A stretch of 50,274 nt of DNA from Candidatus Levybacteria bacterium RIFCSPLOWO2_01_FULL_38_21. GTDB lineage: Bacteria > Patescibacteriota > Microgenomatia > Levybacterales > UBA12049. The position numbers and the translations under genes were made by a program. The notes beneath the pieces are model-generated. The model searched no databases and was not told the DNA's origin. It saw nothing but the letters and a program-made list of their open reading frames with translations. Of this stretch, positions 1 to 50,274 are shown piece after piece (positions within the stretch are counted from its first letter, which is position 1; each line of letters opens with the position of its first letter). The stretch is taken from contig MFOT01000007.1 of assembly GCA_001782475.1 (NCBI GenBank), positions 1-50,274 on the forward strand. Reading direction: 5' to 3'.

Positions 1-1
1 G

Positions 2-226
2 GTTCTTTTTTCAGGAGATTTAGGATTTTCCAATACACTACATTTTACACTTGGCACACATTTTGGCATCTGTATTTTGCGGTTTCCAAATGAAATGTCG
101 GTTTCCGAAATAAATAAAATGTCAAAAGAGCTATTATTGAAAGTTGATCCCCAAGATTATCGTGGAAATTTGATTATTCTTTCTCCTGGAAAGTTGAGAC
201 TGCGAAGATACAAACAAACACATTAA
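2..226 (+). CDS. C-terminal part of DUF5615/PIN-like (VapC45-type) toxin, partial at window edge
   Basis: Manual translation VLFSGDLGFSNTLHFTLGTHFGICILRFPNE...NLIILSPGKLRLRRYKQTH*; D-x-x-F...H-x-G-I-x-x-L-R pattern recalled for DUF5615. Confidence 0.55.
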   Translation, partial: VLFSGDLGFSNTLHFTLGTHFGICILRFPNEMSVSEINKMSKELLLKVDPQDYRGNLIILSPGKLRLRRYKQTH

Positions 227-419
227 AATCAACCAGGATTGGGAGAAACTAGGATTTTAATTATTATAATCACCGCATCTTGAAAAATTTGCATAATATG
301 GGACCGGATTATTTTGTAGAGCAGATTATACTATGGGTACGATCTATTTAAAAGAGGCAATTGGATTGTCGACTTCAATTACTTTCTCAACCAAGCGATC
401 GGACAACCTCTCTAAATAG

Positions 420-608
420 TTATTTATCTGTTCTTCTTAAAAGAGAGGACTTCAGTGGAGTTTTTTGTTCTTTTAACAACTTCTCCCTTCGTTCTAAAAG
501 AGAGGGCTTTTCAGGAATTACCCCTAACGATTCTTCTGGAAAAGGTCTTCTAGGAAATCTACCTCGTTCCGATTCTGATGGTCGTCTTTCTTCTTTTAAT
601 TCTGCCAC
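420..608 (-). CDS. Small hypothetical protein or fragment (VAELKEERRPSES...)
   Basis: 3' part of track ORF 420..728; GTG at 608 preceded by GGGGGTGA; no recognised motif. Confidence 0.25.
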   Translation of the reverse strand: MAELKEERRPSESERGRFPRRPFPEESLGVIPEKPSLLERREKLLKEQKTPLKSSLLRRTDK

Positions 609-609
609 T

Positions 610-777
610 TCACTCACCCCCTGAATTAAATTCTTCCCAACTTCGATGACCTGTTCTATCAATCGATTTGCGTACCCCGCCACGTGTGATCGTAAATCCC
701 GCAAACGTCTTACTTGCCTCGTCAACAAGCTTAGGGAGTTTATTTCTGAGCTCAGTTGAAGGAAATGTCGTATTCAT
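610..777 (-). pseudogene. Phd/YefM-like antitoxin N-terminus, 55 codons, probably chimeric; not in ORF track
   Basis: MNTTFPSTELRNKLPKLVDEASKTFAGFTITRGG resembles the antitoxin at 5235 (SISDARANLPDIVAKVNKNMNRVTITVNG); own promoter upstream. Confidence 0.55.
633..677 (-). pseudogene. GAPDH C-terminal remnant
   Basis: Reads GYANRLIEQVIEVGK versus GYCNRLVEEVLMVGN at the end of the intact gap. Confidence 0.55.
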
Positions 778-786
778 AACAAAACA

Positions 787-815
787 ATTGTGCAGAATTC
801 TGACGTGGTTGTCAA
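787..815 (-). promoter_or_regulatory. Sigma70-like promoter
   Basis: TTGACA-N17-CACAAT upstream of ATG 777. Confidence 0.5.
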
Positions 816-828
816 GGAAGAAAAGATT

Positions 829-3012
829 TTATGGGGCAGGGGATGGGGAGGGAGTGGGGTGGGTGCAGGTTATGCAATATGTATCTCCTGTTGCGTCTTT
901 TAGTACAGTTTGATTTTTAAGTTCTGTATTCGGATCTCCTTCTTTTGCCTGTTCTTGGGTGTCTTTATTAACAAAGACATCTTGATTTTGAATTAGAGCA
1001 TTAGCTTTTAATCCAGACTCTGTGCCTCTTATGAAATACTCAAAGCGAGTTTTGCAAGCGTTATCTTTTCCGGGAACAGAACCAGTGTCTGAGCATACAG
1101 CTTTTTGAATTATACTCAAAGGTCTCTGAAACGGCTGGGCAGGCTTTCCCTTTAAAAGATTTTCCATGATATCATGCCAGATTGGAGCAGCTCCGGTAAT
1201 TCCAGAAACTAAACCGCTCATTGGAGTATTGTCATTATTACCAACCCAAACAACTACAACATAGGAGGGTGCATATCCAATCGTCCAGTTATCCCTAAAG
1301 TCATTTGTTGTTCCTGTTTTGACAGCAACAGGTAAATTGCCGATTCTAAGAGGAGAGTTAGTTCCGAATTCCATAGCCCTTGCCTGATTGTCCGAAAGAA
1401 TATCCGAGATGATAAAGGCGACTCCCTCGGGCAAGATTTTTTTGCCGAATATTGGGGAAGGGGGAGGTTTATATTCTTCTAAAACTTTTCCCTTGCTATC
1501 TGTTACTTTTAAGATTGGATGAAGGGGTATTTTATATCCTCCATTTGCAAAAACTCCAAAAGCAGTTGCCATATCAACCATAGTTACCTCTCCTCCTCCA
1601 AGAGTTAATGAAAGTCCATATCTACTCGGATCATTAAATGTTGTTATGCCCATTGCTGAAGCGGTTGCAATCATTTTAGGTACCCCATTAAGCTTAAGCA
1701 TTTTAACAGCAGGAATATTTATAGAGTTTGCCAAAGCTTGTCTTACTTGTAAAACTCCATGAAATTTGCCATCGTAATTAACCGGGCAGTAGGGTGGGTG
1801 TCCAGGGTTTGGGAAACAAACCCTCCGATCTATAAAAGGTGTTGCAGCAGTATAGCCATTCAAAAGACCCACGGCATAGTTTATTGGTTTTATGGAAGAA
1901 CCCGGCTGTCTTAGAGCAATTGTTACGTTTACGTTCCCGTCATTTGCCATGTCAAAATAATCATGGCTTCCAACCATTGCTAAGATTTCTCCTGTCGCGG
2001 GATTAGTAACCAGAGCAGCTCCATTTGTTACTCTAGAATACTTAAGATTTGCAATCTCGGCGGAGACCGAAGCTTGAGCCATGCCTTGAATAGATAAATC
2101 AAGACTTGTTGTTACTTTTAAGCCTCCTTGTTCTACAGCCTTTTCCCCATATTTTTTAATAAGAAGATCCTTTACGTACAAGACAAAATGAGGAGCTTTA
2201 ATTGCATTAGATAAATTTCTATAATGAAGTTGTTCTTCTAAAGTTTTATCTAACCCCTTTTTTGTTATGTATTTTTCCTGATACATTTTCCGAAGTACCT
2301 CTTCCTGTCTTTTTTTTGCAAGTTCAGGGTGAGACCCAAAAGGCGAGTAGGTTGTAGGAGCTTCTGGGAGTGCTGCCAGAAGTGCACTTTCAGAAAGCGT
2401 TAAATCTTTTGCATGTTTTCCAAAATAAGTCTGGGAAGCTGCTTCAACTCCCCAAGCAGTGCCGCCGTATGGTGTTTGATTAAGATACATTTCTAAAATC
2501 TGGCTTTTTGAATAAAGGGACTCGGTTGCAAATGCCAGAAGAATTTCCTTAACTTTTCTCAAGATTGTTCTTTCCGGAGTCAAAAGACTGTTTTTTACCA
2601 GCTGTTGGGTAATGGTTGATCCTCCTTGAATTTGGTGACGGAGAGTAATTGAAATTACAGAACGGGCGATACCTCTTACATCTATGGGACCGTGCTGGTA
2701 AAAATCCTTATCCTCAATTGCAATAGTTGCCTCCTGCATGTATTTTGGGATTGATGAAAGCGGAATAAAAGTTTGATTTTTTTGCGCGTATATTGTGAAC
2801 AAGAGATTGCCGTTTCTATCAAATATTTGAGTCGATTGAGGAACGTTTGTACTTGCAAGTCTTGTTGGAGAAGGAAGGTCACGCAAAATATAGATATAAA
2901 AAATAATAAATAAGATTAAAAGAGGAATTAGTAAAATTGCGTATCTTTTTCTAAGTATTTTTTTACTAAGCTTTTTAGAAAATATTTTAACCCTAGAGGT
3001 CGTATTTTGCAT
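829..3012 (-). CDS. Class A penicillin-binding protein (PBP1A family, transglycosylase-transpeptidase)
   Basis: N-terminal TM; EDKDFYQH, GGSTITQQL, RKVKE; SSIK (SxxK), SIN, KTGT motifs. Confidence 0.95.
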   Translation of the reverse strand: MQNTTSRVKIFSKKLSKKILRKRYAILLIPLLILFIIFYIYILRDLPSPTRLASTNVPQSTQIFDRNGNLLFTIYAQKNQTFIPLSSIPKYMQEATIAIEDKDFYQHGPIDVRGIARSVISITLRHQIQGGSTITQQLVKNSLLTPERTILRKVKEILLAFATESLYSKSQILEMYLNQTPYGGTAWGVEAASQTYFGKHAKDLTLSESALLAALPEAPTTYSPFGSHPELAKKRQEEVLRKMYQEKYITKKGLDKTLEEQLHYRNLSNAIKAPHFVLYVKDLLIKKYGEKAVEQGGLKVTTSLDLSIQGMAQASVSAEIANLKYSRVTNGAALVTNPATGEILAMVGSHDYFDMANDGNVNVTIALRQPGSSIKPINYAVGLLNGYTAATPFIDRRVCFPNPGHPPYCPVNYDGKFHGVLQVRQALANSINIPAVKMLKLNGVPKMIATASAMGITTFNDPSRYGLSLTLGGGEVTMVDMATAFGVFANGGYKIPLHPILKVTDSKGKVLEEYKPPPSPIFGKKILPEGVAFIISDILSDNQARAMEFGTNSPLRIGNLPVAVKTGTTNDFRDNWTIGYAPSYVVVVWVGNNDNTPMSGLVSGITGAAPIWHDIMENLLKGKPAQPFQRPLSIIQKAVCSDTGSVPGKDNACKTRFEYFIRGTESGLKANALIQNQDVFVNKDTQEQAKEGDPNTELKNQTVLKDATGDTYCITCTHPTPSPSPAP

Positions 3013-3060
3013 AGCATATATGATACCATTTAACTGAAGGTTAAGACAATCTAGAAAAAT

Positions 3061-4086
3061 ATGATGAGTTTTTTTGAAATTTTAAACAAAGTATCTTTTC
3101 CAGGATTGGGTCTTAATTGGCTCGATTTAATTATTATTATCGTACTGGCATTTTATGCGCTGGAAGGCTATTCTTTGGGTTTTATTGCGGCTCTTCTTGA
3201 TCTTATCGGATTTATCTTATCATTTACAATTGGACTAAAAACATACTCTTTTTTAGCAGAGCTTCTTGGGAAGATTTTTTCTATTCCTTCCGGATTTTCC
3301 AATGCTTTGGGATTTTTAATTGCTGCTTTTGCTGCTGAGATAATCATTGGACTAATCTTAAGAAAAATTGTTTATTCAAAATATTTCAGTAGGTTCACAA
3401 TTAAAGATAGTCTTTTAAAAAACATAGATCACCTAGCGGGCTTATTATTTGGTATTTTTTCAGGACTTATATTATTTTCCTTTCTTCTAACAATTATAAT
3501 TGCTCTTCCTGTTTCTGTTTTTCTAAAACACTCGGTTTCTTCTTCTAGGATTGGAAGTTTTCTTGTCTCAAAAACTGCCGGCTTTGAGAAAGATTTAAAC
3601 AATGTTTTTGGGGGAGCACTTAATGAAACCCTGAACTTTTTAACAGTTGAGCCAGAAGCAAATGAAGTTGTAGATCTTAATTTTAAAACTAGAAATTTTT
3701 CCCTTGATTCATCTTCGGAGCAAACAATGTTTGCCATAGTTAATAATGAAAGGATATCAAGAGGATTTAAGTCCTTGGCAGTAGATAATAAGTTAAGAGA
3801 GGTTGCAAGAAATCACTGCAAGGATATGTTTATCCGCGGTTATTTTTCTCATTACACGCCCGAAGGACTATCCCCATTTGATAGAATGGCACAGACTGAT
3901 ATTGGTTTTACTTATGCGGGAGAAAATTTGGCACTTGCGCCCAATGTGCTTTTGGCAATGCAGGGGTTTATGCAAAGTGAGGGACACAGAGCAAATATTC
4001 TATCTTCTAATTTTGGTAAAATTGGGGTTGGTGTAATCGATGGAGGAATTTACGGAGAAATGTACTGTCAGGAATTTACAGACTAA
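3061..4086 (+). CDS. CvpA-family membrane domain fused to CAP/SCP domain
   Basis: Hydrophobic N-half (NWLDLIII...); C-terminal YFSH, GENLA, SEGHRANIL, GVG motifs. Confidence 0.85.
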   Translation: MMSFFEILNKVSFPGLGLNWLDLIIIIVLAFYALEGYSLGFIAALLDLIGFILSFTIGLKTYSFLAELLGKIFSIPSGFSNALGFLIAAFAAEIIIGLILRKIVYSKYFSRFTIKDSLLKNIDHLAGLLFGIFSGLILFSFLLTIIIALPVSVFLKHSVSSSRIGSFLVSKTAGFEKDLNNVFGGALNETLNFLTVEPEANEVVDLNFKTRNFSLDSSSEQTMFAIVNNERISRGFKSLAVDNKLREVARNHCKDMFIRGYFSHYTPEGLSPFDRMAQTDIGFTYAGENLALAPNVLLAMQGFMQSEGHRANILSSNFGKIGVGVIDGGIYGEMYCQEFTD

Positions 4087-4090
4087 AGTA

Positions 4091-4122
4091 ATTGCTATAT
4101 TGTTTCATTGTTAAATTGTTAG
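4091..4122. repeat. Degenerate 8-mer tandem array x4
   Basis: attgctat attgtttc attgttaa attgttag; reverse complement of the array at 42510. Confidence 0.7.
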
Positions 4123-4125
4123 CAA

Positions 4126-5217
4126 ATGTATAAATTACCGGATTTGAAAACTGCTCAAGTAAAAGGTAAAAAAGTTTTCTTAAGAACAGATATAGACGTG
4201 CCCCTATCGGAGAATGGGCAGATTGCAGATGATACAAGATTAGGAGAAGGACTTGAAACTTTGAACTTTCTTCTTAAAAACGGCGCAACGGTTTTTATCG
4301 GTGGACATCTTGGTCGTCCGGATGGTCTCAAAAGAGATCTAAGTGTTAAGCCAGTGACGAAATGGTACGCGAAAAAATTCAGAATTCAGAATTCAGAATT
4401 CAGAGTTCAGAGCATTGGAGGGTTCGAAGGCTTTCAAATCTCAGATAAACTATTTCTTCTTGAGAATTTGAGGTTTGATCCGGGAGAAGAATCTAGTCCA
4501 ACGACCCGCTCAGGACAAGTTTTTGCTCAAAAGCTTGCAAGCCTCGCAGATATATATGTAAATGATGCTTTTGCCTCATCACATCGTGCGCATGCATCAA
4601 TCGTAGGAGTTGCGAAACTTTTACCCCATTTTGCCGGTTTTATGCTTAAAAAAGAGGTAGAAACTCTGTCGGCCCTTCTTAATAATCCAAAAAGACCGCT
4701 TGCTGTTATCATTGGTGGCGCAAAGATAGAAACCAAACTTCCCTTGGTTGAAAAGATGCATCAGATTGCAGATTATGTTTTAGTGGGAGGACTAATTGCA
4801 GAAGAGACAAAAGTGCTTTTAAAAGTCCAGCATGAAAAAGTAAATCCGCCAGCTGGCGGAAGAAAGTCAGCACTTCTTGTCGCAGATTTAAACAGCGAAG
4901 AAACAGATATAACCCCAAAAGATGCGGAAAATTTTTTACAGATAATAAATCTTGCAAAAACAATTGTTTGGAATGGGCCGGTTGGAAAAACCGAGGGAAA
5001 CGAAGAAAATTTGGAAATTGGCACTGCAAAACTTGCCCGCGGAATTATTGACGCCGGAGTTTATTCGGTTGTTGGAGGAGGGGATACAATTGCGTATCTT
5101 AAAAAAATAGGACTTTTAGATAAATTTTCCTTTGTATCATCAGGAGGAGGCGCAATGCTCGAATTCCTTTCAGGCGAAAAATTACCAGGGATAGAGGCCT
5201 TGACAAGTTGTACGTAA
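4126..5217 (+). CDS. pgk: Phosphoglycerate kinase
   Basis: HLGRP, LLENLRF, YVNDAF, HRAHAS, GGAK, WNGP, GGGDT, SGGGAMLEFLSG. Confidence 0.97.
   Translation: MYKLPDLKTAQVKGKKVFLRTDIDVPLSENGQIADDTRLGEGLETLNFLLKNGATVFIGGHLGRPDGLKRDLSVKPVTKWYAKKFRIQNSEFRVQSIGGFEGFQISDKLFLLENLRFDPGEESSPTTRSGQVFAQKLASLADIYVNDAFASSHRAHASIVGVAKLLPHFAGFMLKKEVETLSALLNNPKRPLAVIIGGAKIETKLPLVEKMHQIADYVLVGGLIAEETKVLLKVQHEKVNPPAGGRKSALLVADLNSEETDITPKDAENFLQIINLAKTIVWNGPVGKTEGNEENLEIGTAKLARGIIDAGVYSVVGGGDTIAYLKKIGLLDKFSFVSSGGGAMLEFLSGEKLPGIEALTSCT
4376..4410 (+). repeat. In-frame heptamer array (AATTCAG)x4+1 in pgk
   Basis: Encodes FRIQNSEFRVQ. Confidence 0.9.
4496..4519 (+). repeat. Family A palindromic element (degenerate) in pgk
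   Basis: gtccaacgacccgctcaggacaag, peptide SPTTRSGQ. Confidence 0.75.
4845..4860. repeat. 16-bp perfect palindrome in pgk
   Basis: tccgccagctggcgga, peptide NPPAGG. Confidence 0.75.
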
Positions 5218-5228
5218 TGTTGTACATT
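5200..5228 (+). promoter_or_regulatory. Promoter/operator of TA operon, overlapping pgk stop
   Basis: TTGACA-N17-TACATT; two TTGTAC sites resembling YefM/Phd-type operators; ATG 6 nt after -10. Confidence 0.7.
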
Positions 5229-5234
5229 TTAAAT

Positions 5235-5489
5235 ATGACAGATTTAATTTCTATATCAGATGCGCGGGCAAATTTGCCAGATATTGTGGCAAAAGTAAAT
5301 AAGAATATGAACAGAGTCACAATTACCGTGAACGGAAAGCCTAAAGCAACCCTCATAAGCGCTGAGGAGCTTGAGTCTCTAGAAGAGACTGCCGAAATTT
5401 TAGCAACACCTGGAGCAAAAGAAAGTATTTTAGAAGGTCTTAAAGAGGCAAAAAAAGGACAAGGTATTCCGCTTTCAGGGCTTAAATAA
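5235..5489 (+). CDS. Phd/YefM family antitoxin
   Basis: ISISDARANLPDIV...TITVNGKPKATLISAEELESLEETAEIL. Confidence 0.9.
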   Translation: MTDLISISDARANLPDIVAKVNKNMNRVTITVNGKPKATLISAEELESLEETAEILATPGAKESILEGLKEAKKGQGIPLSGLK

Positions 5490-5492
5490 AGC

Positions 5493-5741
5493 ATGCAGAT
5501 TATTGTTACTCCAAAAGCCGCGAAGGATTATAAACTTCTTCCGAAAACAGAACAAACAAAAATTAAGAGAAAATTAGAAATACTTGAGGAAAATCCGTAT
5601 ATAGGCAAAAAACTTTCCGCTGAGTTTTCAGAGTTAAGAGTTCTTAGGGCATGGCCATATAGAATTATTTATTATATAGACAATAAAAGAGGAAAAATAT
5701 TTATAGTAAATATTCATCATAGGCAAGGAGCTTATAAATAA
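5493..5741 (+). CDS. RelE/ParE family toxin
   Basis: 82 aa basic protein, NPYIGKKL...RVLRAWPYRIIY...HRQGAYK; follows antitoxin. Confidence 0.9.
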   Translation: MQIIVTPKAAKDYKLLPKTEQTKIKRKLEILEENPYIGKKLSAEFSELRVLRAWPYRIIYYIDNKRGKIFIVNIHHRQGAYK

Positions 5742-5744
5742 CGA

Positions 5745-5793
5745 GAGTTTAAGCAGAGAAAAACTCCCCGGCCTCCAAGCCCTCCTTAAATAA
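5745..5793 (+). pseudogene. Displaced pgk 3'-end remnant
   Basis: EF/LSREKLPGLQALLK* versus EFLSGEKLPGIEALTSCT* in intact pgk. Confidence 0.75.
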
Positions 5794-5794
5794 A

Positions 5795-7462
5795 TTACCA
5801 ACTCGTCCGAATATGTTTCATTGCGTAATCTAAATCTCCTGCGACTTTTTTACGGGGGTTGAAGATATTTTGAGGGTCGAAGATTTTTTTGGTTTCTTCA
5901 AAAAGTTCCACTATTTTTTCTCCGTACATTTGTTTAAGATACGGAGTTCTTATAAGTCCGTCATTATGCTCTCCGGTTATTGAGCCGTGATATTTAGCGA
6001 TAATCTCATAAACCTGGTCTGAAATTTGGGGAATTGCAGTTCTGACACTTGGGTTATTTATATCAACGAGCGGAATAATATGAAAATTCCCGTCACCCAC
6101 GTGTCCTGCAACTGTAAAAATAAACTCCGGATGCTTTTTAAGAATATCTGTTACTTTTGGTACTACTTCTGCAATATATTCAGGCTTTATAACAAAATCG
6201 TCAATAAAAGGAGCCGTATGTTTGTCACGGATTTTTTTGCGAAGCAGGTTAAAACTTTCGCGTCTTACAAGCCAGTATCTTTTTTCCTGATTTTCCAAAG
6301 CAGTTTGTGTTTGGGGATGAAGAGGTTTGAGTTTCTCTCGGAGTGTAGCCACTTTCTTCTTAACAATTTCTAAATCATCACTTGTGAAATCAACTTGGAG
6401 TACTAGCTTAGGCAAACTTCTGCCAGTAAACAGATCAAAGAATGCCGGAAGAAACGCAATTCCTGCCTCAATTGATCCCAAAAACCCAAGTTGTTTGGCA
6501 AATTCCGGAAAATATCTTAGGGCAAGTTTTAGGGTGTTATCATCATAAGATTCAAAACTTTCTGGCTCAAGCGGCAAAACCTCCTTGATAATTTCTCCAA
6601 GATGGGATATGTCATGAAGAAAAATAATTAACATATCGCGGTGCTGATGAATGGGTACGAGTTCCAGATCACCTTCGAGAAAGATTCCAAGAGTTCCTTG
6701 AGCGCCAACAAAAAGTTTTGTTAGGTCAAAAACCTGCCTGCCGGCAGGCAGGTTTTTTTCCCAAACATTCCAGAGAAAATATCCTGCGGAATTTTTGCTA
6801 ACTTTAGGCTTTGCCTTCTGTAGTAAATCGTAGTTATGGGTTATGAGTTCGTAGATTTTGCGGTAAATTTCCCCTTCGAAATCGATCTGCGCCATTTTTT
6901 GTTTAAGTTCTTTCTCTGAAAGCGGTTTTAATTCATATATATTTCCGTCTGAAAGAACTACTTTCATTCGTCTTACATAGTTTTCGGTTTTACCATATTG
7001 AAGAGATTTCTCTCCCCCCGTATTATTATTAAATATTCCTCCCATTGCGCAGAGCTCTCGAGATGCAGGGTAGGAGGGGAAAATTAAATTAGTTTTAAGA
7101 GTTTCTTTTTCAAAATCACGATAAAAAACACCCGGTTGGGTTGTAGCGATATTCCCGTTTACAACCGGCGTGTGATTAAAATATTTTCCAAATGCAACGA
7201 TAATAGACTCATTGATTGAGCCACCTCCCATGTCGGTTCCCGCCGCGCGGGCAGTAAGGGATAGGGTAGGTTTGTTCTTTTTATTATCATTAACAAATTT
7301 GACCAGCGCTTTTACATCTTCATCATCTTTTGGAAAGACAACAACTTGCGGTTTTACTTCAAAAAGAGAGGCATCATGGCTGTAGTCGGAAAGAGTCTTG
7401 TCGTCGTATAAAATATCGCCCTTTATCAAATGTCTGAGTTCTTCGATTAGTTTATCATCCAT
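5795..7462 (-). CDS. FAD-binding oxidoreductase (GlcD/D-lactate dehydrogenase-like)
   Basis: YSHDASLF, AAGTDMGG, GAQGTLG, GHVGDGNFH, GEHNDG, FDPQNIFNP. Confidence 0.9.
   Translation of the reverse strand: MDDKLIEELRHLIKGDILYDDKTLSDYSHDASLFEVKPQVVVFPKDDEDVKALVKFVNDNKKNKPTLSLTARAAGTDMGGGSINESIIVAFGKYFNHTPVVNGNIATTQPGVFYRDFEKETLKTNLIFPSYPASRELCAMGGIFNNNTGGEKSLQYGKTENYVRRMKVVLSDGNIYELKPLSEKELKQKMAQIDFEGEIYRKIYELITHNYDLLQKAKPKVSKNSAGYFLWNVWEKNLPAGRQVFDLTKLFVGAQGTLGIFLEGDLELVPIHQHRDMLIIFLHDISHLGEIIKEVLPLEPESFESYDDNTLKLALRYFPEFAKQLGFLGSIEAGIAFLPAFFDLFTGRSLPKLVLQVDFTSDDLEIVKKKVATLREKLKPLHPQTQTALENQEKRYWLVRRESFNLLRKKIRDKHTAPFIDDFVIKPEYIAEVVPKVTDILKKHPEFIFTVAGHVGDGNFHIIPLVDINNPSVRTAIPQISDQVYEIIAKYHGSITGEHNDGLIRTPYLKQMYGEKIVELFEETKKIFDPQNIFNPRKKVAGDLDYAMKHIRTSW
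6728..6757. repeat. Family B 30-bp perfect palindrome, in frame
   Basis: aaaaacctgcctgccggcaggcaggttttt, peptide KNLPAGRQVF. Confidence 0.9.
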
Positions 7463-7463
7463 T

Positions 7464-7530
7464 AGAATTAAGATTTAAGAAGTAAGAATTAAGAATATTC
7501 ATAAATCATAATTCGTAATTCCTAATTCAT
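7464..7530. repeat. Two inverted degenerate heptamer arrays filling the intergenic gap
   Basis: (agaatta)-like x5 followed by (attcata)-like x5. Confidence 0.8.
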
Positions 7531-8531
7531 TTTCGTGCTATTACTTTTCTCACAGCTTCTACTATTGCCGGAGCGTCCATCTTGTATTTTTCCATAAGCT
7601 CCTTGGGAGTTCCTGATTCTGCAAAAGTATTTTGAAGACCGATAAATTCCATGGGAGTTGGTTTATTTTTTGCCAAAACTTCTGCAATTGCACCTCCTAA
7701 GCCTCCCATGACCTGATGATCTTCAGCAGTCACGACTGCGCCGGTTTTTTCGGCAAGTTCAACAACGGTTTTTTCATCAAGCGGTTTTATGGTCGCAACA
7801 TTTGCGACTAACACTTCGATTCCCTCAGTGTCAAGCTCTTTGGCTGCCAAAAGCGCATTATAAAGAATATATCCTGTTGCAAAAATTACTGCCTGATATC
7901 CTGAGCCAGTCGAGGGATCAGATTCCCAGAAAGTTTGAATTTTTCCAACATCAAACGGAGTTTCGCTTGTTGTAATAACAGGAGTTTTGTCTCTCGTGAA
8001 TCTTAGATAAACTGGTCCATCAATTTCTGCCGCTTTTATAGTTGCTTTTTTTGCTTCAATAGCATCACAAGCCACAAAAATTGTAATTCCCGGCCAAGCT
8101 CTGACTGAAGCGATATCTTCTGTTGCTTGATGAGTCGCACCGTCTGGGCCTGTCACGATTCCCGAGTGATGGCCTGCGATTTTTACATTAGACTGGTTAT
8201 ATACAATAGTAGTTCTTATTGTCTCCCAGTTTTTTCCTGGAGAAAAAGTTGCGTAGGATGAAATGAACGGAATTTTCCCGCTTATTCCAAGACCCGCTGC
8301 AATTGCGGCCATATTTTGCTCGGCAACTCCGCATTCAAAAAAACGCTCTGGAAATTTTTTCTCAAATGCTTCTGTTTGCGTTGATTCAGAAAGATCAGCT
8401 GTTAACACAACCACATTCGGATTTTTTTCTCCCAATTCAACCAAACCCTCGCCATAGCCGGTTCTTGTTGCTTTCTGCTCAACGTTATTGTCAAAAATCT
8501 TCGGATTTAATTTTAAATTCGGATTTAACAT
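7527..8531 (-). CDS. Transketolase C-terminal subunit (start moved to ATG 8531)
   Basis: ADLSEST, GVAEQNM, GPDGATHQ, PVYLR, EDHQVMGGLG. Confidence 0.93.
   Translation of the reverse strand: MLNPNLKLNPKIFDNNVEQKATRTGYGEGLVELGEKNPNVVVLTADLSESTQTEAFEKKFPERFFECGVAEQNMAAIAAGLGISGKIPFISSYATFSPGKNWETIRTTIVYNQSNVKIAGHHSGIVTGPDGATHQATEDIASVRAWPGITIFVACDAIEAKKATIKAAEIDGPVYLRFTRDKTPVITTSETPFDVGKIQTFWESDPSTGSGYQAVIFATGYILYNALLAAKELDTEGIEVLVANVATIKPLDEKTVVELAEKTGAVVTAEDHQVMGGLGGAIAEVLAKNKPTPMEFIGLQNTFAESGTPKELMEKYKMDAPAIVEAVRKVIARK
7898..7918 (-). repeat. Family A palindromic element in transketolase C
   Basis: Minus strand atccctcgactggctcaggat, peptide DPSTGSG. Confidence 0.85.
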
Positions 8532-8542
8532 ACTTTTTTTCT

Positions 8543-8713
8543 GTACTTTTCTGCCGAGAAAAGTACCAAAAGCTCTCGCCAAGTGGTGCTCGTGCTTTCC
8601 AATTTCACCCGCTTGTCGGGTGATTTCACCCCTTCCTCAACCGCGTCTGACGCGGTGAGGAATCCCCCTGATCGCGCTCGTTCAATTGTCAGGCACTGCG
8701 CTCCAATTGGCGA
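8543..8713. other. GC-rich multi-hairpin intergenic element (MITE/REP-like or ncRNA)
   Basis: gtacttttct/agaaaagtac, tcgccaa/ttggcga, tcacccg/cgggtga, ttcctc-accgcgtc/gacgcggt-gaggaa. Confidence 0.6.
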
Positions 8714-8732
8714 TTCTTAAATTTCGATTTAT

Positions 8733-8767
8733 ATATTTTATCTTTTATATTTAATTTTTTTATTTAA
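8733..8767 (-). repeat. Degenerate AT-rich heptamer array after tkt N stop
   Basis: atatttt atctttt atattta atttttt; reverse complement resembles 44421 array. Confidence 0.45.
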
Positions 8768-8768
8768 G

Positions 8769-9632
8769 CTACTGGTGTTCGCTTCGGATTTTTCCTTGTA
8801 ATGTTCTTAGTTCTGCGAGTGCTTTTTTGGCCTGTTCTTTATTTGGCGGCATGCCGTGCCAGTGAAAATCTTTTTCCATAAAATCAACGCCCTTTCCGGG
8901 AATCGTATGAGCAATAATTACTGTTGGTTTTTCAAAAACTGCCCGAGCTTCTTTTACGGAATCTATAAAAGCTCTGATATTATTTCCATCAACCTCCAAA
9001 ACCTCCCAATTAAAAGCTTCATACTTTGCTTTTAACGACTCAAGCGGCATGACATCTTCTGTAAAACCGTCGATCTGAATATTATTTCTATCTATAATTT
9101 GAGTTAAGTTATTTAATTTGTTTTTCCCTGCAAACATCGCCGCTTCCCAAGTATTTCCTTCGTCGTGTTCTCCGTCTGATGTGATGCAATAAGTATGAAA
9201 TTTTTTCTTATCTAGTTTTGCCGCCAACGCAATTCCAATTGTCTGAGATAATCCTTCTCCTAAAGGCCCTGATGTTGTTTCAACTCCGGGGAGTGCGATT
9301 CTATGCGGATGTCCCTGGAGTCTTGAATTTAATTTTCGAAGGGTTTTTAGCTCTTCAACAGGAAAATAGCCGGAAAGTGCCATACTGACATATTGGACCG
9401 GACAAATATGTCCGTTTGATAAAATCAATCTGTCTCTATCCTCCCAATTAGGATTTTTTGGATCGTGGTTTAGGATATGAAAATAAAAGGCGGTAAAAAT
9501 ATCTGCCATTCCCAATGGTCCTGCAGAGTGTCCTGAACCTGCCTCAAGAAGTGTCTCAATAATTAACTCTCGAGTTTTAACAGCAATTTCTTCAAGTTTT
9601 ATTAATTTTTCTTCGTGAAGTTCTTCTGTCAT
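8769..9632 (-). CDS. Transketolase N-terminal subunit
   Basis: GSGH, DRLILSNGH, LQGHP, SGPLGEG, SDGEHDEG (ThDP motif), GKG...WHG. Confidence 0.95.
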   Translation of the reverse strand: MTEELHEEKLIKLEEIAVKTRELIIETLLEAGSGHSAGPLGMADIFTAFYFHILNHDPKNPNWEDRDRLILSNGHICPVQYVSMALSGYFPVEELKTLRKLNSRLQGHPHRIALPGVETTSGPLGEGLSQTIGIALAAKLDKKKFHTYCITSDGEHDEGNTWEAAMFAGKNKLNNLTQIIDRNNIQIDGFTEDVMPLESLKAKYEAFNWEVLEVDGNNIRAFIDSVKEARAVFEKPTVIIAHTIPGKGVDFMEKDFHWHGMPPNKEQAKKALAELRTLQGKIRSEHQ

Positions 9633-9678
9633 CTTATTCTATATTACAATCCTTATAAATCTTTTTGCAAGAAAATTA

Positions 9679-10947
9679 CTACCCCTTAAAGACAATCATC
9701 AAGTCCGAAACATTTGAGGGGAGTTTTTCTGTATCAATTCCATCACCGACTTTTTCAAAAAACTCCAAACTATTATTCGAGTTTAAAAATTCCGCAGGTT
9801 CTAGATTCATCCCCCTTGCTTTGTTGATGGTATTTATATCGCCAATCGCGCCGGCAAAACGGGAATTATCCCAGCCATCTGAGTCAAAAGAACATATAAT
9901 CGTTTTTCCATCAATAAAAGATAGTGCGCCCAAAACAACCTCCTGATTTCGTCCGCCTTCTCCTTTTCCTTTGACTTTTACAGTCGTTTCCCCGCCTGCC
10001 AAGAGTATTGTCCCTTTTTCTGCATTTTTAATAAGTATTTCCCCTGCCTTTCTTGCTTCGATCTGAAATTTATTAGAAAAAATATTTGTTTTAAATCCTA
10101 GATCTTGGGCTTTTTCCCTCATTGCCTCAAGAGCAGTCTGATTATTTAAAATAAGAATATTAAACACATTCTCGAAATATTTATCTTCCCTTGGGGTTTC
10201 TGTAAAGTCATTCCTTGTAATACCCCTCAAGCGGTATTTATCAACAATATTAAGTGCATTCTCAACAGTTGTCTCATCTCTTACGGTAGGACCCGAAGAG
10301 ATAACAGAAAGATCATTCCCGGGAACATCAGATGAGATTATGCTTATAACTCTTGCAGGATATAAATATTTCAAAAGCCCCCCGCCCTTTAAGAGAGATA
10401 AATGTTTTCTTACACTATTCATTTCGAAAATGTCAGCGCCCGATTTAAGAAGTTGCTCTTCTATTGCAATCAGTTTATCAAGGGTAGCTCTATATGGATT
10501 TTCAAAAAGCGCAGAGCCTCCTCCTGTTATGACAACAATAAATAAGTCTTTTTCCGAAAGATCTCTCAGCTCGTCTTTTAATAGAAATTTTGTAAAAATT
10601 AGGTTTTGTTCAGAAGGCAGGGGGTGTGTCCCTTTTGTAAATTTTACTTTTTTAAAATCTTCCGGATTTGTATCAATTACATAACCCTCTGTTAACTTTT
10701 CTCCCAGTTTTTCTTCGATAAATTTCGAATTTCTCGCAGAGCCTTTACCGAATCCGATTAAAAAAATGCGCTCAAATCCGGAAAGATCAAAAGTTTTATC
10801 TTTTATATTCAAAGTATTGTCTGAGACAGCTATGCTTTTACCGATAACATTTTCAGATTGAATAGAAGATAGCGCAGTTTCTATAAGTTCTAAAGCAATT
10901 TTTCGCTGAGGGCTTGTTGCAAGTTTATCGAAATTTTTAATAAACAT
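9679..10947 (-). CDS. Glycerate 2-kinase, MOFRL/DUF4147 type
   Basis: GFGKG, GTHPLP, TGGGSAL, VRKHLS..KGGGL, SDVPG, GGETTV, GGRNQE, NVSD. Confidence 0.9.
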   Translation of the reverse strand: MFIKNFDKLATSPQRKIALELIETALSSIQSENVIGKSIAVSDNTLNIKDKTFDLSGFERIFLIGFGKGSARNSKFIEEKLGEKLTEGYVIDTNPEDFKKVKFTKGTHPLPSEQNLIFTKFLLKDELRDLSEKDLFIVVITGGGSALFENPYRATLDKLIAIEEQLLKSGADIFEMNSVRKHLSLLKGGGLLKYLYPARVISIISSDVPGNDLSVISSGPTVRDETTVENALNIVDKYRLRGITRNDFTETPREDKYFENVFNILILNNQTALEAMREKAQDLGFKTNIFSNKFQIEARKAGEILIKNAEKGTILLAGGETTVKVKGKGEGGRNQEVVLGALSFIDGKTIICSFDSDGWDNSRFAGAIGDINTINKARGMNLEPAEFLNSNNSLEFFEKVGDGIDTEKLPSNVSDLMIVFKG

Positions 10948-11024
10948 AATAAGTTATAATTTTATTATGGTTCTAGGATAAGTTTAGTCTATTTACCAAG
11001 TTTTGACAAATATTTGTTTGCCTC

Positions 11025-11053
11025 TTGCTGCAACTTTTTTTCTCATCTATACT
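11025..11053 (+). promoter_or_regulatory. Promoter in front of gap 5' remnant
   Basis: TTGCTG-N17-TATACT-N6-ATG(11060). Confidence 0.55.
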
Positions 11054-11059
11054 AATTTT

Positions 11060-11113
11060 ATGACAAGAGTTGCGATAAACGGATACGGGAGAATAGGACG
11101 AGGGAACGGGTGA
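11060..11113 (+). pseudogene. Displaced gap 5'-end remnant (MTRVAINGYGRIGRGNG*)
   Basis: First 14 codons are 35/42 nt and 12/14 aa identical to the intact gap start at 12559. Confidence 0.9.
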
Positions 11114-11455
11114 ACGGGGACTGAACGTGAACGGGGACGGTCCTACGACAGATTGATAGAGCAATCCAAATTAGGCATGTTTTTTTAGTTTTTTTTGTTG
11201 AGAAGATCTTTCGGCAACGAGGCTATCTCTCCAAGCAAAAAGAAAACTACATTAAAATTAGCTTGTCACAATAAGATTTCTCAGGACCGTCCCCAAGGTA
11301 CCCAAGGTACCAAGGTACACAAGGTACAAAGTATTACGCTTGCTCGTAATAGCATAGTTTAAGAACAGTAGATCTCTAACACAGTAACACAGGGTCGGAC
11401 CCTCAGTTACCCTCAGTTAGGATCAAAAGAGTTACGACGAGGTCGGACCTCGTAA
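11104..11455. repeat. Cluster of REP-like repeats
   Basis: Stuttered tgaacggggac; 12-bp inverted pair ggggacggtcct (11133-11144)/aggaccgtcccc (11283-11294); caaggtac x4; palindromes agggtcggaccct and acgaggtcggacctcgt. Confidence 0.75.
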
Positions 11456-11507
11456 TAGAAACTGAGTTGAGTGATTCCTAGGGTGTGGAGCAGAAGGATT
11501 GGGAGAT

Positions 11508-12422
11508 TTATTTAACAAGTGTTTGTAGGCTTTTGTCTAGAAGTCCTAAGGTATTAATGCATTCTTGAACTTCCTCGGGAGTGGTTATTCTGACCCACGA
11601 CGGTTTATAGCGTCTTGTTATATCAAAGCTATTAAATAACAATTCGCCTTCACTTCCAGCTGAATTGCTTCTCAAAACTTCGCACGACGAAGTCCAATCA
11701 CCATTCCAAAAACGCTGTACACCATCCAAGCGAAGCCAAAATTTTCTTCCTTCTTGTTCTACTTCAACCCAATCGGTTGTTGCTATAACTATCCTTGCAT
11801 CACGATCCTCGAATCTAGATTGGGCAACCCTAACCTCTTTGGTTTTTTGACCTACCCTACGAAGAGCCTCAAAAAAAACAGCCCCCCTTTTTTCATATTG
11901 CAAATCTTGGTTTTTTCTAACCTCCTCTACTAAACCCTTTAAGACCTCTGGGATCTCCACAATTGGGTGAGAACTTGTCCCTTCGGCCTGCCCTAATCTA
12001 TCTCTTATAAAAAGAGCTACTCCTATTGCTTGGTTCAAACCTTCTATGGTATCAATCGACTCCCTCTCTATTCCTGTAATTTTTCCTTGGGGATTTTCAT
12101 TTAACACGATGATATGAATTGGAGGATCATAACCAAAAGGTATATAGTCTGGGACTTCTTTTATCTCAGAATAACTATCAGAAACTAGCTCTATTAGGAG
12201 CGTGCGATTAAAACTATCTGGACTTCTTTGAATTTGTTCAAAACTAAGTCCAAAAACTTCATCCCCATCAGTAAAATAGATTGTAGGGGTATATTTTCTT
12301 GATAAATTAGAATGAATAACTTCACTTAAATCAGCAAGAGAAGCAAGTATGTTGGATAGCCCTTTTTTCTTTGCTTGGAATTCTACTTCTTGGAGCAAGG
12401 ATCCTTTCTTCTCGGGAGCCAT
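11508..12422 (-). CDS. Hypothetical protein (orphan cargo)
   Basis: 304-aa ORF with TTGACA-N16-TATAAT-N6-ATG; no recognised motif. Confidence 0.75.
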   Translation of the reverse strand: MAPEKKGSLLQEVEFQAKKKGLSNILASLADLSEVIHSNLSRKYTPTIYFTDGDEVFGLSFEQIQRSPDSFNRTLLIELVSDSYSEIKEVPDYIPFGYDPPIHIIVLNENPQGKITGIERESIDTIEGLNQAIGVALFIRDRLGQAEGTSSHPIVEIPEVLKGLVEEVRKNQDLQYEKRGAVFFEALRRVGQKTKEVRVAQSRFEDRDARIVIATTDWVEVEQEGRKFWLRLDGVQRFWNGDWTSSCEVLRSNSAGSEGELLFNSFDITRRYKPSWVRITTPEEVQECINTLGLLDKSLQTLVK

Positions 12423-12558
12423 GATGAAATTATAAAATAATTTTTTTGATTGTCAAGTATTTTTGTGCTGGTCTCCTAGATAGTCGTAATCAAGTCTTTA
12501 AGACAATATTCCAAACAAACTTATTGAATTGTTAAGTAAAAACTTGTATTCTTTAAAT

Positions 12559-13653
12559 ATGGTTAGAATTGCAATAAACGGATACGGAAGAATAGGAAGA
12601 GTGGCACATAGGGTAATTTTGGAAAAGCACTCACAAGAAATTGATGTTGTCGCAATAAACGCAGGTTCCTCAACAGATATTAGAGGATGGATGTACCTCT
12701 TAAAGTACGATACTGCGTATCATACTTTAAATTCAAAATTCAAAATTCAAAATTCAAAATTAAACGAGGAGGAGAAAGTAGGAATATTAAAAGATGGGAT
12801 AGGCTACCTCATCATAAATGATAAAAAGATTCCTGTTTTTTCGCAGAAAGATCCGAGTCTTTTACCATGGAGAGATTTAAATATAGATGTAGTAATTGAG
12901 TCAACAGGACATTTTACCAAAGAGGAAAAATTAAAACTTCATCTTGATGCCGGCGCAAAGTTTGTTGTTTTATCTGCACCCATTAGAAAAGGAGACCCTT
13001 CGGCAAGCTCAGGGCAAGGGGTTCCGACATATATTTTATCTGTCAACGCAAAAGATTACAAAGGAGAAAAATTAATTAATAACGCATCCTGTACCACAAA
13101 CTGTATTACGCCGGTTGCAAAAGTAATTGTAGATAATTTTGGAGTAGAAAAGGCAATGATGACAACAATACACGGATATACATCAGATCAGCGACTTCAG
13201 GACGGAGGACACAAGGACTTAAGAAGAGCAAGGGCAGCAGCGGAAAATATAATTCCAACATCAACAGGTGCAACAATTGCAGCTTCGCAGGCATTGCCGG
13301 AACTAGCAGGTATCTTTGCCGGACTTGCAATAAGAGTACCGGTTGCAGTTGGGTCTCTTTCGGATTTTACATTTCTTCTTAAGAGAGAAACTACCAAAGA
13401 GGAAGTAAATGAGATATTCAAAAGAGAAGCGCAGAAAGAGGAATATCAAGGAATACTTGAGGTAACAGAAGATCCAATTGTGTCAAGTGATATAATAGGC
13501 AATCCCCATTCTGCAATTGTTGATCTCTCGCTTACTCAGGTTGTTTTAGGAAATATGCTTAAAGTTATTGCCTGGTATGACAATGAATACGGATATTGCA
13601 ACAGGTTAGTTGAAGAAGTTTTAATGGTAGGGAATAAAATTCCTAATTTCTAA
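12559..13653 (+). CDS. gap: Type I glyceraldehyde-3-phosphate dehydrogenase (start moved to ATG 12559)
   Basis: INGYGRIGR, NASCTTNC, IPTSTGA, WYDNEYGY; promoter TTGAAT-N17-TATTCT. Confidence 0.97.
   Translation: MVRIAINGYGRIGRVAHRVILEKHSQEIDVVAINAGSSTDIRGWMYLLKYDTAYHTLNSKFKIQNSKLNEEEKVGILKDGIGYLIINDKKIPVFSQKDPSLLPWRDLNIDVVIESTGHFTKEEKLKLHLDAGAKFVVLSAPIRKGDPSASSGQGVPTYILSVNAKDYKGEKLINNASCTTNCITPVAKVIVDNFGVEKAMMTTIHGYTSDQRLQDGGHKDLRRARAAAENIIPTSTGATIAASQALPELAGIFAGLAIRVPVAVGSLSDFTFLLKRETTKEEVNEIFKREAQKEEYQGILEVTEDPIVSSDIIGNPHSAIVDLSLTQVVLGNMLKVIAWYDNEYGYCNRLVEEVLMVGNKIPNF
12729..12763 (+). repeat. In-frame heptamer array (AAATTCA)x4+1 in gap
   Basis: Encodes NSKFKIQNSKL. Confidence 0.9.
12995..13018 (+). 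repeat. Family A palindromic element in gap
   Basis: acccttcggcaagctcagggcaag, peptide DPSASSGQ. Confidence 0.9.
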
Positions 13654-13703
13654 TTTTTAATTTCTAAACAAATCCCAATAATTAAATTTCAAACGCTCAA
13701 AAC
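13638..13703 (+). repeat. Heptamer array overlapping gap stop codon
   Basis: aattcct aatttct aattttt aatttct then degenerate units; contains the TAA at 13651. Confidence 0.75.
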
Positions 13704-13728
13704 ATTTTAATTTGATTTTTTATACTCT

Positions 13729-14313
13729 ATGAAAAAACCGATTGAACTTTCAGGTATCAATAATATCACAATTTCAGGAAGAATAGGAAGCGGTGCAACA
13801 ACTTTGGCAATAAAGCTTTCCCAATCTTTAGGATGGAAAATGGTTGAGGGCGGAGCGATAATGAGAAAAATAAATAACCAAGCCGGAGCAAATATAATCG
13901 AGACCAATAAAAGACCAGATCATTTTGATTTGGAATACGAAGAGATGGTTAAAAAAATTCTAAGGGAGAAAAAAAATCAAATAATTCAAAGCCATCTTGC
14001 GGGATTTGATGCACGGGGGATAGAGGGTGTTTTTAAAATTTTAGTAGTTTGCGAAGATGAGGAAGAAAATGATAAGAAGGATATTAGGATAGATAGACTA
14101 ATCAACAGAGACAAGATTACTGTTGCTCAGGCAAAGTATGAAGTAACCGAAAGGGAAAAAAGAAATCTTGAGAAATGGAGAAGGCTTTATGCAGATAATG
14201 ATGAGACCTGGGTTTATTGGGAGAAAAAATATTATGATTTAGTGATCAACACTTATTCTCACAATCAAGAAGAAACCCTCAAAATCGCCCTCAAAGCGAT
14301 TGGGCTTTCTTAG
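13729..14313 (+). CDS. Cytidylate kinase-like P-loop kinase
   Basis: ITISGRIGSGATTLA; YDLVINT. Confidence 0.8.
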   Translation: MKKPIELSGINNITISGRIGSGATTLAIKLSQSLGWKMVEGGAIMRKINNQAGANIIETNKRPDHFDLEYEEMVKKILREKKNQIIQSHLAGFDARGIEGVFKILVVCEDEEENDKKDIRIDRLINRDKITVAQAKYEVTEREKRNLEKWRRLYADNDETWVYWEKKYYDLVINTYSHNQEETLKIALKAIGLS

Positions 14314-15275
14314 TCTTTTCTTCCTCTCAAATAATATCCTATTATCTCGTCTCGAAGTTCAAGACTCCTTGCTGCTATGAAAAGGGGAACTGTTCCATCG
14401 TTGTATCGTTCTGGATCTATAATAAATTCCGGATCAAATTTGTATTCTTGGGCTTCTCCGTTTTCCAGATCTACGCTTGATGTCACACATCCTGCTGCGA
14501 GAGCAAGAGGAAGCCCCGGTAAAATTTCAGAATGAGGCTCATCAAACATTACGTAAGCATCTACTGCTCCTGTTGCCAAGTATGCATATACAAAAGCTCC
14601 ACCGTTCCCATAATGTCTGCTTTTTTCTGACCAATCATCTTCCATCAAACCAAAAGCAGAGTAATACTTCCGAGAATACTCTCTTTCGCCGACATAAGAA
14701 GCAATTACGATCCCATCCTTATCTTTTACAGAATTCTTTTTTGGTCGTACTACTTCGAGTTCCTGATGACGCATCTCTATTGTCGATAGATCTATGACGC
14801 GATTTACTTTTCTGATCGATACAAACGCTTTTTGTCCTTTTATGTCAACGACGACTGCACCAATTGGCGAACCGTCCGGATTATATGCTCCTAAAACTGA
14901 GTAAGGAGGGGTGTCCAACCCTCTCGCAAACTCTCCGGAATTGTCAAAAGGGTCTATTGTGAATACTACTTTAGGATTGCCGTCAGAATAGTCATGATAA
15001 TTGTGTTCTCCGAAAACAAATGCGGGGAGATGGACATCTCTTATGAGATTTGCCAATATAGGTTCTCCCATTGCGTCAATTTGAAGCTGTTCGTCATGTT
15101 CTCTTCCTGGTACCGATCCTAATGAAGATCTTCCTTGACCGGCTTCCACCATTGGATGTAGGGCTTGATTGGCCACCGAAGCATAATTTAAGAAAATATT
15201 GCGAGTTAGATTCCTAACCTCTCTTGGCGATAATTGTTCTCCTGGTGATCTTTCTAACTCATTGCCACTTACCAT
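14310..15275 (-). CDS. Inositol monophosphatase/FBPase superfamily protein
   Basis: GE...IDPFDNS metal motif, YLATGAVDAYV. Confidence 0.75.
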   Translation of the reverse strand: MVSGNELERSPGEQLSPREVRNLTRNIFLNYASVANQALHPMVEAGQGRSSLGSVPGREHDEQLQIDAMGEPILANLIRDVHLPAFVFGEHNYHDYSDGNPKVVFTIDPFDNSGEFARGLDTPPYSVLGAYNPDGSPIGAVVVDIKGQKAFVSIRKVNRVIDLSTIEMRHQELEVVRPKKNSVKDKDGIVIASYVGEREYSRKYYSAFGLMEDDWSEKSRHYGNGGAFVYAYLATGAVDAYVMFDEPHSEILPGLPLALAAGCVTSSVDLENGEAQEYKFDPEFIIDPERYNDGTVPLFIAARSLELRDEIIGYYLRGRKD

Positions 15276-15364
15276 ATACAAAAATTGGGAGTTTGTCCCA
15301 GAGTTTTAGGCTTATATCATACCTATTGATATTTGTCAAGTTAAATGGTAAAGTAAATGCGATT

Positions 15365-15958
15365 ATGCAAAGCAAAAAACAAGGCTATTTAGATTTCTTT
15401 AAAACCGTAGGAAAATCTAAGAGACTGCTCCGAACAGGATGGGTTAGAGAAAAAGTAAAAAATCCAGAGAGTATCGCGGAGCACTCATTTAGGGTAGGAG
15501 TTTTAGCAATGGTGCTAGCAGACAGACTCGGAGTCAATAAAGAAAAACTAATAAAAATGTCTTTAATTCATGATCTCGGAGAAACATTTACCGGAGATAT
15601 TGTTTGGACAAGAGGAGAATTAGTTGATATCAAAATAAGAGAAAATAAAGAGAAAGAAGAATTGAAAGGATTGGTTCGTTTATTCAGCGATATCGAAGAC
15701 GGAGAGGAATTTGTAGATATATTTGAAGAAATGATACAGTCTTCCACTAAAGATGCAAAGATCTTTTGGCAGATCGATAAGTTAGAAACAGTTCTACAAG
15801 CTTTTGAATATGAAGAAGAGCAGGGGATAATAATTGAGGAGTTTTTTCTAAATGCTGATTTATTTATCAAAGATAAAATTTTAAGAGAAATTTTTGAGGA
15901 GATATTAAAAGAAAGAGAGATTAGGCAAAGGAGTTTTTATAATCATGAAAGTAGCTGA
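15365..15958 (+). CDS. HD-domain hydrolase (5'-deoxynucleotidase-like; start moved to ATG 15365)
   Basis: KRLLRTGW, ESIAEHS, LIHDLGE..GDI, QIDKLE. Confidence 0.88.
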   Translation: MQSKKQGYLDFFKTVGKSKRLLRTGWVREKVKNPESIAEHSFRVGVLAMVLADRLGVNKEKLIKMSLIHDLGETFTGDIVWTRGELVDIKIRENKEKEELKGLVRLFSDIEDGEEFVDIFEEMIQSSTKDAKIFWQIDKLETVLQAFEYEEEQGIIIEEFFLNADLFIKDKILREIFEEILKEREIRQRSFYNHESS

Positions 15959-17210
15959 TGCAATGTCGCGTCATGTCGACCATATTTTGCCGGATACCAA
16001 AGTAAAAGATGTGTGCCTTCTTATTTTTGGAAGAGGCATAAACGGAGTTCCTGTGTGCAAAAACAAAAAAGTCATTGGCTTTATTACCGAAAGAGACATC
16101 CTAAGCCAGTTTTATCCATCTCTAGATGAATATGCACAAGACCCCTTTAGAGAAGGCGACTTTGAAGGGATGGAAAAAAAAGTTCACGATATTTTCGAAA
16201 TGACCTCAGATAAAATTATGAGCATAAATGTCACTAGAGTTACTCCCCAAACCCCGCTTTTAAGAGCCCAGTCTTTAATGTTTATAGAAAAAGTTGGAAG
16301 ACTTCCCGTTGTTGATAAAAATGGAAATCTTATTGGGATAATTTCAAAAGGAGATATCTTCAGAGCACTTGTAGGTGACAGGTTATTGTTTACAGAAAAT
16401 GAGGATTATAACGACTGGCTTTCTAAAACCTATTATCAAGCGGTTGATACAGAGGACAGACTTTCCCATGAGATTCCGGATCTTCTTAAGGTATTTACCC
16501 AGCATAAGGTAAAAACAATACTTGATATAGGATGCGGAACAGGAGATCATTCAATAGATTTAGCAAGAAGAGGCTTTAGTGTTGTTGGGATAGATCGAAG
16601 TCAGGGTATGATTAGAGAATCAAATAAGAGAAAACAGGTTCTTTCAAAAGAGGCATTGGGGAGGCTTAAATTTTATCGGGGAAGTTTTGAAGATATAGAA
16701 TCAAGGTTCACGGAATCTTTTGACGCGGCACTTATTTTAGGAAATACCTTGTCTCATAATCCCCATAAGTGTCAAGAGCTTATAAAACAAACAGTAAAGC
16801 ATCTTTCAGAGCATGGAGTATTAATTCTTCAAATAACTAATTTTGATAAAGTAATTAAAGTAAAAAATAGGCTTTTAAGTTTTAATTTTGCCAGACTTTT
16901 GGAAGAGCCGACTAAAGAATACGTATTTTTGGAATTCTATGACCTGCCGATAGAAAGACAAAGAACTATTCTTAAAACTTTTGCAATTCTTGTATCGGAT
17001 GGAGGGAAAATATGGAAAACAAGGGGTGTAAGAAACAGTCTCATGGCGTATAATAATAAAGAAAGTGTTGGAAAAGTTTTAAGGGGAAATGGATTTTCCA
17101 AGATATCTTTTTATGGCGGAGCATTTGACGGAAGACACTGGGATTTTCTATTTAGAAAACCATTCAGGGTTTTAGAAAGCGATTGGCTTAATGTAATTGC
17201 AGTAAGATAA
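15945..17210 (+). CDS. CBS-pair domain fused to class I SAM-dependent methyltransferase
   Basis: Two CBS repeats (GVPV..VIGFITERD; RLPVVD..LIGIISKGD) then ILDIGCGTG, VVGIDRS. Confidence 0.85.
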   Translation: MKVADAMSRHVDHILPDTKVKDVCLLIFGRGINGVPVCKNKKVIGFITERDILSQFYPSLDEYAQDPFREGDFEGMEKKVHDIFEMTSDKIMSINVTRVTPQTPLLRAQSLMFIEKVGRLPVVDKNGNLIGIISKGDIFRALVGDRLLFTENEDYNDWLSKTYYQAVDTEDRLSHEIPDLLKVFTQHKVKTILDIGCGTGDHSIDLARRGFSVVGIDRSQGMIRESNKRKQVLSKEALGRLKFYRGSFEDIESRFTESFDAALILGNTLSHNPHKCQELIKQTVKHLSEHGVLILQITNFDKVIKVKNRLLSFNFARLLEEPTKEYVFLEFYDLPIERQRTILKTFAILVSDGGKIWKTRGVRNSLMAYNNKESVGKVLRGNGFSKISFYGGAFDGRHWDFLFRKPFRVLESDWLNVIAVR

Positions 17211-17211
17211 A

Positions 17212-17778
17212 ATGAAAAAAACTCTTGCATTAATTATCATTTTTATTTTTTTCTCTTATGCCGTAACTTCTTTTGCGAAAGATTCCTCAAAAGAAGACAC
17301 TTCAGTTTCTACTCCCTCCTCTAGTAAAACTATCGATTATACCCTTCCATACCCAGGACTTTTGCCAGATAGCCCTCTTTATATTTTGAAAGTACTTAGG
17401 GATAGAATTGTAAGTATCTTAATCTCCGGTCCAGTAAAAAAAGCAAATTTTGATTTACTTCAGGCGGATAAGCGTTTAAACGAGGGAGTCTTTCTTTTCA
17501 ATAAAGGTGAAAAGAAATATTCGTTGGCAGAATCAACAATATCAAAAGGAGAAAATTATTTTGAAAAAGGAATCTCGGAAATAGAAATGGCAAAAAAACA
17601 AGGGTTTACTGTCAAAGACATTTTTCAAAGATTTCATTTAGCATCTTTAAAACATAAAGAAACAATAAAGGGTTTAATAGATAAAACCAGAGGAGATGTT
17701 AAACAAAGGCTTATTTTAGACGAGAGAAGGGTAGAAAATTTTGAAAAAAGAACAAATTCATTAATGTTGCAAAAATAG
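17212..17778 (+). CDS. Secreted DUF5667-like protein
   Basis: Signal peptide; YTLPYPGLLPDSPLY..K..RD, ADKRL. Confidence 0.75.
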   Translation: MKKTLALIIIFIFFSYAVTSFAKDSSKEDTSVSTPSSSKTIDYTLPYPGLLPDSPLYILKVLRDRIVSILISGPVKKANFDLLQADKRLNEGVFLFNKGEKKYSLAESTISKGENYFEKGISEIEMAKKQGFTVKDIFQRFHLASLKHKETIKGLIDKTRGDVKQRLILDERRVENFEKRTNSLMLQK

Positions 17779-17934
17779 CCTAAATCCTCATAAACGAACA
17801 GATTTTAATCCAAAGAATTTTTCAGACTCTAGGGATATTCTAATTTCTTTACTCTATTTTTTTGGTGTTTTAGCAAAATGTCTAAGATTGAAGCTAAAAA
17901 AAAGGATGATTGCTTTTGATACAAAAATTTCTAG

Positions 17935-17987
17935 TTGACACGCCAGATCTAGTGTAATACTATCCTTCTTGGCACTATAAGTAGTGT
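17935..17987 (+). promoter_or_regulatory. Promoter overlapped by two NrdR boxes
   Basis: TTGACA(17935)-N17-TACTAT; ACGCCAGATCTAGTGT (17940) and GCACTATAAGTAGTGT (17972), 32 bp apart, near consensus acaCwAtATaTwGtgt. Confidence 0.8.
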
Positions 17988-18049
17988 TGCGATCGTTGAT
18001 AATTTATTTAATTCGGCGATCCGTTTTAAGAAGCTTAAATTAAATTTTT

Positions 18050-18499
18050 ATGAAATGTCCTTATTGCGGATTATCCGAAATAGAAGTTGTAGAAACCAGA
18101 GATAGCGAAGATTTAGAAACTATTAGAAGAAGAAGAGAATGTCTAAAATGCGGGAAAAGGTTTACTACATACGAAAGAGTTGAAAACATAAATCTGGTGG
18201 TTATAAAAAAGGACAGTAGAAGAGAACAGTTTGACAGAGATAAGTTAAAAAGAGGAATAATAAGATCTTGTGAGAAAACAAAAGTCTCGATGGAGGATAT
18301 CGAAAGAATAGTAACGGAAGTTGAAAGAGAATTAAGAGGTGCGGATTCAGTTGAAGTTGATAGCAAAAAAATAGGGCAAATGGTTGCGGCAAGACTTAAA
18401 AAAATAGATAAGGTAGCATATATCAGATTTTCAAGTGTTTTTAAAAGATTCGTAGATGTTGAGGATTTTGAGAAGGAAGTAAAAAGACTAATAAAATGA
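18050..18499 (+). CDS. nrdR: Transcriptional repressor NrdR
   Basis: MKCPYC...RRRREC..C..RFTTYE, ATP-cone, VAYIRF.SV. Confidence 0.97.
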   Translation: MKCPYCGLSEIEVVETRDSEDLETIRRRRECLKCGKRFTTYERVENINLVVIKKDSRREQFDRDKLKRGIIRSCEKTKVSMEDIERIVTEVERELRGADSVEVDSKKIGQMVAARLKKIDKVAYIRFSSVFKRFVDVEDFEKEVKRLIK

Positions 18500-18912
18500 A
18501 ACAATTAAAAACAGAAATTATTGCACTCTGCGATTATGCAAATGTGTCACGAGAAGGCAAGTTAAGTATCAATGGAATTTTTGACGAACTTAGAGTTCAG
18601 CAATTTCCAGGCGGAATAGCTCGCGCATTTTTTATAGCAACTGTTAGTGGAACTCCATCCACCAGTTATAAATTGACTCTGAAAATTGAACCATCTAAGG
18701 GACTCGTAAATCAACCGAATGAGTTCACTTTAGGTGCCTTTACAGCGCCTAATGGGAAAAATAATCTAATTGTAGAACTTATTAATCTAGGATTTAAGGA
18801 AAAAGGCGATTACAGATTTATCCTGTATGAAGGAAAACAAGAAATTGGCTCAACTTTATTAAAAGTTATGCGTCAACAACAAGAGCATAACGATATAAAA
18901 TTACCAAATTAA
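18496..18912 (+). CDS. Hypothetical protein, DUF6941-like
   Basis: LCDYA...GKLSINGIFD...G.Y.F pattern; overlaps nrdR stop. Confidence 0.6.
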   Translation: MKQLKTEIIALCDYANVSREGKLSINGIFDELRVQQFPGGIARAFFIATVSGTPSTSYKLTLKIEPSKGLVNQPNEFTLGAFTAPNGKNNLIVELINLGFKEKGDYRFILYEGKQEIGSTLLKVMRQQQEHNDIKLPN

Positions 18913-18914
18913 TT

Positions 18915-21377
18915 ATGAAACTTGATGGAATAAGGAATAAAGTATTTTTGGATAGATATGCTTTAAAGGGAGTTAAGGGAGAGTTGCTTGAGAAATCTCC
19001 TGAGGAAATGTGGAAAAGAGTAGCAAGGGGTATTGCCGAAAATGAAAAGAAAATTAAAAGAGCTTATTGGAAACAAAAATTTTATAGTGTAATGAAAGAC
19101 TTCAAGTTTGTTCCCGGCGGAAGAATCCTCTCCGGTGCGGGAACAGATTATGAGGTGACCTATTTCAACTGCTTTGTTATTCCATCTCCAAAAGATTCAA
19201 GAGAGGGAATTTTAGAATCCTTAAAACAGCTGGTAGAGATTCAATCAAGATCAGGGGGAGTTGGTCTTAATCTTTCATCTCTAAGACCAAGGGGTGCCCG
19301 TGTTAAAAAAGTAAATGGAACATCCTCCGGTCCTGTAACTTGGGCAGGATTATTTTCATACGCAACCCATGATGTTGTCCAGCAAGGGGGAACAAGACGA
19401 GGAGCAACTATGCTTATGCTTTGGGACTGGCATCCGGATATTGAAGAATTTATAACTGTAAAACAGGACCTCTCCAAAATAAACGGAGCAAATCTTTCCG
19501 TTTGTATCTCCGATAGTTTTATGGAAGCGGTTAAAAAAGACAGCGATTGGGATTTGGTTTATCCGGACTTAGATGATCCTAAATACGATGCAAAATGGAA
19601 CGGAGAAATAGATGAGTGGAAAAAACTAGGCGGAAAAATAAAAGTTTATAAAATTGTAAAAGCCCGATATCTTTGGAATCTAATCTGCGAAGCTGCCTGG
19701 AGAAGTGCTGAGCCTGGGCTTCATTTTCTTCAAAGGTCAAATAAAAGAAGCAACACCTGGTATTTTGAAAAACTAATCGCCACAAATCCCTGCGGAGAAC
19801 AACCCCTTGGTGCTTGGGCTGTTTGTAATCTCGGTGCAATGAATTTGGCGGCCTATGTTAAAAATGAAAAATTCGATTATGAGAGCTTTTCGGAAGATGT
19901 AAAAGTTGCAATAAGATTCTTAGACAACGTTATAGATAAAACTTATCACTTCTTTAAACAGAACGAAAAAGTAGCCAAAGACATCAGAAGAACCGGACTT
20001 GGCATTATGGGCTTGGGAGATGCGCTTATTAAAATGAAAGTACGCTACGGATCAGATGAATCTCTTAAGATTATAGATAAAATTTTTGAGACTTTAAGAA
20101 ATAGCGCCTATGATGCATCTTCTGATATTGCAAAAGAAAAAGGAGCATTCCCAAAGTTCAATAAAGCAAAGTATTTGGAAGGTTACCATATTAAAGAGTT
20201 GACACCAGAAATTCAAAAAAAGATTGCAAAGCAGGGCATAAGAAATGCTGTTCTTTTAACTATTGCACCAACTGGAACAACTTCGCTTCTTTCGGGAGTG
20301 ACATCGGGGATTGAGCCGGTTTATGAATTCACCTTTATAAGGCGGGATAGAACCGGAGAGCACATTATGTATCATCCGTTTTTTGAAGAGTGGAAAAAAG
20401 AGAACCCTTCGGCAGGCTCAGGGCAAGTCCCGGATAGGCCTGATTATTTTGTCTGCGCAAATGATCTGACTCCACCTGAGCATGCGCAAGTTCAGGCAGT
20501 TGCGCAAAAATATGTAGATGCATCTATTTCAAAAACAGTGAATGCTCCAAACTCTCACACAGTCGAGGATGTAAAAACACTTTATATGGCAGCTTATGAC
20601 TTAGGACTTAAAGGGGTAACTTATATGAGAGATGGAAGTCGAGAGGGAGTTCTTTCAAGGGTTGAAGATAAAAAAGATCCTTCGGCAAGCTCAGGACAAG
20701 AGAAAATTACCAAACCGGTTATTCCACGCCCCATGCAGCTTGAAGGAGTGACTTATCAAATTCAAACACCTGTTGGAAAAACATACATTACTATTAATCA
20801 TAACGAGAACAAAGAGCCGTTTGAGGTTTTTATTACTATTGGAAAGTCAGGCTCTGATGTTGCGGCAATGGCAGATGCATTAGGCAGAATTATTTCCGTA
20901 AACCTTCGTCTCTTAGGAGGACTTTCTCCAAGAGAAAAAATAAGGGAGATTGTAGCCCAGCTTGCAGGAATTGGCGGAGCAAGAAGTGTCGGGTTTGGAA
21001 AAGATAAGGTGAGATCTTTACCAGACGGTGTTGCAAAAATACTTGCAATGCATTTTGGTTTCGCCGTAAATGGACAGGTTGAGGATAAAAATACTCAGGC
21101 CAATGGACAAGTCCAGCCCCAAGTATTAGCAAATGGGAACGGACCCTTTAATGGAAAAGCAGAAATTAAAACAGAAAACGAAAAAACCCCTGGGGTTGTT
21201 GAGATGCAACAGCTGGCACTGGTTGGAAAAGGAAGCGGACTTATGGCAGAAGACAGTAGTCCGTATGAGATAGCTGGAACAAGCCTTTATGATCTTTGTC
21301 CTGAATGCGGGGCGGGGAGTCTGGCATATGAGGAAGGATGCAGAAAATGCTACAGTTGTGGTTATTCAGAGTGCTAA
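18915..21377 (+). CDS. nrdJ: Adenosylcobalamin-dependent (class II) ribonucleotide reductase with C-terminal TSCPD/zinc-ribbon region
   Basis: FVPGGR, NCFV, QGGTRRGA, TNPCGEQ, CNLG, APTGT, ISKTVN, CPECG...EGC..C..CGYSEC; no beta subunit nearby. Confidence 0.93.
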   Translation: MKLDGIRNKVFLDRYALKGVKGELLEKSPEEMWKRVARGIAENEKKIKRAYWKQKFYSVMKDFKFVPGGRILSGAGTDYEVTYFNCFVIPSPKDSREGILESLKQLVEIQSRSGGVGLNLSSLRPRGARVKKVNGTSSGPVTWAGLFSYATHDVVQQGGTRRGATMLMLWDWHPDIEEFITVKQDLSKINGANLSVCISDSFMEAVKKDSDWDLVYPDLDDPKYDAKWNGEIDEWKKLGGKIKVYKIVKARYLWNLICEAAWRSAEPGLHFLQRSNKRSNTWYFEKLIATNPCGEQPLGAWAVCNLGAMNLAAYVKNEKFDYESFSEDVKVAIRFLDNVIDKTYHFFKQNEKVAKDIRRTGLGIMGLGDALIKMKVRYGSDESLKIIDKIFETLRNSAYDASSDIAKEKGAFPKFNKAKYLEGYHIKELTPEIQKKIAKQGIRNAVLLTIAPTGTTSLLSGVTSGIEPVYEFTFIRRDRTGEHIMYHPFFEEWKKENPSAGSGQVPDRPDYFVCANDLTPPEHAQVQAVAQKYVDASISKTVNAPNSHTVEDVKTLYMAAYDLGLKGVTYMRDGSREGVLSRVEDKKDPSASSGQEKITKPVIPRPMQLEGVTYQIQTPVGKTYITINHNENKEPFEVFITIGKSGSDVAAMADALGRIISVNLRLLGGLSPREKIREIVAQLAGIGGARSVGFGKDKVRSLPDGVAKILAMHFGFAVNGQVEDKNTQANGQVQPQVLANGNGPFNGKAEIKTENEKTPGVVEMQQLALVGKGSGLMAEDSSPYEIAGTSLYDLCPECGAGSLAYEEGCRKCYSCGYSEC
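20404..20427 (+). repeat. Family A element in nrdJ, copy 1
   Basis: acccttcggcaggctcagggcaag, peptide NPSAGSGQ. Confidence 0.9.
20677..20700 (+). repeat. Family A element in nrdJ, copy 2
   Basis: atccttcggcaagctcaggacaag, peptide DPSASSGQ. Confidence 0.9.
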
Positions 21378-21411
21378 CCAGCAACTAGCAACTAGTTTCT
21401 AGTGACTAGTT
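21376..21411. repeat. Heptamer array after nrdJ stop
   Basis: aaccagc aactagc aactagt ttctagt gactagt. Confidence 0.75.
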
Positions 21412-21425
21412 TTTGACAATTAAAT

Positions 21426-21494
21426 TTGGAGTTCCGAAGTCTTTGAAAATAAGACACTGTGCCGCAACCGTTAGAGTCGGGTCGAAGGCTCCAA
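21426..21494 (+). ncRNA. Compact cobalamin riboswitch (candidate)
   Basis: ttggag/ctccaa closing stem; GAA-gtctt-TGAAAAT-aagac T-loop hairpin; ACTGTGCCGCAACCGT and GAGTCGG (CCG/CGG in place of usual CTG/CAG); between two B12-related genes. Confidence 0.72.
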
Positions 21495-21537
21495 GCTCAA
21501 ATTCCTCCTTCGAGCAAAGGAAAAAGAAACAACTTTT

Positions 21538-21564
21538 AACCTTCTTGATCGAGAAGGTTTTTTT
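21538..21564 (+). terminator. Intrinsic terminator/attenuator before pduO
   Basis: aaccttct-tgatcg-agaaggtt followed by T run. Confidence 0.75.
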
Positions 21565-21620
21565 ATGCTTCGACAAGCTCAGCATAGCCCGAAGCATAGT
21601 GAGCAAGGAGTCGAACTATG
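21565..21620. repeat. Pair of family A elements (forward + reverse) ending in pduO ATG
   Basis: atgcttcgacaagctcagcat; catagt-gagcAAGGAGtcga-actATG. Confidence 0.8.
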
Positions 21621-22148
21621 CCAATTTATACAAAAGCAGGGGATAAAGGACAAACAGGACTTTTTTCTGGAAAAAGAGTTTCAAAAGCAAACCCTCGGAT
21701 AGAGGCAATCGGTGCAGTGGATGAATTAAACAGCACGATAGGGTTCGCCCTATCGCAAATCCGAAATCCGAAATCCGAAATCCGAAAAGAATTAATAAAG
21801 ATTCAAAATGATCTATTTGAAATCGGCGCTGCGTTGGCAAATCCCAAACAGAAGATTAATCTTTCAAATAGAACAAAGGAATTCGAGAATATGATTGATA
21901 AAATGACTAAAGAATTGCCTCCGCTTTTTAACTTTGTTCTTCCTGGAGGAGGAATGGTAGGTTCATCTTTGCATATCGCAAGAACAGTTTGCCGTCGAAC
22001 GGAAAGAAGAATTGTTGAGTTATCTAAAAAAGAAAAAGTTCAAGGCGACCTCATTATTTATATAAATAGACTTTCCGATCTTTTTTTAACTATGTCAAGA
22101 TATATAAATTATAAAGAAAAACGGAAAGAGATTATTTGGAAAACCTAG
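21618..22148 (+). CDS. pduO: ATP:cob(I)alamin adenosyltransferase, PduO type
   Basis: IYTKAGDKGQT, GAVDELNS, FVLPGG, ARTVCRRTER, INRLSD. Confidence 0.93.
   Translation: MPIYTKAGDKGQTGLFSGKRVSKANPRIEAIGAVDELNSTIGFALSQIRNPKSEIRKELIKIQNDLFEIGAALANPKQKINLSNRTKEFENMIDKMTKELPPLFNFVLPGGGMVGSSLHIARTVCRRTERRIVELSKKEKVQGDLIIYINRLSDLFLTMSRYINYKEKRKEIIWKT
21757..21784 (+). repeat. In-frame perfect heptamer array (AAATCCG)x4 in pduO
   Basis: Encodes QIRNPKSEIR. Confidence 0.92.
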
Positions 22149-22160
22149 AGAGGAATTTTT

Positions 22161-23282
22161 ATGAGAACAGAAGCATATACAGTAGGTTTTGATACAAAAA
22201 ATTATCATGCGCCAATGCCTGATAATTATTCGCAAGATGAGATTTATCGAAGAAGAGAAAGCAATATTGGTAATAATATAATAAGATATTTAGGCGAATA
22301 TAGACTGGGAGTAAAGTATGATGAGTTTCATTATAATCTTGAGCAAGATGCTGAAAGTGGCGACTTTTTTCTTTCATCTCCCCACGCAGATCCAGGACCC
22401 ATATTAAATATCTATAGAAAGGCAATTAGTTACAAAGAAGAAAGAGGACTTCCGGTAGATAGAGAAGTAGCAGAATGTTTAGGATTCCAAAAACTGCAAG
22501 GAGGACTTGCAGATGCTCAAGAAGGAACATTAATTTTATGGGTTAGTCCTCCTGGACCAAAGGCTGATGGATATGGGGATCACAGTTTTACATTTATTGG
22601 GCAAGTAGTAAAAGACTCAGATGGAGGAAAAAGATTAAGAGTGATTCCTTACAGAAATGTTTTATCTTTGGAGGAGCATAAAAACTATTTGAAATATTTC
22701 AATGAAGATGCCCAACACTATGATAAAGATACAGACTTCCTAGCAAATCCAGTTGTCATTGAGCAATCAGAATCTATTCAAACACCAGACGACATAATAA
22801 GTTTTATCGGAGAGACTGAAAGGTTCAATATTGAATGGCGTAATAAGCTTACCCCCTTAATAATGCCTTTGGTAGGGGGATTTATACAGCTTGTTAGGGA
22901 AAAGGCATCGGATAAAGATTTGCTAAAAGCAAGACATGCAATTGAAAACTTTGTATTAGAGAAAAAAGATTACATCTTAGACAGGGACAGGAGTCCTCAG
23001 TTAGTTTTTGAAAACCAACCTCGGGAAGTTTTCGAAAGGTATGGAAACACTACTCCGCCAATTGTTGGCGGAAGCTGTGGGTTTAGCGCGAGCGGAGAGG
23101 ACAGTTCTATTTTGAGCATTAATCTTAAAGATAAATATGGACCAAGAATTTTTAGTTGTCCGGAGTGTGGAAAGACCAATATAAGACCCGAAAACGAACT
23201 CCTTTCCAATTGTCAGCATTGCGGCAGCGATAAAGTTTCCTGCTGTGATGTTGATAAATCTTCTTTTGTTCTTGCTGCATAA
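22161..23282 (+). CDS. Hypothetical protein with C-terminal zinc ribbon
   Basis: 373 aa; WVSPPG; CPECG...CQHCG. Confidence 0.75.
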   Translation: MRTEAYTVGFDTKNYHAPMPDNYSQDEIYRRRESNIGNNIIRYLGEYRLGVKYDEFHYNLEQDAESGDFFLSSPHADPGPILNIYRKAISYKEERGLPVDREVAECLGFQKLQGGLADAQEGTLILWVSPPGPKADGYGDHSFTFIGQVVKDSDGGKRLRVIPYRNVLSLEEHKNYLKYFNEDAQHYDKDTDFLANPVVIEQSESIQTPDDIISFIGETERFNIEWRNKLTPLIMPLVGGFIQLVREKASDKDLLKARHAIENFVLEKKDYILDRDRSPQLVFENQPREVFERYGNTTPPIVGGSCGFSASGEDSSILSINLKDKYGPRIFSCPECGKTNIRPENELLSNCQHCGSDKVSCCDVDKSSFVLAA

Positions 23283-23341
23283 AGAACTTGTTAGGCAAAT
23301 ATAATGACACGTTTCCTAATTCGTGCTATCATGAATTAGAT

Positions 23342-23776
23342 ATGGATCCGACTAAAGATCAAACAGATCAACCGACAGTTGTCCCTCCTAATCAGGATGT
23401 AGTTTCACCCATTGCTCCATCTGTTGGCGGCCCTTCTAAAGAAGTAGAACCGCCATCGCATGACTTGATAAGCTCATCCGAAAAAAGACCGGAAATTTCT
23501 GCCGAATTAGCAGAAATAGGAGTAAAAGAAGTTTCGGAAACTCCACAGTTGACTCAAGAACATACGGAAGCTGGGATAAGAGTTTCCCAAAGGCCGGTAG
23601 AGCCAGTAACAACTTCCGTGCCAGTAAGTTTTAAATCACCACTCACCCAAGCGGAAATGGCCATAGCTAAAAAAAGTAGGATCTCGGATGCGATTCACTG
23701 GCTTGCAGCAACAATATTAAGGCAAGTTAAAAGATCAAGATTTGATCAGAAGCAATCTTTGCCGAAACCGATATGA
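23342..23776 (+). CDS. Hypothetical low-complexity protein (start moved to ATG 23342)
   Basis: P/S/E-rich, ends in ..DAIHWLA..ILRQ; overlaps next gene. Confidence 0.7.
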   Translation: MDPTKDQTDQPTVVPPNQDVVSPIAPSVGGPSKEVEPPSHDLISSSEKRPEISAELAEIGVKEVSETPQLTQEHTEAGIRVSQRPVEPVTTSVPVSFKSPLTQAEMAIAKKSRISDAIHWLAATILRQVKRSRFDQKQSLPKPI

Positions 23777-26151
23777 CGTTAGAGACATTTTCACCTGCAA
23801 ATATAATAAATTTCTTTGTCCTATTCTTTCTGGGCATTTTTTCCGCAATTTTAATATTACTTTTGATTTTTCTTTTGGGGTACGGACTTATTCTTTGGTT
23901 TAGAAACAGAAATAGGGAAAAAGAATCTTTAGACTCAACTCTTCTTGAAGTTTCAATGCCGCGGGATAACGAAATTAAAATTGATGCCGCAGAACAAATG
24001 TTTGCAAGCTTTGCGTCACTTCGAAAAGGAAACAGATTGTCTTTTTTAAATTCTCAGCCGCATATTTCTTTTGAGATCGTTGGAATGCCTGAGGATATCC
24101 GTTTTTACGTGAATACCCCAAATAAAATTAAAGATTTTGTAGAAAAACAAATTAACGGCGCATATCCTGAGGCAGACATAAAAGAGGTAGAACAATCTCT
24201 TTTTACAAAAGAGGGCTATTCTATTGGAAATGAGTATAATATTTTTCCAAGAGAAGGTAAGGTCGCATTTACCAGTTTAAGACTTAAATTCTCAAATTAT
24301 ATGCCTATTAAGGTATTTAAAGACTTACCAACAGATCCTCTTTCCTCGCTTACCTCTGTTTTGGCAAAAATGGCTCACGGCGAAGGCGCCGCTATTCAAA
24401 TAATGCTTAGTCCTTCGGATTCCAGATGGAAAAAACAGGGCAGAACTTACATTTCAAAAATAAAAAAGGCTGAATCAAATCCCGAAACCGCAAAATACTC
24501 AGCAGACCCCAAGGAACTTGAAGGAATAGAGAATAAAATCGGAAAACCGGGGTTTAGTATTGTTATAAGAATAGTAGTTTCTTCGGTAACTTCAGAAGCT
24601 GCCCAAGCCCATTTAAATAATATTGTAAACAGCTTTAGTCAGTTTGACGGATTAAATTCATTTACGAGAAATTCACACAGATTCAAGGGCCTTTTTATGC
24701 ATGATTTTATCTACAGATATATGCCAATAAGAGGTCAAACCTCTGTTTTAACAAGCGAGGAGCTGACAACTATATTCCACTTTCCCAATAAAAGCGTTGA
24801 AACTCCTCATATACACTGGGTTACTGCAAAAAGAGCACCAGCTCCTATACAAATTTCACAATCCGGGCTTTTTCTTGGGAAAAGTAAATATAGAGGAATA
24901 GAAAAGCCTATTTATATTGATCTTGATGATCGAAGGCGCCATATGTATGTAATTGGAAAGACAGGCACTGGTAAATCCGAATTTTTAAAAGCTATGATAA
25001 TGCAGGATATAAAAAACGGAGAAGGTCTTGCGGTTATAGATCCTCACGGAGATTTAATCGATGACGTACTGCGACTTACTCCTTCTAAAAGAGCAGAGGA
25101 TGTTATATTGTTTGATCCATCAGATACCCAAAGGCCCATGGGTTTAAATATGCTTGAGGCAAGAACTGAGGAGCAAAAACATTATATTGTCTCATCAATA
25201 ATTGGCTTGATGTATAAACTTTTTGACCCGCACCAAACAGGTATTATCGGCCCTCGGTTTGAACATGCAATAAGAAACGCGATGTTAACCGTGATGTATG
25301 AAAAAGGAAGCACATTTGTCGAGGTTGTAAGAGCTCTGACCGACGCATCTTATGTTCAGGAGATTTTGCCAAAAGTTCAGGATCCGATCATTAGACGTTA
25401 TTGGACAGATCAGATTGCTCAAACATCAGACTTTCATAAATCAGAAGTCTTAGATTATATTGTTTCAAAATTTGGAAGATTTGTAACGAATAAAACAATT
25501 AGAAATATTATTGGACAATCTTATAGCTCATTCGATTTTAGAAAAGTTATGGATGAGGGAAAAATTTTGTTAATTAATTTATCAAAAGGAAAGATAGGGG
25601 AGGAAAACTCAAATTTCCTAGGCCTTGTTCTTGTGCCGAAAATCTTAGTTGCCGCAATGTCCAGGCAGGATGTGCCGATTGATCAAAGGCGGGATTTCTT
25701 CTTATATGTTGATGAATTTCAAAACTTTGCAACACCGGATTTTGCCCAAATATTATCTGAAGCACGAAAATATAGACTTAATTTAATTGTTGCAAATCAG
25801 TTTATTGGGCAGATGGAAGAGGATGTTAAAAATGCAATATTTGGAAACGTAGGGTCAATTATTTCATTTAGAGTTGGTGTTACCGATGCAAATTATCTTC
25901 AGCACGAGTATCAGCCGGTTTTTACCGAGGCAGATTTGATAAATGTTGAAAGATTTAATACTTATGTTAAAACTATTGTAAAAGGTGAACCGGTTACACC
26001 TTTTTCTATGGATTTAACGCGCGATATGAGTGAAGAGAAAAAACTTATGAATCCAAGAGTCTCGGAGCTTATCCGCGAACTTTCAAGACTTAAGTACGGA
26101 AAAGATATCATGCAAGTTGAAGCGGAGATTGCAAAAAGAGCCAAATTATAA
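23773..26151 (+). CDS. Membrane-anchored TraG/TraD/VirD4-like (HerA/DUF87-related) ATPase
   Basis: RRRHMYVIGKTGTGKS Walker A, IDPHGDL, YVDEFQNF Walker B, SEARKY, ANQF. Confidence 0.88.
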   Translation: MTLETFSPANIINFFVLFFLGIFSAILILLLIFLLGYGLILWFRNRNREKESLDSTLLEVSMPRDNEIKIDAAEQMFASFASLRKGNRLSFLNSQPHISFEIVGMPEDIRFYVNTPNKIKDFVEKQINGAYPEADIKEVEQSLFTKEGYSIGNEYNIFPREGKVAFTSLRLKFSNYMPIKVFKDLPTDPLSSLTSVLAKMAHGEGAAIQIMLSPSDSRWKKQGRTYISKIKKAESNPETAKYSADPKELEGIENKIGKPGFSIVIRIVVSSVTSEAAQAHLNNIVNSFSQFDGLNSFTRNSHRFKGLFMHDFIYRYMPIRGQTSVLTSEELTTIFHFPNKSVETPHIHWVTAKRAPAPIQISQSGLFLGKSKYRGIEKPIYIDLDDRRRHMYVIGKTGTGKSEFLKAMIMQDIKNGEGLAVIDPHGDLIDDVLRLTPSKRAEDVILFDPSDTQRPMGLNMLEARTEEQKHYIVSSIIGLMYKLFDPHQTGIIGPRFEHAIRNAMLTVMYEKGSTFVEVVRALTDASYVQEILPKVQDPIIRRYWTDQIAQTSDFHKSEVLDYIVSKFGRFVTNKTIRNIIGQSYSSFDFRKVMDEGKILLINLSKGKIGEENSNFLGLVLVPKILVAAMSRQDVPIDQRRDFFLYVDEFQNFATPDFAQILSEARKYRLNLIVANQFIGQMEEDVKNAIFGNVGSIISFRVGVTDANYLQHEYQPVFTEADLINVERFNTYVKTIVKGEPVTPFSMDLTRDMSEEKKLMNPRVSELIRELSRLKYGKDIMQVEAEIAKRAKL

Positions 26152-26201
26152 TTCTTCCTTGCCCTCGGAGTTCTTCTTTGCTAAAATTAGCATGATTAGA
26201 A

Positions 26202-26274
26202 GGAGCTGTAGTTCACCGGTCAGAACGCGATCCTTATAAGATCGATGTAGATGGTTCGACTCCATCCAGCTCCA
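26202..26274 (+). tRNA. tRNA-Ile (anticodon UAU)
   Basis: Acceptor GGAGCTG/CAGCTCC-A; anticodon arm cgatc-ctTATaa-gatcg; T arm gatgg-ttcgact-ccatc; no encoded CCA. Confidence 0.88.
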
Positions 26275-26290
26275 CATGGGAAAAAATGGT

Positions 26291-26992
26291 ATGAAGAGTA
26301 AGGTGGTTTTGGCAGTTGGGGCACACCCCGATGATATAGAATTTGGAGCTTCTGGAACCATAGCAAAATGGGCGCAAGAGGGAGCAGAGTGTTATTATCT
26401 AATCTGTACAGACGGAAGCAGGGGATCCACAGATCCAAAGATGACTCATAAAAGACTTGTTCAGGTTAGAAGAAAGGAGCAGGAGGGAGCAGCAAAAATT
26501 TTGGGCCTTAAAAAGGTCTATTTCTTAGACTATACAGATACTCTTTTAACTGCAGACTACGCTCTAAGACGCGACATAGCAAAAATTATAAAAATCATAA
26601 AACCGGATATAGTGGTTACCATGGACCCAACTTTTTACTACTCCGAACAGTTTAATTTTATAAATCATACGGATCATAGAGCCGCAGCCCTGGCTACTAT
26701 GGATGCATGTTACCCCTTGGCTCGGGACAGATTAACATTTCCTGAACATGAAAAAGAGGGCTTAACGCCACATCGCGTCGAGGAGATTTGGTTTATTGGT
26801 TTTGATAAAACTAATTTGCTGATAGATATTACAGACACTTTTGTTAAAAAAATTGAAGCTATTACTATGCACAAGAGTCAATTTGAAAACATGGAGCATG
26901 TTATAAAAAGAGTAGAGGAGAGAGCAAGATATTTCGGAATTACAAAGGGTTGTAAATACGCAGAAAACTTCGTTCGGGTTGAGCTTTTTTAA
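26291..26992 (+). CDS. PIG-L/LmbE family deacetylase
   Basis: AHPDD, TDGSRG, RRKEQ..A, HTDH, HKSQ. Confidence 0.9.
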   Translation: MKSKVVLAVGAHPDDIEFGASGTIAKWAQEGAECYYLICTDGSRGSTDPKMTHKRLVQVRRKEQEGAAKILGLKKVYFLDYTDTLLTADYALRRDIAKIIKIIKPDIVVTMDPTFYYSEQFNFINHTDHRAAALATMDACYPLARDRLTFPEHEKEGLTPHRVEEIWFIGFDKTNLLIDITDTFVKKIEAITMHKSQFENMEHVIKRVEERARYFGITKGCKYAENFVRVELF

Positions 26993-27849
26993 AGATCTGA
27001 AAGAGTTGATGTTTCTTTGCCTCTTTCCCCAACATAATTAAGATATCTTTCGGTTGTAGAAAGTCTTTTATGTCCTAAAATTTTAGAAAGTAAAACCAAA
27101 GAAGCACCCTGTTTTAAGTGATGGGCAACAAATGTGTGTCTTAAATCATTTACCCTTGCATCTTTTACTTCTGCCAATCGGAAATACCTTTCCATAGAAG
27201 TTCTGATATTTCTTACCAAAAATGGTCTCCCAGATTTTGTGATAAAAAGATGACTGTCCTTTGTCTTTGGTCTTATTTCCAGATATTTTTGGAGCGCCTC
27301 CTGCGCCCTTTTATTAAGCGGAATTTCTCTTTCTTCGTGTTTTTCGTATGCTGCTATGTGCAAAGAATCCTTTTTACTATCGGAAACCCTGAGGTTCGCC
27401 AGTTCTCCAATTCTTATCCCTGTTTGAAGTAAAAGTTCAATGATTGCAAACATTCTGGGGTCGTTTCTTGCTGCGTCTCGCAAGGCTCTATATTCGGTTG
27501 GCGTGAGTATTCTGGGTGGTGCAAGCTGATATCTTGGGTGGGCGACTAAAAGAGAAGGGTCATCGGTAACATATTCGTTGATTTTAAGAAATCTATAAAA
27601 AGTTCGAGTAGAATTAATCTTTCGTGAAATTGATTTTGGGGTGTAACCGTCTTTCTGCATTTTTGCCAAAAATGCCTCTATGTCCTCTTTGGTTACTTCG
27701 TGAATTTGATTTTTCGCAACCTCTTCCAAAAACGAAATAAGTTGCTCTATATCTTTGCCATATGCTACAATTGTAGAGTTCGAATGCTTTTTGTTTTTAA
27801 GAAAATTTTTAAACTCTTGGTGGGCATCCCGGAGCTTTATGGTTTTCAT
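26989..27849 (-). CDS. XerC/XerD-like tyrosine recombinase
   Basis: SAM-like N-domain; TGIRIGEL, NDLRHTF (N in place of first H), LGH..LSTTERY. Confidence 0.88.
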   Translation of the reverse strand: MKTIKLRDAHQEFKNFLKNKKHSNSTIVAYGKDIEQLISFLEEVAKNQIHEVTKEDIEAFLAKMQKDGYTPKSISRKINSTRTFYRFLKINEYVTDDPSLLVAHPRYQLAPPRILTPTEYRALRDAARNDPRMFAIIELLLQTGIRIGELANLRVSDSKKDSLHIAAYEKHEEREIPLNKRAQEALQKYLEIRPKTKDSHLFITKSGRPFLVRNIRTSMERYFRLAEVKDARVNDLRHTFVAHHLKQGASLVLLSKILGHKRLSTTERYLNYVGERGKETSTLSDL

Positions 27850-27895
27850 ACTTCGATTTCACTCAGTATGATCCTGAGCAGAGTCGAAGGATCAT
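27847..27895. repeat. Pair of family A elements ending in the recombinase ATG
   Basis: Minus strand atgatccttcgactctgctcaggat-catact-gagtgaaatcga-agtATG. Confidence 0.8.
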
Positions 27896-27963
27896 ACAAA
27901 AGTGATGTCCTATAATATCAATAAAATTAACTTTAGTCAAGATGGGAATATTGAATACTTAGT

Positions 27964-28305
27964 ATGAAAAAAATCTTATTTATTGTTGCTATTGTAGCTT
28001 CAATTTTTATTATTAATAGCCTTGTTCGGTCTATCTACGATTTATGGAAAAAGCAAGATTTAATAACTCAAGCCCAAAAAGAACTAGAGAGAGAAAAACA
28101 GGAAAATTATGACCTAAAGTCTAAATTATCCAAGGCTCAAAATAATCAATTCGTAGAAGAGGAGGCTAGAAATAAATTATTGCTTGTAAAACCGGGCGAG
28201 GAATCGGTGATTATTCCTCAAGATTTACTTTCATCCCAAAGTTCGCAAAGAAAAAATATTGATACGCACCCAAACTTTAGAAAATGGTGGGATTTATTCT
28301 TCTGA
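27964..28305 (+). CDS. Septum formation initiator (FtsB/DivIC-like)
   Basis: N-terminal TM, coiled coil, FVEEEARNKLLLVKPGE; ends PNFRKWWDLFF. Confidence 0.82.
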   Translation: MKKILFIVAIVASIFIINSLVRSIYDLWKKQDLITQAQKELEREKQENYDLKSKLSKAQNNQFVEEEARNKLLLVKPGEESVIIPQDLLSSQSSQRKNIDTHPNFRKWWDLFF

Positions 28306-28347
28306 TTTAATGGTTAACTCAAAATGATTTATAATAAACGTAGATCA

Positions 28348-28508
28348 ATGAGACTTCCATATAGCGGAAACGCAGTTATTCCAAGAGAAAAGTTAACAAA
28401 ATATTTATTTTCAGAAACACATGCGACAGGAAAATTTAAAGCAAGGTTTTTCAGAAATCTCGGTTTTGACGAACCCAATGTCGATTTATTACCATATATC
28501 CTGTATAA
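28348..28508 (+). pseudogene. DUF6883-like putative toxin, internally deleted and frameshifted
   Basis: N-terminus MRLPYSGNAVIPREKLTKYL...H..GKFKARFF..LGF joined out of frame to C-terminal RFITIYPV*. Confidence 0.6.
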
Positions 28509-28531
28509 TAAGAAAGTTAGGAGATAATATT

Positions 28532-28762
28532 ATGTTTGAAGAATTAGACACTGTAGTTCTTGCCCACGATATTGAAAAAGATGGTCTTAGAAGAGGCGAT
28601 GTGGGGACTATAGTTCATATTTACAAAAATGGAAAAATATTAGAAGTTGAGTTTGTGAATGCAGAGGGGAAAACAGTAGCTTTACTTACTCTTGATTCAT
28701 CCGAAGTCCGTGGCATAAGGAAAAATGATATGCTGCATGTTAGAGGGTTTGCAACTGTTTAA
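28532..28762 (+). CDS. DUF4926 domain protein (putative antitoxin)
   Basis: MFEELDTVVL..D....GL.RGDVGTIVH.Y....LEVEF....G.TVA. Confidence 0.85.
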   Translation: MFEELDTVVLAHDIEKDGLRRGDVGTIVHIYKNGKILEVEFVNAEGKTVALLTLDSSEVRGIRKNDMLHVRGFATV

Positions 28763-28778
28763 TCTTCTTAAAGGATCT

Positions 28779-28823
28779 AATACTCGATCAAATTGACAGA
28801 AATGGTGGGATTTATTCTTCTAG
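28779..28823 (+). pseudogene. ftsB-like 3'-end remnant, copy 2
   Basis: NTRSN*QKWWDLFF*; 28800-28821 identical to 28282-28303. Confidence 0.9.
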
Positions 28824-28882
28824 CCTGCAATGAGCCTTCCAAAACCACAAGTATTTGTCCCTGAAATTGATATAATATTTCC

Positions 28883-29218
28883 ATGAGCTGGGACATTATT
28901 ACTTTTGAAACACAACGAGGAGAAAAACCCGTAGACGAGTTTATTAAAAGACAACAGCCTCAAGCCAGGTCAAAAATAGTCCACAACATCAGACTTCTGC
29001 GACAATACGGAAATATGCTCGGTATGCCTCATTCAAGAATGTTAGTTGGAGGATTATACGAATTGCGAATTAGAGGCAAGGAAGAATTACGAATCTTTTA
29101 TTGTTTCAAAAAGAGAACTATTTATTTACTCCATGTATTTAAGAAACAAACACAGAAGACACGAGTAAAAGAACTAAATCTGGCAATAAATAGAATGAAG
29201 GAATTGACAACAGCATAA
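28883..29218 (+). CDS. RelE/HigB-like toxin (Gp49-like)
   Basis: PVDEFI, LGMPHSR, LYELRIRG..ELRIFY, LLHVFKKQTQKT. Confidence 0.88.
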   Translation: MSWDIITFETQRGEKPVDEFIKRQQPQARSKIVHNIRLLRQYGNMLGMPHSRMLVGGLYELRIRGKEELRIFYCFKKRTIYLLHVFKKQTQKTRVKELNLAINRMKELTTA

Positions 29219-29242
29219 CGTTTATGTTATAAAATAGTTACT

Positions 29243-29515
29243 ATGAGTAAGTGGGAAGATTTAGAAAAAGAGTTGTTATCGGACCCTGAAACAAGAAAGG
29301 AGTTTAATAAGCTTGCACCTCGCTATGCGGTGATTTCAGAATTTATTAAAGCTCGTCTAAAAAAGGGGATGACTCAGAAAGACGTCGCTGATAAAATTGG
29401 CACCAAGCAATCTGCTGTTGCCAGACTTGAGGCAGGTAACAGCAACCCAACAATTGGCTTCTTGGAGAAAATTGCCTCTGTGCTTGGAACAAGGCTAACG
29501 ATTCATCTGCGGTAA
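29243..29515 (+). CDS. HigA-like XRE helix-turn-helix antitoxin
   Basis: RLKKGMTQKDVA.KIGTKQSAVARLEAG..NPT. Confidence 0.9.
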   Translation: MSKWEDLEKELLSDPETRKEFNKLAPRYAVISEFIKARLKKGMTQKDVADKIGTKQSAVARLEAGNSNPTIGFLEKIASVLGTRLTIHLR

Positions 29516-29516
29516 A

Positions 29517-29552
29517 AGTAACTGGAGAAAGTGGTGGGACATATCTTTCTAG
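29517..29552 (+). pseudogene. ftsB-like 3'-end remnant, copy 3
   Basis: SNWRKWWDISF*, codon-for-codon with PNFRKWWDLFF*. Confidence 0.8.
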
Positions 29553-29562
29553 AAGAATGAAA

Positions 29563-29823
29563 TTACATGTGATTTGTCTTTATTTCTCTTATTATTTTTC
29601 TTAATCCCATCCAACTCATCGCCAATGAGGATCTTAAATCACTTACGGGATGATGAGGATGATCAGCCGTTGCTCGGACGCCATCGTTAATGTCTTCTAA
29701 TTCACCATAATATTTACTATTTTGAGCAACAGGACCTGCCATATCAGTCTGTTGCCCCCAGCTTCCAGTTTGTGCAATTTCCAAATATTTATTTAAATAA
29801 AATCTTCTTTTTTCAGGATTCAT
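29563..29823 (-). CDS. Hypothetical protein, 86 aa (start moved to ATG 29823)
   Basis: MNPEKRRFYLNKY...; upstream extension of track ORF runs through repeat and tRNA debris. Confidence 0.5.
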   Translation of the reverse strand: MNPEKRRFYLNKYLEIAQTGSWGQQTDMAGPVAQNSKYYGELEDINDGVRATADHPHHPVSDLRSSLAMSWMGLRKIIREIKTNHM

Positions 29824-29837
29824 GCTATGGTTGTATC

Positions 29838-29910
29838 GGTACCAGGGGTGGGGATCCCCGCCTGCAACCTCCTGAAGCGACAGCTGATGGTGGGCAGGGA
29901 ACCCACGACC
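29838..29910 (-). pseudogene. tRNA 3'-half remnant interrupted in the T-loop by a long family B-like palindrome
   Basis: Minus strand ggtc-gtggg-ttc[cctgccc...gcaggcggg]gatc-cccac-ccctggtacc. Confidence 0.5.
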
Positions 29911-29938
29911 GCAAAGACTCTCTCCTATCAAAGCCTTG

Positions 29939-30010
29939 TGCCAACGGCAGGATTCGAACCTGCGACCCGACGCTTATGAAACGTCTGCTCTGCCCCTGAG
30001 CTACGTTGGC
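29939..30010 (-). tRNA. tRNA with CAU anticodon (probably elongator Met)
   Basis: GCCAACG/CGTTGGC-A; gacgt-ttCATaa-gcgtc; gcagg-ttcgaat-cctgc. Confidence 0.9.
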
Positions 30011-30068
30011 TCAGCTTATATTTTAACAGTTGGACAGATTGAGGTCAAATTGGTATAATAAACCTACA

Positions 30069-30137
30069 CGCGGGGTAGTGTACAGTGCACATGAGGCTCA
30101 TAATCTCATAGGCTAGGCGCAACTCCTAGCCCCGCAA
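30069..30137 (+). tRNA. Initiator-like tRNA-Met (CAU), atypical
   Basis: CGCGGGG/CCCCGCA-A with C1:A72 mismatch; tgagg-ctCATaa-tctca; ctagg-cgcaact-cctag; TATAAT at 30054. Confidence 0.75.
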
Positions 30138-30223
30138 CCGATTCGACGCGCCTTTCGCTTCTCTCAAGGCTTGCTCACGGCAAGCTCTTGCGCGGCGAAT
30201 TGGTGCTGAACCTGCCGAAGCAC
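30138..30223. repeat. Two family A elements (long-loop forward, short reverse) upstream of GIY-YIG gene
   Basis: ccgattcgac[25 nt]gctcacggcaag; gtgctgaacctgccgaagcac. Confidence 0.7.
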
Positions 30224-30270
30224 ACTTCAGGATGCCCAACGGACAACATTGTTTTTGGTGAAATGAGTTT

Positions 30271-30516
30271 ATGTGGTTTGTATATATTCTTCTCTGCGAA
30301 AATGGAAATCTTTATACAGGTAGTTCAAATAACCCTCAGAAGAGATTTATATATCATAGAGACGGAAAGGGTGGAAGATATACCCGTTCGCATAAACCAA
30401 TAAAACTACTTTACACCGAGCAACTTCAAACCAAAACAGATGCTTTGAAAAGGGAAAGTCAGATTAAAGGTTGGAGTAGGGAAAAGAAGATAAAAATTTT
30501 GAAACTAGAAATTTGA
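30271..30516 (+). CDS. Stand-alone GIY-YIG nuclease (UPF0213-like)
   Basis: FVYIL.C.NGNLYTG...R...H..GKGGRYT, ALKRE.QIKGWSR.KK. Confidence 0.92.
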   Translation: MWFVYILLCENGNLYTGSSNNPQKRFIYHRDGKGGRYTRSHKPIKLLYTEQLQTKTDALKRESQIKGWSREKKIKILKLEI

Positions 30517-30519
30517 AAC

Positions 30520-30559
30520 TTCCAATCCCTGCCCTTCGACAGGCTCAGGGCAAGCAACA
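30520..30559 (+). repeat. Canonical family A element inside a probable tRNA-fMet 3' remnant
   Basis: ttccaatccctgccc[ttcgacaggctcagggcaa]gcaaca. Confidence 0.7.
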
Positions 30560-30562
30560 CAG

Positions 30563-30597
30563 AACCTCGGATAAATTCCCTATTCATATCCGGGGTT
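30563..30597. terminator. Hairpin between convergent genes
   Basis: aacctcggata/tatccggggtt 11-bp stem with one G-U. Confidence 0.45.
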
Positions 30598-30627
30598 TAA
30601 GAATTTTCATAATCCGCTTATATAGTT

Positions 30628-32547
30628 TTAGCACCTACATAATTTGAGCATCTTTAATAATTCTTCCACCTTTAAAGTCGCTACTCCTACTACTTGATCA
30701 GCACCGCCATAATACATAAAAATTTCTTCTCCGATGACTACCGCACCGCAGGGAAATACCACATTAGGTATCTGCCCTAGTTTTTCATAGGGAGTTTCTG
30801 GTTCTAAAAGTGGTTCATCAGCGCGCGCTATAATTTTTGTCGGATCTTCAAGATCAAGGAGTACCGCCCCAACTCGATAAAATCTATCTTCTTGAGATAC
30901 TCCATGATAAAGCAAAATCCAGCCATCCTCGGTTTTAATCGGGGGAGCAGCGATGCCGACTTTTTCCGAGTCCCACATTCCTTTCCGCGGAGCAATCCAG
31001 CGATATTCTTCAAGCCAAGTTCCGTTAAAATTCAGATCCTCACAGAAAGCAAAATCAATATCATCGCCGCTTCGATGAATAATCATGTATTTCTCTTTTA
31101 TTTTTTCTTGTAAAATACACGCGTCTTTATCATCTAAATCAGGAGGCGAGATAAGTACTGGTTTTGCCCAATCCCACGCCTGTTGCAAAAAATTGTCAGC
31201 CAAAATCCATGTTAGCGCAACGCGCGGCGGGTTTTTGCCATCAGAAGCAGTATATAGCATATAAATTTTATCGCCGATCTTACTCAAGCGCGGATCTTCA
31301 CAACCAGAATTGCCTCCGTTTGCTAATTTTTGTTCAAACGGTTCCCGAGGCACATAGACCGGCTTTGGTGAACGGTAATCTATGCGAAAACCATCTCGAC
31401 TTTCGGCAAATCCCAAAACCGAAGTGTTGTCAGAAGACTGTGCTCGATAAAGAAGATGAACTTTTCTTTCAAGATATATTGCCGCCGGGTTAAAAGTTGC
31501 CTTTTTCTCCCAGTCATTTTCTTTTTTGGGAGTGATGATAGGATTTTCTTTAGCTCGCAAAAACTTTACAGCGCTTTTATCAGCCCCGAGAAGTTTTTTC
31601 AAGAAAGCTGAAAGGGAGATGAAAGCAAGCGCACATGTCGTGTCGGCCGCGCCATAGTAAAGGTAAATGCGGTTATCTTCTATCATGGCACCAGAAGGGA
31701 ATATTACATTTGGCACATGTCCAATTCTTTCGTAGTATTCTTCCGGCATTAAAATCGGCGCGTTTGTTCTGGCAATAATTTTGTGCGGGTTTTCCAAATC
31801 CAAAAGTACTGCCTCAATACCAAAAAGTCTTTGGGGAGAGAAATAATTTCGGATATAGGAATAGAAAAGCAACCAACCATAATTTGTTTTTATCGGTGGA
31901 GCCCCAACTTCGATATGATCTTGGCTCTGGCGCGTAAGGGGCAGGGCATGTTTTTCAAAATCCCTGTACCAATTATGCCAATAATCATCTGAGTAGATAT
32001 CACTTTCTTTATCAAAAGAGGCAAGACAAATTTTTACCGGAGGCCTGTCAGTATGCACGGTTAAAATCGCCCATATTTTGCCTGCTATCTTTTCTGGGAA
32101 AAGAGCCATTGCCTTGGCATTAAAAGGAGTGACAAGATGTTTTTCTTTGACAGAATTTAAGTCTTCACTAATCGCCACACCCACCTTGATACCTTCGGCG
32201 CGTGGAGGGTATTCGGAAAGAGCGGTGTAAAAAATGTAATATTTATCGTCGAGTTTTGTCACCCTCGGATCTTCGCAGCCGAATCGTTCCCAGGACTTCT
32301 CGGGAATAATGAAGCGCCTGCGGTTATTAAAGGTAATGCCGTCCTGGCTTTCGGCAATACCAATGTCGGAGACCATAAGTCTTGTTTTGGCACTGTTGTG
32401 GTAATGAGGCAGCGAAACCGCTCGATACAAAAGATAAACCCCTTTGTCTTTTTTGACAGGACAGCCATTAAAAACAGCGTCAGCCTCCCAAGACTGACTT
32501 TTATTTGGCGCAAGTATCGGATTCTTATCAAAGCGTTCTACAAGCAT
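30628..32547 (-). CDS. GH130-like glycosidase/phosphorylase, two tandem domains
   Basis: Twice NPI..P...WE...FN, GCEDPR, PPIKT..GW.L.Y, PNV.FP.GA, YYG.AD. Confidence 0.88.
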   Translation of the reverse strand: MLVERFDKNPILAPNKSQSWEADAVFNGCPVKKDKGVYLLYRAVSLPHYHNSAKTRLMVSDIGIAESQDGITFNNRRRFIIPEKSWERFGCEDPRVTKLDDKYYIFYTALSEYPPRAEGIKVGVAISEDLNSVKEKHLVTPFNAKAMALFPEKIAGKIWAILTVHTDRPPVKICLASFDKESDIYSDDYWHNWYRDFEKHALPLTRQSQDHIEVGAPPIKTNYGWLLFYSYIRNYFSPQRLFGIEAVLLDLENPHKIIARTNAPILMPEEYYERIGHVPNVIFPSGAMIEDNRIYLYYGAADTTCALAFISLSAFLKKLLGADKSAVKFLRAKENPIITPKKENDWEKKATFNPAAIYLERKVHLLYRAQSSDNTSVLGFAESRDGFRIDYRSPKPVYVPREPFEQKLANGGNSGCEDPRLSKIGDKIYMLYTASDGKNPPRVALTWILADNFLQQAWDWAKPVLISPPDLDDKDACILQEKIKEKYMIIHRSGDDIDFAFCEDLNFNGTWLEEYRWIAPRKGMWDSEKVGIAAPPIKTEDGWILLYHGVSQEDRFYRVGAVLLDLEDPTKIIARADEPLLEPETPYEKLGQIPNVVFPCGAVVIGEEIFMYYGGADQVVGVATLKVEELLKMLKLCRC

Positions 32548-32560
32548 ATTGCTATTTTTT

Positions 32561-33685
32561 CTATTTTAACAATCCCCTTCGCAATTTTGGCTTTTCTTCT
32601 TGTATTAAAACGCTTAAAAACTCGTCAAGCGGCGCATAACTAACGCTTACAAAGCTGTCGGCCGCGCCATAATATATCAACAAGAGACCTTCTTTAACGA
32701 CTACTCCTGTAATATAAACCACTCCGGCCTTGAAACCATTGTTTTCATAATCTTCGCTTGGTTCTAAGATTGGCGTTTTTAAACGGTAAAGTATTTTAGT
32801 TGGATCATTTAAATCAAGCAACATTGCCCCAGCTCTATACTTACTGAGATCCTGGGTGTTTATGGCATGGTAAAAAACAAGCCAGCCATACTGAGTTTTA
32901 ATCGGCGGCGCACCAACTCCTCTTCTTAAGCCATCCCAACAGCGCTTTCTGAGCGAAGGTTGGTAATTGCTTTTAATGTAGTAAGAATCATCAAATTCAA
33001 GGCTGTCTACATATTCTATTTTGATTTCAGGATTAATGCTGTGGAGAATAGCATACTTATTTCCAATTTTTTCCGGGAAAATAACCCAGTTTTTGTGGAC
33101 CTCCGAAGGAGGTGAGATAAATTTTGGCGCTTTGAAGCGCCATTTTCTATTCAAGAAATCGTCAACTTTTATTGAAGTCAATCCCACTCGAAGTTCGCTA
33201 TTACAAGCCGTATAAGTCATGTACAAAACATCTTCTTCATCAACTCGAGTAAGTCGCGGATCTTCTGCTCCTCCCCAGCTGCCGCCTGAGAAATAAGAAA
33301 AAACATTAAAGCCTCCTTCTTTAACTTGATGTTCATAGACAGGATAAGGCAGCCGCTCGTCAATGCGGAATCCGTCGTTTGAAACTGCATAGCCCAATCT
33401 GGAAATGCCATCCTGGCCGATTGCCCGATAAAGAAAATGAACTTTATTATTAAGAAGAATCACCCCGGGATTAAAAGTCTGCCAAGCCTCCCAGCCATTT
33501 TCCGGTTTTGGCGAAATAATCGGGTTCTCTTCGGATTTAATAAAAGACAGAACTCCAATCTTAGGTGTTGTTTTTCTCTTTTTTGGAACGCGTGTCCTCT
33601 TAAACCCTGTTATTTTTGAAATGTTTATCTTTTTTTTAATTCTTTCGACCAGAGTGACTAAGATATGATTATTTTTTAAATTCAT
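32561..33685 (-). CDS. GH130-like glycosidase/phosphorylase, single domain
   Basis: ENPIISP, TFNPG, AEDPR, HKNW, PPIKT, YYGAAD. Confidence 0.88.
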   Translation of the reverse strand: MNLKNNHILVTLVERIKKKINISKITGFKRTRVPKKRKTTPKIGVLSFIKSEENPIISPKPENGWEAWQTFNPGVILLNNKVHFLYRAIGQDGISRLGYAVSNDGFRIDERLPYPVYEHQVKEGGFNVFSYFSGGSWGGAEDPRLTRVDEEDVLYMTYTACNSELRVGLTSIKVDDFLNRKWRFKAPKFISPPSEVHKNWVIFPEKIGNKYAILHSINPEIKIEYVDSLEFDDSYYIKSNYQPSLRKRCWDGLRRGVGAPPIKTQYGWLVFYHAINTQDLSKYRAGAMLLDLNDPTKILYRLKTPILEPSEDYENNGFKAGVVYITGVVVKEGLLLIYYGAADSFVSVSYAPLDEFLSVLIQEEKPKLRRGLLK

Positions 33686-33905
33686 AAATCATTAGCGCTT
33701 GTATGAATTCCAAGCAATATCCCGGCGTAATATGCCGTATTATTTTTTGAGTACCACCTACCATAGTAGTACTATTTTTACAGAAAAATCAATTACCACT
33801 CAAAACTTCATAATAGGTCAATACTCCTATTCTTATTTTTCTACACTCAGCAAAGTAATTTGTGCTATAATTTTCCTCTCATGGGCTTCGATATATAATA
33901 GTTCT

Positions 33906-35285
33906 ATGATAGACAGGTTTAAAAATAAAAAGATTGCAGTAATCGGGCTTGGGGTTGAAGGATTGTCAAGCGCACTTTTTTTAGCAAAAAGGGGAGCGAT
34001 TGTTTCGGTTTTGGATCAAAAAAAAGAAAATAAATTAGACCCTAGCTTTCTTAAGATATTAAGAGAAAAAGATATTAGGATATTTGGGAGCGAGGATTAT
34101 CTCAAAAATCTTAAGGAGTACGATTTGGTTGTAAGAAGTCCGGGAGTTAAATTAGAGCTTCTGGGAAAATATGTATCAAAAGATAAAATTACCTCTCAAA
34201 TAAAAATTTTCTTCGATCTCTGCCCTTGCCCCATCATTGGGGTAACCGGAACAAAAGGGAAAGGAACAACTTCTTCTTTAATTTATGAAATGTTAAGAAA
34301 AGAAGGTTTTGATGCATATCTTGGGGGAAATATTGGTAGCCCCCCCCTAGATTTTTTGAATAAACTTAATGCTCAATCAAAAGTCGTCTTGGAACTTTCC
34401 AGTTTTCAGTTACAAGATCTTTCAAAGAGCCCCCATATTGCAGTCATTCTTATGATAACAAGTGAGCATCTTGATTATCATAAAGATACCAATGAATATG
34501 TTAAAGCAAAAAGAAATATTTTAAAATTTCAGACCTCATCAGATGCGGCAATTGTAAATAAGGATTATCCGGCAAACAATGAGTCGGATATTCATATAGA
34601 AGGTAAGGTTTTTCAGATAAGCCGGAGCGGAAAAGTAAAAGAAGGGTGTTTTGTGGATAATGAAAAAATTTTCGTAAGCATTCCAAAGGGAAGATTTAAT
34701 ACTTTAAAAGCAGAAATTATTAAAACAAAAGATATTCTTTTGCCCGGAGAGCATAACTTGGAGAATGTTTGCGCGGCAGCTATGGCAGCTCTTCTTTGTG
34801 GAGTTTCAAAAGAAAATATCGTAGCCGTTTTAAAGACATTTAAGGGACTTGAGCATAGGCTTAAGCTTGTTTCGGAAATAGATGGAGTAAAATTTTATGA
34901 TGACTCTTTTTCTACAATTCCGGAGACGACTATTGCGGCAATTAAGGCGTTTTCGGATCCTGAGATTTTAATTCTTGGAGGATCGAGTAAAAATAGTGAT
35001 TTTAGAGAATTAGGAGAAGTTATTTCATCATCCAATAACATAAAAGCGATTATTGGGATTGGTATTGAGTGGCCGAGAATAAAAGAAAGTATTAAGTATC
35101 ATGTATCAAGTATTAAGTATATCGAGGGATTAAAAACGATGAGTAAAATAGTTCAAAAAGCCCATCAACTGGCAAAATCGGGGGATGTTGTTTTGCTTTC
35201 TCCAGCCTGCGCTTCTTTTGACATGTTCAAAAACTACAAAGACCGCGGAAACCAGTTTAAGAGAGAAGTAAAAAGTTTAATTTGA
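33906..35285 (+). CDS. murD: UDP-N-acetylmuramoyl-L-alanine:D-glutamate ligase (start moved to ATG 33906)
   Basis: RSPG, GVTGTKGKGTT, GGNIG, ELSSFQL, EHLDYH, EHRL, LLSPACASFDMF..Y..RG. Confidence 0.96.
   Translation: MIDRFKNKKIAVIGLGVEGLSSALFLAKRGAIVSVLDQKKENKLDPSFLKILREKDIRIFGSEDYLKNLKEYDLVVRSPGVKLELLGKYVSKDKITSQIKIFFDLCPCPIIGVTGTKGKGTTSSLIYEMLRKEGFDAYLGGNIGSPPLDFLNKLNAQSKVVLELSSFQLQDLSKSPHIAVILMITSEHLDYHKDTNEYVKAKRNILKFQTSSDAAIVNKDYPANNESDIHIEGKVFQISRSGKVKEGCFVDNEKIFVSIPKGRFNTLKAEIIKTKDILLPGEHNLENVCAAAMAALLCGVSKENIVAVLKTFKGLEHRLKLVSEIDGVKFYDDSFSTIPETTIAAIKAFSDPEILILGGSSKNSDFRELGEVISSSNNIKAIIGIGIEWPRIKESIKYHVSSIKYIEGLKTMSKIVQKAHQLAKSGDVVLLSPACASFDMFKNYKDRGNQFKREVKSLI
35087..35121 (+). repeat. 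In-frame heptamer array (AAGTATY)x5 in murD
   Basis: aagtatt aagtatc atgtatc aagtatt aagtata, peptide SIKYHVSSIKY. Confidence 0.85.
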
Positions 35286-35297
35286 TACAATACACTT

Positions 35298-36347
35298 ATG
35301 AAGAAAGTTATTTTTTCGGGGATTCAGCCATCTGGGAATTTGCATATAGGAAATTATATTGGAGCGATTCAGCAGTGGGTTAAACTTCAAGAGGAAACAG
35401 AATCAATCTTCTGCATTGTGGATCTTCACGCAATTACTGTTCCTCAAGACCCGAAAATCTTAAGAGAAAAAGTCTTGGAAGTTGCAGCTTTGTATCTTGC
35501 ATGCGGCATTGATCCCAAAAAAACGCACATTTTCGTTCAATCCGAAAATCCAAACCACCCTTACCTCGCATGGATTTTTGACTGCATCCTATCCATGGGA
35601 CAACTTTATAGAATGACTCAATTTAAGGATAAACAGGAAAAATATTATAGAGAGATGTTAAAAAAGACAAAGGAAGAAAAACTAAATGCGTTTGAGGTGG
35701 CAAGAATGATGTTCGAAGGACCAGTTGGTATTTTTAATTACCCTGCTTTAATGGCGGCGGACATTTTGCTTTACCAAACAGATGAAGTTCCTGTTGGAGA
35801 AGATCAGAAGCAGCATATAGAGCTTACGAGAGATTTGGCAGATAAGTTTAATAGGGATTTTGGTCAAACTTTTAAACTTCCGAAGCCTTTAATTCAAAAA
35901 GAAACTGCAAAAATAATGAGCCTGCAAGACCCACGGACAAAGATGAGTAAATCCGATAAAGATCCAGACGGAACAATCGATCTTTTAGACGATGAGAAAA
36001 CAGTTATTAATAAAATTAGAGGTGCGGTTACAGATTCAGGAAAGGAGATATTAAAGAAGGAGGATAAGCCCGCAATTTCTAATTTGCTTACTGTTTATGC
36101 AGCTATTACCGGAAAACCTGTTCCTCAGATTGAAAAAGAATTTAAAGGGAAAACTTATGTGGACTTTAAAGATAGCTTAGCTTTTCAAATAAATGTAAAA
36201 CTTGGATTGATTCAACAGGATTATAATTCTATTAGATCGAAAGTAAATTATTTAAGGCAAGTTCTCGATGAGGGCAGAGATTACGCAATAGAAAAATCCT
36301 CTAAGACTCTCGGAGAAGTTAAAGAAAAAATGGGCCTTCTGTATTAG
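35298..36347 (+). CDS. trpS: Tryptophanyl-tRNA synthetase
   Basis: SGIQPSG.LHIGNY, YPALMAADIL, VPVGEDQKQH, KMSKS. Confidence 0.97.
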   Translation: MKKVIFSGIQPSGNLHIGNYIGAIQQWVKLQEETESIFCIVDLHAITVPQDPKILREKVLEVAALYLACGIDPKKTHIFVQSENPNHPYLAWIFDCILSMGQLYRMTQFKDKQEKYYREMLKKTKEEKLNAFEVARMMFEGPVGIFNYPALMAADILLYQTDEVPVGEDQKQHIELTRDLADKFNRDFGQTFKLPKPLIQKETAKIMSLQDPRTKMSKSDKDPDGTIDLLDDEKTVINKIRGAVTDSGKEILKKEDKPAISNLLTVYAAITGKPVPQIEKEFKGKTYVDFKDSLAFQINVKLGLIQQDYNSIRSKVNYLRQVLDEGRDYAIEKSSKTLGEVKEKMGLLY

Positions 36348-36396
36348 CCTCATTTTGGGATTGGCAAAAATATTTTGGTGTGGTATACTCCTTCTG

Positions 36397-38283
36397 ATGA
36401 CAGACGGCAAAAAAAACAGCCTGCCTGCCGGCAGACAGGGCAAGAAACAAAAAATTTTCAAAATAAAAATAAATACTTCCTGGAAAAATATTTTTCTTTA
36501 CGGATTTTTGATGCTTATTGCCGCTTTCCTTTTCTTAGGCGTAACACAGCCGATTGAACAGACAAAAACAGTTCCCCTTTCTCAGGTAATGTCTAGGGTT
36601 AGAGAAGGAAAAGTTAAAGAAATAGTAATACTCGATAACAAACTAACAGTTAAAGAGCAAGATAAAACAGTCCAGAGCTTTAAAGAACCGGGTGCAAATG
36701 TCTATCAGCTCTTCAAAGACGCAGGCGTATCTTTAGATAAAACCAAGGTTTTGGTAAAGGATGAGACAGGCCTAAACAGCTGGATAAATATTTTATCTTC
36801 GGTTCTTCCAATAATATTAATGGTTGCATTTTTCTATTTTATCTTTAGACAAGCTCGAGGAGCGCAGGAAAATATTTTTTCATTTGGTCAATCAAAAGCT
36901 AAGTTATTTTCAAAAGATACTCCAGGAATAAGATTTTCTGATGTTGCAGGAGTTGATGAAGCAAAGCAAGAACTTACGGAAATTGTCGATTTTCTTAAAA
37001 ACCCGGGAAAATACAAGGCTATGGGAGCCCGTACGCCAAAAGGCGTATTAATGGTAGGGCCGTCTGGGACGGGAAAAACTCTACTTGCTCGGGCAACTGC
37101 AGGGGAAGCAGATGTACCATTTTTCTCTATGGCAGGGTCAGAATTTATGGAAATGCTTGTAGGAGTTGGCGCATCAAGAGTCAGAGATTTGTTTAATACT
37201 GCAAAAAAGAATCAGCCGGCAATAATTTTTATAGATGAAGTAGATGCAATCGGAAGACAAAGGGGTATAGGAATAATGGGGGGACACGATGAAAGGGAGC
37301 AAACCTTAAATCAGATCTTAGTTGAAATGGATGGATTTTCTCCGACAGAACAGCTGGTTGTTATAGCCGCAACCAATAGGCCCGATGTTTTGGACCCAGC
37401 CCTGATAAGACCTGGAAGATTTGATCGAAGAGTTGTTTTGGATATGCCTGATGTTGTTGGAAGAAAGGCTATCCTTGCTATACATGCAAGGGGAAAGCCC
37501 TTTAATAAATCTGTTGATTGGGAAAAAATTGCAAAAAGAACTGTTGGATTTTCCGGCGCAGATATTGAGAATATGTTAAACGAGGCAGCAATTCTGGCAG
37601 CAAGACTTTTGAAAAAGGCAATAGACATGAAGGATTTGGAAGAAGCTGCAACTAAAGTAAAATTGGGCCCAGAGAAAAAAAGATTACAATCAGATGAAGA
37701 CAGAAAAATGACAGCGTACCATGAGGCAGGCCATGCGCTTGTATCTTGGGAAATGCCCCATATGGATCCAATTCATAGAATCTCAATAGTCAGCCGAGGA
37801 ATTTCTTTAGGACATACAATGATGGAACCAACAGAGCATGTTCATGAAACAAAAACAAGACTTTTGGAGCATATTAGTGTGATGCTTGGAGGACGGGCGG
37901 CAGAAAATTTGGTCTTTTCGGAAATGACCACTGGCGCATCCGATGATATTGCAAAAGCAACAGAAGTTGCAAGAACAATGGTGGTTGAATACGGAATGAG
38001 CGAGCTTGGACCCATTAACTTGGATGGAGAAAGAAAAAGGTATTTTGAGCAATCAACAGTGTCTGAGGAAATGGCAGCAAAGATTGACGAGCAGGTCAAA
38101 AGAATAACAGATGCTGCTTATAAGAGAGCAATTTTGGTACTTAGAAAATTAAGAACGAAGTTGGATCTTTTGGCCCACGAGCTTCTAAAAAAGGAAACAA
38201 TAGAGTCGGTAGAGTTTGAGAGATTAATGGGTCCCAAGAAGATTGTCGGGAAAGAGTTTGCATTTGTTACAGCAAAAGCCTAA
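36397..38283 (+). CDS. ftsH: ATP-dependent zinc metalloprotease FtsH (start moved to ATG 36397)
   Basis: Two TMs, [32 protein letters not shown]. Confidence 0.97.
36420..36439. repeat. Family B palindrome in ftsH N-terminus
   Basis: cctgcctgccggcagacagg (1 mismatch), peptide LPAGRQ. Confidence 0.88.
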
Positions 38284-38330
38284 AGATTCTCTCTTGACAA
38301 GAATCTACTTCTCCTGAAATACTATAGACA

Positions 38331-38912
38331 GTGAATAACTCAGCACTGTCTAATCAAAATCCCGCTCCTGCGACTGTTTCTCAATCGCAACCACCTCCGC
38401 TACCGAATCAGTCAATGGCAAAGCCTTCATCTACTACCATGTGGGATGCATTTGAGCACATACTAATGTTTATCAGTCTTTATGTTCTAGCAACTTCCAT
38501 TGCACTAACCTTGTACTTTTTTATAGACAAATGGTTTCCGGGGGTGACTACTGAAAGTTACTATCGGAGCTCTAGCTCGAATGATCTTAATTTGAATTTA
38601 CTGCGAGGGTATCTAGCAGCATTGATTGTTTCGTTTCCTTTATTTGCTTTCTTTTTTCTCCATATTACAAAAAGAACAATGCTTAATCCAACTATAAGAA
38701 GTATTAAATCGAGAAAAATCCTAATTTATATAACACTTGTCGTAGCATTTATAATTATGCTTTATAACATAATATCTACAGTTTACAACTTGCTAAGCGG
38801 AAATATAACTTTCAACTTTGTCCTTCATCTTCTTATAACACTTTCTGTAACTGGAATAGTTTTTGTGTATTACCTTTATCAGGTAAGAGAGGATAGAAAA
38901 ATTAATGTTTAA
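38331..38912 (+). CDS. Membrane protein, DUF5671-like
   Basis: Four hydrophobic segments; LAALIVSFPLF...H; TTGACA promoter upstream. Confidence 0.7.
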   Translation: MNNSALSNQNPAPATVSQSQPPPLPNQSMAKPSSTTMWDAFEHILMFISLYVLATSIALTLYFFIDKWFPGVTTESYYRSSSSNDLNLNLLRGYLAALIVSFPLFAFFFLHITKRTMLNPTIRSIKSRKILIYITLVVAFIIMLYNIISTVYNLLSGNITFNFVLHLLITLSVTGIVFVYYLYQVREDRKINV

Positions 38913-39687
38913 ATATTATATTTCTATAGTGCTATTGGGAATTTTTGTACTTGCTCTAATTATAGAAGGAATTATAATTGCGGGAAGCCCGATTTCTCAA
39001 AAAGACATTAAGCTGGATAATAATAGATTACAAGCGTTCAACAATATCAAATACCAGATTGAAAATTACTACAGAGCTAATCACAAGATGCCTAATTTGC
39101 TGAGTGATTTATCACTCAACATCAATATTCAAGATCCCGAAACAAAGACAAATTTTGATTATAAAATAATTCCACCTTATAGTTATCAGCTTTGTACAAC
39201 ATTTTCTACAGATAATTCTAAAACCGCGGCTAATTATAATAATTATGGGTCGGATTCAGCAATGTATAAGATCCACAAAAAGGGTCATGACTGTATGACA
39301 TTTAAACTTTCGGATTATGTTATAAACTCAGCTAGGACTCCTAGTCAAAAAATAAATAATACTCTGTCTGTTCTTAATGTAAATTCTTCTCCTTCAGGTA
39401 TCCCTATGGACTCCGAAGGTTTTGGAAGTTATTTTGCATATGGAAAGTTTTACGTTGGAACGACAAATTACACAAAAACAAATAACAACACAATTAACAC
39501 AAGGATTATCGCTCCGAAGTCTGCCTTAGTTGGTGGTAATAGATATACCTTTAGTTCTTGGTCGGGGGAATGTGATAATGACACCTCTGATGGTCAAAAT
39601 TTTTGCGATGTGATAGTTAACGGTAGCACGGGTACAATAAACGCAACTTACGTTATTTCTTCACCGAGCTCTTTTCAAAAACAGTAG
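38905..39687 (+). CDS. Membrane-anchored hypothetical protein, pilin-like N-domain plus beta-rich C-domain
   Basis: TM, D..R......I...IE.YY, DPET...Y, YQLCTTF; FSSWSGEC. Confidence 0.65.
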   Translation: MFKYYISIVLLGIFVLALIIEGIIIAGSPISQKDIKLDNNRLQAFNNIKYQIENYYRANHKMPNLLSDLSLNINIQDPETKTNFDYKIIPPYSYQLCTTFSTDNSKTAANYNNYGSDSAMYKIHKKGHDCMTFKLSDYVINSARTPSQKINNTLSVLNVNSSPSGIPMDSEGFGSYFAYGKFYVGTTNYTKTNNNTINTRIIAPKSALVGGNRYTFSSWSGECDNDTSDGQNFCDVIVNGSTGTINATYVISSPSSFQKQ

Positions 39688-39731
39688 CTAATGATTGACA
39701 ATCCTCAAGTTTTTCTGAAATACTCAAGTTA

Positions 39732-40436
39732 GTGGCGAAGAATCACAAATTTTCAAAAAGTGAAGCGATAAAGTTCGGCCTTAACTTTTTTAAAGCAAAT
39801 ATTGGCACTTTTGTAAAACTTGGACTTACTTATCTTTTAATATCTTATGTGTTAGGTGTAATCAGCGGTTTTTTCACGAGCCCAGCATTTGTATTAGGTT
39901 TAATTGCTACTTTATTCAAGCACCCAGTAATAAATATTTGGATAGTTATTGCAGGTGCATTCATCTCAATACTTTCACAAATTATCGTACTACTTGTAGA
40001 AATTGTTGTCCAGATAGGGCTCACTAAGATTACTCTTGAACTTTACGATGGCAAACCTTTAAACATTTCAAAATTTTACTCTCTCTATCCTCTTGCGCCC
40101 AGATATTTAGGCGCCACTATTATTTATATATTGATAACCATGGTTGGATTTATCCTTTTTATAATCCCTGGAATAATTTGGGCAATTAAATTCGGTTTTT
40201 ACAGCTATTTGATAGTTGATAAGAATGCAGGACTAATGGATTCGCTTAAGAAAAGTTCTTTATTAACGCAAGGAGTAAAAATGAATTTATTTATTTTTGG
40301 ACTTCTTTTGATTCTTTTTAATATTGCCGGCGTACTTGCCTTAGGCATCGGACTTTTGGTTACTATCCCTACCACATTAATGGCATCGGTTTACGTCTAT
40401 CGAAAACTCCTCTCCCAAACCCTATCCGTAGCTTAG
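39732..40436 (+). CDS. Integral membrane protein
   Basis: GFILFIIPGI, Y.IVD....DSLKKS..LT.G pattern. Confidence 0.75.
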   Translation: MAKNHKFSKSEAIKFGLNFFKANIGTFVKLGLTYLLISYVLGVISGFFTSPAFVLGLIATLFKHPVINIWIVIAGAFISILSQIIVLLVEIVVQIGLTKITLELYDGKPLNISKFYSLYPLAPRYLGATIIYILITMVGFILFIIPGIIWAIKFGFYSYLIVDKNAGLMDSLKKSSLLTQGVKMNLFIFGLLLILFNIAGVLALGIGLLVTIPTTLMASVYVYRKLLSQTLSVA

Positions 40437-40458
40437 TTTGATGATATAATATCCATAA

Positions 40459-41382
40459 ATGGAAAAGTTTGTTCTAATTGATGGGAATGCGATTGTTCAT
40501 CGGGCATATCATGTAATGCCGCCATTAACGCGCTCAGATGGTACTCCAACCGGCGCTGTCCAGGGATTTTTTTCCATGATTCTTAAAATAATTCAGGAAC
40601 TTAAGCCAGCTCATATCGCCATTGCTTTTGACAGTCCAAGCCCAAATTTTAGAAAAGAACTTTTTAAAGAATACCAATCCCAGAGACCTGCAATGGAAAG
40701 CGATCTTTCGCCGCAATTCGGAATAATCCAAGGGATTTTGAAGAATGCAAGAATACCTGTTTATGCTGTTGATGGACTTGAAGCAGACGATATTATAGGT
40801 ACAATTTCGGAGAAAGCCAAAGAAACCGGGCATCTGGTTTATATTTTAACTGGAGATAGAGACATGCTTCAGCTTGTCAATCATAAAACAAAAGTTTTAG
40901 CTCCAGTTAAGGGAATTTCTGAAATGGTGCTTTTCGATGAAGGAAAAGTCAGAGAAAAATATGGCATAACCCCCGAACAATTCGTAGAGCTTAAGGCTTT
41001 GATGGGTGATAATTCTGATAATTACCCCGGTGTTTCAGGAATAGGGCCCAAGACAGCTGCAGATTTAATCAAGGAATATGGATCCGTTGACAATATTTAC
41101 AAAAATATCTCAAAAATAAAATCTAAAAACCCAAAACTGGCTGAAAAACTTGAGGAAGGAAAAAGTAACGCAAAGCTTGCCCATCAGCTGGCAACGATTT
41201 TAACAGATGCACCATTTGCCTATGATTTTTCAGACTGCGATATGAAAAATTTAGATATAGAAGGATTCAAAAAAGCCCTTGAGGCTTATGATTTTAAAAC
41301 ACTCCCAAAACGGCTTGATGGAGTTTTTAAAAAGAGCGGAAAAATAGATAAAATTTCGAAAACGCAGATGAAATTAATATGA
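40459..41382 (+). CDS. Stand-alone 5'-3' exonuclease (PolA N-terminal/FEN domain)
   Basis: LIDGN..HRAYH, EADD.IGT, TGDRD, GDNSDNYPGVSGIGPKTA; no polymerase domain. Confidence 0.92.
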   Translation: MEKFVLIDGNAIVHRAYHVMPPLTRSDGTPTGAVQGFFSMILKIIQELKPAHIAIAFDSPSPNFRKELFKEYQSQRPAMESDLSPQFGIIQGILKNARIPVYAVDGLEADDIIGTISEKAKETGHLVYILTGDRDMLQLVNHKTKVLAPVKGISEMVLFDEGKVREKYGITPEQFVELKALMGDNSDNYPGVSGIGPKTAADLIKEYGSVDNIYKNISKIKSKNPKLAEKLEEGKSNAKLAHQLATILTDAPFAYDFSDCDMKNLDIEGFKKALEAYDFKTLPKRLDGVFKKSGKIDKISKTQMKLI

Positions 41383-41451
41383 CCCCACACAATCTTACCG
41401 TTTGCCTTCAAGTTCTATTCGAACACGGCTCACGGAGCGATTTGGCGGGGC
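41381..41451 (+). repeat. 71-bp structured element, copy 1
   Basis: Homologous to 50087-50157. Confidence 0.8.
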
Positions 41452-41464
41452 AAGAGGTTGCAGT

Positions 41465-42631
41465 GTGAAAATAGCTATAGTACACGACTATATAAAGGAA
41501 TACGGGGGAGCGGAGAGGGTTTTGGAAGCTCTTCATGAAATTTTTCCTGATGCGCCGGTCTATACCACAGTTTTTTTACCTGAATTTCTTGGGCCTCACG
41601 AAAACAGATTTAAAAACTTTAAAATAAAGACTTCGTTTCTTCAATATTTACCATTTAAGGAAAAACTAATAAGTCCGATTCGTGTAATCGCGCCATTGGT
41701 CTTTAAATCTTTCAATTTCTCGGGCTTTGACGTTGTTATTGTTTCTGCAACAGGAGCCTATTCTCCAAATGGAAAATGGAAAATGGACAATGGAAAATTT
41801 CCAATCCATATATGTTACTGCCATACTCCTCCAAGATATCTTTATGGTTTTGCAACAGCCAGGGAGTGGAAGAATAATTTAATTTTCCGAGTTTTTGGAG
41901 AGCTTGCAAATCATTTTTTAAGGTTAGTTGATTATAAAAGCTCCCAAAATGTAGATTACTTTATTGCAAATTCAAAAAATGTTGCAGGGAGGATCAAGAA
42001 GTTTTATAGAAGAGATGCTGTTGTAATTTACCCGCCGGTTGACACTAATTCAAAATTCAAAATTCAAAATTCAAAATTGAAAGTCAAAAGTCAAAAGGAT
42101 GGATATTTTCTGGCGGGGGGAAGGATAGCACGGCCAAAAAACATTGAGCTGATAATCAAAACTTTTGAAAAACTTAAACTTCCTCTTAAAATCTTCGGGC
42201 GAAGTTTTGGAGGCCTCGATATCGAAAGCGAATCACGAATCACGAATAACGAATCACGAATCGAATATCTTGGAGAAGTAAGCGATGAAGATAAGTACGA
42301 GCTTATGAGAAATGCTACGGCATTTATTTTTGCTTCAGTTGATGAGGATTTCGGCATTACTCCGGTTGAGGCAATGAGCGTTGGAACACCGGTTATCGCG
42401 TATCGATCGGGTGGAGTAGTAGAATCGGTGGTTGACCCTTCGACACGCTCAGGGCAAGCGGTGACGGGAATATTTTTTGAAGAATTATCGCTCGAGAGCT
42501 TGAGTAAAGCAATCAAACAATTTAACAATCTAACAATCAATCCGCAGGATTGCATTTCCCAAGCCCAAAAATTCTCAAAAGAGAGGTTTAAGAGAGAAAT
42601 AAAAGAGTTTGTGGGGAAAATATATGCCTGA
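41465..42631 (+). CDS. GT4 family glycosyltransferase (start moved to GTG 41465)
   Basis: KIAIVHDY...GGAERV, YCHTPPRYLY, VIYPPV, EDFGITPVEAM..GTPV. Confidence 0.93.
   Translation: MKIAIVHDYIKEYGGAERVLEALHEIFPDAPVYTTVFLPEFLGPHENRFKNFKIKTSFLQYLPFKEKLISPIRVIAPLVFKSFNFSGFDVVIVSATGAYSPNGKWKMDNGKFPIHICYCHTPPRYLYGFATAREWKNNLIFRVFGELANHFLRLVDYKSSQNVDYFIANSKNVAGRIKKFYRRDAVVIYPPVDTNSKFKIQNSKLKVKSQKDGYFLAGGRIARPKNIELIIKTFEKLKLPLKIFGRSFGGLDIESESRITNNESRIEYLGEVSDEDKYELMRNATAFIFASVDEDFGITPVEAMSVGTPVIAYRSGGVVESVVDPSTRSGQAVTGIFFEELSLESLSKAIKQFNNLTINPQDCISQAQKFSKERFKREIKEFVGKIYA
41767..41794 (+). repeat. In-frame heptamer array (AAATGGA)x4
   Basis: Peptide NGKWKMDNG. Confidence 0.88.
42047..42095 (+). repeat. 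In-frame heptamer array (AATTCAA)x4 plus 3 degenerate units
   Basis: Peptide NSKFKIQNSKLKVKSQ. Confidence 0.9.
42229..42262 (+). repeat. In-frame heptamer array (CGAATCA)x5
   Basis: Peptide ESRITNNESRI. Confidence 0.9.
42435..42458 (+). repeat. Family A element in glycosyltransferase
   Basis: acccttcgacacgctcagggcaag, peptide DPSTRSGQ. Confidence 0.9.
42510..42538 (+). repeat. In-frame 8-mer array
   Basis: caatcaaa caatttaa caatctaa caatc, peptide AIKQFNNLTI. Confidence 0.75.
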
Positions 42632-43559
42632 GTTACCAGAGGTTGAGACAATTAAATTAGGGCTTCAAAAATATCTCATTGGACATCGGATTGAAGGGGT
42701 TGATGTTAGGCTTCCCAAAATTGTTCAGGGGAATGTCAAAGATATTGAGGGCGGTAAGGTTATCGCCGTCAGACGATTTGGAAAAGGGCTGGTCATTGAT
42801 CTTGATAACGATTACTCAATCGCAATTCACATAAAACTCACAGGACAACTCATCTATAGAGGACCAAATCTTAGACAAAAAGTAAAACTGTCCAAAAAAG
42901 TCGGGGGAAGCTTACCTAATAAGTGGACTCACGTGATATTCAAACTCAAAAGTCAACCCGTTCGACAAGCTCAGGACAAGAAGACAAAAGTTAAAAGTGC
43001 AACTCAAAACTCAAAAGCTACAGATGCTTATCTTTATTACAATGATATTCGGCAGTTTGGATGGATTAGAATAGTTGAAAGTTCAAAGTTAAAAGATTTA
43101 AGCTTCTTCAGAGACTTGGGGCCAGAGCCTCCAGTCACAATGTCGATAGGGGTTCAACCCCTTACGCTAGAATTGTTTAAAAAAATAGTCAATTCATTAA
43201 ACACGGCAATAAAACCACTTCTTATGGATCAAAAGAGAATTGGGGGAATTGGAAATATTTATGCAAACGATGCTTTATTTGATGCTGAAATAGATCCAGG
43301 AAGAAAAGCAAAAAGCTTAAGTGATGCGGAGATTAAAAAACTTTATAACTCTATTCTTAAGGTTCTCAAAATCGGCCTTAGAGAAGAGGGGGCATCTGAA
43401 CTTAGTTTTGTAAATGCATTAGGAGAAGAGGGGAGTTATCAGAATCATTTTCTTGTTTATGGAAGGGAAGGTCAGAAATGTAAAAGGTGTAACGGAATTA
43501 TAAAAAAAATAATCTTGGGTGGCCGCGGAACCTACTTCTGCCCAAACTGCCAAAAATAA
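42624..43559 (+). CDS. mutM: Formamidopyrimidine-DNA glycosylase
   Basis: MPELPEVET, RRFGK, DIRQFG, GIGNIYA, C..C...GRGTYFCPNCQ. Confidence 0.96.
   Translation: MPELPEVETIKLGLQKYLIGHRIEGVDVRLPKIVQGNVKDIEGGKVIAVRRFGKGLVIDLDNDYSIAIHIKLTGQLIYRGPNLRQKVKLSKKVGGSLPNKWTHVIFKLKSQPVRQAQDKKTKVKSATQNSKATDAYLYYNDIRQFGWIRIVESSKLKDLSFFRDLGPEPPVTMSIGVQPLTLELFKKIVNSLNTAIKPLLMDQKRIGGIGNIYANDALFDAEIDPGRKAKSLSDAEIKKLYNSILKVLKIGLREEGASELSFVNALGEEGSYQNHFLVYGREGQKCKRCNGIIKKIILGGRGTYFCPNCQK
42938..43016 (+). repeat. Heptamer array with nested family A element (42957-42980) in mutM
   Basis: attcaaactcaaaagtcaa[cccgttcgacaagctcaggacaag]aagacaaaagttaaaagtgcaactcaaaactcaaaa. Confidence 0.85.
43148..43162. repeat. 15-bp palindrome in mutM
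   Basis: aggggtt-c-aacccct, peptide GVQP. Confidence 0.5.
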
Positions 43560-43615
43560 TTTCCCGGATTTTCAAACTGCTTGTTTTTTGATACCATAGA
43601 TGTTAACATTAGTGT

Positions 43616-43694
43616 CTAGTACTGAGCGCAGCCGAAGTGCTAGTTTTTTATGCGTTCGACAGACTCAGCACAAGTGCGTTCGGCGAGCTTACCA
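43616..43694. repeat. Cluster of three family A elements upstream of pyrH; first is terminator-like
   Basis: ctagtactgagcgcagccgaagtgctag+T6; tgcgttcgacagactcagca; gtgcgttcggcgagcttacc. Confidence 0.7.
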
Positions 43695-43715
43695 TAAATG
43701 CATTCGATATAAATT

Positions 43716-44423
43716 ATGGGCAATAATCATAAGGAAAAGATTGTAATGTCCGTCGGAGGATCCCTCATTGTTCCAAACGGAGGGATCAACACCGATTTTC
43801 TTAAGAAGCTTAATGCTTTTATAAGAAAGCAACTGGCGAAAAATAAAAACCGCCAGTTTTTTTTGGTTGGAGGAGGAGGATCAATAGCAAGACACTACCG
43901 TGATGCCGGAGAAATAGTTGTCGGACACGAACTCACCCGCGATGATTTGGACTGGCTTGGGATTCATGCAACAAAACTGAATGCACATCTTGTAAGAACC
44001 ATCTTCCGTGACATTGCCCACCCCTATATTCTTAAACACTACGAAATTATAAGAAAAGTTACGGAGCCAGTTGTGGTTGCTGCAGGATGGAAGCCGGGCT
44101 GGTCTACAGATTATGATGCTATTCTTCTTTGCGAAGATTACAACGTGAGAACTGTAGTGAATTTAACCAATATCGAAAAAGTTTACGATAAAGATCCTAA
44201 AAAACATAATGACGCTAAGTCCTTCGATAAGATTTCTTGGTCAAACTTTAGAAAAATAGTAGGAGATGAATGGATCCCTGGAATTAATGCTCCATTTGAT
44301 CCTGTCGCTTCGAAAAAAGCGCAGGAATTAGGTGTTACAGTTATCGTTATTAAAGGAGACGATTTTGAGAATCTTGAGAATTATTTTAACGGCAAAAAAT
44401 TCGTCGGAACTGTTATTAAATAA
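43716..44423 (+). CDS. pyrH: UMP kinase, archaeal type
   Basis: SVGGS, GGGSIARHY, DWLGIHAT, PGWSTD, VYDKDP, PFDP. Confidence 0.92.
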   Translation: MGNNHKEKIVMSVGGSLIVPNGGINTDFLKKLNAFIRKQLAKNKNRQFFLVGGGGSIARHYRDAGEIVVGHELTRDDLDWLGIHATKLNAHLVRTIFRDIAHPYILKHYEIIRKVTEPVVVAAGWKPGWSTDYDAILLCEDYNVRTVVNLTNIEKVYDKDPKKHNDAKSFDKISWSNFRKIVGDEWIPGINAPFDPVASKKAQELGVTVIVIKGDDFENLENYFNGKKFVGTVIK

Positions 44424-44462
44424 AATATAAAATAGAAAATATAAAAAATACAAATCAAAAAT
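44421..44462 (+). repeat. AT-rich heptamer array after pyrH stop
   Basis: taaaata taaaata gaaaata taaaaaa tacaaat caaaaat. Confidence 0.6.
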
Positions 44463-44502
44463 CCTCTTTGCTTTAGAAAATTCAGAGTGTTACAATTTAG
44501 CC

Positions 44503-45579
44503 ATGTTTCTCAAGTCCCTCACTCTTGCCAATTTTAGAAACTACGAGAAAGCAGATTTTAAATTCACAAAAGACATAGCAGTGCTTATTGGTCCCAATAC
44601 TTGCGGGAAAACGAATTTTGTAGAAGGTGTTTTCTATCTTGCAATGGGAAGAAGTTTTAGGGCAGAAAAAGATTTAGATTTGATAAGTTTTGGAAAAAAT
44701 ATTGCCCGAATTAAGGCAGAACTTGCGGAAAAGAAAGAGCTTTTTGTTATTATCTCCAAAGAGGAATTAGATACTCGAGAAACCATCCGCAAAAAATATT
44801 TAGTAAATGGAGTCTTGAAAAAACGCTCGGATTTTGCAGGAAATTTGGTTTGCGTGCTTTTTTCTCCCGAGGATTTGGACATTATAATCGGTTCTCCGGT
44901 CTTACGAAGAAGATTATTGAACGATCTTTTAGAGCAAGTAGACAGAGACTATAGAAACGCGATCATAGCATATACAAAAGCACTTCGGCAAAGAAACGCA
45001 CTTTTAGACAGAGTGAAAGAGTCGGGAGTAAGAAATGAGAAACTTTTTGAATACTGGGATAATCTTCTAATACAAAACGGAGCGGTTATTACAAAAAAAA
45101 GAGGAGAATTTATTCAGTTTATCAATAACTTCCCAAAAGAAATCTTTGATTTTGTCGCTTTTTATGATAAAAGTATAATCTCAAGCGCAAGACTCATACA
45201 ATATAAAGACGCGGAAGTTGGAGCAGGGGTAACTTTGGTCGGTCCCCACAGAGATGATATATCTTTTCATATGTATCCTTCGACAGGCTCAGGACAAGCA
45301 ATAACTCATGATATAAAATCATTCGGGTCAAGAGGGCAACAGAGGCTTACAATTTTACAGCTTAAATTAATTGAGCTCTCATTTATAGAAAAACTTACGG
45401 GAGAGCGCCCAATACTTGTTCTTGACGATATCTTTTCAGAACTTGACAGCGATCATATAAGACTTGTCCTTGAGATGATCAAAGATCAACAAACTTTTAT
45501 TACAACAACTCACAAAGAATTTCTGGATAAAAAAACCATAGAAAACTCTGAAATGATAGAATTGAAAGAAAGAAGTTAA
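44503..45579 (+). CDS. recF: DNA replication/repair protein RecF
   Basis: NFRNY, GPNTCGKTN, FSPED, GPHRDD, SRGQQR, LDDIFSELD. Confidence 0.95.
   Translation: MFLKSLTLANFRNYEKADFKFTKDIAVLIGPNTCGKTNFVEGVFYLAMGRSFRAEKDLDLISFGKNIARIKAELAEKKELFVIISKEELDTRETIRKKYLVNGVLKKRSDFAGNLVCVLFSPEDLDIIIGSPVLRRRLLNDLLEQVDRDYRNAIIAYTKALRQRNALLDRVKESGVRNEKLFEYWDNLLIQNGAVITKKRGEFIQFINNFPKEIFDFVAFYDKSIISSARLIQYKDAEVGAGVTLVGPHRDDISFHMYPSTGSGQAITHDIKSFGSRGQQRLTILQLKLIELSFIEKLTGERPILVLDDIFSELDSDHIRLVLEMIKDQQTFITTTHKEFLDKKTIENSEMIELKERS
45276..45298 (+). repeat. Family A element in recF
   Basis: tccttcgacaggctcaggacaag, peptide PSTGSGQ. Confidence 0.9.
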
Positions 45580-45580
45580 A

Positions 45581-46435
45581 ATGAATAAATTCGATCCTAA
45601 GGTTTTTAAAAAATTGTATAGACCGCCGTCTAATTCTCACAAAGGGCAAAATGGAAAACTAATGATTATCGGAGGATCAAAGCTTTTTCACGCCGCATCT
45701 CTTTGGTCTTTGAAGGTTGCATCAAGAATAGTAGATATGGTTTTTTATTCATCCATTTCCGAAAACAACCAGATAGTCCAAAAGGCAAAAGAGGAATTTA
45801 GAGACGGAATTGTGGTACCAAGAGATAGAATCGATGATTATATAAATGAGGTAGACTGCATTTTAATAGGTCCCGGACTTCCAAGAGAGGAGGGGCAGGA
45901 GAAGGGGGATGATGATACAAAAGGCCTTACAGAGAAACTGCTTAAGAAATATCCCAACAAAAAATGGGTTATAGACGGAGGTTCTCTGCAAATGATGGAT
46001 TTGGAGATTATCCCGCGCAGTTCAATCTTGACTCCCCACAAAGGAGAGTTTGAGGTGCTCAAATTAAAAATTAAAAATGAAAAATTAAAAACGACAATTC
46101 AAAATTTAAAATTAGAAGAACAAGTTAAGATTTTTGCCGAAGAGTTCAATTGTATTGTACTTCTGAAGGGAAAAGAAGATATCATTTGCTCCCCCAGTGA
46201 ATGTTTAATTGTTGAAGGGGGGAATGCTGGTATGACAAAGGGAGGAACAGGAGATGTTTTGGCAGGTCTTGTCGCGGCTTTATATTGTAAAAACCAAGCT
46301 TTTCTTTCTGCTTGCGCAGGGTCTTCCATCAACAAAAAGGCAGGAGACAGCCTCTATAAAAAAGTAGGTTATTATTTTAATGCGTCCGATCTAGTCGACG
46401 AAATCCCAAAGGCGATGAAAAAATTAATCCTCTGA
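45581..46435 (+). CDS. nnrD: ADP-dependent NAD(P)H-hydrate dehydratase
   Basis: HKGQNG..IGGS, IGPGL, LTPHKGEF, LLKG, GGTGDVLAG. Confidence 0.92.
   Translation: MNKFDPKVFKKLYRPPSNSHKGQNGKLMIIGGSKLFHAASLWSLKVASRIVDMVFYSSISENNQIVQKAKEEFRDGIVVPRDRIDDYINEVDCILIGPGLPREEGQEKGDDDTKGLTEKLLKKYPNKKWVIDGGSLQMMDLEIIPRSSILTPHKGEFEVLKLKIKNEKLKTTIQNLKLEEQVKIFAEEFNCIVLLKGKEDIICSPSECLIVEGGNAGMTKGGTGDVLAGLVAALYCKNQAFLSACAGSSINKKAGDSLYKKVGYYFNASDLVDEIPKAMKKLIL
46061..46116 (+). repeat. In-frame heptamer array in nnrD
   Basis: aaattaa aaattaa aaatgaa aaattaa aaacgac aattcaa aatttaa, peptide KLKIKNEKLKTTIQNLKL. Confidence 0.8.
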
Positions 46436-46705
46436 TTGTTTTTGTAGTTTTTGGGCAAGGCGGGAGAGCTGAAGTGTTACAACAACTGCAAGAAAGGTAA
46501 TTACAATTGCATAGATAAGTAAGGAGATTATTCCTGAATTTTGAGGAAGCCATTTTTTAATGTAATTGCTTACAAGTTCCTGAATAAAATTATTCCATGC
46601 TAAAGCTGCTACTAGGCCAAAACCGCTTGTTGATAAGGTTACCATTTGTTTAACAACCTCAATATGCAGTTTTTGCGATTCCTTGCTTTGTTTTTTCTCA
46701 GACAT
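46424..46705 (-). CDS. DUF5654-like small membrane protein
   Basis: GFGLVAALAWN..IQ...YA..IT..AV. Confidence 0.8.
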   Translation of the reverse strand: MSEKKQSKESQKLHIEVVKQMVTLSTSGFGLVAALAWNNFIQELVSNYIKKWLPQNSGIISLLIYAIVITFLAVVVTLQLSRLAQKLQKQSED

Positions 46706-46721
46706 CGAATATAATTATATC

Positions 46722-47783
46722 ATGTACGCCCCAAAATTTACCATTACAAACAAAATTCTTAAAAATATCGGGATAATTGAGGCCTCAAGGGAAATAATAG
46801 ATAAAGCTCCGCTTCTTCCTTATTATGAAAAGCAATTTCAAGATGATGCGCTTATTAGAACAGTCCATTATGGTACTCACATCGAAGGAAACGAACTCAA
46901 TCTAACTCAGGCAGAGAATGTAATTATGGGAAAAGATGTTGTTGCAAGACAACGCGATATTCAGGAAGTTATAAACTATAGAAAAGTTATCCAATTTATA
47001 GGTGATTTGGAAGAAGAATTGAAAGAAAAGACAACAAAAGAAGTCAGTGAAAATATCATCAAAGAACTTCATAAGCTCGCTGTTAAAAAAATATTATCAA
47101 CCGAAACCATTGGAGAATATCGAAAAAAACAGGTTGTTGTGAAAAATAGTTATACCGGAAAGATTTCCTTTAAGCCTCCACTTTCTGTTGCAATTCCATT
47201 TCAGATAAAAGACCTAATTGCATTTATCAATAGCACGAAAGAATCAGATATTCATCCTGTTTTGAAGAGCGGAATTGTTCATTATGAACTTGTAAGAATT
47301 CACCCGTTTTTAGACGGAAACGGACGAGTTGCAAGAGCTCTATCAACTTTAATCTTATTCTTGGAAGGTTATGATATAAGAAAATTTTTCTCGCTTGAGG
47401 AATACTTCGATAAAGAAGCGCAAAGATATTATGAAGCACTTCAAAGTGTTGAGAAAAATGACGGCGATTTGACAAAGTGGCTTGAATATTTTACAGAAGG
47501 TCTTGCGATTGAACTTTCTAAAATAAAAGATAGAGTAGAGAAAATTTCAATCGATGCAAATCTTAGAGCAAAGCTTGGCGGAAGACCAATTATGCTTTCG
47601 AACCGCCAGCTTAAGATAGTTGAATATATGCAAAAAGCAGGATTTCTTCAAAACAAAGCATTCGAAAGCCTTTTCCCAATGGTTTCTGAGGACACAATTT
47701 TAAATGAGTTGAAAGGCTTACAAAAGGTCGGTATAATCCGAAAACAAGGAGTCACAAAAGCCGCAAAATATGTGATGAAATGA
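46722..47783 (+). CDS. Fic domain protein (start moved to ATG 46722)
   Basis: THIEGN, HPFLDGNGRVAR, C-terminal wHTH-like region. Confidence 0.92.
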   Translation: MYAPKFTITNKILKNIGIIEASREIIDKAPLLPYYEKQFQDDALIRTVHYGTHIEGNELNLTQAENVIMGKDVVARQRDIQEVINYRKVIQFIGDLEEELKEKTTKEVSENIIKELHKLAVKKILSTETIGEYRKKQVVVKNSYTGKISFKPPLSVAIPFQIKDLIAFINSTKESDIHPVLKSGIVHYELVRIHPFLDGNGRVARALSTLILFLEGYDIRKFFSLEEYFDKEAQRYYEALQSVEKNDGDLTKWLEYFTEGLAIELSKIKDRVEKISIDANLRAKLGGRPIMLSNRQLKIVEYMQKAGFLQNKAFESLFPMVSEDTILNELKGLQKVGIIRKQGVTKAAKYVMK

Positions 47784-49579
47784 AATTTAGGACTTTGGCA
47801 GAGTATTACGAGAAATTGGAGGGGACTTCAAAAAGGTTGGAGCTGATTGATATTCTTTCTGAATTATTTAAAAAAGCAAAGAGTGATGAGATAGGCAAGA
47901 TTTGCTATTTAATTCAGGGAAGGGTTGCTCCATTTTTTGAACCAATTGAGATTGGGATGGCAGAATCAATGATTGCGCAATCCGTTTCAAGAGCTTTTGA
48001 TGAAAGCAAAGAGGACGTTTTAAGGCTTTATAGAAAGTTGGGTAATTTTGGACTTGCGGCGCAATCATTGAGTAACAAGAAACAAGCAACAAGGGACAAG
48101 TTATCAGTCAAGGAAGTTTTTGATGAGCTTCTAAGAATTGCTAAATTTTCGGGAGAGGGGACTGTAGAAAAAAAAGTTTCAACTCTTTCAGATCTTTTGA
48201 AAAAGGTAGATCCTGTAAGCGCAAAACACATAGTAAATATCCCGCTTGATACGCTTCGTTTAGGCATAGGTGATCCGACAATCCTCGATGCTCTTTCTTT
48301 ATCAAAGAATGGTGATAAAACACTTCGCCCGATTCTTGAGGATGCTTATAATAAAACGAGCGACTTGGGTTTTGTTGCCGAAACATTTTTTAAGAAGGGA
48401 ATAGGCGGTATTAAAAATGTAAAACTAGTCGTTGGAAAACCTGTGAGACCTGCTCTTGCCGAAAGACTTCCCTCGGCAGATGAGGCAATCAAGCGCTTGG
48501 GGAAAAAATTTGCCGCAGAACCAAAATTTGATGGATTTAGAGTGCAAGTCCACATGGATAGAAGACACCTCCGAGGTGTGCCGCAGGCGCAACACCACCT
48601 CGGAGGTGGAGGAGAAGGGGTTATTCTGCTTTTTTCAAGAAATCTTGAAAATACAACTCATGCTTTTCCAGACATTGTCGATGGCGTCAAAAAAGAAGTA
48701 AAAGCAAAATCTGCGATTTTGGAAGGAGAGGCAATTGCGTATAATCCTGTTACATCGGAATTTTTGCCGTTTCAGGAAACTACAAAAAGAAGAAGAAAAT
48801 ATAAAATTGAGGAGATGGCAAAAAAACTCCCCCTAGTTTTATTTGCCTTTGATCTTTTGTATTTAAACGGAAAAGATATTACCCAAAAACCATACAAAGA
48901 AAGACGAGAGCTTTTGGAATTAATAGTTTCAAAAAATGGTGATATTGTTAAAATTGCCGAAGAAAAAATTCTAAAAAGCGCAAAAGAAATAGCGGAGTTT
49001 TTCAACGAAGCAATATCAGAAGGACTTGAAGGACTTATGCTTAAAAAACTGGACAGCGCTTATGTTGCAGGAGGGCGAGGTTTTCACTGGATTAAATTTA
49101 AAAGAAGTCAGGCAGGATCACTTACGGATACATTAGATTGCGTGCTTTTGGGAGTTTATTCGGGAAAGGGGAAAAGGACAGAGTTTGGCGTGGGAGGGCT
49201 TTTGGTCGGCGTTTATGATGAAAAGAAAGATGAGTTTGTATCAATTTCAAGAATTGGAACAGGACTAACGGATGAGGAATTTAGAAAAGTAAATGAAATT
49301 TCAAAGCATTTAAGGGTACAACATAAGCCAGCTCGGGTCAATTCCAACATAACCCCTTCCCATTGGGTTGAGCCAAAGGTAGTTTTGGAAATTCAGGCAG
49401 ATGAGATAACCCGCTCTCCAATTCATACAGCAGGGAGGGATAAAGAAGGTCTGGGATATGCTCTCCGTTTCCCACGCCTTGTAAAATTTAGAGAAGAAGA
49501 CAAAAGAGCAGAAGACGCAACAACAGTAAATGAAGTCATAAAACTTTACAATCAACAATTTGCCCACCACAAAAAATAG
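47780..49579 (+). CDS. lig: ATP-dependent DNA ligase
   Basis: EPKFDGFRVQVH, LEGE, FDLLY, EGLMLK, WIKFK, LRFPR. Confidence 0.95.
   Translation: MKFRTLAEYYEKLEGTSKRLELIDILSELFKKAKSDEIGKICYLIQGRVAPFFEPIEIGMAESMIAQSVSRAFDESKEDVLRLYRKLGNFGLAAQSLSNKKQATRDKLSVKEVFDELLRIAKFSGEGTVEKKVSTLSDLLKKVDPVSAKHIVNIPLDTLRLGIGDPTILDALSLSKNGDKTLRPILEDAYNKTSDLGFVAETFFKKGIGGIKNVKLVVGKPVRPALAERLPSADEAIKRLGKKFAAEPKFDGFRVQVHMDRRHLRGVPQAQHHLGGGGEGVILLFSRNLENTTHAFPDIVDGVKKEVKAKSAILEGEAIAYNPVTSEFLPFQETTKRRRKYKIEEMAKKLPLVLFAFDLLYLNGKDITQKPYKERRELLELIVSKNGDIVKIAEEKILKSAKEIAEFFNEAISEGLEGLMLKKLDSAYVAGGRGFHWIKFKRSQAGSLTDTLDCVLLGVYSGKGKRTEFGVGGLLVGVYDEKKDEFVSISRIGTGLTDEEFRKVNEISKHLRVQHKPARVNSNITPSHWVEPKVVLEIQADEITRSPIHTAGRDKEGLGYALRFPRLVKFREEDKRAEDATTVNEVIKLYNQQFAHHKK
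48073..48100 (+). repeat. In-frame heptamer array (NNACAAG)x4 in lig
   Basis: taacaag aaacaag caacaag ggacaag, peptide NKKQATRDK. Confidence 0.75.
48566..48608. repeat. In-frame 43-bp hairpin element in lig
   Basis: cacctccgaggtg-N17-cacctcggaggtg, perfect 13-bp inverted repeat; peptide HLRGVPQAQHHLGG. Confidence 0.85.
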
Positions 49580-49641
49580 TTGACAAAAAGAAGGCAGAGT
49601 GCTATCCTCGCTAGTTATTAGTACAGAGAGAAGGTGAGATA

Positions 49642-50070
49642 ATGCAGCAAGTAGAAAGAAGAATTAGCAAAGAACTCGCAGCAATTGAACCCTCGGATCA
49701 GGAAACGTTTAGAGCATTTTTCCTTTACGCTGGACAGGTGAAAGATGAAGAAGGGATAGTTATTGGGATTTTCCCAGCCGCTCTCAAGAGAGTCATCGCT
49801 TTGGCAGCAGAGAAAGCACCTTTTCTAGGAAGACTTCTTGATGAGGATGGAGAGCTTACTCCAGAAGCAATAGAAGAGTTCGACAGGCTAAGATTCGTCA
49901 ATGCAGCAGTCAGTTCAATGAGCAGATTTAGCGTTACTAGTGACCAGGATATAAAAAATACAGAAGCATCAACGGTAAGAACGCTTTTTACACAACGTGG
50001 CATTGAAATGCTGAAAGAAGCAACTGAATATGCAGTTATTACCTGGAACGCCAATCGCGTAGTGGTATAA
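49642..50070 (+). CDS. Hypothetical protein
   Basis: 142 aa; TTGACA-N17-TATCCT promoter at 49580 and AAGGTGA SD-like site. Confidence 0.7.
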   Translation: MQQVERRISKELAAIEPSDQETFRAFFLYAGQVKDEEGIVIGIFPAALKRVIALAAEKAPFLGRLLDEDGELTPEAIEEFDRLRFVNAAVSSMSRFSVTSDQDIKNTEASTVRTLFTQRGIEMLKEATEYAVITWNANRVVV

Positions 50071-50086
50071 TATCTCTGTGACATTC

Positions 50087-50157
50087 GTCCAACTCATCTT
50101 ACTTTTCACCTTCTCAATTCTATCCGAATACGGCTCAAAGAGCGATTCTCGTCGGAC
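50087..50157 (+). repeat. 71-bp structured element, copy 2
   Basis: Homologous to 41381-41451. Confidence 0.8.
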
Positions 50158-50166
50158 ATCAATTCT

Positions 50167-50274
50167 ATGAATTTTGTTGCAGACTTACATCTTCATTCAA
50201 AATACTCCCGTGCGGTTTCACAGCAGATGGTTTTGCCCGAGATGGCAAGGTGGGCAAGCTTAAAAGGACTTGAT
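50167..50274 (+). CDS. PHP-domain endonuclease Q-like protein, N-terminus, partial
   Basis: Manual translation MNFVADLHLHSKYSRAVSQQMVLPEMARWASLKGLD. Confidence 0.8.
   Translation, partial: MNFVADLHLHSKYSRAVSQQMVLPEMARWASLKGLD

Follow-up and report, generated by a model that had tools for sequence, protein, structure and literature searches.

Toxin-antitoxin-type cassettes bounded by copies of the ftsB 3' end in a Levybacterales genome, possibly stacked by tandem accretion

The ftsB gene of Candidatus Levybacteria bacterium RIFCSPLOWO2_01_FULL_38_21 is followed by two small cassettes of toxin-antitoxin (TA) type, bounded by three copies of the gene's own 3' end. This repeat-bounded cassette array is confirmed as a real observation, and comparison with related genomes establishes and delimits the insertions and shows that they recur at ftsB in other lineages and are of horizontal origin. 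As for the way in which the array arose, we tentatively favor, with somewhat less than even confidence, tandem accretion in the manner of cis-mobilizable elements (CIMEs) at the ftsB 3' end, inside a hotspot between ftsB and a tRNA-Met gene and through a site-specific recombinase acting in trans.

Results

Architecture of the locus

The window, that is, the whole stretch of 50,274 nt that was analyzed (contig MFOT01000007.1 of assembly GCA_001782475.1, forward strand), contains the following features of the locus, in which L092 denotes a close relative and G025 another genome of the order:

26989..27849, minus strand: Xer-like tyrosine recombinase gene (PF00589, PF02899), divergent from ftsB, candidate trans-acting enzyme
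27964..28305, plus strand: ftsB/DivIC-type septum formation initiator gene (PF04977, E 1e-12), the live target gene
28273..28305, plus strand: copy 1, the live ftsB end, N F R K W W D L F F, stop TGA
28306..28790, plus strand: cassette 1, truncated DUF6883 and intact DUF4926 (Pfam)
28791..28823, plus strand: copy 2 of the ftsB end, N (stop) Q K W W D L F F, stop TAG (nhmmer E 1.7e-6)
28824..29519, plus strand: cassette 2, HigB-type toxin and HTH antitoxin, TATAAT at 28871
28883-29218, plus strand: HigB-type toxin, Gp49/HigB (PF05973, 9e-23)
29243-29515, plus strand: HTH_3 antitoxin HigA (PF01381, 4e-16)
29520..29552, plus strand: copy 3 of the ftsB end, decayed, N W R K W W D I S F, stop TAG (nhmmer E 1.2e-4)
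29553..29838, minus strand: segment 3, with an 86-aa ORF at 29563-29823, possibly an older cassette
29839..29865, plus strand: spacer marking the right edge of the inserted DNA, found directly after the ftsB stop in L092
29889..29913, minus strand: relic of a tRNA-Met 3' part, G025 type (22/25 nt, score above all 300 shuffles)
29938..30010, minus strand: tRNA-Met(CAT), conserved right border of the hotspot

The translation of 27964-28305 ends in DTHPNFRKWWDLFF and the stop codon, and the C-terminal motif PNW.KWW.LFF, followed by the stop, is kept across the ftsB family. The terminal 31-33 nt of ftsB are present three times, as the live end and two downstream copies; the repeat search returned a single three-copy family of 31 nt (28273-28303; 28791-28821, 81%; 29520-29550, 77%), and the whole 0.79-Mb genome holds these three ftsB-end copies only. 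Copies 1 and 2 share an identical 22-mer (28282-28303 and 28800-28821), for which 0 of 100 shuffles gave even two matches, and they diverge on either side of it, as expected for a crossover footprint. Copy 3 and the live end of ftsB in L092 share 87.9% identity. A search for inverted repeats at the copies yielded only a 13-nt tail following copy 3, and no inverted-repeat core was recognized inside the ftsB end. The original prediction, made from this DNA alone, had placed three ftsB-end copies around two TA-type cassettes, with 22 nt identical between the live end and copy 2, and each of these elements was found at its position. The accompanying claim that similarity falls with distance from the gene holds slightly for identical bases (25/31 versus 24/31) and more clearly for the longest exact run (22 nt versus 8 nt).

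Genes carried by the cassettes

Cassette 1 carries a truncated member of DUF6883, a BECR-Tox3-type RNase toxin family, and an intact DUF4926 (28532-28762), a putative immunity protein, both roles being described in bioRxiv 10.64898/2026.08.28.747851. The DUF6883 ORF (28324-28527, probable start 28348) yields a fragment covering Pfam model positions 2-56 of 110; the toxin being cut to 67 aa, cassette 1 does not hold a full-length DUF6883 toxin with a downstream DUF4926. The cassette has decayed through two deletions, and comparison of its DUF6883 gene with the full-length copy in genome G015 reveals a 163-nt internal deletion at a 10-nt microhomology, which accounts for the shortened toxin. The closest DUF4926 relative (81% aa) is that of G015, likewise behind ftsB, where the repeat on either side of the DUF cassette is a different one, of 54-62 nt, and not the ftsB end. 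That this repeat might be a decayed ftsB end was considered and rejected: it starts with a tRNA-Met 3' fragment, and its 11-nt likeness to the ftsB end is probably due to chance.

Cassette 2, judged by gene order and substitution pattern, is a predicted type II HigB/HigA system, with the toxin preceding the HTH antitoxin and dN/dS values of 0.04-0.18 against genomes G025, G059, and G609, which correspond to purifying selection. At the nucleotide level, it matches the unit that follows ftsB in G025 at 74.7% identity and that of G059 at 77.5%.

Bare TATAAT hexamers occur at 28330, 28504, and 28871, and those before DUF6883 and HigB are kept 5-12 nt 5' of the start codon in G015, G025, and G059. 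The two-hexamer promoter scan called no promoter upstream of the cassette genes. The proposal that each cassette has its own -10 box thus stands as far as the hexamers ahead of DUF6883 and HigB are conserved in relatives and falls short in that these are bare hexamers, uncalled by the scan; the cassettes appear to carry their own promoters.

Empty site, recurrence, and horizontal origin

L092 provides an empty site: its tRNA-Met lies 35 nt from the ftsB stop, as against 1632 nt in the window, synteny extends to both sides at 82-90% nt identity, and its post-ftsB spacer reappears in the window at 29839, from which point onward the flank aligns. Therefore, about 1.5 kb of the window is inserted DNA, and the cassettes are insertions, as had been proposed. 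Segment 3 is also absent from L092; its ORF matched nothing in Pfam, PHROGs, or PADLOC, and a possible, very weak fourth remnant of the ftsB end lies at ~29824-29838. Across 28306-29838, Pfam, PHROGs, PADLOC, and integrase models returned TA-type domains or no family match only, with no integration or transfer genes.

In three other genomes (G025, G609, and G059), HigBA immediately follows ftsB; these include the two closest homologs (G059 and G025) among the 29 HigB loci fetched from the order. A trailing ftsB-end copy is present in G025 and G609, and homology between these two genomes ends right after it; none was detectable in G059. The minimal HigBA unit of ~0.73 kb, tightly bounded by ftsB-end copies, occurs in G025, G609, and the genome studied here (G000). 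An ftsB-end copy bounds every inserted unit, and all trailing copies start at the same Pro-Asn codons, in agreement with the predicted use of a coding sequence as the recombination target. Because HigBA directly follows ftsB in G025 and G609, and the DUF cassette lies between the two here, the gene-proximal place is that of the later insertion, which also agrees with the original prediction.

Such arrays are rare. Among 245 genomes of the order, multiple ftsB-end copies on the same contig were found in 3 only (G000, G025, and G609). Matches to the ftsB end on separate contigs were seen in G464 and G472 in the same census. At 49 ftsB loci, an nhmmer profile detected arrays in 2, and neither this profile nor an ungapped scan with each genome's own ftsB end revealed any further ones; a strict pattern scan of 401 genomes of the class, with a pattern that proved too strict, found multiple copies in G000 only.

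Synonymous divergence points to horizontal transfer, since the cassette genes are less diverged (pS 0.59-0.61 for HigB and 0.50 for DUF4926) than the host genes in matching genome pairs (0.71-0.87 for xer and 0.80-0.94 for ftsB); HigA, with pS of 0.74-0.75, is near saturation, so that HigB and DUF4926 are the main basis of the age argument. In G059, a member of another family (FtsB 34% aa, Xer 66% aa), HigA is nonetheless 83% identical.

Repeat-flanked cassettes at other genes

Significant flanking direct repeats were found at 4 of 12 DUF4926 loci and 6 of 28 HigBA loci, the remaining 8 and 22 having none. The loci with such repeats include the end of rpsJ (PF00338) and that of a LamG-domain gene, both in other members of the order and with the same anatomy as at ftsB; at these, the displaced copies still encode the peptide; the differences between rpsJ copies are synonymous only (9/9 in L169). 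Both copies were therefore once live gene ends, belonging to different lineages. One and the same cassette family uses different targets, with different flanking repeats, the minimal DUF pair being repeat-flanked at four different loci, and repeat length ranges from 18 to 111 nt across loci. No motif common to the target repeats (ftsB, rpsJ, LamG gene, and others) was seen when they were compared by eye, and no recombinase is encoded within 1.5 kb of the repeat-flanked cassettes at rpsJ and other genes.

The ftsB-tRNA-Met interval as an insertion hotspot

The tRNA-Met(CAT) gene is the first downstream tRNA at 43 of 49 ftsB loci, at distances from 1 to 8424 nt, and lies within 50 nt of the ftsB stop at 10 of the 49. 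In genome G001, this position is occupied by a phage-like insert of 8.8 kb that encodes a large serine recombinase. In this order, whose members have small genomes, the stretch from ftsB to the convergent tRNA-Met is a hotspot for insertion. PHROGs and PADLOC gave no matches for the unknown ORFs of the hotspot, and Rfam found only tRNAs in the window region and in L036, L038, and L144.

The dnaA gene is located 47-112 kb from ftsB in 4/4 relatives with both genes on one contig (G026, G013, G047, and G058); in the closed genome G026, the sampled GC skew changes sign at 1.20-1.28 Mb, a switch that marks the origin and next to which the locus lies, with dnaA at 1.25 Mb and ftsB at 1.363 Mb. A dif/IMEX site was considered and rejected, since the locus is origin-proximal, near dnaA rather than at a dif or dimer-resolution site, and the window contains no GC skew switch.

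The adjacent recombinase

The product of 26989..27849 scored 171 bits with the XerC model (cut-off 335) and 151 with archaeal XerA (cut-off 220), higher than with the integron-integrase model TIGR02249 (65 bits versus a cut-off of 265, over model positions 3-180 of 315 only). Its gene adjoins ftsB in 39 of 40 relatives, with 62-88% aa identity and almost always without cassettes, and is a conserved, Xer-like gene of housekeeping type, not IntI. The genome also has a second Xer-like gene, on contig 24, and a serine recombinase on contig 16. No attC-like hairpins were found, six single-stranded folds (three repeat regions, both strands) giving z from -0.67 to +1.27 against shuffles. Integron membership was therefore rejected for want of both IntI and an attC-like folded site. 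The integron part of the original prediction was not supported: the IntI model score is below its cut-off, the repeats fold no better than shuffles, the cassettes have apparent promoters of their own, their families also occur at other genes, and arrays are found in 3/245 genomes.

Discussion

According to the explanation we tentatively prefer, TA cassettes of ~0.5 and 0.7 kb, and perhaps an older one of 0.3 kb, would have entered serially by recombination within the terminal ~33 nt of ftsB. With the join inside the coding sequence, each insertion would leave an intact ftsB end on the gene and a second, untranslated copy beyond the cassette, and repeated events would produce the order gene end, cassette, old end, cassette, older end. 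Cassettes that contain no recombinase would thus behave like CIMEs stacked by tandem accretion, and the cargo that persists would be addictive TA genes. The enzyme would be a site-specific recombinase supplied in trans, for which the adjacent Xer-like gene is only a candidate, and we infer a circular intermediate. As to which copy of each pair was brought in by the cassette, both readings fit. No recombinase was found tied to the insertion events, nor was a parental ICE/IME or an integrase of matching specificity; a scan of viral contigs for an attP-like mimic of the ftsB end gave 2 matches, neither near ftsB or xer, which were judged to be due to chance.

Several observations sit uneasily with accretion. 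Variable repeat length (18-111 nt) and varied targets are unusual for recombinase-less elements that rely on one integrase. Further, most cassette loci have no flanking repeat, G059 has no detectable trailing copy, the DUF cassette of G015 has a flanking repeat other than the ftsB end, and arrays are rare.

A serious, though in our view less likely, alternative is one in which no dedicated recombinase takes part, and DNA acquired by natural transformation is integrated by RecA, the homology arms being provided by the conserved xer-ftsB block or by the ftsB-end copies themselves. An initial duplication would then have arisen by homology-facilitated illegitimate recombination, and later events would have proceeded by Campbell-type insertion of looped-out circles or by double crossovers via the short repeat. 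Such a course would explain the variable repeat lengths and targets, the lack of a shared core and of mobility genes, and the position of cassettes beside highly conserved genes (xer-ftsB and tuf-rpsJ). In length, the 22-nt perfect block roughly matches a minimal homology segment, and synonymous differences between repeat copies fit DNA from a diverged lineage. The genome encodes ComEC and RecA, and natural competence is described in cultivated Saccharibacteria (PMC10187176; PMC10633639). However, the G059 transfer crosses families in which ftsB (34% aa), xer (66% aa), and ftsB ends with only short perfect runs would be a poor RecA substrate, and independent illegitimate joins are not expected to share a codon; circles that pass on the boundary could, however, account for this.

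It is also conceivable, but improbable, that each cassette is all that is left of a larger island or prophage that encoded an integrase and had ftsB or the ftsB/tRNA-Met junction as its target, the TA genes having persisted because they are addictive. Decay of this kind is presented as the classical route to CIMEs (PMC5704250), the two deletions in cassette 1 and the phage-like element of G001 in the same interval agree with it, and the tRNA-Met 3' relic shows that the hotspot was also used from the tRNA side. Against it, the minimal HigBA unit recurs in three genomes and the minimal DUF pair at four loci, and repeated decay to exactly a TA pair with both ends kept is unlikely; moreover, the array contains no integrase fragment, and the G001 element has no ftsB-end copy.

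We give similarly little credence to a true integron analog, in which the adjacent Xer-like recombinase would use the ftsB end as an attI-like site to capture cassettes. The topology is suggestive, with a divergent recombinase gene, then the site, then same-strand cassettes of which the newest is gene-proximal, and the recombinase-ftsB linkage is invariant in the order; yet 47 of 49 loci with this gene pair have no extra copy. Codon usage at the ftsB end hints at constraint at the nucleotide level (TTC for the last Phe in 22/29 versus 26% background, CTA for Leu in 12/30 versus 8%), counts whose significance is overstated because the genomes are related, whereas the synonymous positions are free to vary among relatives. 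The recombinase also fails the IntI model, and the cassettes at rpsJ and elsewhere have no recombinase nearby. A wider version of the idea, which we likewise doubt strongly, would have TA mini-cassettes that encode no recombinase use the conserved 3' ends of essential genes (ftsB, rpsJ, and others) as attachment sites, each cassette bringing a replacement gene end and being moved by a conserved host tyrosine recombinase (at ftsB, the adjacent Xer-like one), a double-strand, non-IntI, integron-like capture.

Misassembly, or chance likeness among short AT-rich strings, is effectively refuted, even though the assembly is in 28 contigs, by the shuffles and nhmmer values given above, by repeats shorter than reads, and by the like structure assembled independently in G025 and G609.

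If TA units of 0.5-0.7 kb truly move in this form, they would rank with the smallest known integrative elements that are directed to a site, and would be a clean example of cassettes that enter an essential coding sequence while repairing it. Were the process driven by RecA, it would be more ordinary, yet would show how portable homology arms can be supplied by short conserved gene ends. The locus offers a testable handle on the spread of TA genes through streamlined genomes poor in conventional mobile elements, and, in a group in which genetic manipulation is difficult, the junction of the ftsB end and tRNA-Met provides a landing site that is conserved in nature.

Comparison with known systems

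A search of literature listings, abstracts, and cited passages yielded no description, for CPR bacteria, of TA mini-cassettes whose borders are copies of a protein-gene end. IMEX at dif sites and the pdif modules of Acinetobacter plasmids are small modules, some of them TA, that are moved by host Xer and able to stack. The cassettes described here are likewise small, stackable TA modules, but the ftsB locus, 47-112 kb from dnaA, is not at a dimer-resolution site. TA cassettes of sedentary chromosomal integrons are also small, recombinase-less, and often equipped with their own promoter, and their stacking by a tyrosine-recombinase gene with proximal insertion has a topology similar to that of the array; here, in contrast, there is no IntI and no attC-like fold, the repeat is the end of a coding gene, and the cassette families occur at other loci.

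Serial direct repeats of the ssrA 3' end are described in Dehalococcoides, where some islands have no integration module and are proposed to be cis-mobilized (PMC3146451). They resemble the present array in the many gene-3'-end repeats in series downstream of the live gene and differ from it in their RNA-gene target, kilobase islands, and serine recombinase DsiB in many of them, whereas here a protein-coding end is targeted, whose reading frame must be kept, and no integrase is linked. [quoted passage not shown] Here too, direct repeats contain the 3' end of the target gene, integration and transfer genes are absent, and a relative (L092) retains the unoccupied site; the difference is that the units are of 0.5-0.7 kb, consist of a TA pair only, and reside in small-genome, CPR-like bacteria.

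Organization of the ftsB array

Contig 7 of a 98%-complete genome of 0.79 Mb makes up the window; in its size and its relatives, this genome fits the pattern of CPR/Patescibacteria-like bacteria. In local order, tRNA-Ile and then a PIG-L deacetylase gene lie upstream of a recombinase gene, which is followed by ftsB and a set of small cassettes.

Features of the ftsB locus (window coordinates)
26989-27849, minus strand: Xer-like tyrosine recombinase, 286 aa
27964-28305: ftsB/DivIC, with its live 3' end (copy 1) at 28273-28305
28306-28790: cassette 1, DUF6883 (ORF truncated) and DUF4926 (gene intact)
28791-28823: copy 2 of the ftsB end
28824-29519: cassette 2, HigB-type toxin and HTH antitoxin (HigBA)
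29520-29552: copy 3 of the ftsB end
thereafter, minus strand: 86-aa ORF without a family match
thereafter: two tRNA-Met genes, the second at 30069-30139 (plus strand)

A repeat search of the window recovered the final 31 nt of ftsB at 28791-28821 (81% identity) and 29520-29550 (77%); the first two copies share an identical 22-nt block, a pair found in 0 of 100 shuffles, and a genome-wide search revealed no further ftsB-end copies beyond these three. The three gene ends with cassettes between them, as originally noted, are real, and the peptides quoted for them are correct. Directly after copy 3, an inverted partial ftsB-end tail (29549-29561, 13 nt, 92%) abuts the stop of the minus-strand ORF.

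An insertion hotspot between ftsB and tRNA-Met

The metagenome contig L092, which comes from a close relative, matches the window collinearly to either side of the array (82-90% nucleotide identity). The interval from the ftsB stop to tRNA-Met is 35 nt in L092 versus 1632 nt in the window, and the L092 post-ftsB spacer is found again at 29839-29865; the DNA at approximately 28306-29838 is therefore inserted. The xer-like recombinase-ftsB-tRNA-Met block (window 26989-30139) is conserved across the order. In 43 of 49 ftsB loci compared (the window, 40 relatives and eight metagenome contigs), the first downstream tRNA is tRNA-Met(CAT), at a distance of 1 to 8424 nt and at most 50 nt away in 10 loci; the DNA retrieved for the remaining six showed none. 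Hotspot content differs by lineage: a same-genus relative, G001, carries an 8.8-kb phage-like segment (L034, 2074-10955) that encodes a large serine recombinase of 587 aa, a small terminase, and DUF5659, L091 holds a DUF218 gene, and ORFs in L093, G025, G609, and G059 show no family match. Contig 34 of another member of the genus, G002, ends 4 nt past the ftsB stop, before any hotspot content. The empty site in L092 bears out the reading of the cassettes as insertions.

The live tRNA-Met is separated by 25 nt from a 25-nt relic (29889-29913, 22/25 nt) of the G025-type tRNA-Met 3' part. The hotspot has therefore been used from the tRNA side too, and the relic is suggestive of a past replacement of, or integration at, this tRNA. 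In L034, an ORF 3' end covers a 40-nt tRNA-Met half. The second tRNA-Met, uninterrupted in the window, is present in L091 (2516-2781) and L092 (8282-8543) as halves 97-100% and 95% identical, approximately 185-195 nt apart, an interval that could be an intron or DNA inserted into this gene.

Recurrence of the cassettes behind ftsB

When the 49 loci were searched with a profile built from 31 canonical ftsB ends, extra ends were detected only in the window (two) and G025 (one), and in a pattern census of 245 genomes of the order, several copies on the same contig occurred only in the window's genome, G025, and G609. Two genomes of family f2 (G464, G472) have several ftsB-end-like matches across different contigs, with one string common to both. 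HigB homologues are present in 54 of 245 genomes and DUF4926 in 12 of the 244 others, counts that are not independent because the genomes are related. Among the 29 HigB loci examined, the closest homologues are those of G059 (75% amino acid identity) and G025 (73%), and HigBA stands directly behind ftsB in G059, G025, and G609. Copy 2, HigBA, and copy 3 of the window together show 74.7% identity to the ftsB end-HigBA-trailing copy segment of G025. Between G025 and G609, collinearity runs from xer over ftsB and HigBA to the trailing copy, and homology ends immediately past that copy; several of the junction comparisons in this analysis were made by eye from the sequence. G059, with FtsB and Xer 34% and 66% identical to those of the window, is from another family; the corresponding figures are 83% for HigA and 77.5% over 653 nt for the cassette.

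In G015, the closest DUF4926 (81% amino acid identity) likewise comes right after ftsB, and the DUF6883 next to it is full-length. Compared with this copy, the window DUF6883 lacks 163 nt, deleted at a 10-nt microhomology, and has lost upstream sequence. According to a preprint, DUF6883 belongs to the BECR-Tox3 RNase toxins and DUF4926 is its likely partner for immunity (bioRxiv 10.64898/2026.08.28.747851), which makes cassette 1 a disarmed module. Purifying selection acts on both HigB and HigA (dN/dS 0.04-0.18). Synonymous difference (pS) from relatives is 0.59-0.61 for HigB, 0.50 for DUF4926, and 0.74-0.75, near saturation, for HigA, versus 0.71-0.87 for the host xer and 0.80-0.94 for the host ftsB. 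This contrast, clearest for G059, is suggestive of horizontal acquisition of the cassette genes, but not decisive because the genes are short.

A conserved element of approximately 50-60 nt, termed R, without an Rfam match, occurs in two families either ahead of cassettes or between them (window 28830-28868; G015, L038 2150-2213 and 2834-2895; G059, L144 about 2300-2365). The DUF cassette of G015 has R on both sides as a direct repeat, and R begins there with a tRNA-Met 3' fragment. Between HigB and HigA (29219-29242), inspection by eye revealed a near-palindrome followed by a TATAAA box, almost identical in G025, which may be an operator or internal promoter.

Similar anatomy at other genes

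When the flanks of each TA pair (200-260 nt per side) were compared against shuffles, significant direct repeats were found at 4 of 12 DUF4926 loci and 6 of 28 HigBA loci (one further locus, with a short flank, was left out). The repeat is the rpsJ 3' end in G407 and G028 (S10 confirmed) and the end of a LamG-domain gene in G520. In G028 (L169), the HigBA cassette separates rpsJ from rplC in the S10 operon; there and in G407 (L166), a HigBA cassette of another lineage stands in opposite orientation directly after rpsJ, bounded by two intact-looking rpsJ ends. Displaced gene-end copies at these loci still encode the peptide, and the nine differences between the G028 rpsJ-end copies are all synonymous; both copies were therefore once live ends in different lineages, and so the incoming DNA carried a gene end. 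The repeats vary by locus in sequence and length (18-111 nt), and no motif common to different loci was seen.

Discussion

The array is genuine, and it is a tidy case of TA mini-cassettes that entered a coding 3' end serially at a conserved hotspot. The recombination joint would lie within the last ~11 codons of ftsB; all trailing copies start at the Pro-Asn codons, and the 22-nt identical block, divergent on both flanks, resembles a crossover footprint. Each event would keep a complete ftsB and leave another copy stranded distally. Since the DUF cassette separates the HigBA unit from ftsB, insertion at the live end displaces older units outward, in agreement with the predicted gene-proximal entry. 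Copy 3 is 88% identical to the live ftsB end of L092, and copy 2 resembles those of G025 and G609, which fits a cassette that brings a new ftsB end, and fits the opposite reading too. Across 31 loci, the last 12 ftsB codons are biased relative to local background (final Phe TTC in 22/29 versus 26%; Leu CTA in 12/30 versus 8%), which may reflect nucleotide-level constraint or shared ancestry.

As the enzyme, we tentatively favour a trans-acting site-specific recombinase because of the cross-family transfer and the constant junction. These same features weigh against RecA acting on short homology after natural transformation, a somewhat less likely route for which the variable repeats and targets, the lack of a core sequence, the presence of ComEC and RecA, and the competence reported in Saccharibacteria (PMC10187176; PMC10633639) nevertheless speak. 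Decay of larger islands to cassettes is improbable, and it is similarly doubtful that the neighbouring Xer-like enzyme has a dedicated role.

Of the integron-like accretion originally proposed, serial insertion at the coding end stands and the integron does not. The recombinase reaches 65 bits versus 265 on the IntI model and is a conserved ftsB neighbour in 39 of 40 relatives (62-88% amino acid identity; the 40th locus had no upstream DNA to show the gene), the genome also encodes a better XerD-like protein (251 bits) and a third, weaker one, and the repeat regions fold no better than shuffles. Conserved TATAAT hexamers, moreover, precede the start codons of the cassettes by 5-12 nt, which partly upholds the -10 box originally noted for each cassette, although a two-hexamer scan called no promoters upstream of the cassette genes. 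A dif site was also rejected: the four relatives that have dnaA and ftsB on one contig show them 47-112 kb apart, and in the closed genome G026 the sampled GC skew flips at dnaA, with ftsB 0.11 Mb off.

The array is a variation on known gene-end accretion. Cis-mobilizable elements have been described as accreting in tandem where a target gene has its 3' end (PMC5704250), and serial ssrA repeats are described in Dehalococcoides (PMC3146451); the ftsB array most likely follows the same logic as both.

Follow-up and report, generated by a model that had tools for sequence, protein, structure and literature searches.

A tRNA-docked cassette of palindromic hairpins and a stand-alone GIY-YIG nuclease gene in Patescibacteria

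The stretch of DNA analysed here (50,274 nt of contig MFOT01000007.1, assembly GCA_001782475.1, from Candidatus Levybacteria bacterium RIFCSPLOWO2_01_FULL_38_21; hereinafter, the window) contains a copy of a cassette that is old and occurs widely among Patescibacteria, where it is docked onto the 3' terminus of tRNA genes, mostly those of the initiator tRNA and, in one clade, those of tRNA-Gln. From tRNA position 74 onwards, the cassette consists of the long form of a hairpin that belongs to a palindrome family denoted family A, a strand complementary to the start of this hairpin, a short family A hairpin in the reverse orientation located 5-55 nt 5' of the start codon, the gene for a GIY-YIG nuclease and, at some of the loci, a residual duplicate of the tRNA's 3' terminus after that gene. 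The same hairpin also occurs in the form of intergenic inverted pairs and as single in-frame insertions of approximately 18-24 nt in conserved genes. The recurrence of the tRNA-hairpin-nuclease arrangement in the genomes of dozens of relatives suggests a functional partnership between nuclease and hairpins.

The tRNA gene, the hairpins and the nuclease in the window

The tRNA-Met(CAT) gene at which the cassette is docked (Table 1) has acceptor ends of the initiator type; a candidate promoter, identified by its match to the consensus, ends 9 nt ahead of it, and the GIY-YIG gene follows after a gap of 132 nt. The Rfam tRNA model misses this initiator tRNA at the gathering threshold and even at E ≤ 10. 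The possibility that the gene encodes a pseudo-tRNA was considered and dropped because a single cloverleaf fits the initiator tRNAs of 14 relatives and co-varies among them, with 8 of the 22 pairs in the alignment retaining their pairing through two-sided changes. For the segment that separates the tRNA from the nuclease gene (30140-30270), a search of Rfam 15 yielded no family matches at E ≤ 10, and the fold energy of the tRNA together with this segment (30069-30270) is unexceptional (z -1.75; 7 of 200 shuffled sequences fold equally well).

Table 1. Features of the cassette and family A copies elsewhere in the window
Feature	Position	Strand	Remarks
In-frame copy inside the GAPDH gene (PSASSGQ)	12996..13014	+	8-residue insertion compared with the solved GAPDH structure 1hdg
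In-frame copy, ribonucleotide reductase gene, site 1 (PSAGSGQ)	20405..20423	+	missing from the L008 and L003 orthologs
Copy, ribonucleotide reductase gene, site 2 (PSASSGQ)	20678..20696	+	diverged form also in L003 and L008
Intergenic inverted hairpin pair (forward 21565-21585, reverse 21594-21621)	21565..21621	.	detected by the strict pair detector
Intergenic forward motif and reverse hairpin (9-bp stem), between the Xer-like recombinase gene and divIC	27850..27897	.	
Sigma-70-type promoter-like site, TGGACA-17 nt-TATAAT, TG before the second hexamer	30031..30059	+	11 of 12 consensus matches
tRNA-Met(CAT), initiator-type, non-canonical D arm and T loop CGCAACT	30069..30139	+	ARAGORN
Long-form family A hairpin from tRNA position 74, closing CCG/CGG, halves ATTCGAC and GCTCA	30138..30185	+	by eye
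Distal strand complementary to 30138-30151	30190..30203	+	12 Watson-Crick pairs, 1 G-T and 1 mismatch of 14
Short family A hairpin, stem GTGC/GCAC (4 bp), loop 30207-30219	30203..30223	-	1 mismatch, 13-nt loop pattern
Stand-alone 81-aa GIY-YIG nuclease gene, UPF0213/bacterial Slx1-like	30271..30516	+	Pfam, PDB relatives
tRNA-3'-end-like remnant: T-loop-like TTCCAAT, CCCTG, CCC, GCAACAC	30520..30561	+	split by the hairpin 30530-30552
Canonical family A hairpin, 5-bp stem, loop TTCGACAGGCTCA	30530..30552	+	0 mismatches, loop 30535-30547
Hairpin with 9-bp stem and 13-nt loop, then TTT; possible weak cassette terminator	30565..30598	+	by eye
Copy in the GT4 glycosyltransferase gene (PSTRSGQ)	42436..42454	+	same site occupied in L008 and L011
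Copy in the Fpg gene, different frame (VRQAQDK)	42961..42973	+	
Intergenic reverse and forward pair, weaker copies	43630..43671	.	pairing by eye
Copy in recF (PSTGSGQ)	45276..45294	+	

The family A hairpin combines a conserved loop of 13-14 nt, with the consensus TTCGRC-N-GCTCA, and a complementary stem of 3-9 bp that is variable in sequence and co-varies freely. It is a selected structure. The loop pattern, with at most one mismatch allowed, is matched 14 times in the window compared to 1.12 times (s.d. 0.99) in shuffled sequences, and none of the 100 shuffles reaches 14 matches. Stems of at least 3 bp are present at 48 of the 118 loop-only matches vs 2 of 118 in a shifted control, and at least 10 different triplets are used in the stems. 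The 50,274 nt of the window contain 10 stemmed copies, and the number expected within 150 nt of any one given gene is approximately 0.06; next to the GIY-YIG gene, two copies are found by the detector, and three are present when the long form is included.

As described in the original prediction, family A hairpins lie on both sides of the gene: the two upstream copies are diverged, and the downstream copy is canonical and free of mismatches. The downstream hairpin begins at the 14th nucleotide past the stop codon, and its stem length is equalled by the copy at 21569 and exceeded by no other plus-strand copy. The suggestion that this copy interrupts a sequence resembling the 3' end of an fMet tRNA is borne out as well: the flanks of the hairpin (30520-30534 and about 30553-30561) read as T-loop, T-stem and acceptor 3' strand. 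A terminator scan made no call on the hairpin that follows this remnant (30565-30598). On the other side of the gene, the reverse hairpin is located 48 nt ahead of the start codon, in the position and orientation that are enriched across the 80 related loci described below. The long-form hairpin contains an inner hairpin (30169-30185) between its closing triplets; by eye, this layout is common to the loci L003, L044 and L077, and a CAC/GTG form is found in about 25 further loci. The helix formed by 30138-30151 and the distal strand 30190-30203, which directly abuts the next hairpin, appears in the minimum-free-energy fold, and at other loci the distal strand varies in concert with the segment that it pairs with, again as judged by eye. 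Given that both orientations of the hairpin are present inside one module, recognition at the DNA level is likelier than recognition at the RNA level.

The 81-aa protein is, by its sequence, a minimal Slx1-like/UPF0213 GIY-YIG protein with predicted nuclease activity. The Pfam profile GIY-YIG (PF01541) matches residues 1-74 with an E-value of 1.5e-19 (profile positions 1-77 of 78), and the relatives in the PDB are 1ywl (5e-14) and 1zg2 (5e-13). Among 22 aligned homologs, Y5, Y15, R25, H29 and E62 are invariant; we take the Tyr-Tyr motifs, the Arg and the Glu to be the active-site residues of GIY-YIG enzymes. The nuclease is kept intact, with an intact ORF of 78-93 aa in 79 of 80 GIY-YIG loci. 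Stand-alone UPF0213/Slx1-like GIY-YIG proteins are apparently common among bacteria. GIY-YIG enzymes act hydrolytically on DNA, and we know of no strand-transfer chemistry for these nucleases. A search of a phage collection detected distant relatives only (27 records, all below 60% identity). One of the domains linked to this family, COG4123, is presumably the enzyme known today as the tRNA m6A37 methyltransferase. The bacterial Slx1-family structures include 1ywl and 1zg2, and the accessible part of a 2006 survey describes bacterial Slx1-like domains that are fused to, or share operons with, the COG4123 methyltransferase and a TrmH-type tRNA methyltransferase, with a role in RNA metabolism proposed by its authors (PMC1564403). 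For the stand-alone UPF0213/Slx1-like proteins, no function is given in the PDB entry names ("hypothetical") or in that part of the survey (PMC1564403).

Recurrence of the cassette and dispersal of the hairpin

The 80 loci used for comparison come from other genomes of Patescibacteria and all bear a related GIY-YIG gene; the gene calls in them were made with a simple ORF finder, not taken from annotation. Because ARAGORN misses several odd initiator tRNAs in these loci, a signature and a junction pattern were added to it, and the resulting counts depend on these home-made detectors.

The association between the hairpin and the nuclease gene is supported by this comparison. Within 150 nt upstream of the gene, 27 of the 69 hairpins are found, in 24 of the 80 loci, and 24 of these 27 are in the minus orientation; the remaining 1,103,009 nt contain 41 hairpins, that is, 0.037 vs 2.27 per kb upstream (61-fold, Poisson P 1.6e-38). 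Compared to other intergenic DNA (9 hairpins in 118,712 nt), the upstream zone is about 30-fold richer. A weight matrix trained on non-adjacent copies only detects 25-32 copies upstream vs 24-63 elsewhere. Downstream enrichment is absent: with the strict detector, a hairpin is found within 150 nt downstream in 1 of 80 loci (P 0.36), and the weight matrix, at five thresholds, likewise shows no downstream enrichment. The anticipated enrichment of the motif near GIY-YIG homologs thus holds upstream of the gene and fails downstream of it, and the flanking on both sides, in the style of RAYT genes, is peculiar to this window and does not extend to the loci as a general rule.

A tRNA or a tRNA-end junction adjoins the gene in 46 of the 80 loci. 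In 29 loci, the tRNA, the junction and the hairpin all go undetected by the home-made detectors, so the gene persists without the module. For 22 of the 28 GIY-linked tRNAs vs 3 of the 121 other tRNAs, a TTCGAC-type element lies no more than 16 nt from the 3' end; the conserved module that starts exactly at the tRNA 3' end belongs to the cassette. In 5 of the 80 loci vs 4 of 1398 control pairs, the cassette is bounded by direct repeats in which 13 nt or more (13-18 nt) of the tRNA 3' end recur exactly, and a 7/8-mer from the initiator end is found, as an intact copy of the tRNA end, within 100 nt past the stop codon in at least 9 of the 80 loci vs 1.0 expected (P 1.2e-6). Both the association with a tRNA and the displaced tRNA 3' end that were noted in the window are thus found again across the loci. 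The longest common substring of the upstream and downstream flanks has the same mean length as in controls (8.0 vs 8.0), with a difference in the tail only. In L014, a homologous split tRNA-end remnant follows the stop codon of the GIY-YIG gene, and in L067, an exact copy of the 3' end of the locus's own tRNA-Gln is split by a reversed long-form hairpin; in the window, the border repeat is represented only by a diverged, split remnant. The cassette, which uses two tRNA species across the loci, looks like an insertion; no ORF other than the GIY-YIG gene lies between the repeats, and the element encodes no integrase.

The GIY-YIG tree roughly tracks taxonomy, with groups of Levybacteria, Daviesbacteria and Parcubacteria-type rows (the titles of many records cannot be relied on), and is weakly resolved, 45 of the 77 inner branches being open; this rough agreement with taxonomy indicates that the cassette is old. 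Five of the seven tRNA-Gln-linked genes belong to one supported clade, and Xer-like and mur genes are syntenic near the GIY-YIG gene in many loci. Taken together, the taxonomy-like tree, the clustering of the tRNA-Gln-linked genes and the synteny imply mostly vertical descent of the cassette, and therefore the 24 hairpin-bearing loci are not independent events.

The hairpins have moved, as seen in the GAPDH insertion, at site 1 of the ribonucleotide reductase gene and in the split remnant of L067. At the ribonucleotide reductase site, the window sequence is 18 nt longer than that of L008, and the insert is missing from orthologs that are 65-75% identical. Five of the six coding copies in the window and 17 of the 23 sense copies in the loci are read as P-S-x-S-S-G-Q. 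The strict detector for inverted pairs identifies only one pair in the window, and the remaining pairs were recognised by eye. Outside the cassette, stemmed copies number about 1 per 27 kb in GIY-bearing relatives vs 10 in the 50 kb of the window. Whether a locus has a hairpin beside the gene does not significantly predict whether it also contains dispersed ones (11/13/15/41, odds ratio 2.3, P 0.12). Loop variants of gene-adjacent and dispersed copies from the same locus were also compared, and the copies were too few.

A possible palindrome-nuclease partnership and its alternatives

Our preferred overall reading, held tentatively and at somewhat less than an even chance, is that of an old tRNA-docked cassette whose nuclease acts on family A palindromes and so spreads or homogenises the hairpins. 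Transcription of the cassette would start at the tRNA promoter, with release via cleavage at the tRNA 3' end. The nuclease would be a structure-specific enzyme, and its natural substrate could be an extruded hairpin or branched DNA formed from the palindromes; repair by the host of cuts at such structures may lead to the spread or homogenisation of the hairpins, and the same cuts and repair might also keep the cassette at tRNA ends. Functionally, this would amount to a partnership of the REP/RAYT kind that relies on another nuclease fold, and the nuclease might then act as a mobiliser, the role that the original prediction assigned to it by analogy with REP/RAYT. A more specific version, which we consider possible but doubtful, posits a new type of palindrome-nuclease partnership in Patescibacteria, in which the minimal Slx1-like GIY-YIG enzyme, encoded from position 74 of the initiator tRNA gene and expressed via the tRNA promoter, would cut hairpin or branched DNA arising from a 20-25-nt palindrome, and host repair would copy the palindrome to new sites, including in-frame sites in essential genes, so that the system would be an analogue of REP/RAYT with unrelated chemistry.

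REP elements are associated with RAYT genes (REPtrons, REPINs), and RAYTs are HUH Y1 transposases of the IS200/IS605 type. Family A is similar to REPs in that it is a short dispersed palindrome with a conserved part, often found in inverted intergenic pairs, and in that its copies adjoin a single-copy, domesticated-looking nuclease gene and, in this window only, lie on either side of the gene in inverted orientation. The differences are that the nuclease is an 81-aa GIY-YIG hydrolase, not an HUH/Y1 transposase, that the repeats are one-sided across the loci, that many copies are located in genes, in frame, and that the cassette is associated with the 3' end of a tRNA; a Pfam scan of 51 ORFs from the window gave no transposase matches. 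As palindromes that are found in frame in conserved genes and are tolerated as a short hydrophilic loop, family A copies resemble Rickettsia palindromic elements and yeast mitochondrial GC clusters, but the Rickettsia elements are roughly 100-150 nt long, whereas family A is far shorter (about 18-24 nt) and has a candidate partner gene.

The nuclease gene itself invites comparison with free-standing GIY-YIG homing endonuclease genes, such as the seg genes of phage T4, one of which is located in a tRNA region: in each case, a small, selfish-looking GIY-YIG gene lies between conserved genes or tRNAs. Homing enzymes, however, carry a DNA-binding domain, whereas the present protein is the catalytic domain alone, with no room for a second domain given the extent of the Pfam match; furthermore, its tree, albeit weakly resolved, seems to track taxonomy more than a sporadic pattern, and the NCBIfam model of group I intron endonucleases scores 19 bits on the protein against a cut-off of 56. 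The cassette shares with genomic islands at tRNA 3' ends an insert that runs from the end of a tRNA gene to a 9-18-nt copy of that end and leaves a functional tRNA, but differs in its length of only about 400-450 bp and in encoding no recombinase. In family, size and lack of extra domains, the protein is like the Slx1-like/UPF0213 proteins of known structure (1ywl, 1zg2), for which a link to palindromes or tRNA gene ends was not found in the accessible part of the survey (PMC1564403). A literature search found no paper linking GIY-YIG nucleases to palindromic repeats, tRNA gene ends or these bacteria in this manner, and the matches for RAYT were, by title, fungal mitochondrial and other unrelated papers.

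Several alternatives to the preferred reading have to be considered. Coincidental juxtaposition of hairpin and gene can be given virtually no weight: the window is unusually rich in the motif, with its 14 pattern matches in 50 kb, but even so only about 0.06 copies are expected beside one gene, and the juxtaposition recurs in 24 of the 80 other loci. On the whole unlikely, although a real contender, is the interpretation of the gene-adjacent hairpins as cis-regulatory parts of a vertically inherited tRNA-GIY-YIG unit, with the dispersed copies spread in some other way; the hairpins would then be a terminator or processing structure of the tRNA and a leader hairpin that hides the ribosome-binding site. 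This would fit the vertical trend of the gene tree, the partly syntenic neighbourhood and the absence of downstream enrichment, and it is consistent with two local patterns: in the Microgenomates loci L002, L009, L021, L028, L034 and L040, the first element has, by eye, a closing stem with a T run after it, resembling an intrinsic terminator, and in L065, L080, L060, L034 and L002, the reverse hairpin has its 3' arm (GAAGGA/GAAGGG) 4-16 nt before the ATG, that is, in the Shine-Dalgarno position. In the window, however, the hairpin is too distant from the ATG to overlap the likely ribosome-binding site; the element is nearly absent at other tRNAs; a terminator or a ribosome-binding-site hairpin has no need of a loop conserved between class-level lineages beside a freely varying stem; and the in-frame insertion of the same loop into unrelated genes is left unexplained.

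It is improbable, in our estimate, that a site-specific tyrosine recombinase acting in trans, for example the neighbouring Xer-like one, inserts the cassette at tRNA 3' ends as a small integrative module, such that the duplicated tRNA end is an att-type core and the hairpins are recombination sites or passengers. The direct repeats of tRNA 3' ends and the remnants past the stop codon point in this direction, as does the Xer-like recombinase gene itself (26989-27849, 2.4 kb away; 171 bits on the XerC model, below the cut-off), which is adjoined by a further hairpin pair and has a counterpart near the GIY-YIG gene in about 30 loci (a count of rows). In addition, the final 22 nt of divIC recur without change at 28800 and with 77% identity at 29529, and these repeats bound two toxin-antitoxin-like cassettes. 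The divIC repeats, however, come without a family A hairpin, and the proximity of a recombinase that is Xer-like may be mere conserved synteny; its score on the integron-integrase model is only 65 bits against a cut-off of 265, too low for an integron-type integrase. The use of both fMet and Gln ends would demand two specificities, and the in-frame copies within genes would find no explanation. We see only a slight probability that the protein has a housekeeping role, as an enzyme, in the metabolism of tRNA or nucleic acids and is found beside tRNA genes through co-expression with them or action on them, and that the hairpins are tRNA-derived debris. The methyltransferase fusions and operons and the suggestion of a role in RNA metabolism in the accessible part of the survey (PMC1564403), the strong conservation of the GIY-YIG family and the frequent adjacency to a tRNA or tRNA-end junction are compatible with such an enzyme; yet the duplicated tRNA ends would remain unaccounted for, the element is specific to GIY-linked tRNAs, no tRNA is found nearby in 29 of the 80 loci, and the likeness of the hairpin loop halves to T-loop and D-loop is an impression.

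The link that ties these proteins to tRNA gene ends and to a specific DNA hairpin is reproducible and statistically strong and provides a concrete, testable substrate for them, and the unusual initiator tRNA of this lineage, missed by the Rfam model, is a real gene. Should the nuclease indeed be the driver of the hairpins, the REP/RAYT lifestyle would have been invented a second time, independently, and a class of short in-frame protein insertions, the recurrent P-S-x-S-S-G-Q loops, in bacteria of the candidate phyla radiation would be accounted for. Even otherwise, the cassette is a useful marker and explains odd GC-rich stretches and spurious small ORFs beside tRNA genes.

One-sided association of a structured hairpin with GIY-YIG genes

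The window (G+C content of 37.7%) encodes, along with core genes, DUF5667, DUF5671 and DUF5654, families typical of the candidate phyla radiation; neighbour-gene DNA similarity and the GIY-YIG tree place it closest, among the fetched loci, to ones titled Levybacteria. In the family A hairpin, a short stem of complementary flanks encloses the loop TTCGRC-N(1-3)-GCTCA. The 13-nt loop pattern, with at most one mismatch allowed, has 14 matches in the window where 1.12 are expected, a count attained in none of 100 shuffles; the 8 perfect copies are all on the plus strand. As the original prediction had described, two copies precede the GIY-YIG gene and one follows 14 nt past it; the stem of the latter is one of the two longest among plus-strand copies. 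Intergenic copies tend to form inverted pairs (21565-21621 by detector, other pairs by eye).

Features of the window at and around the GIY-YIG gene, and family A copies within genes
Feature	Coordinates	Strand	Remarks
GIY-YIG gene, intact, 81 aa	30271-30516	+	PF01541, E 1.5e-19
tRNA-Met(CAT)	30069-30139	+	ARAGORN
Second tRNA-Met, canonical	29938-30010	-	ARAGORN
Promoter-like site, TG-extended, near-consensus			11/12 matches; ends 9 nt 5' of tRNA-Met 30069-30139
Upstream hairpin, long form	30138-30185		extra inner hairpin separates loop halves
Upstream hairpin, short copy	30203-30223	reverse	1 mismatch
Downstream hairpin	30530-30552	+	begins at 14th nt past GIY-YIG stop codon
In-gene copies (n = 6)	12999, 20408, 20681, 42439, 42961, 45279		all in sense orientation

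Relatives of the 81-aa protein at E<=1e-5 comprise 260 of 261 candidates; the 119 listed, the window's own excluded, are 65-81% identical to it and nearly all 80-106 aa long. A scan of genome contigs yielded at least 558 relatives among 601 pattern matches, and the best 80 loci (each given an L number; 1,146,741 nt in total) were retained. All contain an open frame of 78-93 aa, except for L077, with an early stop. Many of these loci (L006, L007, L011, L012, L016 and others) are titled 'uncultured Gammaproteobacteria', 'Pseudomonadales' or 'Planctomycetia' despite Patescibacteria-type neighbours, and such titles look unreliable.

When all 118 loop matches from the window and the 80 loci were collected with no stem demanded, at least 3 complementary flanking pairs were found in 48, compared to 2 once the 3' flank was shifted by 7 nt, and at least 10 stem triplets are in use (CCC/GGG 23, TCC/GGA 10, TGC/GCA 5, CAC/GTG 3, and others). 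Thus, the loop is conserved and the stem co-varies: the family A hairpin is a selected structure.

The enrichment test relied on a detector of stemmed hairpins, which found 69 across the 80 loci. The 150 nt preceding the start codon hold 27 of them, spread over 24 loci and with 24 of the 27 in minus orientation; 1 (in L036) lies within 150 nt downstream, none within the GIY-YIG gene and 41 elsewhere. The density is 2.27 per kb in the upstream zone vs 0.037 per kb elsewhere (Poisson P 1.6e-38); within 150 nt 3' of the gene, there is no enrichment (1 of 80 loci, P 0.36). By a simple ORF finder, 32 of the 41 distant hairpins are in ORFs and 9 in 118,712 nt of intergenic DNA, so that the upstream zone is about 30-fold richer than other intergenic DNA, contrary to the equal density that the original prediction had named as counting against it. 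Depending on the threshold, a weight matrix derived from gene-distant copies only gave 25-32 hits in the upstream zone, 1-2 on the downstream side and 24-63 in other places. The two-sided flanking, which the original prediction had likened to that of RAYT genes by REPs, therefore holds in the window but not across the loci (upstream 24/80, downstream 1/80). Because the 80 loci are homologous, the association represents conserved architecture, not 24 independent events.

A cassette docked at tRNA 3' ends and sometimes followed by copies of them

The layout of the module was read from the 150 nt preceding each start codon. The tRNA discriminator base is followed by a closing triplet (usually CAC; in the window's subtype CCA, CAA or CCG), TTCGAC, an inner hairpin of varying length the two sides of which change together, GCTCA, and a complementary triplet; beyond this first element come a strand complementary to its first 13-14 nt and a short reverse hairpin, with the ATG 5-55 nt further on. 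The three triplets co-vary among loci (CAC/GTG, CCA/TGG, CAA/TTG, TAC/GTA; read by eye). L066 and L071 have the short form as their first element, which ties the long and short forms together. A TTCGAC-type element is found within 16 nt of the tRNA end for 22 of 28 tRNAs followed by a GIY-YIG gene vs 3 of the 121 remaining tRNAs of these loci; hence it belongs to the cassette and is no general tRNA trailer. No Rfam family matches the module. The same layout, a forward motif and a reverse hairpin with a 9-bp stem but without a nuclease gene, is present at 27850-27897, between the Xer-like recombinase gene and divIC.

A called tRNA lies within 300 nt of the GIY-YIG gene in 38 of the 80 loci (upstream: 28 on the same strand and 9 on the opposite one; downstream: 8; background 0.127 tRNA per kb), or in 46 once loci with a tRNA-end/TTCGAC junction are counted too; with the detectors used here, 29 loci have neither tRNA, junction nor hairpin. 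For the tree, 22 rows (21 loci and the window) were labelled as having an initiator-type tRNA upstream in the gene's own orientation, and 7 loci as having tRNA-Gln. In L049, L052 and L054, the GIY-YIG stop codon overlaps the tRNA-Met gene that follows, falling within its first 9-10 nt, so that the entire gap between two tRNA genes is taken up by the cassette. A second GIY-YIG-like match occurs in L003, L037, L051, L060 and L069, in L003 and L037 on the other side of the initiator tRNA.

When the 300 nt before the gene were compared with the 150 nt after it, the longest exact repeat reached 13 nt or more in 5 of the 80 loci (L004 16, L034 13, L036 13, L057 18, L067 13), all of them tRNA 3' ends, against 4 of 1398 control pairs; mean repeat length did not differ between loci and controls. 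Within 100 nt past the stop codon, 9 of the 80 loci carry a 7/8-mer of the initiator end, with 1.0 expected (P 1.2e-6). The L057 repeat immediately follows the stop codon, and the tRNA-Gln end copy of L067 is split by a reversed long-form hairpin. Given this copy and the split remnant of L014, which is the same as that of the window, it was reasonable to read 30520-30561 as an interrupted tRNA end; the remnant in the window is old, however, and differs from the end of the resident tRNA itself. Next to the canonical tRNA-Met, on its 3' side, 29832-29937 (minus strand) is G+C-rich and ORF-free, with T-arm/acceptor-like pieces, one of which is a 14-nt match to the 3' end of the L040 tRNA-Met (CCCACCCCTGGTAC); such pieces, too, may be displaced tRNA ends.

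In this lineage, the D arm of the initiator tRNA is non-canonical (GTGTA..TGCAC), and several genomes also lack the usual TTC in its T loop (CGCAACT, CGCGATT, TGCGATT); several relatives have T-loop variants resembling that of the window. ARAGORN missed several initiator tRNAs in the loci, and the Rfam tRNA model does not match the one at 30069-30139 even at E<=10. The latter is nevertheless a real gene, since a common cloverleaf fits 15 initiator tRNAs (the window and L003, L009, L013, L014, L030, L033, L035, L037-L040, L048, L050 and L056), with 8 of 22 pairs kept through two-sided changes. In L019 and L041, only the 5' half is recognisable, about 30-120 nt upstream of the GIY-YIG start on the minus strand; the sequence diverges inside the anticodon loop, suggesting that the gene is truncated or holds an intervening sequence.

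Hairpin mobility and history of the cassette

The hairpin was mobile in the past. The six in-gene copies of the window reside in genes for GAPDH, ribonucleotide reductase (two), a GT4 glycosyltransferase, Fpg and RecF, and five encode P-S-[AT]-x-S-G-Q. The GAPDH copy is an 8-residue insertion relative to the solved GAPDH 1hdg; the first reductase copy is absent from the orthologs in L008 (75% identical; 18 nt shorter at this site) and L003 (65%); the second reductase site and the GT4 site are common to relatives and diverged. Among the loci, 23 of 32 coding hairpins are in sense orientation, 17 of these 23 in the same frame; some one-mismatch coding matches are probably due to chance. Short in-frame hairpin insertions in conserved genes recur in L003, L008, L011, L017, L018, L023, L042, L052, L054 and L071, sometimes at identical orthologous sites (ribonucleotide reductase, GT4), with peptides including DPSASSGQ, DASASSAQ and NPSTSLRA. 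A 44-nt stretch (11059-11102), 1.5 kb upstream of GAPDH and 84% identical to its start (12558-12601), may be a fragment of a second GAPDH copy.

Alignment of 22 homologs of the GIY-YIG protein reveals invariant Y5, Y15, R25, H29 and E62. The only solved relatives, 1ywl (5e-14) and 1zg2 (5e-13), are named hypothetical UPF0213 proteins, and in NCBIfam only the group I intron endonuclease model is matched, below threshold (19 bits; cut-off 56). Resolution of the tree is weak (82 columns, 45 of its 77 inner branches open), with the window among Levybacteria rows and 5 of 7 tRNA-Gln-linked genes in one supported clade; the tRNA-Gln label requires 4 changes, and none of 500 shuffles does as well. 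Many loci have genes for an Xer-like recombinase and a mur ligase close to the cassette. The taxonomic grouping, the tRNA-Gln clade and these recurrent neighbours indicate that the cassette is old and mainly vertically inherited, that it underwent rearrangements and that its tRNA changed at least once.

In the window, the Xer-like gene (26989-27849) adjoins a repeat array: the last 22 nt of divIC (28282-28303, encoding K-W-W-D-L-F-F) recur exactly 518 nt downstream (28800-28821) and, at 77% identity, 729 nt further on (29529-29550). The repeats bound two small cassettes, a DUF4926 pair and a Gp49/HTH toxin-antitoxin-like pair, both missing next to divIC in L003; this looks like serial insertion at a gene 3' end, with that end duplicated.

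Role of the nuclease

Chance juxtaposition of hairpin and gene is barely conceivable. Insertion of the cassette by a tyrosine recombinase acting in trans appears improbable, and a role of the GIY-YIG protein in tRNA metabolism slightly more so; in a survey of the family, prokaryotic members are described as the minimal stand-alone form, with fusions or operons with a COG4123 methyltransferase and a TrmH-type tRNA methyltransferase reported (PMC1564403). A literature search, limited largely to papers outside subscription journals, found no account of the cassette or of a link between GIY-YIG proteins and palindromic repeats.

Two readings deserve closer comparison: that the nuclease acts on family A hairpins, and that the hairpins are purely regulatory, as leader or terminator. 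Several points count against the former: copies are missing downstream, many loci lack the module, the cassette has a vertical history, other GIY-bearing genomes carry few hairpins, the association between near and far hairpins per locus is non-significant, and the GIY-YIG fold is not known for strand-transfer chemistry. The purely regulatory reading is nonetheless somewhat less likely. Tentatively, we favour action of the nuclease on the hairpins because the loop is kept across deep lineages while the stems vary, because one module holds both orientations, which points to recognition of DNA rather than RNA, because the module can fold into a branched structure, and because the eukaryotic Slx1 relatives are structure-specific nucleases.
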